Source: Eutreptiella sp. 'Long Island Sound 2002' (taxonomy: Eukaryota > Protista > Euglenida). Taken from it: a stretch of DNA of 64,000 nucleotides. How positions within the stretch are numbered: the stretch's first letter is position 1; every line of letters starts with the position of its first letter. Below are positions 1 through 64,000 of this stretch, piece after piece. A program made the position numbers and the translations under genes. The notes beneath the pieces were generated by a model. That model had not been told where the DNA came from, did not search any database, and saw only the letters and a program-made list of their open reading frames with translations. Location of the stretch: contig OZ038378.1 in assembly GCA_964036045.1 (NCBI GenBank), forward strand, positions 9,176,001 through 9,240,000, in the 5' to 3' direction.

Positions 1-2399
1 GATAGTGGCGAATGGATTTCGCCATCCACTCGGGCTTCTCTGCAAAAAGCAAACCTCCGAATGGGACAAGAACGGGCGGAGGATGAAATGTATCCCACTA
101 AATTGGGGGCTTATTGCGTGCACAGCGCAGGCTGCACAAAGGTTGTGCAGTACCATACTCAAGCTGCATAGTGGTGCCTAGTACGAGTAACAATGAGCCT
201 TGTTATGCATTTATTCGGGGCCTTTGCGCTGTGCAGAAACGCTCCCATTGAACCCCCCAAACTGGGGAAGAGATGGCATTCCAGTAGCCATGCGTCGCAG
301 CCGGGCACCGTGGCCCCGAGGATAGAGAGGCAGAAAGCAAAGGGGAAGTGCTAAGGCCACGGACTGCAACCCCACCTGTGGGGACACGTACAAAAGGGAA
401 ATAGTCCCGATCTCAACCCCTTGGCCACTTGGGGGCGCTACAGCAAGATGTCCCACCGCTGCTCCATCCAAGGTAATCAGTACTTTTGTGATCATGAATT
501 TCCTTGCAGAACAGGCCTGGATATGTGAGTCAACAGAAGCAAGTGGCCAAAAACCTACCACCACACCGAGCCATATTGTCTCATGTGGTGCAAACATTAC
601 ACAAGGGATGGACAGCTGTACACACACCATGATGGGTTCGGCCTGCATGGGGCGGTTCTGGGGGGGATGGCGGGCTCGCCACACAGAGGATAGAGTGCCC
701 GTGCCTGGGAAGTGACCCTGCAAGTGGACATCCCCAGGACCAAGAGCCACTGCTGGACAGGGTCAGTCCACCGTCAGCATGGGATGTCTTCCTGGATGTC
801 TGCCTCGGCCAATGGCGAGGGCCAAATGCCCTTCTCTGCGTGGACCCAACACAAGGTTGTGAAGCAGGGCAAGTCAGCAAGCTCTGTTGGCATAACTGAC
901 CAAGCGATGGAAATGGAGTGTTGGGAGGTAAAGCCAGGGAGTAGTAGCAGAGTAAGTGCGTTTGGTGGTGCAAGGCCAGCTTGTACCACCACCTACCAAG
1001 AGAACGGGTTCTGTGTTGGTGGTGAGAGCCTGATAGGTGCTGCCAGCTTCCCACCCCAGCAGACAGCAGCAAGCTATCCACGGCGTCATGCCATTCCCCC
1101 GCCCCCCTTTCTTCAGAAACTCAGCACAACCACCACGGGTGCACCCCACATCTGAGCCCCCCACATCACACTGTGCAAACAAGTTGTGCTCAATGTCTGG
1201 AAATGCAGCGCACCACTGATGAAGCAAGGGATCTGAAACCCTGTGGCTCTGCGTTACAATTCCAACATCAGATGTGATAGAAAATTCAAACTGATCATGG
1301 TTATGCAAATGACTGCATGTGAAACACTGGTGCAGGAGTGGATGCCAAGGGTGCCGCCATGGACAGCAGTGGACCCACACAAAGTGCACTTGAACCCCCC
1401 CCCCCCCGCCAACACCACTATTTTGCTGTGTGTTGACTGGCTTCGCCATGGTGAAACACCTCAATGGAGCAATGGGGACCATCACTGCATACACTACCAC
1501 TGTACAGTATAAACAGCAGCACTGCACACACGTGCACACACCTGCGAATGTACTACAGACCCCCCCCCAGACCGGTGACATCCTCAACAGCCGCTGTCCC
1601 TGTGGATTGGTACCCTGACAACCTGGGCCCCAACATGCATGGCTGATTGGGGTTGCAACCCGGGGCAACACGTGAGGCCAATTACCATAGCATACAAACG
1701 CTTGTGAACAGAACTGCACCCGGACAAAAATGCACGTTGTGAGGAACAGACAACAAGACTCTATAAACAAATTAAAGAAGCCCGTGATGAGTCGCCCGGG
1801 CCTTGACCAAGGAGTCCCGCACCATGCTTAGGGATACCAACTGTGTAATAGGCAATCCCGGCCCACATTCTTCCATAGTGACATGCCCTCATGCCACAGT
1901 TGGTAGTTGCCACCAGGTTTAGACCCCCCCCCCCCCCGCCCCACCAACCAAAGAGGGCCCCTAATAGTGCCCTTGCATAGAAGACGGCACTTTCGAGACA
2001 ATTACTCCATGACCTACGGAATAGGAGCTTGACGGAGATTTTCTTCGAGGCTCGGCGGCGGTTGGGGCCGGAGCTACCCCAACCGTTAAGGAATGAGGAA
2101 GCCTTCATCCTATGTCTAGACAGGTTACATGTTGCCACACTACATGAAAGAAGAGTAGGGGAGCCCCACGCATGCGAGCGGCAACATTGCGTGGGTTACA
2201 CCATGTGAACAAAATGGGGCACATTGCACTTCCGGGGAAACACCACCAACACATTTCTTCAAGATGAATGGTTAGTGTCCAATACATGTGGCATGAACGA
2301 TGTTGGAGTAGAGGCCTATGACCATACACTGCCGGGCAACCGACCCCATCCACCCACACCAACCCAATTGGCAGCCCCCCCCCCCCCCTTTCCACCTAG

Positions 2400-2560
2400 G
2401 CCCCACCGTACGGCCTTATTAGGACAACCACCCACTGCACTGCACTACCGAGACCCTCCGCAGGGCTTGGGTATGACAAACCCCCACTACAGCGCACCAC
2501 CTATGCCTTACCGCACGTCTTTGGTAGGACACACACCCACTACAAACCACTGCCCATTGC
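2400..2560. repeat. Degenerate ~52-bp minisatellite, about 3 units; same family as 4063-4210
   Basis: Recurring (a/c)ggccttNNtaggacaaacNcccactNcaNNNcact-type unit at both loci. Confidence 0.55.
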
Positions 2561-2564
2561 ACTG

Positions 2565-3040
2565 TTTGGGCTCTTTGGATGCCCTAGATGCTTGTAGAAA
2601 GCACTTGACAAAGCACAATTGTGTTTGTGCTCACCAGATGCCCTAGACCTAAAAGATGACAATGTTTGGGCTTTGGACGACTTGGACAGATGCCGACCTG
2701 CATCGTTTGGGCTCCTCGGATGCCCTTGATGCTTTGAGAAGGCATGTGGCACAACAAGGTTGGGCTCCCCAGATGCCTAGACACCAAAAGATGACAACTT
2801 TTGGGCTCTTGGACAACCTAGACACATGTTGAGTTGTCGTGTTTGGGCTTTTTGGATGCCCCAGACGAACAGTTGCGCCAAATTGCGTTCAGACTCCTCG
2901 GATGTCCTAGACGCTAAGATACCAATGACCAATGACCAAACCGAATGGCGTTTGGGCTCTTTGGATGCCCTCGATGCTAAGACAAGACCAACGGCAAAAC
3001 ATAATTGCGTTTGGGCTCTTGTGATGTCAACGCTAAGGTG
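2565..3040. repeat. Degenerate array of ~10 copies of TTTGGGCTCTTTGGATGCCCTAGA separated by variable linkers
   Basis: Copies begin near 2565, 2624, 2665, 2706, 2760, 2800, 2842, 2888, 2951, 3010; units 1-3 resemble units 4-6 (shared aaaagatgacaa linker). Confidence 0.8.
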
Positions 3041-3078
3041 TCATCGAGGACCTAGACCCTAGTCTGGGACCAAGCCTT

Positions 3079-3084
3079 CACACA

Positions 3085-3117
<33 letters not shown>
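3079..3117. repeat. (CA)n microsatellite
   Basis: Direct reading; similar tracts near 3558, 8104, 28360, 38615, 40480. Confidence 0.95.
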
Positions 3118-3582
3118 TGTCAGCGGGGACACCATAAAGTGTGCACCCCAGTGCCTGCGCGCCGGAAGCGCCCACTTGCTGCACATGCACAACTGCCCAA
3201 CAAACGACCACGCCTGCAAGGGCCTGCACGTATCTCTACGGGTCTGCTGAGGTCCCCACACCAACCCCCCACCCCTCCAGCCCCCAAACGCAGGAGGCCG
3301 AAAACACCCCCCCCTCCGTCCCCACCAGCCCCAGTTCCACGGGGGCTGGAGGAGACCGTGGCCGAGGATGTCGCCCGCCCGCTTTTCGTGACGAGGCACG
3401 GGAGAGCAAACACTCTGGATACCTAGCCAGCAAAATACAGAGGTTCTGATTCCGCAGAAGGGAGGGAAACAACGTCACAAAGAGGCCTCAGCAGACCTGA
3501 GCCAAATGAGGCGTCCAGCCCAACGCTGCACAAGGATCCACCTCTAAAAGTACAGATCACACACACACACACACACAAGGAT

Positions 3583-3656
3583 CCCCGGCTAACTCAACCG
3601 GGCTAAGCGTAGGTCTCGCAACTGAAAGGTCGTGGGATCGATCCCCGGATCGGGCA
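3583..3656 (+). pseudogene. tRNA-derived sequence (elongator tRNA-Met-like pseudogene or SINE head)
   Basis: 74 nt with A-box-like GGCTAACTCAACCGG, loop CTCGCAA, AGGTCGTGGGATCGATCCCC (B-box-like) and a GGGCA end; acceptor and anticodon stems no longer pair. Confidence 0.6.
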
Positions 3657-4062
3657 TGTCTGGAGGCGGGCGGTGGCAGCCGTGCGTCAAGGGCATCCTT
3701 TCTGGGGAAATCGCCAAATTGAGTAGGCCGTGGAGGCCGCCTCGTTGCCAGCTATGAAAGCCCCCATACACACACAACACACGGGGCGACATGGCGATGA
3801 CAGGCTCGTTGAACTATTGCCGTGGAGCTGGCTCAGCCGAAGCCACAGAGCTACCATCCCACTTCCAGGGTGGTCCTGGGGCAGCGAGCCAGGTTCTGGC
3901 CTAAGTGCATATCGCCGAGGGGCAATACAGGGATGCACCCCTGGCCTGCACCGAAGGCCTGCCATAATGGGGAGCGACCCGACCCGAGTACGCCAGTGTG
4001 GCCATACAGGTCCAACCGGGAAGACTTGGTTAAAACGGTAATCCCCCCCCCCCACACGGCCC

Positions 4063-4210
4063 CACCACAAGGCCTTGATAGGACAAACACCCGCCGCAAA
4101 GCACTGCCTAGCCCCCACAACAAGGCCTTGTGGGATGAATGCCCACTGCACAACACTGCTCAGGCCCCGCAACAGGCCTTGGAAGGAGAAACACCCACTG
4201 CACACTACAC
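4063..4210. repeat. Degenerate ~52-bp minisatellite, 3 units
   Basis: caaggccttg...aaacaccc(g/a)c(c/t)gca unit three times; related to 2400-2560. Confidence 0.65.
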
Positions 4211-5114
4211 TGGTGGTGAAACCTTCGGAACAACTGGCAAAATGCCCGAACATGCTGTTCACCGCTAATGGGTAACACTTGGTGATCTGGAAACCTCTGG
4301 CTGTGTATTAGATTTCCCACGTCAGTGGTGGTGAGCACCCTCCAAACCTCATTGTCTTGGGCAACACTTTGTGTGGAATATGCTGGCGCCAGCATGGGAG
4401 GGACGCCAATGGGCAGAAGCAGCACATGTGAGTAGCGCGACAAGTGTCCCACTTTCACGCAGTAAAAACCATTTCCCCCTTGACCGTTAGGTAGCTCCAC
4501 GGGCTGCCCACCTCAAATTTTTTTGGAACCTGCCCCCTACCCAACGCATGGGCAACCAACCCACCTATCCACAAATAGCTCAAACAGCGAACACGTACGT
4601 ACACCTGGAAGTACCAATCGGCATACTCTTTCAGCCTTTATGGCACCCCCACCCACCCATGCACTCACCTCTGCAGACCTGTTGCCACTCACGCGCAGAA
4701 TTTCTCATGATCATTGCCTTCTTGATCTCCTAGCACCCATCCCATTGCTCTCTTTCCCACCCATTGCCCCACCACATCACCACCTCCGTGTTGTGCTCCT
4801 GACCTACAACCCCCTCTCCACTGCCCTTTTAGTTCCGCCTGCTCCACAGCCTTCCTCCCTGACACCACTTGCAGGAACCCTGGACTGGTACAGATGATGG
4901 CTACCCTATCAGAAATTCTGACGAAAGAGGGCACTATGGGGCTGTATAAGGGCTTTGCTGCACAGTTTTGGCTGTCAGTTTTGTCCTCAGGGCTGCTGTT
5001 GATGGTCAAGGACCAGATTGGGGAACTGGTTGCCTTGCTGCTGCAGCGGAGGCTTGTGAAGTCATGAGCTGTGTCTCGCTATGAACGCTTGTGACCCCAT
5101 GTTTTGCCATGCAC

Positions 5115-5636
5115 CGAGGGGGACGGCCTGTTCGAATTCCCGACCCCCCCCCCCTCCAGACCCCCCCAAAGTTTTCGAACCCGTCTTTCTCCAATTTGAG
5201 ATTTTGGGGGAAAGGGTGGGCGCCAAAGGCGCCGAAATTTTTTTTTTTTTGCCCTTCCTGAGGGGGGTACTTTTTTCCCCCTATGTGTCTATACTCAAAA
5301 TACGCAGAATTTTGTGGAGAATTCAAAAATGTTTGAAAAACACAGAAAATTTTTTGACCCCTGACCTGACCTCCGGGTCTGACCTTGGCTGATGGGAGCC
5401 TGAGCTAATGGGCAAATTTTTCTGAAAAAAATTTGTAACCCATTTGTGTATGTTCAAAATGATCAGCGTGTCATGGGGATCATATTGAGGTATGTATGTT
5501 GGGGTACCCACTGACCCCCCTCTAGGGACCCCGGTGGCTGACCTGCCGACCCACCTACCCTCCCCCCCCCCTTCCAGACCCCCAAAAGTTTTCGCACATG
5601 GTTGGGGTCTAGAATTTAAACAGGCCGCCCCCCTCG
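5115..5636. mobile_element. MITE, 522 bp, ~35-bp imperfect TIRs, exact 8-bp TSD CCATGCAC
   Basis: Left end CGAGGGGGACGGCCTGTTCGAATTCCCGACCCC; right end reverse complement CGAGGGGGGCGGCCTGTTTAAATTCTAGACCCC; CCATGCAC at 5107-5114 and 5637-5644; internal direct repeat near 5151 and 5570; no ORF. Confidence 0.85.
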
Positions 5637-5845
5637 CCATGCACTGCATGTCATTGATTGTGTGCCATACCCATCCTTGTCGTTGTGCAGTGGTCTACCC
5701 GCTCCTTTTCGTTGGATGGTGAAGGCAGACCTGATATATTCTTTTTTTGTCACTCATGACAGCCTGAGGGGTTGGCGCAGTCCCGCTCACTGACCGAGGT
5801 CCTTGTGACATGCTGCCCTTTCAAACTGGCTTTGCTCCACATTGG

Positions 5846-5878
5846 ATAGTGCATAGTGCATAGTGCATAGTGCATAGT
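5846..5878. repeat. (ATAGTGC) heptamer tandem repeat, ~4.7 copies
   Basis: Direct reading. Confidence 0.9.
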
Positions 5879-8339
5879 ACAACCACACGGTCAACCATAG
5901 TGCCATCACCATAATCCCTCATCAAACATAGAAATGCTGCATCAAGCTCACGTTATGGCTCGAAACTTAGACCACGGACCCCCCTAACCTTTGAATCCCT
6001 CTTGGATGACTGCATGCTCAGGAGGAGCTCTCCTCATGCTGTTTCTGTAATTTCCACATGACCACCTCAGTGACCGCAAGCTATCCAGATCACCTGTGTT
6101 GAATTTCTGTGGATGTGTGTGGATATGTGATCTCTTCTGACTACATACCTCCTGGTTCTCATGCAGCCCCCCCCCCCCCCTCCCAGCAATCGCATCCCAA
6201 GACAACTTTGTTTGGAGAGGAGCTGCTGAAGTTGTGCGCCAGTTTTCCTTTTGCAAGTCCATGTCGGAGTAGCTGCTATTTGTGTTGGCGACTGTAGTCA
6301 AAAATGCGGCTCGGGGCTCAGTGCTACTCCTGTTGATCCTGTTGATCTTGGGCCATGGGAATGCAGTCAGGGCATGTGTGCTGCCCCTTATGTGTACATA
6401 TGGGATGGGATGGTCCCTTCTGTGCTCCCTTCCATATGCAACCCGTTCATTCAACTTGTGCTGACATGTCATTGCCGTCCATCCATCAAACTGTCTGTTT
6501 GTATTTCTTGTGTGCGTGTCTCTGTGTCTCTGTGTCAGTGTGTCTGTGTGTCTGTGTGTATGTCTATCTGTGTGTTCATTCTCTTACCCCTGGAATTTCT
6601 GATTGGGTGTCACCTCAAGAGACTATTGCTCTTTCTCTAGCCCTGAAGCGATTGTGCTGTTCTGCAACACTTGCGGTGTGGCGCTTCCAATTTTCTGTCA
6701 AATGGTCTGTTTTGCAGGGTGCATGTGCTTTTGGTTCACAGCGCCATCTTCACCACCAGGTGCACAATTTCTGTGGCTTAGCTGCATGTGCACCTGATTG
6801 TGGTGGAGGAGCTAGCCTACTCACTGAATATGGCCATCACCTTGGATCCTTGGCATTCCCTACTCAGAGGCACAAGAGTGGTTGACATTTCATGAATAAC
6901 AGTGGATAGGAACACCGTGTGAACATTTTTACACAATATGGCACATGTATCAACTTATCACCCAGCCACCCCATTAGCCTTGGAACCAATTCCTCAGTTT
7001 TTGCACAACATAAACTCAGACACAAGACTGTACTACACAATCCACACAAACCCAGAAACAAGGAACATAGTGCAATCACAGAATGCATGTTCTCGAGGTC
7101 ATGAAACTCAAGCATGGCCACGAATGGCAGTAAATGGCCGTTGGTTGTCTTTCTAAAACTCTTCTTAACGCAAAGATTCACAAAAATGTGTTCAAAAAAT
7201 TCAAAGGTTTTCAGAAAGAGTGTTGTGCCCAAGGGTTTTTTGGACCACTGCGAGTGCCAAGTGCTGGGCAGCATCTAGTGACCAATGTTATGGCTTGGTT
7301 TAAGGTGACACCACCACTGTACCAATTGCACACCGCTCAGTGTTGCTTGGTGTTTTCTCTGTCATTGTGTAACCAGTCACTGCTGGGTAAAGGCTTAAGT
7401 GGGGTACCATAGGAAAAATGCTAGTACCATTTTTCGAAGGAAAAGCTGCATAGAACCAAAAAGAAAGAACAAGAATCAACCTAATGGGCATGCCCATGTT
7501 ATTTGTCATTTGTGCATGTTTCGAGCTTTCAGCCACGAGTTGCAACGCCCAGTGAGTGTACCCTACAAACCAGTTAAAATACTATAGATTTCACAAAAAA
7601 ATATGGTTTCTGGCGGGCGTAAACAGATGTTGTGTGTGGTTTTTACCAAAAAAACCACCCATTTTGTACCAAAAAAGTCCCCGGCAGATACCAAAAAACT
7701 CCCAAAATGTAACAAAAAAACCCAAATGTACCAAAAAACGATCGTTTTGATGTTGCCGGAATGGACCTCCACAAATGCAATATGCACCAACAAAGGCACT
7801 TTTTCTACAAAAAAACGGCCGTTTTCCCCATGTATGCTACACTTGTGGACCGTTGTGTACCAAAAACCAATTTGGTTGCCCTTTTTCATACTAGAAAACC
7901 CCAGGATGGGTTACTTCGGAGTTTTTGCTTTTTCACCATTTTTTGCAACTCACACACCCCTCCTGCACCCAGGCGAAACACCGAGAGGACAGTCACATCT
8001 AGTTCCATGACCTTCCACTCCCTCTCCTACCTCCATGCTTGAAATTTGCCTGAATGGACCAGCTACATGCACTACAAGCAAAGCTAGACCTGGGCATACC
8101 TTTTGTGTGTGTGTGTGTGTGTGTGTGGGACCGGGGGTTTATCACCCCTTGATTGCCCATGCGTGGCACACAGTGCATGCTGTGGGTGCGATGGCTATGC
8201 AGACATGTGCGGAGGGACGGCATCGGCCCTTCCTGGGACCACACCTCCCTCAATTGCACTTTACGTCCTCAAAACCATGGCACCGTACATCCGCGACATG
8301 TGGCTAGCCGCGTGGGAATCCTGGCATGACAACATGGAA

Positions 8340-9760
8340 TAATGGTGGACTAACGCCAAGTCCGCGGACCTGTACCATGTATCTTGGCTACCCATGCTAT
8401 AGGTACAGGCAATGGTGTTGCCATTTTGGCAAAGATGTCCACTTCATTGGTTCGACAAATATGTGCGCGTTCCACCGCGCCAGTCACCTGGGACTCGTCT
8501 CTATGGCTGGGGATCCATTCTAGATCCGATTGTTTTTGCGACGTGTTGGCATGGACCTTGAGACGCATGCCCATGTCGGAGCACTCATTGTGGGACGGCT
8601 CACTGGCGCTCTGGGTTACTGCCTTGTTGTCAATGTGCTAACTGTTGTGGTCCCCGGACTCGCACGATGATGCGCAGTGGTCTTTTCGTGACAAGAGCAC
8701 CCGTGGCTTGATAAATGGAGCCCGCGACCTCGGGCGTTTGGAACTACCGTCTGAGAACAGGTCCATGCAATCAGATTGTGGTCTGTTAGTGTAGCAGGGA
8801 TATACCGGCAATCATCGTCGTTGCATATCCCGGTGGTACCGTCCCCCTGGAATCATCCTCATGATATAGGTGTGGTTCGGCGTAGTGGGGTGTTTGGACG
8901 GGCTGCCCATTTCTTCGTCACGTGCCATCAGCACGATGCTGCCGTCAGACCTTTCAGAGTTGATCACGTTCGGCCCCCCTTCAGCCGTTGTGGCAGCTTG
9001 ACATGGTGTGCCGTGCGTGCTCCCAGTTGACTCAGTATTCACATATAATTGCGAATGGGTACAACCTTTGCTGGCAGGGCACGCTCAAAGTTGTGGGGCA
9101 ACATGTGGGGTTTTACGCGCAGAGTGGTATGCATCAGCATCGCAAAGCGACGGCGATGCGCGCAGAAAATTTGGTGTAAACCCATCCCGCCGGTGCGTAG
9201 TGGCGGCGTGAGGTGGAGCACGCAGTGTGAATTGTAAGAATCCTTTTTTTTTGCGCTCCTACCTTCAATTACTGGGACGAACTTCAAGCACATTGTGTCC
9301 ATGACCTTGAACATGGCATAAGTGGGCAAAAGAGGGTACGCTAGGGCCATTTGGGCATGAGGACGGTGTTTAGTAGTTGGATTCACTCGAGGTAGCCAAG
9401 TTGGCGCACAAGGGGCCAATGTAGTCATCTCGGGGCTTCTGTTCCCACGCGGCGTCGGCCAGCAGATGGCCCAGGTAGTGGAAGATGTGGGCCTACGGCA
9501 GTATTGTGACCCCTTGTCATATCATCATATCGTGAAAGTGTCCCTGCCGCTTCTCAGAGCAGCACTACGGGGCGGATGTGACCATCGATATAGCCGTGTC
9601 TTCTTGGTATTCGTGCGAAGGCCCAAGACCTTTGACATTTGATAGACGCAGTCCGGAATACGCGGCATCTCTTTTTTGTCAAGCGAATTAATGGCGTGCG
9701 CAAGTATGGTGCTGTGCGGCAGCTCACGGGCAAGGGTATGGTGGAACGCTTCGTAGACCA
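8340..9760 (-). pseudogene. Non-LTR retrotransposon (LINE) remnant: 3' half of RT plus RNase H
   Basis: Across frameshifts: VYEAFHHTLARE, GLRTNTKKT, FHYLGHLL, TPPLRTGGMGL (PxxxGGLG), then RNase H motifs LFSDGSS, HIDNKAV, LEWIPSH, NEVDIFAKMA. Confidence 0.85.
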
Positions 9761-11018
9761 CTTTGAAGGTACGAAACTGCATACACCCAACATCCGGCTT
9801 TGAAAACCGGCGTTAAAAAGGCTGAAATCAGCCTTGGAAAGCATGATTTTGTTGTTTGCTACCAACTCACAAGCTTCTACGTCGAGATGAGCGTCGGAAG
9901 GCAGCAGCTCTTTCGAGCTTTCTCCAATTTCTCTGGGATTCATTTCTAACGCCGATTTTGGCGTTAGAAAATAAAGCGGAAATCACAGTTCGGACCGCCG
10001 ATGCACACGCGCGCCAATCGTCAAAATTTGTATTATCACTATTTTTTGAGTTTTGTGAACAAAAAATTGTTTCCATTAACCCATTCTAAATATCACTCCT
10101 AAGATATCCCCGTTAAAGTACCTTCTTTCATGCCGGGTCACCCGATACCTTTAATGTATATTGGGCTCACTACACATTGAATTGATTGATCTCATATCTA
10201 AGCCGTTCTTTGACGGACTACATTGCATCTAGTCTATGTCCCTTTCTTTGTAGTGTGGACTAGAAACTAGTCTTGATGGGACATTTATTTGTCATTTGTC
10301 CTTTCAAACACTTCATTTGGTTGTTGTTTCAAAGCAAAAGCTTCAAACACCATGCATTGTGTGTTCTCTCAAGTGAGCGTGTTTGTCTTTTCACCACTCC
10401 TCAATTGTTTAATGGCACAAAAGAGCAATGTTTTTGCCCTTTCACCTCATAAAACCGGGGGTAAAACGTGGTGCACCAAAGAACCATCCAAATATCATAT
10501 AACCAACTTATCTTGGCCCAAAAAGGCAATTATTGGGCAAGAGCCCTCAAGTACCTTACTTATACTATGTGTTTCACATCCTGAAGGGTAGGAGGCCTTG
10601 TGATGGTCATTCTTTACAATGTTCCCCTTCCTAGAGCTATATCGATGAACACGCGATCCGGCATTATCAGTCATGAGTCATTTACGGAAAGTGAATTGTA
10701 GCTTATTAAATCCTACTCCATCTTTTTCCTATTTCTCCCTTAAAAAACCCCGTAAATGGTCAGATTACAAACTGCGATTTACAGAGTGCAAATGCAGAGG
10801 CGACTAGGAACGCCGATTTCGGCCTTGGCATGTACGATTGAAACCAGTGTCCGAAACGACAGTTTTGGAAACAAAAAACATTTCGTGCAACAAAAGATTA
10901 ATTTTTGACACTGGCTAACGCCAATTTCGGCGTTAGCAACCATTTCCAAAATCGGCCTTTCCAACGGCGATTTTCCAAAATCGGCATTGGGGGTATTCAC
11001 AGTTTTGTACCCCCCAAA
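9761..11018. mobile_element. ~1.26-kb TIR element inserted into the LINE RT; candidate TSD CCA
   Basis: Left CTTTGAAGGTACGAAACTGCATACACCCAAC vs right reverse complement TTTGGGGGGTACAAAACTGTGAATACCCCCAAT, with similarity continuing ~70 bp; CCA at 9758-9760 and 11019-11021; internal CTAACGCC-N6-GGCGTTAG hairpins at 9946 and 10915. Confidence 0.7.
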
Positions 11019-11364
11019 CCAAACAAACTAAGCCGGCGACAGGGACATCCTTCTTTGATGCTGCGCCGCAGCGGAAATTGTGCTTCTTTGTACACGCCAG
11101 CGGAAATCGTGCTTCTCTATACACACCAGTGCTATTAGCGTTTATGTTGGACACATTGTCGTAGATCCGTGGGGGTACTTGAAATATCTCGAATCCCTTT
11201 AGCAAGCATGGCACGGGAATGCTGCAGTAGGCCTTGGCAATGTGCCAGGGTGCTTCTTGTTGCAACTTCGTTGTGCACAATGCAAAAGTATCCAAGCATC
11301 TCCGCACTACGTCATTTTTAGGGCCACAGAAACTTAGCATGCCTAAAAGAGAAATATAGAACAT
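11019..11364 (-). pseudogene. LINE RT remnant, 5' part of the element at 8340-9760
   Basis: HIAKAYCSIP...QVPPRIYDNVSNINANST (DxxKAxDS region), then frameshifted SIKEGCP...PA, which joins FVLVYEAF across the insertion. Confidence 0.8.
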
Positions 11365-12061
11365 TAGTTAGTCCAAATCACAGGACCTTCACCACAAAAG
11401 GCCTTTGGACTCGGGTAGCATGTGTATACTTCGCTATTCAGGGGTTCCTTGGGACTACCATAGGATGCGCACATTAAACAGTAAACATTTTACATGGATA
11501 GGATTGGTACTTTTGGTTCGATGTTTTCACCCAAAAACCCAACGGAAGTTTCAGTGTGCTGTGGCATGCTTCAAAATCCCCACCAACAGGCGTTGTGCCA
11601 TGCTTCTGCTGCTACTGCTTGCCCCTCTTTAATTCTACCTAGCTCGAAACAGGCAACACGCACACAACAGTCAACACACATCCTTTCCATTTCGGCCATT
11701 ACTGCATCCCACCACTTTTCGCTCTACTCTATGCTAGCCATCTGTTGCATTGACCCATGGTCTGCCCATATCCAGAATTTGAGCCTTGAGTCATCAGTGG
11801 TGGCCCAGGGAGGTGCCCCGCCAGTCCGCCATTCTGGGTCAAAAACAGCAATGCTTTGCCCCAAAGGGGGAATGTTTGCCCGGCGCGCGCCCGGCGCGCT
11901 ACTTTTGTATTAACTATCCCGACTTCAGCCCCAGATTTACCCTCCCATGGAGAAGCCCCCCAAGTAGACCACGTTGCACTGCACACCTTCCCTACAAAGC
12001 ACGTTGCAAAATAAAGCAATATCTGTGACTTCAACCACTCCAAATGTCATTTGTGTTGCAC

Positions 12062-12800
12062 TTAACAAACAACATTGGTCCCACAAGTGTGGGTGTCAAT
12101 ACATTCATTACAATAGTGCTCCTTACACTCATCACAAACTGTGATGGTGGAGCGCCTTTGGCAACACAAAACACACACTTCCGCCTCATCCTCTGCCTCA
12201 TCTTGCGTGGCGGCCGAGTTGCTTTGGTCAGTCCAAACCTGAGGCGGGACATGCTCCCATGGTCCGTAGGGGGGGTGACGGACTTGCCTTCGGATGCAAA
12301 ACTGAGTGAAATGCAACAAAATGCGGACTGACTGGTGCAACTCATTGGGGCCGCCACGCCAGATGTTCCTAACCAAACCCCAATGCCACAACCGAGCAAA
12401 CAGCTGCTCAATGCGTGCCCTGTACCACCCATGGACATCGTTGTAACCTTGTTGGCGGGCTGTCAAAGTGCCATTCTTTCTTCCAATGAATGGCACAATG
12501 ACATGAATCCGGCCTTTATAAGCGCCATCATGGCCCCCAACTTCAAAATCAAAGAAATCCCCTCGGGTACGAGAAGGTCCGTACCCATCCCAAATCAAAA
12601 CATCTGCTGATGTCCCGGGGGCCAAGGGGCAAATCCATACAATGTTGCCCAACATATCAACGGCAACAGTGACCTTGTAAACATCCAGAAAAAAAATCGA
12701 AACAATGACTCACGGTCGAGGAGCTCGGGGTGCCCGTACTTCATCCAAAATTCCTCCATTGTTTCGGCATCTGCACCCATCCGTGCAACTTCAATAGCAC
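12062..12800 (-). pseudogene. DDE transposase (IS5/Harbinger DDE_Tnp_4-like) C-terminal half with B-box-like Cys/His finger; N-terminal part deleted and frameshifted
   Basis: YKVTVAVDMLGNIVWICPLAPGTSADVLIWD, HDGAYKG (2nd D), VIVPF...LTARQQGYNDVHGWYRARIEQLFARL (E), then CVLCCQRRSTITVCDECKEHYCNECIDTHTC. Confidence 0.85.
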
Positions 12801-13122
12801 CGGACGGTTGGGGCCCAAAAGAGGGCGGAAATGCTACATCACCCCTGCATTCTCGGGGGTCCCCAACAAAGGGAACAAAATCGGAAGTCAAAACCTACGC
12901 CGGGGGTCACCATGATGCACCACGCAACAAAGCGTGGATTCAAAGATTGTCCCGGTTTCCTCAATAGCACCGGACGGTTGGGGCCCAAAAGAGGGCGGAA
13001 ATGCTACATCACCCCTGCATTCTCGGGGGTCCCCAACAAAGGGAACAAAATCGGAAGTCAAAACCTACGCCGGGGGTCACCATGATGCAGCACGCAACGA
13101 AGCGTGGATTCAAAGATTGTCC
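12791..13122. repeat. Tandem duplication with 170-bp period inside the transposon; each copy holds one GGCTACATCACCCC core
   Basis: 12791-12952 vs 12961-13122 differ at 2 positions by eye. Confidence 0.95.
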
Positions 13123-14089
13123 TAAGTGCGCCCCTTAGCGCACCCCCTAAAAGGTCACCGGTGGGGCACGGGTCCAAAAAGATGCCCGGCGCGCGCCCGG
13201 CGCGCGCCCGGCGCGCTAACGTTCCCCCAAAAGCCCCTAAAACTAGTCCAAACCACCAAAGAAAGGAAAACATATGCTGCTGCCGGCCTGGTTTCCTTGT
13301 GAGAGAATCATCTGCACCACCCTCGGTCCAACACACTGGACCACCACACCAAATTTAAAGGCTAATAGACTGCAATACACATCAAAAGCAATGAAGATCC
13401 TCCACTTGAACTGCCCATGTCCACAATCAGAGGTAGGGCACACCGTTGTCCTTCATTGCATTGTGAATGTACTGTCGTCAGGTGATTCCCCATCATCACA
13501 ATCATAACATCCAGATACAAAGGGTAGCATGCAGCGAACACAAGCAGAAATGGCCAAACACGGGTGAAAAGGGGTTGAAAAAGGTGAAAAGGGTGGAAAG
13601 CACGTTATGCCCCATTTCGGAAGAACCTCTAAATACCCGGTGTCAAACAACATATTCCACTGTGCCCATTTCCTCCATATCCCCATTTCAGAAGGACCTC
13701 TAAGATACTACCACAAAACATGGGTCTATGTTACAGCATAGGATGAAAAATGCATGCAACCATTTGACCCGCGGGTGGTCATGGGACAAGCAGGTCATTG
13801 CACCAGGGGGAGCTCGGTGCAAAGGGAAAAAATATGGCCTCTCACCATTAGACTGGCAGTCACCCAGTCAATCAATACCAAATGCGAGGGTCACAGACAT
13901 GCCAAGCGATGCTGTGGGGGTGACCACACCAGGTAGGTGCATATGCCTCTCCTGACAAGGACCCGTAGGTAAAGCTTGTGAGCGTGCTACTCCAACTGTA
14001 TGCCAGGGGTCTTGGATGGCGAGTATGGCTCTCCGCATTAGTGGCAGCCCGAACACTTGAGCCCCATAGGCAGGATCGAAACCCTTAGT

Positions 14090-14994
14090 GTTGCGAGCCC
14101 CAGGGGGATGGTTGATCAGTTGTGCTGTGTCTGCTAATAGCAGAACATCCCATACAGGCAAATGAGCAATGCCCATATGTACAACTCCACCACAAAGCAG
14201 ACAAGTTTTCTCTCATATCTACAATAAAAACTGTCCAAAGCAGGTTGCGGCCAGGGCTGTGGACAGTGGGCACAGAGTAAACAAATCGTGTGTAGGGATG
14301 CAGATCTGGCTGGCAGACTGTGTTCACTGGAGAAAGGTGTCCATGACACTCGCAGTGCCATTGTGTGCAAGCGGACCCAATAATTGCACGGACGTTTGTA
14401 AGGGACACTGTGCAAACACATCACGGCGCAGAGGGTCGCGCTGGAGGTGGCCCATTTGAAGGCTGCCTTGCGTGCATTGAATGTACTGTTTGATGTGTGC
14501 ACAGGTTGAGCTTGACTTTTGGTACCCAAACATGAAGGACAACCCTGAGGGGCTTAGACCCACAAACAAAGGGCAGCACTCTATGCACTGTGGTGGTCGC
14601 CACATTTTTGTATTTACATTTACGTCAGTACCTTTACGGTGCCGCTCAGAGGCTCCTCATCATGTTGCATTCTTGTGGAGGAGAACTTGACATGCCGCAA
14701 GTACTCCTCCCTGGTGTAGCTGCTGCATTTCCGACAAAACAGTTCAGGCTTTTTTGACAGGACGTGGGGTTGCCCATACATGGCGGCAGCAGTTTATGCA
14801 ACAGGGCAGCACTGGACGCGTTGTGCGCGCAGTGCACACACCGTGTGTGGGGTTAAAGCGTGGTAGACCCTGCGATGGGTGCCGTCACAATAAACCATGA
14901 ACAATGAATCCGGGAAATGCCCGCAAAATGTGCACATGCTGTCCCCAACCCCATAAAGATGGGGACAGGTAATGCAGGGTTTATCACCTGCCAA
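14090..14994 (-). pseudogene. Degenerate KDZ-class (Kyakuja/Dileera/Zisupton-like) transposase
   Basis: In order across frameshifts: CTFCGHFPDSLFMVYCDGT, CAH...MGH...RDVFAQ, AIIGSACTQW (IYDxAC-like), VFIVD...GHCS. Confidence 0.55.
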
Positions 14995-16362
14995 ACCGAA
15001 CTATGTTTGTTGTGTGTGTACTGGCGCATCCCATGTCAAGGGGCGCCGTCAGCAATGTACATGAGACGGGGGTCAGCAGGGGTTGACTCATGTTCATGTC
15101 TGCTGAGTGGAGTCTGAGTACCAGACCTGTCATTCCTACACAAGTCTGACATAACATGGCCACAAATAAATCAAAGTTGGTGCGTCCAGTGGTACATCAG
15201 GGCAAATATGTGGGATCCCACCGTGGGATGTGCCGTGGGGGATCCAGGCGGCCACCAAGCAATTTCAACAACAGAGCAGGACTGCATCAAGGCATTAGCG
15301 CTCTCAAAATGCAGCTGCTCAGTCCGGGGTCTATCATACAATGAAATCGCTTGAAGCAATATTCCTCAATGCCTGAAAGACATTTATTCGGGCATGTTAA
15401 TTGCATGCACATTTACTGTGCCTATCCTCATCAGACTCAGACAACCCGTCCCCCAAAGGTCCCCCCTCCGCGCTACTGTTTGCACCACTGGCTCTGTCCT
15501 CACTGTCATTACTATCACACTGTGATACCCAGTTGCATGCCTGGCTGCTTTTTTGGGATGGCCATCAAGGCTCCCCAGAGGTTTGTGCGCATGATTGTTT
15601 GCTCTTCATGTGCAGGCACTGCCCGCTCTTCATTGTGTGAATCCCTCCGCCCAAACGGCACCCCAAGCCCGCATGCGCCACTCCTTCCGTCTCAGTCTAA
15701 AATCCATCGAAAAAGACAATGTGCCATTCCAAATTGAGCTTTTTGTGGATGATGCTGCACACGTCTTGCACCATATGTACCCACTTGTGCGCCTTGTGTG
15801 TCGCAGGGCAGAAACCACCCCCCAGGGGTCCACAGAATGTTTTGGGCTGTGCAGAGCGAACACACAAATCGCAAGCTGCACCCTCACCAACAGCAGGGTA
15901 CTTCCTCTGCAGAAAAAAACTTGCAGAAGACAAATCACCCCACGGGACCACAGAGCCACCTTTCTGTGGGCAGTACGAACATTTCATGGTGTCAATCTGA
16001 AAGGGGACTACAAAAAAGCATGAATTCACCATTTTAATCCTCGTTAATTCACCTGCCCCAGAGTCCAAGCATATCGGCAAACCCAGCAAAAAACGCCCGC
16101 CGATACAGAGGGTGCGCCATGCCCATCCTCAACTTCTGGGCCCCGAGTCAGGAACCAGGTGTGTCCTGTGTCAGACTCAGCAGCACCCAGCTTCTTCTGA
16201 TTGCGCCTGTCGTGGCAGACACCAGTGGCAAATCCTGGGAGAGGATTGTGCAGATTTGTGCCCAATTGGTTGTGAATGGAGTGTGGGACAGATCAATGCA
16301 GAAGAGACTGTTACAATGCAGTGCTCTTTGCGGGCCAAAGGCGCCATAGATCATGGCTGGCA

Positions 16363-17604
16363 TCAATTGTGTTGCGAAAAAAAAGGGTGCATAGTTTCGA
16401 GAGGGATCTTGAGTGACTCTCGGCGTGATACCTTCGAGTTTTTCCGGGAGCTGCTGTTGCTGCGGATGTGATGGTTTTTATCCATCAGCCACTGGTTTTT
16501 ATACACCAACACATGGCAGTTGGCCTGATAGATTAGGAAGGACTCCACAGTGCCCAGCTCTGTGTCCCCTTCCGTCGTTCCAATGATGAGGATGTCCACG
16601 TTCAGTTCGTCTGCCAGCGCACACAAGTTTTGGCCCATATTGAACTGCTCCTTCATACTGGCCACCACCGCGTCTTCTACAACACACGTGGGACCCTCAA
16701 CAGACTCTGCTGCCTGCCTCACCAACGACACAATCTTTTGGCCACCAGGCACCACGACTACGGGCACCAGAGTCATGGTGTTCGGTGCAAGCCGCATCGC
16801 ATATCGCAGAGCAGAGAGCGACACGATGCTGCCATCGATAGCCACCATCATCCGTGCCCTGGGGCAGTATGGGGAGCCGAAGCTGCGCACCACCAGGACT
16901 GGGAAAGAGCTCTGGTGCACCACAATGTCGCATGTGTGGCCGCAGAAGATGCCTGTGTGCTTGGTCCCGACTACAATGAGATCCGGGCTCTGGGCCTCCG
17001 CTTCCTTCACGACCAGCGGGCCCACATCGTCGCAGGCGGCAATCTCCCGAACGCTGACCTCGACGCTGGTGATCATGTTGTACTTCAGCGCCAGCGACTC
17101 TAATTTGTTTCTGGTCTCCATTTTGATTTCCGTAGCTTGTCCAGAATTTTCGGTGCAACGAAGGGCTGCGACGGTGCGCGACTCATCTTTCGCGAGAAAC
17201 GGTAGGAGGGTCTCGAAGGACCGGTTGGCAATTGCAGACGCATTGTTTGACACGAGGAGATGTCTTATGGCCTTGTTCAGATCCGGGGACTCCACTTGTG
17301 CAAGGGTCTCTTCATCGGGACGCTTGATGCGCTGCTCGCCGCGTGAGAACGCCATGCGGACGTGCCGTCGTGAACTTTCCTTCCGCCTTAGGCCAAGAGC
17401 CGTGATGCCTGCTGTCAGGCCAATGTCAAGACTAGTGGGACTAGGCATCGACAGGTGGTGAGAAATTTTGCAGAACGAATCGTTGTCGGAACATCCAGGG
17501 CTCGAACTGGAATCCCCCACGATTGCTTGACTGTTGCCTTCGTCAGCGCTTTCCTCATCAACATTGTCAACCAAACTTCGTTTTCCATTTGGGTCACCTT
17601 CCAT
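16363..17604 (-). CDS. Universal stress protein family, two tandem USP domains after an acidic/Ser-rich leader (413 aa from the first ATG; may be a terminal exon starting at 17630)
   Basis: Uninterrupted ORF; DLIVVGT...VVHQSSFPVLVVR, MVAIDGSIVSLSALRYA, DILIIGT...LGTVESFLIYQANCHVLVYK. The ORF track start at 17667 is TTG; the first ATG is at 17604. Confidence 0.9.
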   Translation of the reverse strand: MEGDPNGKRSLVDNVDEESADEGNSQAIVGDSSSSPGCSDNDSFCKISHHLSMPSPTSLDIGLTAGITALGLRRKESSRRHVRMAFSRGEQRIKRPDEETLAQVESPDLNKAIRHLLVSNNASAIANRSFETLLPFLAKDESRTVAALRCTENSGQATEIKMETRNKLESLALKYNMITSVEVSVREIAACDDVGPLVVKEAEAQSPDLIVVGTKHTGIFCGHTCDIVVHQSSFPVLVVRSFGSPYCPRARMMVAIDGSIVSLSALRYAMRLAPNTMTLVPVVVVPGGQKIVSLVRQAAESVEGPTCVVEDAVVASMKEQFNMGQNLCALADELNVDILIIGTTEGDTELGTVESFLIYQANCHVLVYKNQWLMDKNHHIRSNSSSRKNSKVSRRESLKIPLETMHPFFSQHN

Positions 17605-19689
17605 ATCTTTTAGCTCCGGTGGTTTGTCAACTTTTGATTCGAAAGGAGAATAAAGGCAGCCACCCAAGAAGCCAGAACAATGACGCTATTTGCTGAACGA
17701 TTAAAATGACGTGGCACAAAAGAATAGAGAGATCGTTGTGAGACAGGCTGTAACCATGCAGGATTTCGTGTGTGGAGGATGATTCAGGTAGATTGGGCCA
17801 GCATTCGCATTCCAACACCGCTGCATCATTTTTTTCACGCAAAAATGAACCCTTCTACTTGGACTCAGTACATTGGGAGCACCTGATAGTGCCATGTGAC
17901 ACCACGGCCTTCATGCTAGGCAAATACGGTTGAGTCTCTTTCCGTTGGGTTTGAAGCTTGTCTGGTGTGTGGTGACACTGCCCTTGTGGGCCTTTGCATT
18001 ACTAAACTCAGATACCACAACTTGGGTTAATTGAGGCATCCACATCCCATGCAGGCCCAGCACACACCCTGCAGGTACTGCAGTTGTACCATGCACCTTT
18101 TGAGATGATTGTTGCAGAAACAGTGCCCCAAATTGGATGGTCCCTGTGGGCACGGAACTTGTCCCCCACATCTTCCAAATTATTCGGTCCACAACATATG
18201 CGCTAAGTCATGTCCACTTCACATGATCTGTGGGCCGGTGTGGTTGGGAGGAAATTATGTGCGGTAAGTGTGATGTGCCTTGCTCCAGGACATGGAGTCT
18301 AGCTGTGGATTGGTGATGCGAGTTCCAGGTTTTCTTTACCGCTGTTGTCTATGCAGATCACCTATGGCTTATTTGAGTGGTTTGAGACCTTCCAAAGACT
18401 GCCTCTCATGTATTCGTTCCCTCTTTTGTGTCTGCTTCCCTTATCCTGATTTTCACCACTCATGTTGGAGTATGGACAGTTGCTGCAACTATAGCCACAG
18501 ATTTCGTGCAGGTGTTGCCCGTCTGAACCAAACGCCTGTGGAGACTGGTAACATTAGGTCAGCCACCATATTGGTGCAGGTTTGGTCTGCCACAAGTACA
18601 GTGTACCCCATCAACTCATTAGCAAAACAGTCCAACTATCCTGCTTCACATACTCTCCTTACCTCAGCACAAAAAAGCAGCATTCAGCTCCCCAGCGTTA
18701 CATAGGTGCACCTTCCTGATACACATAAGCGCACAACGACAACAACCTGCACTCACAACATACCTGATCCCATTTCTACCTCTCCTACCTCTTCACACAA
18801 AAGCCACCCTCAGGCTGCACTTGCCTCCTTTATACATCCCCAGCAAATTACTCACTTGAGCATCACTGCGAGGTCGAACAGAATTTCAGCTCATCTCACG
18901 GCACACCGCAATATGTTGTCACTTGCCTCCTATGTTATAGGTTTATAGGTAAACTCAATCACTCTTGACATACCTCACTCTTCTTACCGTCCTATACTAC
19001 ATGTGGACTTTGCCCAAATGGGGAGCCGAGCCGACACAGAAAGAAAAAAAGCTTTTACAATGCTGGTCCTCATTTTTCATAGAAATGAATTGATTGTTTA
19101 ATACCACAAAACATTGTAAAACCTGCATTTTCAGACATTTTATTTCATACCCCATCTCCGGTGCATGCGACAACCCTCAAAGAGCAAAAGCCACACCGGG
19201 AATTTCTCCTTTTCCTTCCTTCAGCCATTCACAACCAACACCAAATAAATCAGGAGAACAAATATTTAATTCATATTCTGTACACTCTGGGCAGCATTGT
19301 AGCCCCAAGATACCTTCAAAAAGCAACCAATTCAGGTTGTTTGGTTGTTAAATATGTCTACAAATGCTACATAAAAACCGAAGATGTTCCGTTTACCCAA
19401 TGTGCCCCTTCCCAAAGTAACTCTCCTTGAAAGCCTCAACCAGCGAGCATCACACCATCAACTACCGCCCCCCAGGGACATTGACAGTGCACCACTTTAC
19501 AACATGACTTACCGTCCTTGCCGCAGCCCAAAAATTTGACCACTACATAATTGGAGATGATGACGCATGGTTGTTTAGCGTATTTGTGGGGCAGGACTTT
19601 TCGGTGGAAGTGAAAGTAAAACAATTTTTGTGGGTGGCATAAATGGGCACTGTTTTCAGATGTGACCTTTTGGAAAAATGTTGGTGTAC

Positions 19690-20200
19690 TCTTGAAACCA
19701 ATCGGGGAGGCGGTGGAGGGCCTTCCATAGCATTATTGCTTGGGAACTGAGGCTTGTTGCGGTGGCTTTGTGGAGTGGTTATCGTGCTATGCGGAGTAGA
19801 TGTTTGTCCACGGTGGCGTCCACGACGAACCAAATCCTGATGGCATGGGGGAGGTCGGCGGGTAGTGTGGTCGCAAGCCTGGTGATGGCGTCTGCCGTTG
19901 CTCCTAGTTCCCCATGGGAGGAGGCCCCGTAGGTGGTGTGGCCCGTATAGTGGTTCATGTGGTATTGCCCGGTGGTGTAGGTCAGCTGTAGTGTGGCACC
20001 TTCTGTGATGGGGGTGAGGGCGGATTCGCTTGAGGCGTCCATAAAGAAGATGAGGTCCGCTAGTGATGGCTGTGGGAGGCGGCATGGGTTCATGGGCACG
20101 TAGACGTACAAGGCGAGGCCCCCCAACATTGCAAAAACTCCTTCTGGGGACCATGAATGCTTGCAACAACATACCCCTTGCTGCGTTGGGATGTTCCAAA
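19690..20200 (-). pseudogene. RNase H domain of a second retroelement family (probably LINE)
   Basis: LIFFMDAS (D), GASSHGELGA (E), IWFVVDATVD (D); continues past a stop as PLHKATATSLSSQAIMLWKAL. Confidence 0.75.
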
Positions 20201-23200
20201 AGAAACATTTTTGCATGTCATGCCGCGCGTGTGTGTCGCCGAAATCAGTCCAGACAGTTGGCCAGCCAAGGTCCATTTTGGCACCATTTGGGTATATCGT
20301 GGGGGACAACCCAGCTTGACCCGTCATTTCAAAACTTCTTTTCCTCCCGTTTTTAGGCGGGCCAAATGCACCCAAATTTGTTCCTACGGAAACGGAAAAG
20401 GGCACGGCAGTGCCCAGCAAGAAGGACCACGGAGCGGGTGTGGGTGGCAAGCAGAGGGGGGGGGGGTTTACGGTAGGGAGGGAAATGGCAGCAGGAAAGA
20501 GGAAGGGGCAGGGTGCACCCAGGAGGAAGGGCAGAAAAGGACGGCGGAAACTGGGGCTGATGGAAAGGGTACAGAATATGAAGGTGTATTCAACTTGGCT
20601 ACAATGGCTTATGGCTGTGCTTGGGCCCCCCAAAAAATGCAGTTGCACGGGAAGCTTGAGGTTGGGCTAACATAAGAGGCAGCAGTATGAGGATTTTGTA
20701 TCACCACGAGACCCAGACCACACACACGAACACCACTGAATGCAGATGAATTGAATGACACGAGCAACAACTGCAAGAGAAGAGCTGAATACCATTTGTA
20801 CATGGTGAATGGACAGATCACACGTTATGTTACGCCATGCATTCTGGGAACATGCAGTATTGGTGGGGTTGCAAGGGTTGCGAATTAAAGGTGGGTCATG
20901 AGATGGGGACAAAGATGGCTGTGCGAGAAAGAACACCAGTAAATAAGCAGTTAAAAGAGTATGTGACCTTGCCACTGGCTTTCTGCAGCACAGCTGCTGG
21001 GCCTCCTCAGCGGTACTGCAGGTGTAGCATGCAGGCAGTCTTCTTTCCACGGGGCTTCTTTTGGGCAGTCCTGTGGGTCACCCCTCACCATCGACCCACC
21101 AGAGCGCACCAGGGCAGGCGTACGGGGTTGTGTGTGCCACTTGTTGGGATGCCAGATAATTGCTTTCAAAGTGTTTAGCAAATGCACTAGATGCAGCTGG
21201 AATGCATGATGGCCAGCGCCAATCTCATTGTTGGTCAGAACTGCCTCGAAATCAAGGATATGCAACAAGCAAATGGTGCAGACGTCAGATGTTTGGGTGC
21301 TGGGCAGGGAATACTTGATGGGCAGGCAAAAGGGTTAACGAATGTTGCTACAATGATTGCTGTTGGATGGAGAGGCGGTTTTTTTTTGGCGGGGTCAAAA
21401 TCTGGCGGTTACAAAACAGTATGGGCAATGGGGGGAGGCTGTAGTGGTTGGGGCAAAACAAAATGGGGAGGCGTAACACTCACTGCAAATGGTGCCAGGT
21501 CATGACAGGGTTCAACACCCCATCCCATATTGCAAGAAAAATGCACCGTTCCGGCAGAATGTTCCAGCGACCGAAAAAGCACCCTTTTTTATCAAATTAG
21601 CCCCCATGCAAGGTGCAGATGGGGGGGGGGGGGAGGGCTGGTTCTTGTTGTCAAAGTCAACACCCAATTGGCCGGAAATAATTTTTTAGAGAAAAATTCA
21701 GGCCACATGCCACCCTCCACCCTACTATGTCGCAAATGGCAATAAGTCTAGGCAGGGTCCATGACCTTGTCTCGTTGCAGCAGCAAGCATCAAGCAGCGT
21801 GCAGGGCCATATGCAATTGCACATACGCTTGCGCACAGTGACATACAAAGGCTTGCACAGACACTACCTGCAGTCTTGTGCACATCTTTCACACCGTGCA
21901 ACCTCACAGAAATCTTGCATGCACTCTAGAACCCACTTTCACACAGACATTTGAACAAACCATGGCACTGTGTGTTTGCACGTTATGATGTGTTTGCAGA
22001 CGTTGGGCAGGAGACGCCAACGATTTTTATGTGCCATCAAAATCTTGAGCTAGGGGTCATGTGGTCATGTGCAGCTGCATCAATCATAATCATCATCAGA
22101 GTATGAAGGATCCCTGCCCGTACTGCTTTGGGCTGAATCTGAGTGTGGGTGACGAGGACCGTCTTGTGCCAAGCCTGAACGTGCCTTGCCACTGCTGCTT
22201 TGGCTTGAATCTGACCGAGCCCTGCTGCAGCTCCTTCGTGCAGAGTCTGAACGTGCCCTGCTTGGGGAAGACCGGGCGGACTGATTGCGCTCTCGCAGCT
22301 GCTGCCGAAGCTGCTCTATCTCCTTCATATTGTCAGCAATCTGAATAGAAATGGTGGGTCCAACGCACCCTGTGGACCTTTGGGTTACGTATGGGGACTG
22401 GCCACTGATCGATTCCCATGTTTAATGTGTCTCGTATCACACACGGTTCCTTTTCGTTGTGAGACTTTCGCAACCCCCCCCCCCCCCCCCCGTATGGAGG
22501 CGTGGTGTGTGCTGGTCACAGGGTACAACCACACATCAGCACAACAAAATCCTCGCCAGTGGTACCATAGGCGCCTTTCGGCTCTGCAGTGACAATCGGC
22601 AGTTTCCAACCTGCAGAGAACACACAGTGTCATCGTGACACCGTGTATCTTCCGTATATCGCTGCAGGTACTGTGACGAAGAACCTCAACCCCTCAACAG
22701 ATGCAGCAGTATTGTCTCAGCCGCCAAGCAAACATTGAATCAATTCCAAACACGTGGCATGCAGACATATGCAACGGTTGACCCCCTAACCGCCCATCAT
22801 CTGCTCTTACTCTGCAGGGTTTGTAATACTGGAAATTCGTGACACCAATCTGCACAGTGCACAGAGCACGGGCCGTCATGAGGTGCATGCCATGAAGCAT
22901 AGCTTCCATTCCACCACACAGCTTGTCGGTTCAACCAACTGGCCAACACGTCAACCACATATGCTGGTGGCGCTGGCAAATGGCATATGATAAGCACAGT
23001 CCAGTCAACGGTAGCTGTAACACACCAAAGAGTGCTCGCACAACATTTCCGGACGGCTGTTTTCATCGCACGGAGCGCATTGGCTGGGGCATGATCACAC
23101 AAAAGTGCAACTTGCATCCGGGCTGCTGCACTGAGCAACCCCCCCCCCCCATTGAGCAACCCCCCCCCCCCCCCCCCCAATCGGGGGAAATTTTCGAACA

Positions 23201-25049
23201 AATCAGGGCAACAAATCGGGGACCACTCTCAGCAGATTTTCAGCACGATTGTTGACAACACAGCTTCCCACTGACCTGGATCTCGGTCCCAGTCCCCAAA
23301 CACACCTTTCTTTTGATTGTTGCACAATTAGAGTCACATGGAAACCCACATGCCCTCATTTTCAAAAAAACAAAAATTGTTCAACCTCCGGTTTGTACAT
23401 GGTCCTTGATCAGTGCCAGGGAACGAAGTTAAGTGACCTTGTGGTCAGGGCACAGGTTTTGGATGCATTGATGCCTGTGAAGAATTATCGCTGTTCTTTA
23501 TTGTGTTCGAGACTGCAACCCACTTGCCCCTGCTGTACTGGGGCATCAAAGTGGCTTCATAGCCAGTGATATATTGGGGGTCCCTGAAGCATGATGGACT
23601 ACAATGGCTGCATACCCTCTGCCCAACCTGTGAAACCAATGGCTGACCGAGGTCCAAGGTGCTTTATTTTTTGCACCGCGTGCACACCGTGTCTAGTACT
23701 GATGGCAGTGAATGCTGCTATTACGGGCCCATACCCCGGAATCGCGTGCTTGCGGGTCGTGCAACAGCATGGCCTTGCCCAGGCACGGCATCCCCATCTG
23801 ATGGTCGTTTTCCCTGACTTTGGCCGTGCTCACTGTGGGTCGGTTGAAAGACGTGTCAATCCTGTTGGCATCGAATGAAAACCAGGCTGACAAAGCAGGA
23901 GGGAGGGCTAGAGGCTGCCAAACGCTTCTTTTCGCACTGTATCATGGTTTGCCAGTCTCACCATATGATTTATCCGACCAGTCGATGCGGGTCCACAGGA
24001 TTCCCAGACGCCAAAAGCTACATCAGCACATTCGAAAGCTCGGGAATCATGAGCAGGGGCTTGATTACAGGGCAGTGCCAGGGTGATGGCAGGGGCTGTG
24101 CACCGCCCACGGGGGATTATGGCAGAACGAGCCAAAAGCACCCCCCCCCCCCACGAATCGGGAGCCTATTTCCCCGATTTGCCCCAATTTTGTGCCCCGA
24201 TTTGTTGGATTTTTGGCCCTGTTAATAATTGACAGTACTTAGTGTCGACGTGTCTTATTTCTTGTGTGGACAGGCTGCGTTTACCTCCATGGCCTGTCAT
24301 GTTTGTGGTTGCAAGCGCTCCTCCTTGCAGGCAGTGACAGATCTTGTACCTTCTGTTTGAGCCCTGCCAACAGATGCCGAATTGTGTTCACTCTGTATAC
24401 GTTACTGTCAACCCTGTCCGTTTTTTGCTGCCAAAGCTGCTGCTACAACTCTGACGAACACCAGCACGGTGACGTCTGTCACCAGTTCTGCTAATTCCAC
24501 CACCACTGCTACAAGTTCCTGCACTGTATCAGCTTCTGCCACCAGTGCACCTGCTACGACCAGTGCAATTGCAACAACCACTGCAACTGCTACGACTAGT
24601 GTCAACAATGATGTCAACAACCGTATTCCTGAACGGGCAAAGTCATTCCGCAGTTGCTGTGTGTTGTGTGCATTGCTGTGTATATTGCTGTGTGCATTGC
24701 TGTGTGTATTCATCTTGTTTGTTGTTGTAGCAGGCTTTGTTTGTGCAGGAAAACAACTTTTTCAGCAGGGTAACAACTTTAAGGCAGGTGATGAAACTGC
24801 ACCCAGGGGGATTCGACCCCGCATACACCCTCTTCCGGGCTCACAAACATGTCTTCTTGCATGCAGTGACGCTGTGTACCACCACCACCAGCAGACATGT
24901 CAGGCAGCATACCTTTGCTCCCTCCATACCCCTGCTACCTCCCACCAGGCCTTCCGGCTCCGCAGAAGTGGAGCCCCGGTGGTAGCACTCACCCCCCATC
25001 CTTTGTACTAGCACCGCCACATCTAAGCACAGCAATCCACATAAACGAC

Positions 25050-25183
25050 CTGCTGCCGTTGCCTCTGCAGCTCTTCTTCACGGGCCATGACCTCAGCCTC
25101 CAACAAGGGCAGCCGTAGGGCCTGTGGTTCGAGCCGGAAGATGATCATTTCACGATCCAAAATGCGTTGCTTGTCTTGGCAGG
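25050..25183 (-). CDS. Exon of large host gene (CQDKQRILDREMIIFRLEPQALRLPLLEAEVMAREEELQRQRQQ)
   Basis: ctgtag acceptor, GTCGTT donor, 134 bp, phase 1 to 0, matching the phase-1 end of exon 26561-26694. Confidence 0.7.
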
Positions 25184-25439
25184 CTACAGACGATGAGGGC
25201 TTGCAGACCAGGAATGAATTGAAGGAAGGGCGATATGGCCATAAATGCATTCCGCCGGTTTTCACGACTGCCCAACAAACATTCAAGTTTTCCGGACATA
25301 CAGGAAATACGTGGTGGCTTTTCAGGACAGGGTGTCGCAGTACGAAAAATGCTAGCCAGCCCCCATGACCCCAGTTGGTCCCCACATGAACCCCTAGAAA
25401 CATGGTGGATGTAGCAGTGGAGGCATGGTCCGTGTGCAA

Positions 25440-25700
25440 GGGCTGTGTACCGGTGCTGGCTCGGGTGCATGGGCGTACTCGTGGGGGCTTGAATGCATGG
25501 GTTGTGTACCAGTGGGGGCTTGAGGGCACGGGTGTAGTACCGATGGCGGCTTGAGTACCCGGGCTGTATGAGTGGGGCCTTGGATGCACAATCGCTGTTC
25601 TTGTGGGGGCTTGGGGCCATGTGCTGTTTACCAATGGGACGCACGGGCTGTACCTTTGGGGACTTGGGGACCTGGGGTGTACCTTTGGGGGTTTGGGGTC
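25440..25700 (+). repeat. Degenerate ~30-bp minisatellite (gggctgtgtaccagtgggggcttgagggcat-like), about 9 units
   Basis: Direct reading; related copies at 26285-26470 and 46825-46960. Confidence 0.75.
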
Positions 25701-26284
25701 ACAAGCTACAGTGGCTGGGAGGCGTTGGCTGTCCACCATTGGGGGCTCAGAGGCATGGCTGTTTGAAGGTAGAGGCTTTCGGGGAATGATCGTTGCAAGT
25801 GTGGGGTGGTATGTTTCTCCTCATTTTTAGTGTGGCTCCGTCATGGCGGGGGATATGCAGCCACAATCCACGCTCTTTTTGAGTGTGGCCTCAACACAGG
25901 TGTTGGTACGAAGCCATACAATCTACGCTTGTCCTGATGTTCAATATTGTTCAATGCTCGATTTCTGCTACCAGGCTCAGTACAAGATGCAGTAGCATGT
26001 ATGTGACCTCATGGGGCAGCCACATGTATGGGATCCCTCGTGCCTCTTGGTACCTCAGGGTAGCCACCATCTGGTCACCCCACCTTGTGCTGCCCAGGGG
26101 GGCAGCCATTGACGCACCGGAGGCAATCCCCCTTCCCAAGGTCCCCGGTGTCAACTCGCCCCCCACGTGTACTCGCACATTATCCACCCTCAGAGATGCA
26201 GCACATGCTATGCCACCATATTGCTCCTCTCTGCTTCAGACACCCCAATACGGCACAGTACAGACACACAAACCAAGGTTCAGC

Positions 26285-26470
26285 TCATGCCCCCAAGCCT
26301 CCACAGGTACACACCCCATAAACCCAAGTCCCCACAGATACAGCCGATGCCCCTAAGCTCCTTGCGGTACACAGATGCAGCCCATGCCCCCAAGCCCTCA
26401 CTGAGTGGGTGAGCGGGGTGCACACTCAAGGCATGCATGGGCTGTGTCCCAGTGGGGGCTTGGAGGCATG
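26285..26470. repeat. Same ~30-bp minisatellite, about 4 units on the minus strand then 1-2 on the plus strand
   Basis: atgcccccaagcctccacaggtacacaccc is the reverse complement of the 25440 unit. Confidence 0.7.
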
Positions 26471-26560
26471 GACCCAGAAATGGTCGAGGTTTGGGGGCAC
26501 AGGCGAATGGAATACTGAGTCTGGCCAATAAACAGGTGGGGCAGACAACACAAGCCATAC

Positions 26561-26694
26561 CATAGTGCCGTGAGAGGGCCAACTGATCGGTCATGACGTT
26601 CAGCTCCTCTTCCAATTGACAGCGACGGTGATGCTCCATCGACAAAAGTCGCGTCCAATCCGTGTTGGCTTTGTTCTCAGCACTGGAGGTTTGC
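26561..26694 (-). CDS. Exon of large host gene (QTSSAENKANTDWTRLLSMEHHRRCQLEEELNVMTDQLALSRHY)
   Basis: gcatttcag acceptor, GTATGG donor, 134 bp, phase 2 to 1; coiled-coil-like. Confidence 0.7.
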
Positions 26695-29600
26695 CTGAAA
26701 TGCAACGAGTAGACACAATGAGGATGAACTTCGCCAGGGACCAGCTGTCATGCTGACTACTGTGTGCGGTCGGCACTGCATGTGCGGTCGCCATGACCGT
26801 AACTGATGGGAAACAGTAGGGGGCCAAACTCTGTGCTGTGTGTGTACTGCATTGTCATACAGCACAGAAGGATGCACAAAACCACAAGAAAATGTGGACC
26901 ACTGCCTGCCACAGACTCTGCCACCAAACTGGCTCGAAAGGAGGTGGTGGTGGGCATAGGTGCCTCACACATGCTTAAATGACAGCGGATACAGTCAGAT
27001 GTATTCCTTTGACGGTGGGCATGAGCTGATAAGAAACACAAGAGAGGCCATAGCGTTGTCTGTAAAAAGAGGCCAAACAGAGGCTTGCCAACCGCACATC
27101 CATACCCCTGTGAACATACCCTGTCAGTACCAAAGAGGCCTGGGGGTGAAAATAATGCAATACAGACAGACAGCCCGCCAGCCAGCCAGACAGACACACA
27201 CACCACACGCGCGTGCCAGGGCACAAAACAACACTGCACTCTCTTATGGGCAGCACAGGCACTTTCTGTTGCTAGCACAGGGGTTAACTCAGCGTCAGTC
27301 GTGCGGCATGCACTGGGTGGATCCACGCATGACAACCTAGACCGAACCTGGTGTCAGAATGCAGACGAAGGAATGCATCAATTATGCCACGAATGTGTGT
27401 CACAATGTCACATCACACCGTTTCGGTGATGGCGTTACAGGACCAACTAGCGCTGTCCTGTGCTTTTCAGCATCCTCTGCGAGTTCATAGACCCAAAAAG
27501 TGTCTCTGGAGATTGGGGAGGGAAAGAAGGACTCAGAAATGAAAACTGAAAGCACACACCACCATAACCGGTGGGCTACACACACACATTGTTATGCTAA
27601 GCACAGAGGCTGGCGGCAAGTGCAACAGGCAAGACCGTATTTCTTCAGCAAATGCAAAGTCGCCATTCCATGCCCCATTCACCTCTGTACCCCTAATTTA
27701 TCAAGCAACATCCATGGGCTGAACTAGTTTGCCTACCAGTAGGCATGGGCCTTGAGCCACCGCGCAATTTCGGAAACCGCAATACACTTTTTGGCAGGCA
27801 TACCCCTCCCTATGGTGTACTGGCACTTCACAGCTGTTTCGGGGGCAATCTGGTATGCCCTGTGAACCCCCTTTGTGCAGTGCATAATGGCCAGAGGCCA
27901 CTTTTACCCGGACACTAACATAACCTGCAGCCAAGGTGCTACTCACATCAGTTGTCCCAACCAAGTCTGGGTCCAGGGGAGACCATTTTTCAAGACTCTG
28001 GTAACAGTGGAAGGGAGATAGCCTTGGTAACTGCACCCCGGGCTCATGAGTGGTGCACCCAAGCGCATGTCCCACCGGAGACACTCTATCAGGGTGGCGC
28101 GCTCCCCCAGGGGGGTGTCCATGGCTACCAAAATGTTACCTGTGAATTGGCAAGTTGTCATCCGTCCCCACTGCCCTTCCCACATGGGAAAACCTTCAGG
28201 AGACATCTTGCGCTGGCCCGGTTGCAATATGCACACCAGCTGGAGGACAGGGCAGCACCCTGGGCTGAGAACAGCCTGCTTATCAGAAATGCAATTAGTG
28301 CGGAGCCATACTGGCCTGGCACACCAACAAGCATTGTTTCTTGTCAATTCATGCTGCAAACACACACACACACACACACACAGACACAGACAGACAACCA
28401 CCAAACCACCCTTTCCGCCGCTATTTCAAATCCAGTCACATGCAATAGCAAAACACATCCTGTCATGCTGTGCAGGGGGGGGGACCTGGGGAATGAACCA
28501 AACATGAAGTAAGGGTGGTGGCTGAAGCACCAACACTTTGCACGCGCAATCCGGGCAAAAGCATTCCAGAAATATAGAATCACTGGCAGCCACGTCAATA
28601 CCGAGAAACGAACACCCGAAACGCCTCTGGAGGAGTTTTCAGGACTCAGGATGATTTCAAAGGGACACCCTGACAGGGTGGAGCACTGCTGATGCAAAAA
28701 AAAAAAACTGTGGCCTGTGGGTAATGGCCCTCTGTTTGGTGCCACGAATACACTCCACCTGAACAATAAAGCGTCTGCATGGGGCACTGGCCAGCGCACT
28801 GCCGAGGTCCGCTTGAAAGCTCTTTTGGCTGTATGATGTCTGTCACTACCAGTGATCAGCGGTGGATTGAGCCCCCCCCACAAACATTGTGGCAGTGCGG
28901 ATGGCCACACAGCACACAGGCCCAGCCAAGATCTCCGGCACCGGGTACTCTGTGCAATGACCGGCTGCACACAGGGATGAGTAGGGGGAGCTCAGGCATA
29001 CACTGACACCCCCACAAACCTTTCGGGCTCCATGTGAGGGCAATTCATAGGGGCCTATGGGGAATCTCGCAGAAACGCCCAATACAACTACATGCATGAC
29101 TGTCAAGTGAGCACAGCCATGTGCGGGTGGCTGATGAACAGTGCAGAGTAACCTTTGGAAGACTGACAAAGCCTTCCACCAGGAGGCACGTGATAGTGGT
29201 ACGTTGGTCTTTTTTTGGTGTTGTGTGTCCCACCCTCCAGAGTGCCCTCACTTAAGCTGTGAAAGACCCCCAACACCAAGAACAGAGCATCGTTGGCGGC
29301 CATCATTAAGTCTGGTGGGGAGGTGGAGGGTTGCCAGCGTATCAGAGTGATGGATAGCCACCCCACCCCAACCCCACCAAAAAATTGGACCCGTTCTTCT
29401 GCCCATCCCTAGTTCTCACTGCTGCACCTCAGACTGGCTGATTGAAAGGAAACATTTGCTGACCCTGCAATTGCCTATCCAAGCACGCCTCTAAATGCTG
29501 CGCCTCCTGCCGGCAAAAGGACCTTTGAAATACAGACGCCCAACGCCCCACCACATGCTGCCACATCAAAACAAACTGCTGCATTGTCGCACTAACAGAT

Positions 29601-29976
29601 CAAAAATACGCATCACAGCGCAGCAACCACGACGCCTGCGCTGCTGCCCACAAGGCCAACCCCTGTTGTCTGAAGGGAGAGCAACGGCTCTATAACCAGC
29701 AGATGCCACATATCACACATTTACCCTTTGGTGTCCCATACCTTTTTATATCTTTAGTGTCCCACACCGGCCCAAATATCCTGACAATGATGTCAGCTGC
29801 CATCAGAAAGAAACCACACTCTGACAGGCCGCACCGCTTCAGTCACTGAGCATAGCACACATTTTGGCCTGTGAAAAACCTTTTGTGTTCTGGCACCCAT
29901 GATGCCCCAAAGCGCTTTGCGGATGAAATCTCTCTGCGCCCCAGGCACAACCAAACTTGGAAAAGTGACTCTAGAC

Positions 29977-30116
29977 CTCCAACTCCTGTTGCTTTGGCGG
30001 AGGCTCTAGCGGCCGAAGGGTAGCCAGCATCTCATAAGACAGCACCTGCCATGCTGTAGGCAGATCCTGCCGGGGCTGAGCCAGAATGTTTTGCACCCCA
30101 TCAGGACCGCACTCAA
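29977..30116 (-). CDS. Candidate exon (ECGPDGVQNILAQPRQDLPTAWQVLSYEMLATLRPLEPPPKQQELE)
   Basis: cctcgtcccag acceptor, GT donor, 140 bp, phase 1 to 0. Confidence 0.55.
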
Positions 30117-30307
30117 CTGGGACGAGGACAGCGCAGCGGGGGAACGGCGTTGCAGCAGCGCAACACTTGTCGAGGAAGAGTGCTACGGGCTTTGCTGTTG
30201 GCTTTCGGGTCAAGTTACCAAAGGCAATTGGGGGCATAAGTCACCAGGATCCAACAAACGAAAGGGAGGCCTCTTCACACTACCGAGCGACACAACAAGC
30301 AGCATAC

Positions 30308-30503
30308 TCATGATGGTCTTGCAGGACTTTCAGCAGCTGACCGTGTTGCTTCAGCAACTGCCCCAACCCACTCCGGATGTCAACGTATGCGGCCTCCAAC
30401 GCACACCATTCTTTGTATTCCTGCTCTTGATGGGCCATGCGCAGGTGTAGCCGCTTTAGGACCTGGACCCCTGTTCGCAAGGCCACGTAGTGTACAACTT
30501 GAC
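30308..30503 (-). CDS. Candidate exon (QVVHYVALRTGVQVLKRLHLRMAHQEQEYKEWCALEAAYVDIRSGLGQLLKQHGQLLKVLQDHH)
   Basis: Open helical frame between AG and GTATGC; exact boundaries uncertain because alternative sites exist. Confidence 0.55.
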
Positions 30504-31540
30504 CTGCCCTGAGGCAGGGTCTGCTGCCACCAGGGGTTCGCACAACATGGGGACAGCCCCGAGCACACCCCCCAGTAAAGAAACACAACAATGCTGCAAT
30601 ACTGCAACACTCCCAGGGCTAGGGGTAGAGGGGGGGGACACTTGGGTAATCCCCATGCACCAGCGAACGGATCGGAGGGGGGTCGTGTGTGTTGGGTTTC
30701 AGGGACGGCGACAGACCATTGCCTTTGGGGTGTGACAATGGAGGTCCCTGGGTTCAGCTGTCATACTGCACGGCGTGTGATCAGGCGGTACCGATGTGGA
30801 ACTTGAGGCGGAGTCTAAGTGGTAGGAGCGGGTGCTACGGTGTACTCAGTGACCTGGGAGGGGCTATACTGAGCAAACAATTTCCGAAGCGCCCCAAATC
30901 GACCAGTTTGACCCCAGGTACCAGTGGTGTTCAACAGCTTTGGTTGGACCCTGACCAGATGGCACAATCCTGCACCCTGGACAATGCGAGAGGCACACAG
31001 CTCGGGACGTTGTGGCACATGAGATAATGATCATATTCTTTGTCTGTGCCTATGCACAAATCATGTAACGCACACACCCCAAAAGAACAAAAGATGCCAT
31101 GTTCACAGAGTCCCTGAATGCCCCGTTGGCCCTTGCCCATCACTGCAACCTACATCTGCCTTCAGCCGTGGACAATATTGCCACCTGCCTCATGTAGGCA
31201 CTCTTTGATGTCAGGGACGCCAACATCTGCATGTTTGTGTTTGCACGGTGCTCCGACTTGCAAAATGGCTTCTTTTGCACACGCTGTGCTTGAGCTCGGT
31301 AGAGTTTGTTTGGATCACACTTAGTGGTGGCATGGCCATGGAATTTGATTTTCACCGTTGCATGTGAGGTCATGGAGCGGATATGCACTCAAACTCACTA
31401 CATCCATGGGCTCACCAAGAAGTGGCTTTCCCAGGATTGAATGTGAACTGGAGGGCCTGGAGGTGGACTGCACCTGACTGGAGGTGAGATTGGAGGTGAA
31501 CAACTCATACACAGCACGTGGGCAACGGGGTCTGCAGAAC

Positions 31541-31705
31541 CTGAGCCCTGCCCCTGCAAGTATCCCTGATCCCCAACGGTGTTCTGGGCCTTTTTGTGCT
31601 GACGATTCAAAGACTTGCGGGCCTCTAAATATCTGAGCTGAACGCCGCACATTCTTGTGATCTCTGCGTCCATCTGCAGCCGGAGGAGGGGCGCGGTAGA
31701 ACGGG
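31541..31705 (-). CDS. Candidate exon (RSTAPLLRLQMDAEITRMCGVQLRYLEARKSLNRQHKKAQNTVGDQGYLQGQGS)
   Basis: ggttgcag acceptor, GTTCTG donor, 165 bp, phase 1 to 1. Confidence 0.6.
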
Positions 31706-32023
31706 CTGCAACCGGCAGCATGCACAGCCAATATGGAGAGTAATACACAACACAACGCAACACAGCACCACAGCATCTGACAAACCACACTACCCTGCAC
31801 CACACCGCACTGCTAACCACAAGGAAAAAAGTGCCATTCATACAACTTCCTGTTTTGGCTCCAATCCAGCCCACACACCCTTCCGCACCAGGGGACAACA
31901 AGAGCGCAGCTTAGTAGGCACCCTGTCACCAGCCCTCACGGTGTTCACGGTGAAGCCAAACCAAAACCAAACCAAAACCAACTCATGGTGAAGAAAGGGG
32001 GGAAATCGCATTGTTGACAAAAG

Positions 32024-33825
32024 CCCTGCCTTGTCGGGGCCCCCAAAGTGTGGACGAATCCAAACGCCTACATAACCCCTACATTCGCAGGGTCCAGAAA
32101 CTAGGGGGGAATCAAAATGGAATCATAATTGCTGCTTTTTCATGGTCCTTAAAGAGGGGAGGAATCTAAATGGCTACGTAACCGCTACCTTCCGGGATCT
32201 CGACGATGGGAGGAATCAAAATGGCTACATAACCCCTACCTCCTTGGCATCCACAAAGAGGGGAGGAATCAAAATAAGCTCTCCCATCTGAAGATCACCA
32301 AAGGTACACAGTATGGCAAGGCATTCAACTGGCTACAACCCATGCAAAAGGGATGCATAACTTACGCTGCTCGGCATTCCGGGAAGCTAAATAAATGGCC
32401 AGTAGCTACAAAATTGATGCCTCCCCATGGCGCCAAAATTGGGGCAATCAAAATGCCTACATAGGTCGTGCCCTTTGAGGGTCCCGAGTGTGCGGAGCAA
32501 CTAAAATGGCTCCAGAACTTCACTCTTCTCAGGGTCCCCAAACTAGGGACAAATCAAAATGGCTACATAACCCCTAACTTCCCGGGATCTCTCTAGTAGG
32601 GAGGAATCAAAATGGCTACATAGCCGTTGCCTTCTCAGGTTTCCCAAAGTGGAGGGGAATGAAAATGCGTGCCTTCTCGGGGTCCCCACAGATCAAAATG
32701 ACTACATAACCCTCGGTTCCCCATAGTGGGAAGGATCAAAACAGATGCATATCTCCTGCCTTCTTCGGGTCGCCAAAGATGGGAGGAATCATAATGGCTA
32801 CATAACCCATGCGTTCTCGAGGGGCACAAAGTGGGGAGGAATTCAAATGGCGTGCAGCGGAAGGGCAATGGCGTTGTAGTCCCAAGCGTTCGAGGGTCCT
32901 GAGTACAAGGAGAGACCTACTTTGCTACACACTCCATCCCTTCGGGTTGGTCGTTGTGGAAAAACAGATACATAACCGTAGTCTTCTCGGGATCCCTAAG
33001 ATCAGAATGAAGCAAAGCGGCTAGAAAACCCATCCATTGTCAACGGGGATTTTATAATGGCTACATAGCCCCCTCATTCCGGGATCCCACAAAGTGAGGA
33101 GCAATCAAAATGGCTCAATAACCCGTGGCGTTTCATGGTACCCGAACTTGGGGACAATGAAGAGGGCTACATAGCCCTTGCCTTCTCAAATCCCCAGAGT
33201 AGGGAGCAATCAATGTGGCTCAAAGATGCCAGCTTTCTCCTAGTGCCCATACAGGGGCGGGATCAAAGTGCCTTCATCACGTCTTTGGTCTTTAGCTCAC
33301 CAACGTGCAAAGTATGACAATGGCTCTGTAGCCCCAAGCTTCTCAGCGTCGTTGGTATGGGGACAAATCTCATCTACTAAATAACCCATCCCTTCTCAGT
33401 TTCCCCGTTGGGACGGGGAATCAAAATGAATACATAATCCTCATGTTGTGATCTGGGAGACTTGAATGAATCAAAGCAGCTACAAAACCCGTGCTTGCTA
33501 AGGGCCCGCGTCCCAAAAATGGGGAGGAATCACGGTGTATTTTCCTGGGATCTCGAAGAGCTAAACAAATCAAGGTGGCGATAAGACCCAAGCATTGCCG
33601 CGGCTAGAACTTGGTAGGAACCAAAAGAGATGCATACTTGGAGCCTGTTTGCCATCTCCATGTTCCAAATAACCAAAGTACTTGTGAAAACGATGCCTTC
33701 TATGGGCCCTGAAGTGGGAGGAAGTAGGGTGGCCACATGTGCCCTACCTTCCGGGGGTCCTCAAAGGGTGGAGGAATCAAAATTGCTTCACTACCAGTTC
33801 CTTCTTGGGATCCCTACTAATTGGT
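32024..33825 (+). repeat. Long, highly degenerate ~53-bp satellite of the GGCTACAT-core family (roughly 25-30 units with interruptions)
   Basis: Recurring gaggaatcaaaatggctacataacccctgccttctcggggtcccca-like unit. Confidence 0.85.
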
Positions 33826-34644
33826 TGAAGAACCCATGCGATCTTATAGACACTAACACGGGAGAACATGAAAACGGGCACCCGAAAGCCAACAACACCG
33901 AAAGCCCTTGTAGGGTCTGTGGCGTCATGAACGCCTGGTGTGAAAAGAAGTCCTATTGACTAGAAAAACGTTCCCATCTTGGGGTAGCCACAAAACGCTT
34001 CCCTTCACGGCTACCGGGTGCAAAAGAGGATGAAATTGAATGCACATCCCTTGGAAGGCCTTGGTCGCGAGTTTGGTGAAGAAGAGACCTGGGTGCGGAA
34101 TTTTTGACTTTGGGTTTCCCAATGGCAAGCCCCATGGAGCCAGGTTGGATTTTGTATTGATGAGATCCGCCTTACAGCGAGAGATTGCACCCGCATCCCA
34201 ACACTAACACTCTCAGCCACCATGGGGAGGCATGAAAGTGGCTACAGTAGAAATATATTAAAAAGGCCACATCACCCTGATCTTCGCCGTTCCACAATGT
34301 GTAGGAAACAAGATAAAAGTACTTGCAAAATGCTTGATTTCTTTGTCGCCAAGGGAATAAGTCAAAATCACTACACATCCCTTGCTATCCAAAGGCAGCC
34401 GCACAAGGCTTCCTTTCAAGCCTACCTTGTGTCAGAAAGAAGTGTAAATTAATGCAAAGCTCGTGCCCTCCATTCGTGTGTGATGCAAACAAGGAGCAAC
34501 CTTGCGACACATTTTTTGAGTTTTGGTATGCAGAGTGTGGGCGGGGGGGGTATCAAAAATGCAAAATTGAGCCCGACATTGTCTAGGAGAAAGCCCTGTG
34601 GCATCATACCACCACCAATATGGACCACTCTAAGCAGGCTTCAA

Positions 34645-34958
34645 AGTAGCTACAGAACCTCTACCTTGTTGAGATTCGCGTTGTGGGCCTTAATTAAAAT
34701 GGATACGTAACCCCTTCCTTCTTGGGTAGGAAAAACTTGAGGAAGTCAAAAGTGCTACAAACCCCCTCCCTCTTGGATGGCCTAAGAGGGCAGAGAGACG
34801 AAATTAATGACATAACCCTTGCCTTTCCGGGGTCCTAAGAGTGTGGAGGAAGCACAATGGCTAAATAACCATTGCCTTACGGGGGTCCCAAGAGTGCGGA
34901 GGAACCAAAATCGCTACCCAACCCGTATTGTGAAAGGGTCCCCAAAAAGGGCAGGAAA
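34645..34958 (+). repeat. Continuation of the degenerate 53-bp satellite, about 6 units
   Basis: aaaatggatacgtaaccccttccttcttgggt; acataacccttgcctttccggggtcc; cacaatggctaaataaccattgccttacgggggtccc. Confidence 0.75.
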
Positions 34959-37244
34959 TGACAATGTCGACATCACCACTTGCCTGCACGCCGTCCCCGC
35001 AATGGAGAGGGAGGAAAAATACGTCGGGAATAACGAACTGTAGCAACCGAAACAATTCGTTTTCGTACAAAACATTTGAAGCGATTGATATTGGTCTATT
35101 AGTGAGCAATATCCACAAAATCGTGCTACAATGTGGCCAATCCAGCGGTCGAAAGCATCAAGATGATATGATGAACCATGAAAGGAGCTTGGTGAAGATC
35201 CGTATAAGATATGCTTGATGCTAATATTTTGTCATGACAAGTCAAGAATGCAAGGATCAATGGCTAAATGTCACATCAAAGCTTAGCGGCTATTTGTGTT
35301 GCATCACTTTTGGTTTTGTATTCAACCCGTGTGAAGTATTTCGTCTGGTGTTTGGTCTTTTGTCCAAGAGGGAAGGATAGTGAGGGTATCATGGGCTAAG
35401 GTTGCCAGACTAAATTCGGTTTCTCGGGGGAGGGGGGGGGGGGCACTTTTGTTTATCCAACTGACACTTCTTACTCTCGGAAAGGGGCTCCGTTCCCTGC
35501 CATATTCTTTCATTTTTCTGTAGTTGTGGCGCCATGATGCCCGTTGACTTGGCCATCGAAAGGGGACCAAGGCCCATCCCGGCCCCGCCCATTGTCAACC
35601 TGTAGTATCTCCGTCGTGTGATGAACGGAGATGTTTAGGCAATGAAACCTGTATTTTATGGGAGAGCTAGGTCACAGCTATTCAGTGGACTACTAGACTG
35701 AGTCTACGGTTGTCAAGTAGCGATTTCGTGTTGCCGAGTTGCTGTACTTTGCGTTCCATGAGGACTTGACTGATTAAAGATCTTGTTTTTGTCCCAAAAC
35801 TTCCAATACCACAAGCATTGGTTTCAAGAAGCTTAATAGCGAGAACGAACGACAAAGACTTTACAACCCAGAAAATTGGACTTTGGTAAATAAGAACGAT
35901 GAGTTGTTGCTGTACGCTGTCCAAGAAAACATGGTTCTAGTTTGAAGGATCTACTATGATAATTCAAAGCTATACTTGCATACTTTGAAAGTTGGCTTCG
36001 AATCTACCAAAGGCGTCAACGTCGAGACCATGGCGTAGTTTTGGGAGGTGATGGAGTTGGCATCTTGTAGTTCAAGTTTGACGAGTTTGTTCAAAAATTG
36101 GACGGCGCCCCCGGCGCGCCACTTGCGCCTCGCTCGCCCCCTCCCCTGTATATGTGCCGACCTCAAACAAGGCGGCGGTTGTAAAGGCGCCACGCTCGGT
36201 GAGTTTTCGGGCCACGCTCGGTGAGTTTTCGGGAAATCACGAGAGCAGTCTCCCCTTTTTGGGTCTTTCTCCGCCATCCACCCCTTGGAAAACAACCGAA
36301 GTGCAAAAAGCCATCAATACTATGAAGGTCTCTTTGACAACCTCGGTACTAGCATCCTTGTTCACAATGAAACAATACAAGGAATCAAATTCATCTCCGG
36401 CGAACCGAACTTAATCAAGAAAAACAACATCCTCAAAGCGGAAAAAAACAAACACGCCGCGAACACCTCACCTCCTTCCATTTTTTGGCTTGCATACAAA
36501 GCACTCTCTGCTTATCAACATCCCTCGGTAGCTCCTGCATGGGCACCAAACATGTCAGCTCTTTAGGGTTTGGAAGTCCTCAGGCCCAGGCAGGCATGCT
36601 GCACATGCAGCATGCAATATTGTTCAAACAAAGACCTCAAGCACTTCCATCCATGGTACACCTCCCCTTAATGACAAAAATAATCTTGTGTGTCCAACAG
36701 GCAACGCTTTGCAGCTCAAAAATAAGCCAAAATATGGGATTCCTCAACAAAAAACCCTTTGGGGGGCCAAGATTCTTCGTTCCTACAAGGGAGGCCATTG
36801 GGGATCAATGGTCGGTTCTGATAGACTGAATGTCCCCGCCATAGACAATTCCAGCCATTAGTCCAGCAGTACTGCGAAGTCCAATCAATGCACGTGTCCC
36901 CTTCTTGGTTGGGGTGCTCCACTATGTAAAGTACAGCGAGGCGTTGCGGTTAGCTCCGTGGGTCACTTGTGTGCCTGTCCTTTGCTGCCGACTCTAGCGA
37001 ACAACCTGGATCAATATTAAAAAAAAAAGCAGTCGTCCATAAGCGTGGACTGCATTCACTGTGTTACATGCGAGCTGACTGGGCTGCATAGCATGGCACT
37101 CATTCGGCCTTACCCCGTCTGTCGCTGTTTAGTTTCAATGAGTGCAGGGGGTAACATACAAAGAGACTCAGAAAATCAAAGGGCGTAGCAAATGCATGTG
37201 TGCCACGCGGCTGTGTGTTTGAGGGACCATAGCGCGGGTGAGGT

Positions 37245-37315
37245 GCCCCGTGCTTCAGTGGAAGCACCCTGGACTCCAGCTTCGCTGGTCCCAGGTTCGA
37301 ACCCCGCTGCCCGAG
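37245..37315 (+). other. tRNA-like SINE head or pseudogene (partly tRNA-Gln-like, anticodon loop deleted)
   Basis: A-box-like TGCTTCAGTGG, AGCACCCTGGACT-CCAGC, B-box GGTTCGAACCC. Confidence 0.45.
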
Positions 37316-38396
37316 CCGCCAGAACCGGATCAAGCGGAGCGGCAGCTCGGGCAAAGGCAAGCAACGGGTGGGGTGGCAGCCTCCCATCGGGCGTGGGCGG
37401 TGGCGGGGCGCACTGCTGCAGGTGCCTGGGCACATTTTTGCTTATTGATGAAGGTGACCATTGACGGGGGGGGGGCATGATTCTTCATTCCGGGCGGGTG
37501 GGACCATTGGCATGGGCGGGCCATTGGCAGGGGGGGGGGGTATGCATATAAATCCATGGGGAGCCATGATGATGATGGATCTGATGGACGATTACCAAAT
37601 CAGCTAATGGGGGGCTCATTGGTTTTTTTTTTTTGGCTCAGACCAAGATGAGCTGGCGTAGCCCGCTCACTTCACAGTACTCAAAGGAACTCCTTGGGAT
37701 CAAGGTTCAGAGCTGTCCAGTGCTACGATGATCCCACAAATGGCTGTGGTAGCGGATCTGACACCTAGTGAGGATTAGCTGAGTCTGAAACCAGGTTATG
37801 CAGTGGGAGACTGCCACGCCCGTAGGCTTCCCAGTGTGCATGAGGCACGATGACTGTAGGCTGAAAAGGACAGCGGTGTGAAGATTGAAGGCCACTTGGG
37901 GCCTCATTGCTCTGGGCAGGTTCTCTGCGAGGTGGACTTGCCAAAGGCAATAGAATTTTGCTGCAACACCAACCACTTCCAGGACCAAAGCAAACACGAA
38001 TGCAATTTTGAAATCTAGCCTTCGGCAGGGAACCTGCACCGCACGGCCCTCCCGGATTCATCGTTGATGGCACGTTGTGACCAGGCCCCACTTCCATTGA
38101 GCCCTTCCACTGAAACAGGATCGCTTCATGACATGGCACCGCTGTGCATGTGTGCATCACACCCCTCATCGTTAATGGCCTTTTGTGGCCCGCATTCCAC
38201 CGTGCTGGAATCTGCCTATCGGTAGGATCTACCATAGCTCGGAATATGGCACACTTGAAACAACCCAAAGGTATGCCATTGATGCAAATCGGAGGAATCC
38301 AAATGCCCTGTACTTTGCTGATTTGCGACATGCACATCACAGTGAGCACGCACACAAACACACACACAGCTGCATCAGAAGGCCAGCCCGGCAAAC

Positions 38397-38522
38397 CTGA
38401 TGAGCCATGCGCTCCATCCCAGCTTTGCACTGCTGCTCCGCTTCGAGCCATGTGTTCTTCAGCACCGCCGTCTCTACTGACTCTGTAATCTCCTCAAATC
38501 TTTGCAGAACTGCCACCCGGAG
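38397..38522 (-). CDS. Exon of large host gene (LRVAVLQRFEEITESVETAVLKNTWLEAEQQCKAGMERMAHQ)
   Basis: Pyrimidine-rich ccctgtacag acceptor, GTTTGC donor, 126 bp, phase 0 to 0. Confidence 0.7.
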
Positions 38523-38818
38523 CTGTACAGGGAGGGGCAGGACCGTGGCATCAGGGTCAGAGCGTTACCAGAGGGGCCATACAGTGATCAAGACGATGTC
38601 AATACCAGCGGACACACACAAACACACACACACACACACACACTGTCCCCAAAAAGCTGCAAAAATGAGGAGCAGTCCTGGGCGGTGGTTTTGAATGTAC
38701 GTTGTGTTGGGCATGGCAGGTCCGCAGTGCACAGCCAGAATTTAGGTGCTTGGACAGGGGCAGCAAGGAAATGCCTCCAGGGCAGACCACGCCACTGTTC
38801 TGCGCCAAAAGGCCATAC

Positions 38819-38885
38819 CTCTCGGAACGCCTTCTTCGCCTCCTGCAGCCGCTGTTTCTCCATCTTTAACACCAAACTGTCGGCG
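38819..38885 (-). CDS. Exon of large host gene (ADSLVLKMEKQRLQEAKKAFRE); acceptor position uncertain
   Basis: GAG|GTATGG phase-0 donor joins in frame to 38522. Confidence 0.6.
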
Positions 38886-40947
38886 CTGTGTGGCAGCAGC
38901 ACATCGCTGTGGCCCATTCCCAAATGACCCTTGCGATGGTATCGCGGGACAGAGCACTGCTTTGGGGCCCGCAGTGCCGGGGCTGTGGAGGGGCGCAGGT
39001 TCCTTTCAGCAGTGGCATCTGGGTCAACGGACATGTGAGGCATAAGGGCTCAGCAATAGGGCCAGGCAGAGGGATGGCAGGGCACAATCATCATTCGTAT
39101 CGACACTGTGATCTCCCAATAGGGTGGGACGGCCCAGCTGCCAATGCAAATGTGCTTCTCTCAAGTCGGCAGTGCAAAGCATCTGTCACCTGTAATCGAG
39201 TACACTGCTCATTCGGCCACGGACACCGCACGGGCGCCGCATCCAGTGTCCCCCAAGGTCGCAAATGAGTACGCTTCATCCACTACCCCAACAGGATGTA
39301 CATTCTGCACGGCAGTGCTTGATGGACTGCGAAGACATCACTTTTCTCATACTGTTTTATACAAAGTTGCCCCAAGGGAAGATCCTGTCTTGTCTGACTG
39401 ACTTTTGGGGGGGGGGGGGGCTTACAGGGGGCGATCACATAATGGGGAGGTGCTGGCCTTGTGGATGAGGCATGCAAAGGCTAGGCTGCACCCCTGAGGC
39501 CCCATCCTCATCTTTCCAAACGTAGGGTCCACAGACCCTCTGCGTTCTCCATCCTCGTCTCATTCCCCTCAACCCAAACCTGCCGCTGGAAAGTTCCACT
39601 TTTGAGTTGGGGAGGCTGAGGACCACGTCAGCAAATTGTGCACGATTCCCTTGGAAAGCACCCCGCCCTGCACCCAATTGCCAAATGGGATGAAAACGAC
39701 ACAAACAGCGTATAAAACATGCTTTTCATGGGCCCTCTTGCCAGAATGGACAACCCATGCCCCCTGTTGCACTTGGCCTCCCTGTTTGGAACAGACAACC
39801 ATGGCCCGGGCTGGTAGGTGCCATGCCCACATTGGCAGCTGGTTGCATGGGGTTGAGAGGAGTGTCGGTGCAGTCTGGAGCCGCATAAGCCGGTGCATCC
39901 CACTGATCAAACGCCTGCTGGTGGATGAACCAGTCCCCCAGTTGTATGTGGGCTGGGCCCTGTGGTCTGGAAGTGCTGGTACCCTCCATTACCACGGTCC
40001 GTATGGCCTCTAGTTTTGCCCCCCCCCCCCCCGCCGCCGCCGTTGTACAATCCGCAATTCGTCATGAGCATGAGGGCCCCGCTGCTACTCCCTGCCCCAA
40101 CTGAGTTCCTGTAGCCCTCTCCCTTTCCTGACCGTAGCACCTGCGTTCGCCTGCTCAAGCTTCCAGGGTAATGATTGCATCAAAGCGGCGGCCAAATTTC
40201 CAAGTGGGGCTGCATGACGCGCATGACGCCCTTTTTTAGGCCGACTCTTGTCCACGGGCGGATATGGAATAGGACCATGTAATTCATTCATGGCAACCCA
40301 ATGCCATCACACACTGGGCACAAAAGATGGATATGTGAGACAGAGGTAATTGTTACTCTTGAGGAAAGGGGGGGGGGGATGCCAAATGGTCAGCCTGGCC
40401 ATGCCTTAGCATTTGAGGCCACTGGCCACTTCCAAATCACTGTACTATTCAAACAGACTCTTGACTGGCAGCCGAACCATGTGTGTGCGTGTGTGTGTGT
40501 GTGCGCGCGCGAGTGTGAATGGCCAATTGCCCCACCATGGGGTATTTTTCATCACCTTCAGTTCAGATGGTTGTGCAACAGAGAGTGTCCCGTGCCCAAG
40601 CATTTTTCTGTGCAAAGAGCCCTCTTCGCTTTCCATACTCTTCTGTCCCCTTATTGCTGGAGACTGTGCCATGTCCTTGAGGGTACGTTTGCCCGGTGCG
40701 CGCCCGGCATCCGAATCAATGTCCCGGTCATACATCCCAATGCTTTACCACTAAATATCACTCCCTCCTCCAGCCCAGGAACCCTAGGCACGAATGACAC
40801 AACAAAGCACAACTGCAGGTGGACAAAGAACCTTTCATGCATTGTTACTCCACAACCAAAAGGCTTGCCGAGGACTGTGTTTCAAGGAAATAATATGGGG
40901 TGTATTGTAGCATCGGAAGGTCACCGATGTAAAGAAACATTGCAAAA

Positions 40948-41296
40948 TTATGTCGCAACATGCACAACTTCTTCCCCACAAGTGTGAGGGTCAATACATT
41001 CAGCGCAATACCTCTCCTTGCACTGCCCACAAACTGTGGTGGTGTGTTTGTGACAACACAAAGCATATGAGCACATCCGCTGTGGTCCCGCGTGCCAGCG
41101 GGCATATCCACACAATATTACCCAACATGTCACCTGCGACCGTCACCTTATAAATATGGGATGCATATTTCGCGTTGCAGAGGTCAACCGAGAAAATTTG
41201 TCCACTGGAGCTAATAGGCATGCTGCCTGAGAAATGAAAACCACCGAAGCATATGCCAAGACGGCCTTTGGGTCCCCGAAGGTATTTCCTTAACAC
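40948..41296 (-). pseudogene. Deleted transposase: NAKYASHIYKVTVAGDMLGNIVWICPLARGTTADVL fused out of frame to the Cys/His finger LCCHKHTTTVCGQCKERYCAECIDPHTC
   Basis: Direct homology to the 12.1-12.7 kb copy; the catalytic middle is missing. Confidence 0.85.
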
Positions 41297-41396
41297 TTGT
41301 CCCTAGAAGTGCACGGCGTACGTACTTCGACTTCCTTTGTCACTGGGTAGTTGGTTGCTTAACCCCTACTACGTCGGGGGCCCACATGTGTGCGGA

Positions 41397-42123
41397 ATGG
41401 CTACATCACCCCTGCCTTCTCAGGGTCCCCATAGTGGGGAAATATCAATATGGCTACATCACCCCTTCCTTCTCGGGGTCGCCATAGTGGGCAAAGATTA
41501 ATATGGCTACATCACCCCTGCCTTCTCGGGGTCCCCATAGTGGGCAAAGATCAATATGGCCACATCACCCCTTCCTTCTCGGGGTCCCCATCGTGGGGAG
41601 ATCAATATGGCTACATCACCCCTACATTCTTGGGGTCCCCATAGTGGGCAAAGATCAATATGGCTACATCACCCCTGCCTTCCAGGGGTTCCCGTAGTGG
41701 GGAAATATCAATATGGCTACATCACCCCTGCCTTCTCAGGGTCCCCATAGTGGGCAAAGATTAACATGGCTACATCACCCCTGCCTTCTCAGGGTCCCCA
41801 TAGTGGGCAAAGATTAATATGGCTACATCACTCCTTCCTTGTCGGAGTCCCCATGGTGGGGAAATATCAATATGGCTACATCACCCCTGCCTTCCTGGAG
41901 TTCCCATAGTGGGGAAATATCAATATGGCTACATCACCCCTGCCTTCTCAGTGTCCCCATAGTGGGGAAAGATTAATATGGCTACATCACCCCTGCCTTC
42001 TCGGGGTCCCCATAGTGGGCAAAGATTAATATGGCTACATCACCCCTTCCTTCTCGGGGTCCCCATCGTGGGGAGAGATCAATATGGCTACATCACCCCT
42101 ACCTTCTCGGGGTCCCCATGGTG
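41397..42123 (+). repeat. Homogeneous tandem array, 14 units of 53 bp (one of 51 bp), inside the transposon
   Basis: ATGGC(T/C)ACATC starts at 41397, 41450, 41503, 41556, 41607, 41660, 41713, 41766, 41819, 41872, 41925, 41978, 42031, 42084. Confidence 0.97.
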
Positions 42124-43799
42124 TGGATAAATCAACCTAGAAAGGAATGGCTGTGGTGGGAATGAACAAAAAACTGTGAAAAGGGTGAAAGTGGGTGAAA
42201 ATACAAATACACTGTATCCCCAATGCGAAAGAAGCATCAAAAAAAATCCTTTTTCAAACAACAATCTTTCCCCAACACGGGGACAAAAAGTGCAGAAAAA
42301 TGGGGTAACTGGGGGAAGATAAGGAACAGTTTGCCCGGCGCGCTAACATACCCTCCTTTGCTGCAATTCATCACCAATCTGCACACACCCCTGCTCAGCC
42401 ATACATTAGCGCCAACTAAACGCCCAGCATGAGTTGTAGTCCGGTTGTCCAACCATATGCTCATGTTTGATTGATTGCTCAATTAGCACATTGGCATCTG
42501 TGACACACGCCTTTAGTCCCCAGGTTTTGGAACTAACTTGCTTGCCTGCACTTGTTTGTGCTCTTCATCTATCTAGTTCTAGCAAGGTACTATGTTTCTG
42601 CTGCCATTGAGCACCATTGGGTGGGCCGCTTTAACACGAAACGGCGTCGGTCCTGGTCATCCTTAGGCGGCTCTAAGCGAGTGGTCGGCCAAACCCCAAG
42701 AGCGTTTCGGCCCATAGTGAAAAATCACAGCTTTTAAAAAGGCCTTGTGGGGCCCTGCATTTTGAAATGGTTGTCGTAACCCCTGTTTAGGGGAATAATG
42801 TTTTTTCAGAGGGTCCCATCAAAAATTTAATGTTTCACATCCACGTTTCACAATGCAGTGAGGAAAACCCAGTGTTGAACGCCCCCCCCCCCCCCTAGTG
42901 ACATACATGTGTAGTGTTTACAAACCACCATTCTGTATTGAGGGTTTTATGCTGAATGACTCCATCTCCCATTGTGGAGTGCCTGTTTGACACCACCTCA
43001 CACGCTGGTGGTGTGTGGTTGTCAACCTATGAATTACCTGGAAATGAAAAGTGCAGGGTAGCAAGCAAACACAGGCAAGTAGTGGACAGTGCATAGTACG
43101 TTGATGTAGGGAGGCATGCTCAAGCAGTATTGTATTGCTGAACAAACAGGGTTCGGTAACAAAGATAATAAACTCTGTGAATGAATACATATTGAAGAAC
43201 ACGTAGTCAAACCTCACACTTGTGTATATTGTTGATGAGAAATAACATAGAAAAACGCAAGAATGTAGCATTGTAAAAATGGAAATCCGCTCAACAACGC
43301 TCTGCAGAGCGTTGCTTCGATTGAAAACTCAAAAAAAAAAAGCATACCATGTCGCAAACCACTGCCTGTTGCAACAGGGGGGGCAAACCAACAGAAACAG
43401 ACTCCTGCAGCACCCATTACTTCCCCTTACTCGCCGCCTTGGGCTTTGGTTTGGAGGCTGTTGCACCCTTCACCCTGTTCTGGAACAAATCTAGGCTCCT
43501 TGGTGGTTTGAAAGGCTTGTTGCCACCACCACTGCTGGAACTGGAGCGGTCATCCCTGTCATCCCTGGCATGTGGCTCCTGGGTCTGTCTTTTCCTTTTT
43601 GCTGGTGTGGTTCTCTTCTAAGGCTCCAAGCCATCGTCCTCATCCTCGCCAATGTCATCCGCATCGTCATCACTCTACTCGCATTTCACTTTCTCCACCC
43701 CAACCGGTACCCCATTGACAATATCCTTCATCCATCTAGCCCAGCCAATGATGTACAAGGCATCTAGTTCCTAAATTGTCTCCCGGCTGTCATAGATGA

Positions 43800-46200
43800 A
43801 TTGCTGCAAACCAGAAAGCTCTCCGGTGTATCCCAGACCCATGTTGATGTTCATAACTAGTCCATTACACAGCTGGGCAGGCAACTGATGATAAGGGGTG
43901 CAGCAGAGAATCCAAGGCTCCTCACCGGTGGCCCACTGCGGCGATGGCACAATACCAAGCACTTGCAGCAACCAACCAGCAATACCAATAGTGATTTGCG
44001 ATGCACGGGATCCCTGATCAATATTGCTGTAGTTTAGGACCTTCACAGTCAACTTGTTTGGTGTGCCTATCGGTGCCAGTCGTTCGGAGTATTGATACAC
44101 ATTGTAGCTTGTTGATTGATTGTATGTCCAGACCTACGTCCACTGCCATCCCTGAGTTGCTTCTAGGTCCTTCAGCGAGTGACCAATGTGTTTCACTTCC
44201 CCAGGCTTGCTAGCAATGCAAATAGGTGCGTCCTTCATGAGCAACTTGCCATTGCCATTGCAATCAGGGGATGAATGTCCTCGGTACCATCCGGTCCCAG
44301 TTCCCAAAGAATCTACAATGAAAACATAGTTAGATGGACCAATTTTAATGGAATCCGGAAGAAGAACGCTCTGCACAGCGTTTCGACGACAAAATCAACT
44401 ATTGACTACACAACCGACAAGGAATGGAACACACTGTTGTGTAAGGTCTTGTTGCGAAGGTAGCCGGCACACCACGGCCTTGGACGACTGGTGCAATAAG
44501 GATTTTTGTCCATCATCCTTCTCCTTGTTCGTGGTCTAAGGTCCTGTGTTCCGGAGGACAACGACCTTGTCGTCAGTGAGTTCCACGTTGACTGTTGGCA
44601 CAGGCTTTGACAAGGCGGTCCTCACAGCCTTCCACTCCTCTGCACTCCACAACGGGCATTTTTGCACTGCATCCCACAGCAAGTATGGAGTGGACTCTGA
44701 CCAGCGCCAGCGGCCCGTGTTCATCTTCACCACAGTGGCACACCTCAGCATTTTCTAGATATGCGGCATCTTGGATTCATTTTCTGCATGAAGAATGTCA
44801 CAGAAAATCAGGACTGTTACCATAATAACACGAGAATGAATGAATCAACAGATAGACATACTTCTGGTCTCATGTACGATACTGTTCTCCGGATGCATCC
44901 AGATAATCTCCCAAGCTCTGTCCTTCTCCAATCCATGGCACAGCCTTGCCAGTCCACTCACGTTTATTTTGTCTGACCTCAGAAATGACATGACCTTGAA
45001 ATATTGGTCCGGCTACGGCCGCAGGCATGGTCTCAAAGTAGTGCAAGTGATCACTGAAATGCAAAATGGCAAAGCAATGCCATTTATAAAGCAAAACAGG
45101 TCAAGAACGCTCTGTAGAGCGTTCTGCCGATCGCACACAGTTGTGAACGTGTCATTTAATATCAAATCATGCCAAGAACGCTTTGGAGAGCGTTTTTTGT
45201 CCAAAAGTGGTTCAGAAGCACTGCTGCATACCTTTAGTCCCGACCTGTCTCGCAAGGTCTGTGAGTGCCCCACTGATCCCGTTCCGCGTAGCCACCACAC
45301 CTTCGACCAGAGGTTTCCAGGCCTTGAATACTACATTCTGTCAAGCAACAGGTAATAACGGTACATCGGGCAAGCAAGTAACGTGGAGTCAATCACAATC
45401 ACATCACTGCATGTTGGACACGCCGACTTATCCAATTTTCCAGCCAGAACGAGGGCTTCTTTCTCCTCCACGTTGCTAGACGCATTGAGCTCTTCCCATA
45501 TGCGGTTTGCAATTTCTGACAGTCTGAGCGAAGAACAGCCGTGTTGCACTGCGGTGTGGTCCCCTGCGATCTGTTGCCTGATGGTCAGCTTCGTGTCCTC
45601 TTTGATCATGTAGCATTGCTCATGGGATAGCCATGCCGGTAACGCCTTGCCAGCTTGGAGGTACTCTGCTGGCAATTGTTAAAGAGCCGTACATATGTGC
45701 TACCCACCAAGGACCCAGACCGCACCACCTTGTAATGAGGCGCTTTCAGGACATTTTTGGTGGTCTTGAGAGGGTTGCACCCCCATGCTATGTGTCTCCT
45801 CCACCGACCGTGCATTCGGGATGCTTGGGGGGTGCCTTTTTCGCCAAATGTGAGACACTTGCTGAGGCCACATCACAAAGGCCTTGTGATTGATGCACAT
45901 GGCACCATGGAAAATCCAAGAAAATACGGGGCCAAGATCATATGGTGGACCATCGCCCATAGTTCATGCGTAAGCCACGCAAGAGCTTTAATTTTCATAG
46001 CATGCTTTAAAAAAAAAAAAGCACTCAGCAATAGGCAGCAGTATTTCCTACGACATATCGTGACCCAAAATGCAGGAAATTGCCCCGTAGTAGTGATGTG
46101 CTGATTGTTGCCTTTTGTCTCACATCTTCCTTGTGGACAAGCTGCTGTCATTCAGTGTGTCACTATCAACCTACTTTGCGGTCACTGCCGCCGGTGAGGG
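43800..46200 (-). pseudogene. Second degenerate KDZ-like transposase region
   Basis: Long stop- and frameshift-broken coding tract with ACPTCSDVIVIDSTL (CxxC...D) and YVFIVDS...RGHSSPDC, parallel to the motifs at 14.1-15.0 kb; limits approximate. Confidence 0.45.
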
Positions 46201-46824
46201 TGTGCATGGTTGGGGCAATCCACCCCGGTGGGGCAGAGGAACCCTGTCTTTCACAGTCATGGAGTGGAGGCATTGAAGTATCGCTAGTGCAAAATGGGCC
46301 ACTCAACACACGCCCCATCCAGCATAACACTCCACAAACAAATGTGTTGGAAGACATATGTTTGGGACTCGAAACTTCATGTTCCGTGCCATGTGCCGAC
46401 GGCCTGCTGCTGACCTATCTGGCTATGCACAATCACATGTCCTTCATAAGTTCCGGTAGTCACACCACAAAAATGTCTTCCATCTATGGTACTTAGGTTT
46501 AACTGAACCAGTCACAGTGCGCAAAGGAAGAAATACAAGGTCTTATGTATGAGATGTTTACGAGAGGGGGACCACATGTACCCGCTCCGGTAAGACCGGA
46601 CGAAATGGTGGGAATGGATCCCACGACTTGTGGCTCGAGAGCTGCAAATGATGCATCTAGACCAAAACGTTGCTATTTCTACCCAAACACACCAGTAATT
46701 GGCCACCAATTACTGGTGTTCAATCCCCTATGACTCCTTTTGTGCAACATTCATTGTTAGCATTGTTCTATACCTGTTGGGTCAAATTTTCCACCGCATG
46801 CCGGCACCACGCGCACTGCGCATG

Positions 46825-46960
46825 AGGCACCCTCCAAGCCCCCAGGCCTCCACCACAAACAGCCCATCCCCTTCAAGCCCCCAATGGTACCCAGCCCATG
46901 CCCCCAAACACCCATCAACGTACATCCCAGGCCCCACAAGTACCAAGCACATTGGGCCTA
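46825..46960 (-). repeat. ~30-bp minisatellite, same family as 25440-25700
   Basis: ttcaagcccccaatggtacccagcccatgcccccaa-type units. Confidence 0.6.
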
Positions 46961-47636
46961 GACACCAGCCCCCCCATTAAACATGCAGAAGGCACAAGGA
47001 CATGATGAACACTTCGTGATCTGAGAGAGTTCATGGGAACCAAGGCGTGCATCTGCTGTGCCATGGAATGGCCCACTGCACTTCGGTAAAACATGGACAC
47101 GTGCAATTCTGTGGCCAGCGGATGGGGTGCACCACATAATGCTTGCTGTTTGGGCCTAGCTCTCAATGGGAGCAAAAGCACAACAATGTTGAGTAGGCCC
47201 CAAAACTGCTGGACTACAGGGTGCACAGAGTATCCAGTGGAGCTCCAGCTGGCTGAAGGCTGAAGTTCGCAGTAGGATGGGAGCCACAAGCATGGGCTGC
47301 AGCCGGTACGCACTTGCACGCTAAGGCACGTATATGCGCTAAGGCACGTATATGCGTGATGTTGTTGGGCCCCATTCGAGCGCTCGCTGCAACGATCACA
47401 ACAAGCAGTCACCCAGGGGACAATTTTCATGCATACCACAAGATGTGAAAAGCTGCTCCCCTCGGTTCCAGTGAGACACCAAGGAAGTGTGCCCCCACCA
47501 AACCCTCAAGACACCCCTCCTAGCCCCTGGAACATCACAGCTCAGACATGCCTCTGCCATGTGTGGTGTGCCCTGTAGTCTGCCATTCCCCCAATGAGAG
47601 CACACTCCCGGCGTGAGTGGCCACATTGCACACTCT

Positions 47637-47705
47637 ACCACCACCACCACCACCACCACCACCACCACCATCACCACCACCACCACCACCACCACCACCA
47701 CCACC
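47637..47705. repeat. (ACC)n trinucleotide microsatellite, about 23 units
   Basis: Direct reading; one ATC interruption. Confidence 0.95.
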
Positions 47706-50525
47706 CCAGCACGGACTCTGGGGGCAACAACACCAACACCAACGGAGACATCCACACCGAACATCAGCACCCAACACCCAACCCCGACCCCAACAACACC
47801 AAACACAAAGAGTGGAGACCGCACTGCGAAGGAATTCTATTCCTTTTCGTAGGGTGGGTGTGGGCATGACAGAAGTATGGCAGGGGAATGATGCAGCAAA
47901 ATCCCTCTACCAAATAATAATCACTGAGCTCAGTGGAAGGAAAATCACACAACACATCCAGCGTCAACCACACCACGGATCAGGTCATTTGCAAAGCCAA
48001 TCACAGACTCCCAGCATCTTGCCCTCAGAAACGGCGAGCGCAGGGGTTTGGAAGGGGATTGCATTCACGCCCTGCCTTCATGCCTGTACTTATCTCTGCT
48101 TTCCAGTTTCGAAAAGAAGAAAGCACAGAACACGCTGCTCTCCAACAATACCGATCCCATGGTCACAAACATACCCTTCCTTTAGACGGGAGTTTTGGTG
48201 GGCGCTAACGCCAAAACAGAGGAGAGAAGAAGGCAGACAGAAATGTGGCAGAATACACAGGGGAACCACAGCATTCACAAGCGCCCAGTCAAGGGCACGA
48301 CGTTGGTGGCTGCCAATAGCATGCAAGGGAAGGAGACATCACCTCCCTAAAACTTGTGTCGCGTTGTTGAACAAAAGGGTGTCGGAGGGTGAAGAAAGAC
48401 ACCCCGAGCCCTTCTGGCACATTTGGATCTGAAACCAAGATCCCGCAGTACAAACCGGAGGAGGTTTTGAAAGGCTCACACGGAATGACGTTGCACTGTG
48501 TGCACATTTAGCAAAATCCACCAGATATGCGTTATCCTCATCGGGAACAAACTCATAACGTCGCAATCCTGCCCACATGGGCCTGTACATTGGGTTATCC
48601 TCGTAGTATGGGCTCAGTCCTCAAACAACACATGCACTGCCGGGGGTATATCTCGGCCCAAAACTGGGGTTCGGGTTGTTGCCAACATACGAAACTGTCC
48701 ACTGCGCGCGCACTGCGTAAACGGCATTCCCATACTGAGCACCAGCAACGCTCCTGTCGCGCCTATATACCACAAAGCATATGCCGTCCGAATCGGCCGA
48801 GTCTCTTCGAGCACCTACTGGGTGCTTCAAGAGCACCCAGTAGGTCAAGGGAAATTTGTAGCGTTGAACCTGAAGCGTCCTCCCCCAAAACCGCAGCCTG
48901 AGACAGTCTTCCTGCTGGATCTCTAGCAGGCCCTGTAGGCCCGCCTTGAGTCCAGGTCACCTCCCTCCAGCCTCTCCTCTTGCCAACACTAATCAGCTCT
49001 CTCAAGAGCTCAAAGGTCCCAGGGACGTGAAGTGTCAGCGCAAGCTACCGATCAGAAGAGTAGGGTTTTTTTTTGGGGGGGGGTCCAGGCCAAGGTAAGC
49101 ATGCGAAGTCCCCTGCCAGATGGTACTCAGGGATCAGGGACTACTCGGGAACAGGGGGTCAGAGCTGTCCAATTCTACGATTGTTCCACAAACCAATGTG
49201 GTAGCGGACAAAACACGCAGTGAGGATGAGCTAAAATTGATTCGAAGGAATGCCGCAGGAAGTGCCACAGCCATCAGTAAGATTATACAACAAGCTGAGC
49301 ATTGGACACATGTCGGCCATGAGTCATTCTTCTGCAAATCAAAGGAGGGGTCAGTCTGCCAGCCAGCAGAGGGGTGCAGTTGGTGTCCAGATCGAGAAAC
49401 TACAGGCTACAGGCTCAGATTCAAGTCGAGACAATCTCAGTGGCCGCTCCACGGAGCAAGTCTATTTTCAATTTACAGCCTCTGCCATCTGCATATGTAC
49501 TGTGTGCAACCAACATAAGCTGATGCACTGTACAGAAGAGCAGGCATTGAGAAACTTCCTCGCCCTTCGCACAGACAACCGCAGTCGCACCAAAAGCAAC
49601 ATCTGTTGTTGTTTTTTTAAAACAACGTTGCCCGCGCACGACCCCAGCAACCCTGGAGCCAGAAAATCACAATGCAAAGCTTGCCGGAAGCATACAAAGT
49701 TGGATGTGGAAAGATGCACATCATGCTCTGTTACAACATGTGCCTTGTTGGTACAATTGGTGACTTGTGGGGCGACACCCAACATCAATAATTTTCAATT
49801 ACTGCATTCGGGGTTGGGTTGCATGTTTGGCATGGGATCACCTTGTTGGCCTGGTTGGGTGTTCAGGAAACACGAAATATGACTGTCGGCAGAAACTGGC
49901 TTAAACTTCATCACAACGGCGCCCCCCAAAGACTGGTTGCGGTGGTGGGTTCCATATCCAGGGCTCTCTTGCTGCAATAGCGGCTGTTACATGTAAAGTT
50001 TGGACGGTCTCACATCTATATCAAGTGGAGTGCCTGCTGTGTTCTGTATCGTCCCTAAACTGCATTTTTCGGCTTCTCTCAGGGGCTTGCTTGGCACACC
50101 ATAATGAAGGGTCAAATCCCTGTCACTGACACAAACAGACACTAGAACAAAGCTCAAGGGCCTGCAGATGCCGGTTGGGGCAGTCACACCGACGCCACCA
50201 ACATTTATTGCGGGACGCCACATCAAGTCAATGCATATGTTGCAAAGTCTTGAGGATTGATGATGGTGTTCAGGGTGGTTGGGGGATTGGGGGGTAAGCA
50301 AAGCCCGCAGGTGGTTGCAGGTTTTTGGGACGTGTTGGGCAGTTGAGGAGGATTATTGGGGTTGAGCGAGCGGTTTACTGGGGGCTGTGTGCACACCCAC
50401 TGACCAACCACCATCATCCGTGCAGTGCAAGCATATTGCTATGGCATACAGGCCCCTGCCCGATGCAGTGCATTCCGTTCGCCTCAGTGGTATCTGAAGC
50501 ACAGTCTGTATCTGAGGCAGAGGTA

Positions 50526-50675
50526 CCCCCCGACCCCTTGCCCGAACAGCGGTAAAAAGACCAAACGATGCGAAACACCGCCCCATGCTGTTTGGATACG
50601 GCGCTGTTTGCTCGCACTTCGTGAGCACACGAGCGGTTGTAATAGCCTTCAGCACTGAATCAGAAAGAGGAATGT
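50526..50675 (+). repeat. ~150-bp interspersed repeat; second copy at 63690-63830
   Basis: Colinear similarity including an identical AATAGCCTTCAGCACTGAATCAGAAA. Confidence 0.85.
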
Positions 50676-53600
50676 GCACCGGAGTCCACTGTCAGGAGGT
50701 AAACTGGCCTGAAAGGATGAAAACAAACCAAGGGGGGAAAAACGACCCAGTGATTGGGGGGAAAATTCCAAGCATCAATCCTTATTTCCGTGAAAGATTG
50801 TGTATGCTCAGACAAACAGAAAATGGTGAATTCTTCACTTCAAAAAGACACTTTGATTGGAATACAAAAAGCTTAACGAACCACCGTCTGGGCATCACAT
50901 CAAAAGAGCCCGTATTACGTAGGGCATAAGCCGATTGAGGTCAAAACTGCTGGTTCGCAAGAGATTAATCAGGGGGAGTGTAGGGTGGGTTACCCTGCAA
51001 TCTGAGTCTGGCGGGTTACCCGACGACCAATCTCGCTTCCCTCATGAGGTGAGGCACGGTTGTATTGTCCCCATAGATATGGCAAGGTGCTGCTGTCGCA
51101 GGTCCAAATGCTCAGTACCATAGCCCTGACTATGTGTAATGTATTTCATTGTTCTCCGCATGCTCCTTCTTTTTTCCCTTCCATTTGGAGATCTTGGGGC
51201 AGGCGTTGGGACAAAAAGGGACTCTGGAATCTATAAATCATCTCCCGGATCCCAAATCCCACGCTCAGCTTTTGGCCCCTACAACATCCATCAGAACAGC
51301 AGATGCATCTGCGGGGGGGAGGGGGTCAACTCAAGCTTACAATACAGCAATACAGCACACTGCACCTGCAAATCATGCAACACAGCACAAAACACTGTTT
51401 GGACAAGCCGCTGGTTGGACAGAGGGGGAGGGGGGCGCACTCCTTTCTCAACCCTAAAGCACAAATAAAAGACGCTATAACAACTGCAGCGCGTCACTGC
51501 TGATGCGCGGTACTCCGCAGCGTGGGCCATGGGAAGCTCCTGGAGCTCCTGACATTCCGAAACGGATAAAGCACAACAAACACGACCAGAGACAACAGGG
51601 CCTCGATGCTGTAGAATGCCCCCCGTTATCGAGGCACCTCAGGTCTGTCAGAACACGCGTGTGCAAGCTACACTATGAAAGACAGGCAGCATTTCACTCT
51701 GATCTCAAAATGTGTTCTGCAAAGAGGAGCGCACACATGAATGGGACTCCCATGTCAGAGCAGGTGAGGAAAGAGAGCTGATGGGCTGAAAGATGGGATG
51801 CTAGGAGGCACTCATCTGACATGTGGCCACATTTCATTTCCGCCACCATGTCTCAGGTGCCATCACCTAAGTGCGAGGCAAAGGCAAATGCCCTCACACC
51901 CGCAAATACAATAGTTTTTCTCTTGGCAATGAGCCTAATATTGTCCACCACCATAGTTCAGGGGGAGAGTGAGAGGGGGGGTGAGGGTCACCCACTGCAG
52001 GTCGGAGGGGGGCGGGCGGGCTATGGGGGCCTCAGGTGCAATCCAAACACCCGACTCTCCCTCACCGAATTTGGGCCCCCTAGACTGAGAAGGGGGGCCG
52101 GGGTGACTTAAACTGCCCAAAACGAGGCGTATTTTTTGAGATCCACATATTTGAGATCCCTGTAACACTCTGGCCATCTGGAGTGTGTGGGGGATATTGG
52201 GGTCAGTGCAGAGGGGGATGGGCACAGGGCAGAGGGAGCGAGGGAAGATTGGACAACATCCAGCGCAAGTGGGTCAAAGAGTTTAATGGAACGTCCGTGC
52301 AGAAGAAAATCTGGACAAAGGTCATGATGTGTCGTCAGGTGTTAGCAGGGGAACAGGCGGGAGGTCCACAAAACACTCTCGAGCCGCTGCCGTGTACCGC
52401 CGCAAATTTAGCCGCACCGATTTCTTGCGCAGCGGAAACTGCTTTGTGACTGCCCTGGCGCCGCCTATTTAGAACCCTGTCCCTTCAAGCGATTCCCTGG
52501 GGCTCCACCAGACTATTGTTGCTTTCCGAGAGGAACTTTGGGTGGGTGCTGCGAGCCATCGGAGGATTACACATCCCATAACGCCGGATGTGTTGGCAAG
52601 AGAAACGGCACCCACGGGTCGGAGATTGAACTCACTAGACCGTCAAAGCCACTCACTGCGCAGCTGTAGACATGCGACAGCCGTTCGGGGACAGCTGACG
52701 GCGGGCACGGGACACCAGGCGGTGGTCTGGGGGGGGGGGGGGGGTACCCCTGTGGGTGCAACAATGCCGAGAAAAGGATCGAAAAGGGCGCAACCAGCCC
52801 ATGTACGCTACCCGTCAGTATGACGGGAGGCTCTCTGACTTCGGAGAGGGGAACAACTACTGGACGAGAGGTGACCATCGCCCTGCACATTTCTCGTAAA
52901 TGTTTGTGCGATTGTAGTGAAAGAAGGTGACGACATCCACTTTGCAGAACGCAGCACAGAGGGGGAAGCTGGGGCAGGAAACAATCAAAAAAGAGGCCAC
53001 AAACGCTTTTGGGCAGTTTCGCGCCTCCATCTCTGCGTGTACCTTGGGAGGGGGTGCGAGTGCGGTGCACACATGTACTGTCCAGGAAACGCGTGCATGC
53101 GGCTTGGGTGTGCGCGTAACTGGTGTCGGGATGCACTTTGGTGCGTACATAGTTGCCGCAACAATTGGGGCCACGGGTCACTAATTGCTGCCGTGCTGCC
53201 AGGCCAAGGCGGAGAAATGCAACAGAGACAACTTCCCACGACAGTCGGGATGAGTGAATGGTGCCAAGTGCCACTTTGTAAACACTAAATTGCGTATTTG
53301 CCTGTGGACATTAATCTTCTCCTGCCGGATTCTTGAGAGCAGCTTGTGTAAGGCACCTCCTCAAAGAGGACTGCAGAATACGAACACGAGTGCAGCCTTG
53401 GCATTGGGCAGGACACAGGGATTGTGCCTCCGTCCCACAGGCCCAGACGCATCAAAGAAGCAAAGGCTGAGGCATCCCCGTCATGGACAAGGGCGGTTGG
53501 GCCTTGTCTAATGCCTGTGTCAGAGGTATGAGAGTGTGCAATGCCTCTTGCCGGACGATTGGGACGACACAATTTCAAGACATCCTTCAGGGTCTTACAT

Positions 53601-54189
53601 CGGAGCCCCTGGAGGATCGATTGGAAGCAGCTGTGCAATGTTTTCGGAGAAATCATCCAATCGCAACGGTTGCAGATTGGCCGAGCACACCAACAGTGAC
53701 GACTGGAGGGCCCTATGAGATGCCCGGGGCTCGAAATGGTGGAGTGACCTCACCTCACACCGGACTCCAAGACAGGGGCCGGTGGTGTGGCACCCAAATG
53801 GAGTACATGTTGCTGAGGGAGGGTGGTCTCAGCGTCTGGAAATGCCGTCTCCGGCAAAAATCTGGGCTTGACCTCACGAGACTCGTCGGACGCGCATAGT
53901 TGTTTGCCACAGGGTCTGGCATTGCGGACAACAGAAAAAGGGACGCTGTGATTCTCTCAGAAGGGCGCGTCGTGCTTGCGTGCAGCAAAGCATGCTGCCA
54001 AGACAGAGGTGCGCTTCGCCCGCGCCTTTACCAAGGATAATAGCAGGTAAGCGCGCTGGGGGGGGGGGGGGCGCTCAATAACGGAAAACTGAGCGAAATC
54101 CTACTCATTACCAGTGCGAGTGGGTGTATGAAGCGCTTCTCACTGGTATGGGGGTGCTGTGTCCCTCATGGAGGATGGTGCTGCATTAC

Positions 54190-54650
54190 ACACAGTGCTG
54201 TAGGGTAATGTGAAGGTGTATTGGGCGTAGTGCATGAAGCGTATTCCACACGGTGATGGTTTGAAACTGTATTCCGCACACAGTCGTATCCGGAACCGCA
54301 CTGTGCGAAACACAACCTCCTGCCTCCTGTGTTAAATGTAGCTTGAAACCCACCACCACTACAACAACAGTGGTGTAGATTACAGCGCTATGGAGTGCGA
54401 AATTTGCACAGTGGCACACCGTGGGATGGGTTCTGGAGCTGCATCCCACTCAGTGCCAGTGCTGTATTCCAAACAATGCCATGGGTTACGAAGCTGAATT
54501 TCACACAAGATAGTGCCACACAGGGTTTGGGGGTATGGTAAAAAGCCGTATTCCACACAATGGCATGGGTTACAGTGCTATGAAATGCCTTATTCAATAC
54601 AATACTTCGGATTACAATGCTATGGAGTGCTAATTCCGCAGAATGGGATG
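54190..54650. repeat. Degenerate satellite with recurring gtattccacacaatggcatgggttacagtgctatg-like motif
   Basis: Several partial copies; period irregular. Confidence 0.55.
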
Positions 54651-55060
54651 GGATATCCTTGTCCTGTCCCACTCAGGGCGCGGTTTTGGGCTATGTGCTC
54701 CGCGACATGATCACGTCCCACCACAAAGAACTGTGGTAGGCAATGCTTGGGGGCGTATCACCTCACATCCAATGGTGCGAGGCGTGGGGGTCTTTCCCAC
54801 TCATAACCGGCCCGTTCCTGATGTCATAGTGGCCAACAGCAGCTCTGGACTTAAGCCATGGCCTCAGCAGGGACACATGTGACGCTCGACGAAGGGAGAA
54901 GGGGTGTGTGGGGTGGGCCGCTACATGGACACTGGCCTGCCCGTGACTGCCCGTTGACTGCGTGCACAAGTCTCCTGGATGGCAAACTGCAGGCAAAGCC
55001 GCAGTTGGCCTAAGGTTGGCACAGAGGAACTCGTGGACTGAGTTTCTTGCCTATACTCAC

Positions 55061-55208
55061 TCATGCTCGACGCGTAGCAGGCAGCAAGATGGCTGGATGC
55101 TGCAACGCCCTTGGGAAGGCCACTGCCGGATTCGGCAGCAAGTTGGGCTTCCAGTTCGCGGATGCGGGCTTCCAGTGAAGTGTTGTGTACCCGGGACTTA
55201 TCCAACTC
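55061..55208 (-). CDS. Exon of large host gene (ELDKSRVHNTSLEARIRELEAQLAAESGSGLPKGVAASSHLAACYASSM)
   Basis: ccttttgtcag acceptor, GTGAGT donor, 148 bp, phase 0 to 1. Confidence 0.75.
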
Positions 55209-55947
55209 CTGACAAAAGGCAGACCGAGTCCCTTGTAGCACACGCACACGTACACACACATGGACCAGGGAAAGGTGGAAGCGCAGCATTGACTTTCATT
55301 TCATGTCCATTTCATGTGACTTCCCTTCGCTTTCTCAGTGTTTTTTTTTGTTTACCCCCCCCCCGCCCGCCCCCCGTGTCCAACCAATCCCCTTTGGCGG
55401 TACGCAACGTAGACAACTGCATAAAATGTGTCAAAGCTCAGCAAATTTGCAACACTGCAAAGCTTTGAACTTAACTTCCTTCAAACGGAACTATGATAAA
55501 TCAGGTTCCAATTTAATAATCAAGGTGGTTGGGCTGAGACGAGGGGTGGCTTGGACAGAGGGGGGCGCTAGCGACGGGGTACCATTTGGAATTCAAATGC
55601 ATCTACCATTGCTGACATCCCTTTGCGGTGCACACCTGCAAGCCACAGTGTGACAACATACACCATGTACATGAGCATCCACCCGCGGGTCCAATTCAGT
55701 GTCTTCAGCGCGGATGTCCATGCAGCCCCCCTCCCTCCTTGTAGCACATTGCAAAAAGGCAAGGGGAAGTGGGAAATTGGTTTCGGGGAGTTGCTAGAGT
55801 GACTGTGCTGGGTTCGCACAACAGCTGTTGGATGACTGAACAGGCTGCACATCCCGTTTGCATTGAAATACTTGTTTAATCACTGGGGAAGTATTTCAAT
55901 TTGGGCAGGTGGGGCTTGCAAGCCCCCTAATCAGTGCCCCTCCCAAA

Positions 55948-56058
55948 TGCATAGCACGAAGCAAAACTGCTGGATGTTGCAGACCCCAGAATTCCACTGC
56001 AGGAGGAGGCAACGATGTGGGCAGTGAAATGTTGTGAAGCTCCTGATGTATCCAGCTC
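55948..56058 (-). pseudogene. Diverged duplicate of exon 55061-55208 lacking the coiled-coil core
   Basis: cag|GAGCTGGATACATC...CACAACA vs cag|GAGTTGGATAAGTCC...CACAACA; GCAACATCCAGCAGTTTTGCTTCGTGCTATGC vs GCAGCATCCAGCCATCTTGCTGCCTGCTACGC. Confidence 0.65.
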
Positions 56059-56232
56059 CTGAGGGAATTCAGCAACACAGTGCAGACTAAAGTCTTGCAG
56101 CACATGCTGCACAGGACTGACAGAAAATGGGAGAAGCATGTGGTAACACACATCAAAACTTGTATATAGTGATGGATGGACAAGGCAAACCAATCCCTCC
56201 TCAAGCGGAAACTCCTGTGGAACAGAACAAAC

Positions 56233-56528
56233 CTGCTGCAGCCAGTACACATCGCTCAGGAACTCCCCCGCCATCTGCACGAAATGGGCTCGTGACTGTG
56301 AGTTGTACTTCAGCATATCGTCAAGGGTCATGTCCTCCTCAATCCCTGAGCGGCGTCTGAGTTCCTGTGTAAGAGCACTGTGAAGCTTCTCTTCTGCTGA
56401 TGGCTTCTTAGAGGTAATCACTGCGACCAAATTGCTCCCAATTGTTGTCCAATAGCCGGCAGAAGTGCACAGCACCGAAGCACAATCAATTGTGGCGCCT
56501 GCAACAAGAGCAGTGCGTCGAAGCACGA
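56233..56528 (-). CDS. Exon of large host gene (VLRRTALVAG...EEKLHSALTQELRRRSGIEEDMTLDDMLKYNSQSRAHFVQMAGEFLSDVYWLQQ)
   Basis: cccattcccag acceptor, GTTTGT donor, 296 bp, phase 1 to 0. Confidence 0.75.
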
Positions 56529-57481
56529 CTGGGAATGGGCACACGTGAAGGGACAGCCTCCCTGTGTCAGTATAATGCACCCACAACTAGCACCCCAACC
56601 CCCCCTTGCCCGGCTTGATGCTGGGAGCACACTTCAGTAGCAACACCAAGGGCAAAAAGAATAGAGGTGCCACGCACTACTGATGTGTAACACTTGGTAT
56701 CGCACAATACTGCACTCACGCATCACGCCCCCCCGCCCTCTATCAGCAAAGCAGGTCACACATAAAACAAAGCACTGGACACCGGTTATACTACACAATA
56801 CCCAACCAGACATCATGAATCCCACTTGCCCACCACTTTGCGACCTCCCCAGGCCCCTAGACCTGCGGTGACTGGATTCCTGCAGCGTCCGTTTGCCATC
56901 AATGGGGTTTTGGTGGGGTTCCCAGAAGTGGTCAGGTTGGTGATGTTGCGAGAGACTGTCCATATCTCCTTTTAGTAGATTTCTGTTGTCAATTACAATC
57001 ACAAGTCTGCTTTCCACCTGCTGCTCCCTGCTGGCCCCTCTCTTTCTCGCTCTATTGTTGCTTTTTTTCTCTCTCCCAACCCACCGTATCACTGAGTCGA
57101 AATTCAAAAGCCAAAAACATGGGATGGACGGGTCTCTCTCTCCTTCTCTTGGTCCTTGAACTAAACATGCCAACGTGCATATGGCAATTCACAGCCACCC
57201 CTCGGCATTTTTTTTTGCGTCTGGCTGGCCGTACTCGTACACTACCCTGGGGTGGGCGGGCTTTGAATTGGGGGGAGGGGTCGATAGAACCCCGTGGCTA
57301 GACCCCCCGCCCGCCCCAAAAAGGGCTCAATTGACGGAACCCCCCAAAAGCAACCTTGGGACCTTCATGGTTCGAATGGTGGTGGTATTTATGTTAAAGG
57401 ACACTTGGTCCCCGGTCAGTTCCGGCTACGCATGTTTGTAGTGCCCCACCAAGGCCTTTCATGAGAACCACACGACCTACG

Positions 57482-57640
57482 AAAGAGTTACAGTCAAAGT
57501 CAGAGTCAGAGTCGGAGTTAGAGGTAGAGTCAAAGGCAGAGCTAGTGTCTAAGTAGGAGCTCGAGTCGGAGGCAGAGCTAGGGTCTCTGTCGGAGCTTGA
57601 GTAGAAGTTAGAGTTGGAGGTAGGGATAGAACTAGAGGTA
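57482..57640. repeat. Low-complexity 6-bp-period tract (GAGTCA/GAGTTA/GAGGTA)
   Basis: Direct reading. Confidence 0.75.
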
Positions 57641-57704
57641 GCAAATGCATCTGTTGCTGCCCTGGAAGGTGCATAGTTAGGGTCAGCCAAACAGCTACAT
57701 GGAC

Positions 57705-57985
57705 CACAAGTGGGCAGATTGGCTACATAACGCCTGCCGTCCAGGGGTCCCCAACGCTTCAGAGCAGGGGACAAAATCAGAAGTGGCCCACAAGTGGGCG
57801 GATTGGCTACATCACCTCTGCTGTGTTGGGGGGTCCCCAACACTTGAGAACAGGGAACAACATCAACAATGGCCCACAAGTGGGCCGGGTGGCTACATCA
57901 CCCCTACCGTCTCGGGGGTCCCCATCATGGGAATGGATCAGAGTGGCTACATAACCGCTGCCTTCTCGGGGTTCCCCATAGTGAG
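57705..57985 (+). repeat. GGCTACAT-core array with 84-86-bp units, switching to a 53-bp unit
   Basis: cacaagtggg starts at 57705, 57789, 57875; four core copies. Confidence 0.85.
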
Positions 57986-60900
57986 GGGACATGAACAAGT
58001 GACACAGTGGTGCCTCTTCTCCATGCAAAAATGGTGCCTATCAATTGAGCCCTTTTCCCAAAATTTCCCCCCCCCAAAATTTTGGGGGCTCTATTGACCC
58101 CCGTGCGGTGACACGGTGACACGCTCTATTGACCCCCCCCCCCGCCGCCCCCAATTGAAAATCTGCCACCCCCTGCCATCCAATACGCCGGCTATGCCAT
58201 CAGCAGGTGGCACAAACCAATGCAACAACAACAACCAAGAGGATCCAAAATGGTGGAAAAGCAAACAAGTGCTCATCTATAACATGCCACTTGCTGTTTT
58301 GGGGATGGCATCCCATGTCAGGTTGCGTACACTAGGGCAAGAAATGCGAATGCACAAATGTGAATGCACGTTGTGGAGTACACATCTTCTCTGAGTGGTT
58401 GGCCACCGCAGGCCAAGAGAGCTCTGTGCTTGTCAGACATAAAAAACCACCCACATTGCTGGCACACTTTTTTGGACACTAAATCAGCCATAGAATGGGC
58501 CAGACAGCTCAAAATGCAGCGAATCATGTTGCAATAGATGCGCACTTCGCACTCCGCGGTCGTTTTGAGCAACCTAGATGCCGGTTTTGAGCCACAGTGT
58601 GCGCAAAAAGCCCTTTTAACCGCCTGCTGCTTGCTGCTGCTTGCTGCTGTTGCTTGCTAAAATGAGATGCTCACCCTGGACCCTAATTAGGGTTGTAAAA
58701 CCTCAACAGGGTAAACCCAGCTTGGTAACCCTGTCTTGATTGACCGAGACCTTGCCATTTGGCCTCTTGCCCTGCACCGGTTTAATTGAAAAAATGTCTT
58801 GTGCAGTGGTGTGGGCGGCACAGCTGTCTGGAGATACTGTAGTTGTCCCACAGCGGGATGTTTGTTCAGGATCTAGTGCGTGTTCACCTGGGCTCTGAAA
58901 ACCATCTGAGGCTGATGCGCCCGGCAGCTGCACACATCCATTGTGCCCATGCATGATGAAAGCTGCAGAGTGCTTACAAACCGTAGCAGCTGAGCCCTTG
59001 CACGACGAATACAGCCCCCCCCAAAAAGAAATCGAAGACGGGACAATCACCATCACCACCACCATCTCCTGCAAAAGGAAGAAACCCCGGTGCCAAACCT
59101 ACCGGGTGAGGACAGATCGCAGGTTGTGTGACACATCCACTGGGCTCTTGAGCCGAAGTCTGGCGTGCTCGGCACATGAAGTCTTTAGACGACACAATGT
59201 GCCTTGGCCCCCCGCAGCCTCAAAAATGGGTTTTAGAAACAAGAAGAAAACCGAGTCCATGAAAGCCAAGCCCGTGTGTGGATGCACATCCCATACGCCA
59301 GGCGGGAGACCACAAATGGACAGCACTTGAAGGGCACTCAACAGCACTTGGAGGGTATCTGACGACGGTTGGAGGTTGGAGGGGAACCGTAGGGTAACCT
59401 GCAGCGGTTGGAGGTTGATGTTTTTTCACAGAAAAAAAAAAGAATAAACCTTGTCCACTAAAAAAAGCCCTGCCACTGCATGGAGGGAATACTCGGGCAC
59501 AATCCATACATCGACACCCCCACCAACGTTTTAGGCTTCCCAAATGGTTGGCAGTGGGGGGTAGGGGGTGACCCAAACCCCAGCCCGAAAGCGACATATT
59601 TCAGATCCCCATGAATTCTGACCGTTTTGACAAGAAAAAGATGGCCGCCGTGAAATGAAAAAATCACATTTCTGTGGTGCAAGAAGACGCCCTGAGATTG
59701 TGGTCTGACAGGGATGATATTTCATGATTCTGACGCCATATTCGAAACTCCATGCAATTCTGACCACTTGGAGTAAACAGGGGCCTGCCGAACTGACCCG
59801 CTATGATCCTTAGTGAAAAAACGCAGACCAGAGGCGTGGGCAATCCATGGGGTGCATGTTTCTGATCAGATAGGGTCATCACGTCCGTGCTGCCGTCACG
59901 GGATTTCAACCCCGTGCTTGGTGTTGGTTGTAGACCTGCGCGTGCAGACGGACAGGTGACGCCGGCCCCAGTCCTCCAAGGGCTCCAAACAGAGTGCAGT
60001 ACGCTCAGGCATCCGCATCAATCCAGAAGGCACACCTGACGCCGCACGCACCACTCTCTGGACCGTGGCGTTCTCGCAGGCAGAGCCCACAATACTGCAC
60101 CCACCAGACAAAATGCCTTGGACACGTTCACTTTCGGAGGCAGCTACCAGCAACTGGAGGCCTGGGGCAATGATGTAATGCAGTCGTACCACTAGTGCTC
60201 GGCAGGGGCAGTGAGTTTCGTTAGAGATTAGCCCCCATGAGCAACACCTGTTCACGTCATACCAAAAACCTGACAGGAAGCTGCTGCATTCTGTGCACAA
60301 TTCAGTCGGACCCAGCGCCACGAAATGAGGTACCCGAGCTCGTGTGCCCCATGGTAATCCTACGTGGAGGTCCCGCAAGCGGTGCCATGCAGGTCACAGG
60401 CTATCGCACCATGCCTTGCATGAAGGGGATACCTCGGAGGTATCGGTGGGGGGGTGGGGGGGAGAGGAGGTAGGGGTGGGGGTGGGGGATGCCAGGGGCA
60501 GTTCACACTGATCGACTCACGGGTTTGGCCACATGGTGTCCAGCACAGCTGTTCGAACCTGCCACAATGTGTTACCGCCAGGTCACAACAGGCGTGCCAT
60601 TAGCATGATGGCGGCACCTGTCTCCCCATCGTCTCCTCCGTGGTTGGGCCCGGTATGTCACCCTAGGCCCTGAGCCCGGTGCAGGGGTCGTGCTGCGACC
60701 ATGGCCCCACTCCTGGGCTCCCTTCAACCCCCTTTGGGGCGACCTGCGACACTGTTTGTGGGGGTGTTCTCTATCCCCACAGCCCACAGGGTGAGCACCC
60801 AAGGGCCTCCGGCCCCGGTGCCATGGGCCATCTGACCCCCCTGGTCAGTCGCCCTGCGTCCTTCCCATCTTGTCACTCGTCGCACCTGTCACCTCTAGGG

Positions 60901-62094
60901 GGGCACCTATATCCCCCATGGCAGGAGGACTGACTTACGTCTCACAGAGCCGGAGAAACTGCCCGGTGGTTGTGGGCCATCGCAGAGCTCCCAGCCCAAG
61001 GGATATGCGACGCGGCCCCCCATCACAGTCCCACAAACTGAGCCATGCTTGAGAGGGCGGTCCAACTGTAAGCACCTGGCACTGAGCAATGCCTCGTTGC
61101 CGACACCACTTGCCGCCAACGCCTACCGCCTCTTCGAGCACGCTTTATTCGACTCTTATTGCGCAATGCCCGGGAGGCACAGAGCGAAACGTCGTTGCAA
61201 GAGGTCTCCTGCTACTGAAGGCAAAGGCACAACGGAGCACCCCACGCAATTGCACGAAAGCCGTCTGAGGCGGCTGAGCATGAGACTGTTGTTGTGGTTG
61301 CGGGCCTTGCATTGCATTACCAGAGGGGGGGGGGGGGGGGCGCTTTTGCCTATCTGAATCCTGAGGGCAATCCTGAGCATTCTGGACAAAGGAAGGAAAA
61401 CTTACACCGATTTCGGTGCCAACACGCCACCCCCCCCCCCCCAGTGGGCACAGCTCTGGCTGCCACCTTCTTGACAGTATTTCTCGTACCTCCAAAGCCC
61501 AGAGCCTGAAGCCCAGAAAAGCAAATGACATTTGAAACAGCTGTAGGAAAGCGCCCCCTCCCGCCCTCCTCTGGAAAAAAGCAGCCCCACCCCGTGGAAC
61601 ACGTTTTTTCGGAGACTTATGTCACACGAACACTGGGCTCACACCCCCACCTCTTTCAGTGCATCACTGTCCACTCGTTTGGGAGCTCAGGAAATCCCCA
61701 GGCCCACAGTGTGCGGTGGTGCTGGCGTGCGCAGTCGGGCACAGAGGGTGCAACATTCAGGCTGATGTGGTTCACCGCAACTCGCCCTGGAACGGAGGAG
61801 TCCGAAGGTTGAGGCACAGTGCAGTCTAGCACTCCTTTCGACATCACAGCCTGTCCTGTCCTTACGCCAGGGCAGGCCATAAAGGCGACTGTGGGGTCCG
61901 TCGCAGGGGTCCATCCAACTAGTCACCAAGCACTGGATGGATGGATGGATGCGTGCACGGACAGACGAGCTAGGAGAGCTGCCCTACGGTATGCCACCTG
62001 CCATTCATTCATGACTCCATCATAATGATGCAGACGACGGGATGAGAGGGTGGGGTATGCGATTCACAGGCCACATTGCCCCAGGGAGAGCCAC

Positions 62095-62418
62095 CTTTGG
62101 TGCTCATCCACTCGACCACTCGGTTTTCACAAAGCATTCGCTTGCTGGACGTGGCCGTGTTCTCAATCAACCCCACCAGCCTCGGGTCCACCAAGATCTT
62201 CTTCCCGGACTCTGATGGAATGTACTGCCACACCGTGTGCGCCAACTGCATCCCCTGCGTCGTCACTGTCCGGAGCAATCGGCTGTCCTTCACGCTGACA
62301 ATCGTCCCAACTCCCGCCTCCAGCACTTCAACAAGCTTCTCATTGCCAGTGGCATTCTCCAATGCTACGCCGGCATTCTGCACTGCACCCACCAGAGTCT
62401 CCAATGCCTTGTCTGCCC
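62095..62418 (-). CDS. Exon of large host gene (ADKALETLVGAVQNAG...RLVGLIENTATSSKRMLCENRVVEWMSTK)
   Basis: gccgtctcag acceptor, AAAG|GTGGCT donor, 324 bp, phase 1 to 1, in frame with 63149-63550. Confidence 0.8.
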
Positions 62419-63148
62419 CTGAGACGGCACAAGAATACGAGCGCACAAACCAAGCCCCCAGCAACAAAGGCTGTAGAGGCCCCTGAAAAAGCAATATGGG
62501 GTGAGTGGGGCAGCGGGGGCTCTTCCCACCCCTACTGCTTCCGCTGGAGGCGAGGAGGATCAGGCGGAGCGGTCACTTTGCACTAGGGGCCCCAACCATG
62601 TCACACTCACCTGCACGCATGCATCCTGGACGGCCAGTGCTGCACCCCCTACAGCAGTTCAAGCCCCGAGTGAGAAGTCTGTTCAATGCAGAGCACATGG
62701 AAGCGTCAGCAATGCATAAAACAGAGAGCAGGCTCATCAGTGATGGGTGTCCGGTAGCACCAGTGAGTCTGGCGTTGTTCGGTGGCCGGCACCATGCTGA
62801 GCCCTGAGTCCATTGTCTGAGTCACAGCTGGGAAAGCGCGAACCCCCCCCCTCCCCCTCCCCTAGCACCCTGCACAGCCCAACGTGCTACTACAGCGCTC
62901 CGCACCTCCCTATAGACTCGCACAGCGCTTGACAACCCCCACACATTCCTGCGCCACTGATACGCCTCCCGACGCACTCCTACAGCGCCCTACGCCTTCC
63001 CACGCTCTCCTACAACGCTCTAGGCCTCCAGATACATTGTCAGACAGGCATGCTGCCACCAGGGCACGACCGTGGTGCCGGGTGGAAGGGGTTTGGCCTC
63101 AGGTGGACAGCGTTTGGCTCTGAGCACCGGCACTGCAGACCGTCATAC

Positions 63149-63550
63149 CTGCAGCCACACGCTCATCGTCCAACGTTGTTGCCAGGCTCTTGAGTCCATG
63201 GGAAAGCACCTCCCGAACGCGACTGTTCTCCAGTGCGTCCGATGTCAGCCGGAGGACGTTTGCTGCCGTACGGGTGATGAATGGGGTTTCCATCACCGTT
63301 GCACTGCAGCGCATTCCCATGGCCAAGGGGGCAGCGGCATTGTCAGCCTCCAGGGCCCGGCCCGCCAGGGAGATGGCAGGCACTGCGACTGACAGTACCC
63401 GCTCCGCCGCTTTGCCGTGCAGGATCGTCAGGACACGTGATCGGAAAGCACTCAGCTGCTCTCGGACATTGTACTCGTGCACATCAAATGGGGCCTCTTC
63501 AGGGGCATATTCCGGTGAAATTTTGCACATTCTGATCGCATAAACAGTGC
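63149..63550 (-). CDS. Exon of large host gene (TVYAIRMCKISPEYAPEEAPFDVHEYNVREQLSAFRSRVL...LKSLATTLDDERVAA); may start further upstream
   Basis: ttacacag acceptor, GCAG|GTATGA donor, 402 bp, phase 1 to 1. Confidence 0.8.
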
Positions 63551-63689
63551 CTGTGTAACGAGGCCAGGCAATACTTACGGAGCGCATGAAACGAGCCCCA
63601 GCAAGGTCTCCAGAGCAGAGAGGAGTAACATGACTACACAAAGTCTGCCACATTTGGGTCTCCAACTCGGAGAAGAGTACCGTGGCAAA

Positions 63690-63830
63690 CCCCCGTCCCC
63701 CTTGTCCGAGCGGTAAAATGACCAAAAGATGCGGAAACAGCGCCCTATGCTTCGGACATGGCGCTGTTTGCGCGCAAGAGCACACGAGCGATACTGCAAT
63801 AGCCTTCAGCACTGAATCAGAAAGGAATGT
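63690..63830 (+). repeat. Second copy of the interspersed repeat at 50526-50675
   Basis: See 50526-50675. Confidence 0.85.
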
Positions 63831-64000
63831 TTGCCTCAGTCCATTGTCATTAGAAGAGAAACTGGCCTTAAGGGTCACATGCATGACCTGCCGGAGGGCA
63901 TGACAATTGGCATTGCCTTGCTGCAATCCCACTCCTGATTTGCAGAGACAAAGCCGTCGGGCTAATTGAGCTGCAACCCTCTGAATCCGGATATAGGACT

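Follow-up and report, generated by a model that had tools for sequence, protein, structure and literature searches.

The 64-kb stretch of euglenid DNA analysed here (the window) contains three elements of one transposon clan, E1, E2 and E3. The array under study lies in E2 (40679-42355, minus strand), a PIF/Harbinger-like, internally deleted element of 1,677 bp that was delimited by its terminal motifs and flanks. E2 runs from a 5' end at 42355 to a 3' end at 40679. Its ends read GAGGGTACGTTTGCCCGG... and the reverse complement of GAGGGTATGTTAGCGCGCC..., belong to the type GAGGGTA[C/T]GTT..., and are flanked by a CTT target-site duplication at 40676-40678 and 42356-42358. Remnants of a transposase gene were identified at 40963-41236 on the minus strand using tblastn and codon comparison. 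They comprise a DDE segment (41066-41236), with 77-79% amino acid identity to the young family of elements with 170-bp units, and a C-terminal Cys/His finger remnant found with tblastn (40963-41061).

The array is a variable number tandem repeat (VNTR) of 14 53-bp units at 41397-42135, with the core on the plus strand, and makes up 44% of the length of the element. TRF reported a period of 53, 14.0 copies and 88% matches, and nhmmer identified 14 full units. Given the position and minus-strand orientation of the transposase remnants (40963-41236), the array lies on their 5' side, and its core strand is antisense to them. A preliminary description of this DNA had placed a 14 x 53-bp array in a Harbinger-like element with a target-site duplication, upstream of a transposase remnant. 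TRF and the CTT flanks bear this out, with the end of the array at 42135 rather than 42123. The array had also been set apart from CRISPR, rightly and, in a eukaryote, trivially, as the units are joined head-to-tail without spacers.

Two unit variants, GGGGAAATAT and GGGCAAAGAT, alternate along the array, which points to the duplication of multi-unit blocks. Within the unit, mutations are most frequent at the CpG in TCGGGG, which reads TCAGGG or TTGGGG in 6/14 units; such changes are consistent with cytosine methylation of dead copies. An inverted repeat between the array and the 5' end of E2 (42263-42285, plus strand) is a solo second palindrome with its tail. It reads GTCCCC-GTGTT-GGGGA on the plus strand and TCCCC-AACAC-GGGGAC on the opposite strand, and is also found in locus L008.

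Other elements and arrays in the window

E1 (11866-13228, minus strand), delimited by its ends and by the AAA duplication on its flanks, is young and derives by deletion from the 170-bp-unit family. Its array of two 170-bp units (12791-13122, plus strand, TRF) lies 106 bp inside the 5' end. The cores at 12833 and 13003 occupy the place equivalent to that in E2, as had been noticed, and have two substitutions and a 1-nt insertion relative to the 53-bp core. E3 (approximately 57249-58173, minus strand) was recognized by its inverted ends, GGGGTGG.../GGGGGTGGCAG..., and belongs to a third family. Its target-site duplication is probably CCT, which is ambiguous because it overlaps with the terminal C run. 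E3 retains a Ser-rich transposase remnant at about 57484-57640 and, 178 bp inside the 5' end, a mixed array identified with TRF and nhmmer (57699-57995, plus strand). Two 84-86-bp units are followed by two ~53-bp units with spacings of 84, 86 and 54 bp, so that E3 is the third element with terminal inverted repeats (TIRs) and both unit lengths that had been proposed.

The old degenerate 53-bp arrays of the preliminary description are also present. nhmmer and similarity searches detected roughly 34 decayed ~53-bp units with ~65-70% identity at 32020-33825 (plus strand). Neither a terminal repeat nor a transposase remnant was detectable for this array. Beyond 33825 it is patchy and reaches about 35006, with a second decayed stretch of the same type at 34645-35006 (plus strand, TRF and nhmmer). 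The 33-nt core, with up to 3 mismatches, has 11 matches in the window compared with 0.00 expected. A 14-nt piece of the core has 24 matches compared with 0.5 expected, located at 12833 and 13003, at four sites in 32067-32797, at 14 in the E2 array and at four in 57722-57946.

Other repeats were observed in passing. Homopolymeric runs of G or C, 11-17 nt long, are common near the elements, as at 39407-39421, 40018-40032 and 40368-40386 and at positions 6840-6860 of locus L025. An (ACC)23 microsatellite (47637-47705) lies inside long open frames of both strands, encoding poly-His/Thr/Pro or poly-Gly/Val. Unrelated tandem repeats of 141, 59 and 52 bp occur near the start of the window, at 2558-3020 and 4058-4204.

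A PIF/Harbinger-like clan

The carriers form a large, very abundant and apparently undescribed clan of PIF/Harbinger-like cut-and-paste transposons in this euglenid genome. A literature search found no description of Harbinger elements of Euglena. The minus-strand ORF of E1 (12062-12655) matched Pfam PF13359 (DDE_Tnp_4) with E = 3e-4 and 20.9 bits, which is below the 24.8-bit cut-off, and D..D..E-like blocks are visible in full-length transposase ORFs. This ORF has >17,000 candidate genomic copies, many of them 99-100% identical. The transposase of the clan ends in a C-terminal, B-box-like Cys/His finger. Six-frame ORF lists (unspliced) of the 2.8-4.0-kb elements contained transposase frames only, and a second (Myb-like) ORF was not found in them.

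Young elements were defined from ten-kb stretches around 13 long-ORF copies. They are 1.9-4.0 kb long, begin with GGGGGAACGTTAGCGCGCCGGGC and end with ...(GCGCGCCGGGC)n AAACATTCCCCC. TIRs with 3-bp duplications were found in 8 long copies and ~20 short copies. The duplications are varied (GGT, AGG, TGA, ATA, CTT, CTA, CAA, AAT and others) and do not follow a TWA (TAA/TTA) target preference. The young 5' end has 3,319 genomic copies compared with 0 for the reversed control.

Genome-wide counts refer to the 2.28-Gb assembly, while comparison of loci rests on the ~290 kb that were read. On C1, the 201-Mb contig that includes the window, clan copies, counted as cores and 5' ends, are concentrated in the intervals ~0-40 Mb and 140-200 Mb and sparse between, which suggests arm-biased insertion or retention. 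The spliced-leader 24-mer of Euglena gracilis has 5,458 genomic copies compared with 0 when reversed. Along C1 these are scattered singly and are not solely in tandem clusters, and could represent dispersed SL-RNA genes or retro-copied sequences that bear the leader.

Arrays as element cargo

Five or more families contain the repeated module, at a distance of 85-240 bp from the 5' end, always between that end and the ORF and always antisense to the transposase. Arrays in this position are carried by E1, E2, E3, L001, L003, L007, L008, L028 and L039. Placement relative to the ends was also examined in a small sample of six independent loci fetched by the core alone. In 5/6 of these a clan-type 5' end in the expected orientation lies 205-240 bp downstream of the core, and the sixth locus is interrupted by a further insertion. 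The arrays that turned up by chance in L021, L028 and L039 likewise adjoin such ends. These placements support arrays that are borne by the transposons, in agreement with the preliminary description.

One of these loci was considered as a possible chimera. A 53-bp array joined to a young transposase in L021 would have proved the exchange of blocks between families. This was rejected since the array belongs to a neighbouring element and each nested clan element has its own ends. Three or more clan elements, whose ends are of a third type (GGGGGGCACTGGGTGCC...) and whose 11-mers are GCGCGCAGTGC, are nested at positions 3900-5720 of L021 (oriented copy), next to a young copy that is truncated at its 5' end.

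Unit length differs by family (46, 53, 86, 107 or 170 bp), and the number of units per array ranges across the clan from 1 to 34 or more. Arrays of 170-bp units begin ~120 bp inside the young 5' end and have 0-6 units per fetched copy. Those of 53-bp units have 14, 7, 3 and 6 units at four loci; a single unit was also seen, and runs elsewhere span at least 24 units. A separate subfamily is indicated by 170-type arrays with a spacing of 171 bp, among them those at C1:2146774-2147458 and C1:172603522-172603864.

Reversed controls gave 0 matches for all three repeat patterns counted genome-wide, which identified 6,628 53-type cores, 19,184 170-type cores and 1,406 junctions between 53-bp units. 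The ~26,000 cores amount to well under 0.1% of the genome. Among the matches listed, the first 100 of each search, runs are mostly of 1-6 units and occur on all large contigs, and the longest array is ~1.3 kb (C1:180.98 Mb); the decayed arrays in the window measure 1.8 to ~3 kb. The earlier suggestion that these transposons seed and spread a satellite therefore holds in part. The arrays are element cargo, and short arrays of variable length have spread. A large satellite derived from the core, in the classical sense of tens of kb at few loci, was not seen among the matches listed, and the longest arrays are 1.3 to ~3 kb. A search of metagenomes with the core patterns found no copy elsewhere.

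One module duplicated in different phases

Alignment of the family consensus units showed that the linkers are homologous between unit types. Every unit contains the core, a palindrome TCCCC-loop-GGGGA with a loop of 3-14 nt, and an A-rich tail, AAAATCAGAAGT or a variant of it. A second palindrome type, GCCCAC-NN-GTGGGC, occurs in the 86-, 107- and 170-bp units and in the first unit of 53-bp arrays. The ancestral module is ~90 bp long, with the core GCTACATCACCCC-loop-GGGG-TCCCC followed by the palindrome and the A-rich tail. The shared layout implies that the 53-, 86-, 107- and 170-bp periods are tandem duplications of this one module in different phases. It had been proposed that the core is kept while the linkers change in length and sequence. 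The first half stands, with 31/33 identity between families, and the change of linker sequence is overstated, as the linkers are homologous pieces of the same module.

Two loci depart from the usual arrangement. A sister family with GCACTGCGGGC 11-mers (L028:6950-7260) has a single core, and what it repeats is a 54-bp piece whose homologue in the 170-bp unit lies outside the core. The 5' subterminal region as a whole therefore seems liable to tandem duplication. Arrays of 103-108 bp at L025:6950-7330 have two diverged cores per unit and palindromes of the GCCCA-NNNN-TGGGC or CCAAT-A-ATTGG type, and no terminal repeat was recognizable near them.

Conservation of the core

The main comparison between families was of E2 with the 170-bp family. 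The core is 31/33 identical with one inserted G, and the 5' terminal repeat is 20/23 identical. The DDE coding DNA is 68.5% identical, and its third codon positions match at 22/56 (39%). If core positions matched as often as third codon positions do, at least 31/33 matches would have a probability of 5e-11; with the identity of all coding DNA the probability would be 5e-4. Except for the terminal repeat, the core is far better conserved between E2 and the 170-bp family than anything else. blastn of E2 against the young family gave two matches only, one of 56 bp with 84% identity in the core region and one of 94 bp with 76.6% where the zinc finger is encoded. The homology found by nhmmer between 53-bp and 170-bp units ends exactly at unit positions 4-35. 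Three 53-bp families with different flanks and different 11-mers have 35/35 identical core positions and 13-16/18 in the rest of the unit. As units were partly found via the core, its apparent conservation is inflated, although E1, E2 and E3 can also be recognized without the core, from their ends and transposase.

Inside single arrays, whose units belong to dead copies, the core does not consistently vary less than the remainder of the unit. The proportions of positions that differ from the consensus of the array were, for core and rest, 5.8% and 9.5% (p = 0.06), 7.3% and 7.9%, and 3.1% and 3.2%, and in the old array 22.7% and 13.1%. The expectation that the core changes more slowly than its linkers thus holds between families and does not hold consistently within arrays. 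A near-invariant core where third codon positions are saturated argues for selection in active lineages, and even decay of core and linker in dead copies is expected if selection is limited to lineages that still replicate. We therefore infer that the core is under purifying selection in the autonomous lineages only.

The core is constant where other subterminal repeats are not. Short 11-mers beside the ends are specific to each family (GCGCGCCGGGC, GCACTGCGTGC and GTCAATAGAGC types). Since the 11-mers differ among families and the core does not, the core is probably read by a factor common to all of them.

The array is dispensable for transposition

Among 30 copies fetched by the young 5' end alone, 22 are without the core. 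Eight of these 22 have both deletion breakpoints in common and are inserted at separate loci, between perfect duplications that differ in sequence. Counted genome-wide, the first deletion junction of this array-less derivative has 1,753 copies. The corresponding number for the array boundary of the young subfamily is 113, a boundary too subfamily-specific to estimate the number of units per array. An array-less derivative at ~1,750 copies shows that the array is not needed for transposition. In a 3,982-bp element no core 9-mer was found outside the 5' array, and the 3' end is thus without the core.

Function of the core

The array is an ordinary 5' subterminal VNTR of the clan, and we think it somewhat probable that the core within it is a conserved cis-regulatory or docking site. 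Position on the 5' side only, fixed orientation, conservation in the autonomous lineages, invariance across families whose end motifs differ and dispensability together lead to this reading. Different families tandemly duplicated different stretches of the ancestral ~90-bp module, and changes in unit number would come from slippage, unequal exchange or abortive gap repair, with the short palindromes probably contributing. The core would most likely serve as the site at which a factor shared by the families docks, which may be a host factor or the conserved zinc finger or N-terminal domain found clan-wide. By analogy with mouse L1, it would most likely control expression of the transposase gene, with the units acting as promoter- or enhancer-like monomers, and not cutting and pasting. 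To our knowledge the promoters of euglenid nuclear genes are essentially undefined, which leaves nothing to compare the core with. The preliminary description had offered a functional module as one of two readings, the other being the satellite discussed above. Conservation between families favours a functional module.

Two observations weigh against a regulatory site. Blocks exchanged among families, whether through gene conversion or through a switch of template in gap repair, could give the appearance of selection, and the near-identical units of 53-bp families (51/53 identical though the flanks are unalignable) hint at such exchange. In addition, the amplification of a non-core piece in L028 counts against selection for many copies of the core.

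The least unlikely alternative is that the core enhances transposition. It would be a non-essential accessory site for the element's own transposase, bound for example by the strictly conserved C-terminal Cys/His finger or the N-terminal domain, and would boost excision or synapsis. The HDR motif found only at the left end of Sleeping Beauty and the internal enhancer of phage Mu are precedents for enhancers of this kind. The constant distance from the 5' end (85-240 bp in every family) suits this role, as do the palindromic half-sites, which could hold a dimeric binder, and the finding that, when E2 is compared with the young family, conservation is highest in the core and in the stretch that encodes the zinc finger, which are also the sole blastn matches. 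However, the 3' end has neither core nor core fragment, and the most successful derivative is core-less (1,753 junctions compared with 113 young array boundaries). The 11-mers beside both ends are better candidates for transposase sites since they co-vary with the family, which the core does not. A loop of 3-14 nt in the second palindrome also fits a dimer with fixed spacing poorly. We consider a transposition enhancer unlikely.

Somewhat more doubtful is a neutral, slippage-prone VNTR with no function, the likeness of the cores coming from recent shared ancestry or from repeated exchange during gap repair. The uneven within-array figures (5.8/9.5%, 7.3/7.9% and, in the old array, 22.7/13.1%), the dispensability of the array, the amplification of a different part of the module in L028 and the near-identical units in families with non-aligning flanks all agree with neutrality. 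So does the literature on other elements, as VNTRs of Medicago Harbinger elements were ascribed to abortive gap repair (PMC2213677) and the palindrome in each repeat of a clam MITE was described as a potential hotspot of array-length change (PMC3879986). Neutrality does not account well for the sharp edge of homology at unit positions 4-35 next to a diverged tail, which selection on a site predicts and transfer of whole blocks does not. Nor does it account for 31/33 core identity where silent sites are saturated, or for the retention of the core in one fixed position across five or more families, which have three types of subterminal repeat between them. A conserved cis-regulatory or docking site within an otherwise ordinary VNTR is thus the reading we retain.

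Predicted hairpins

It had been proposed that each unit can fold into two hairpins, and both the MFE and the centroid prediction for the 53-bp unit match the proposed fold exactly. The stability of this fold is that of shuffled sequence. For DNA and RNA and on both strands, z-scores against dinucleotide shuffles are -0.08 to -0.73, and 40-87/200 shuffles fold at least as well. Among the 53-, 86- and 170-type units on both strands, the minus strand of the 86-bp unit alone reaches z ~ -2. Covariation in the stems, which had been suggested as a check, was absent from 44 aligned 53-bp units; the score was 0.070 compared with 0.069 in shuffles, 86.2% of cells pair compared with 85.8%, and most stem changes break the pair. 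Differences on both sides of a stem occur solely between the two palindrome types, whose homology is unproven. Rfam searches at the gathering threshold and at E <= 1 gave no match (best E-value 0.22), and a tRNA scan found no tRNA-like features. The hairpins were therefore rejected as a selected RNA or DNA structure. We infer that the stems are C4/G4 blocks conserved as sequence, with the hairpins a by-product.

It is accordingly very improbable that each unit is transcribed, folded as a double hairpin and processed, for instance to small regulatory RNAs that act on the element; the predicted double hairpin, the TCCCC/GGGGA stem retained across families with 3-14-nt loops and the GCCCAC-NN-GTGGGC palindrome, which may fill the same slot with three pairs changed on both sides, speak for such an RNA, and shuffle-level stability, pairing and covariation no higher than in shuffles, the empty Rfam and tRNA searches and the unestablished homology of the two palindrome types speak against it.

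Comparison with known systems

A VNTR inside a transposon is ordinary anatomy, known from Medicago and, in other types of element, from bivalves and Drosophila. The closest precedent is the MtPH-A6-4 group of PIF/Harbinger elements in Medicago truncatula, which has 60-bp subterminal VNTRs (Grzebelus et al. 2007, PMC2213677). Both belong to the same superfamily and make 3-bp duplications. In both, the subterminal units are imperfect and vary in number by copy (2-35 in Medicago, 1 to 34 or more here), some members are without units, arrays elsewhere in the genome are always attached to an element terminus, and there are deletion derivatives such as abortive gap repair would give. Unlike the Medicago arrays, those of the euglenid clan are confined to the 5' side and to a single orientation, one core is common to at least five families with different ends and unit lengths, and this core is conserved well past silent-site divergence. 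The host also differs, as does the transposase, which has a C-terminal B-box-like finger and was seen with no second (Myb-like) ORF.

The bivalve tandem-repeat MITEs DTC84/pearl have a palindrome in each repeat that was proposed as a hotspot of length change (Satovic and Plohl 2013, PMC3879986), and the foldback element Tetris of Drosophila virilis carries short internal arrays (PMC4079207). In these systems, as in the euglenid, non-autonomous DNA elements carry and disperse short internal arrays. Those of DTC84 and Tetris can expand to satellite-like blocks, whereas no large core-derived satellite was seen in the euglenid. The carriers are also different, a pearl-related MITE for DTC84 and a foldback element for Tetris.

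In Ac/Ds and En/Spm, short subterminal repeats that bind the transposase or TnpA are present at both ends, form a regulatory region and are needed in cis for efficient transposition. The euglenid elements are similar in having short repeated motifs inside the ends of a cut-and-paste element. They are unlike Ac/Ds and En/Spm in that the 3' end is without the core and the core-less derivatives are the most numerous. Repeats that are essential in cis at both ends, of the Ac/Spm type, are thus not what was found; the core is at the 5' end only and the array-less derivative is widespread.

The array is a structural hallmark of an abundant and apparently unnamed clan (~26,000 cores), and should aid repeat annotation in a genome where most repeats are unclassified. 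The near-invariant 32-nt non-coding block, dispensable for mobilisation, is a testable candidate for a cis-regulatory or protein-docking site in a euglenid.

The 5' monomers of mouse L1 are tandem units of variable number whose promoter activity was shown experimentally (PMC9022269, PMC6454616). Like the euglenid units, they lie at the 5' end upstream of the ORF, vary in number, are conserved in active lineages and differ in type between subfamilies. L1 is a retrotransposon and the euglenid clan consists of DNA transposons, so that the likeness is an analogy of mechanism and not one of membership. By this analogy the core may be a portable regulatory monomer used clan-wide, on which a host transcription factor or the conserved zinc finger of the clan docks and drives or tunes expression of the transposase, a specific proposal that we put forward as speculative. 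If true, the core would be the DNA-transposon counterpart of the mouse L1 monomer promoter and among the first sequence-defined promoter or enhancer elements of a euglenid nucleus, useful for expression tools.
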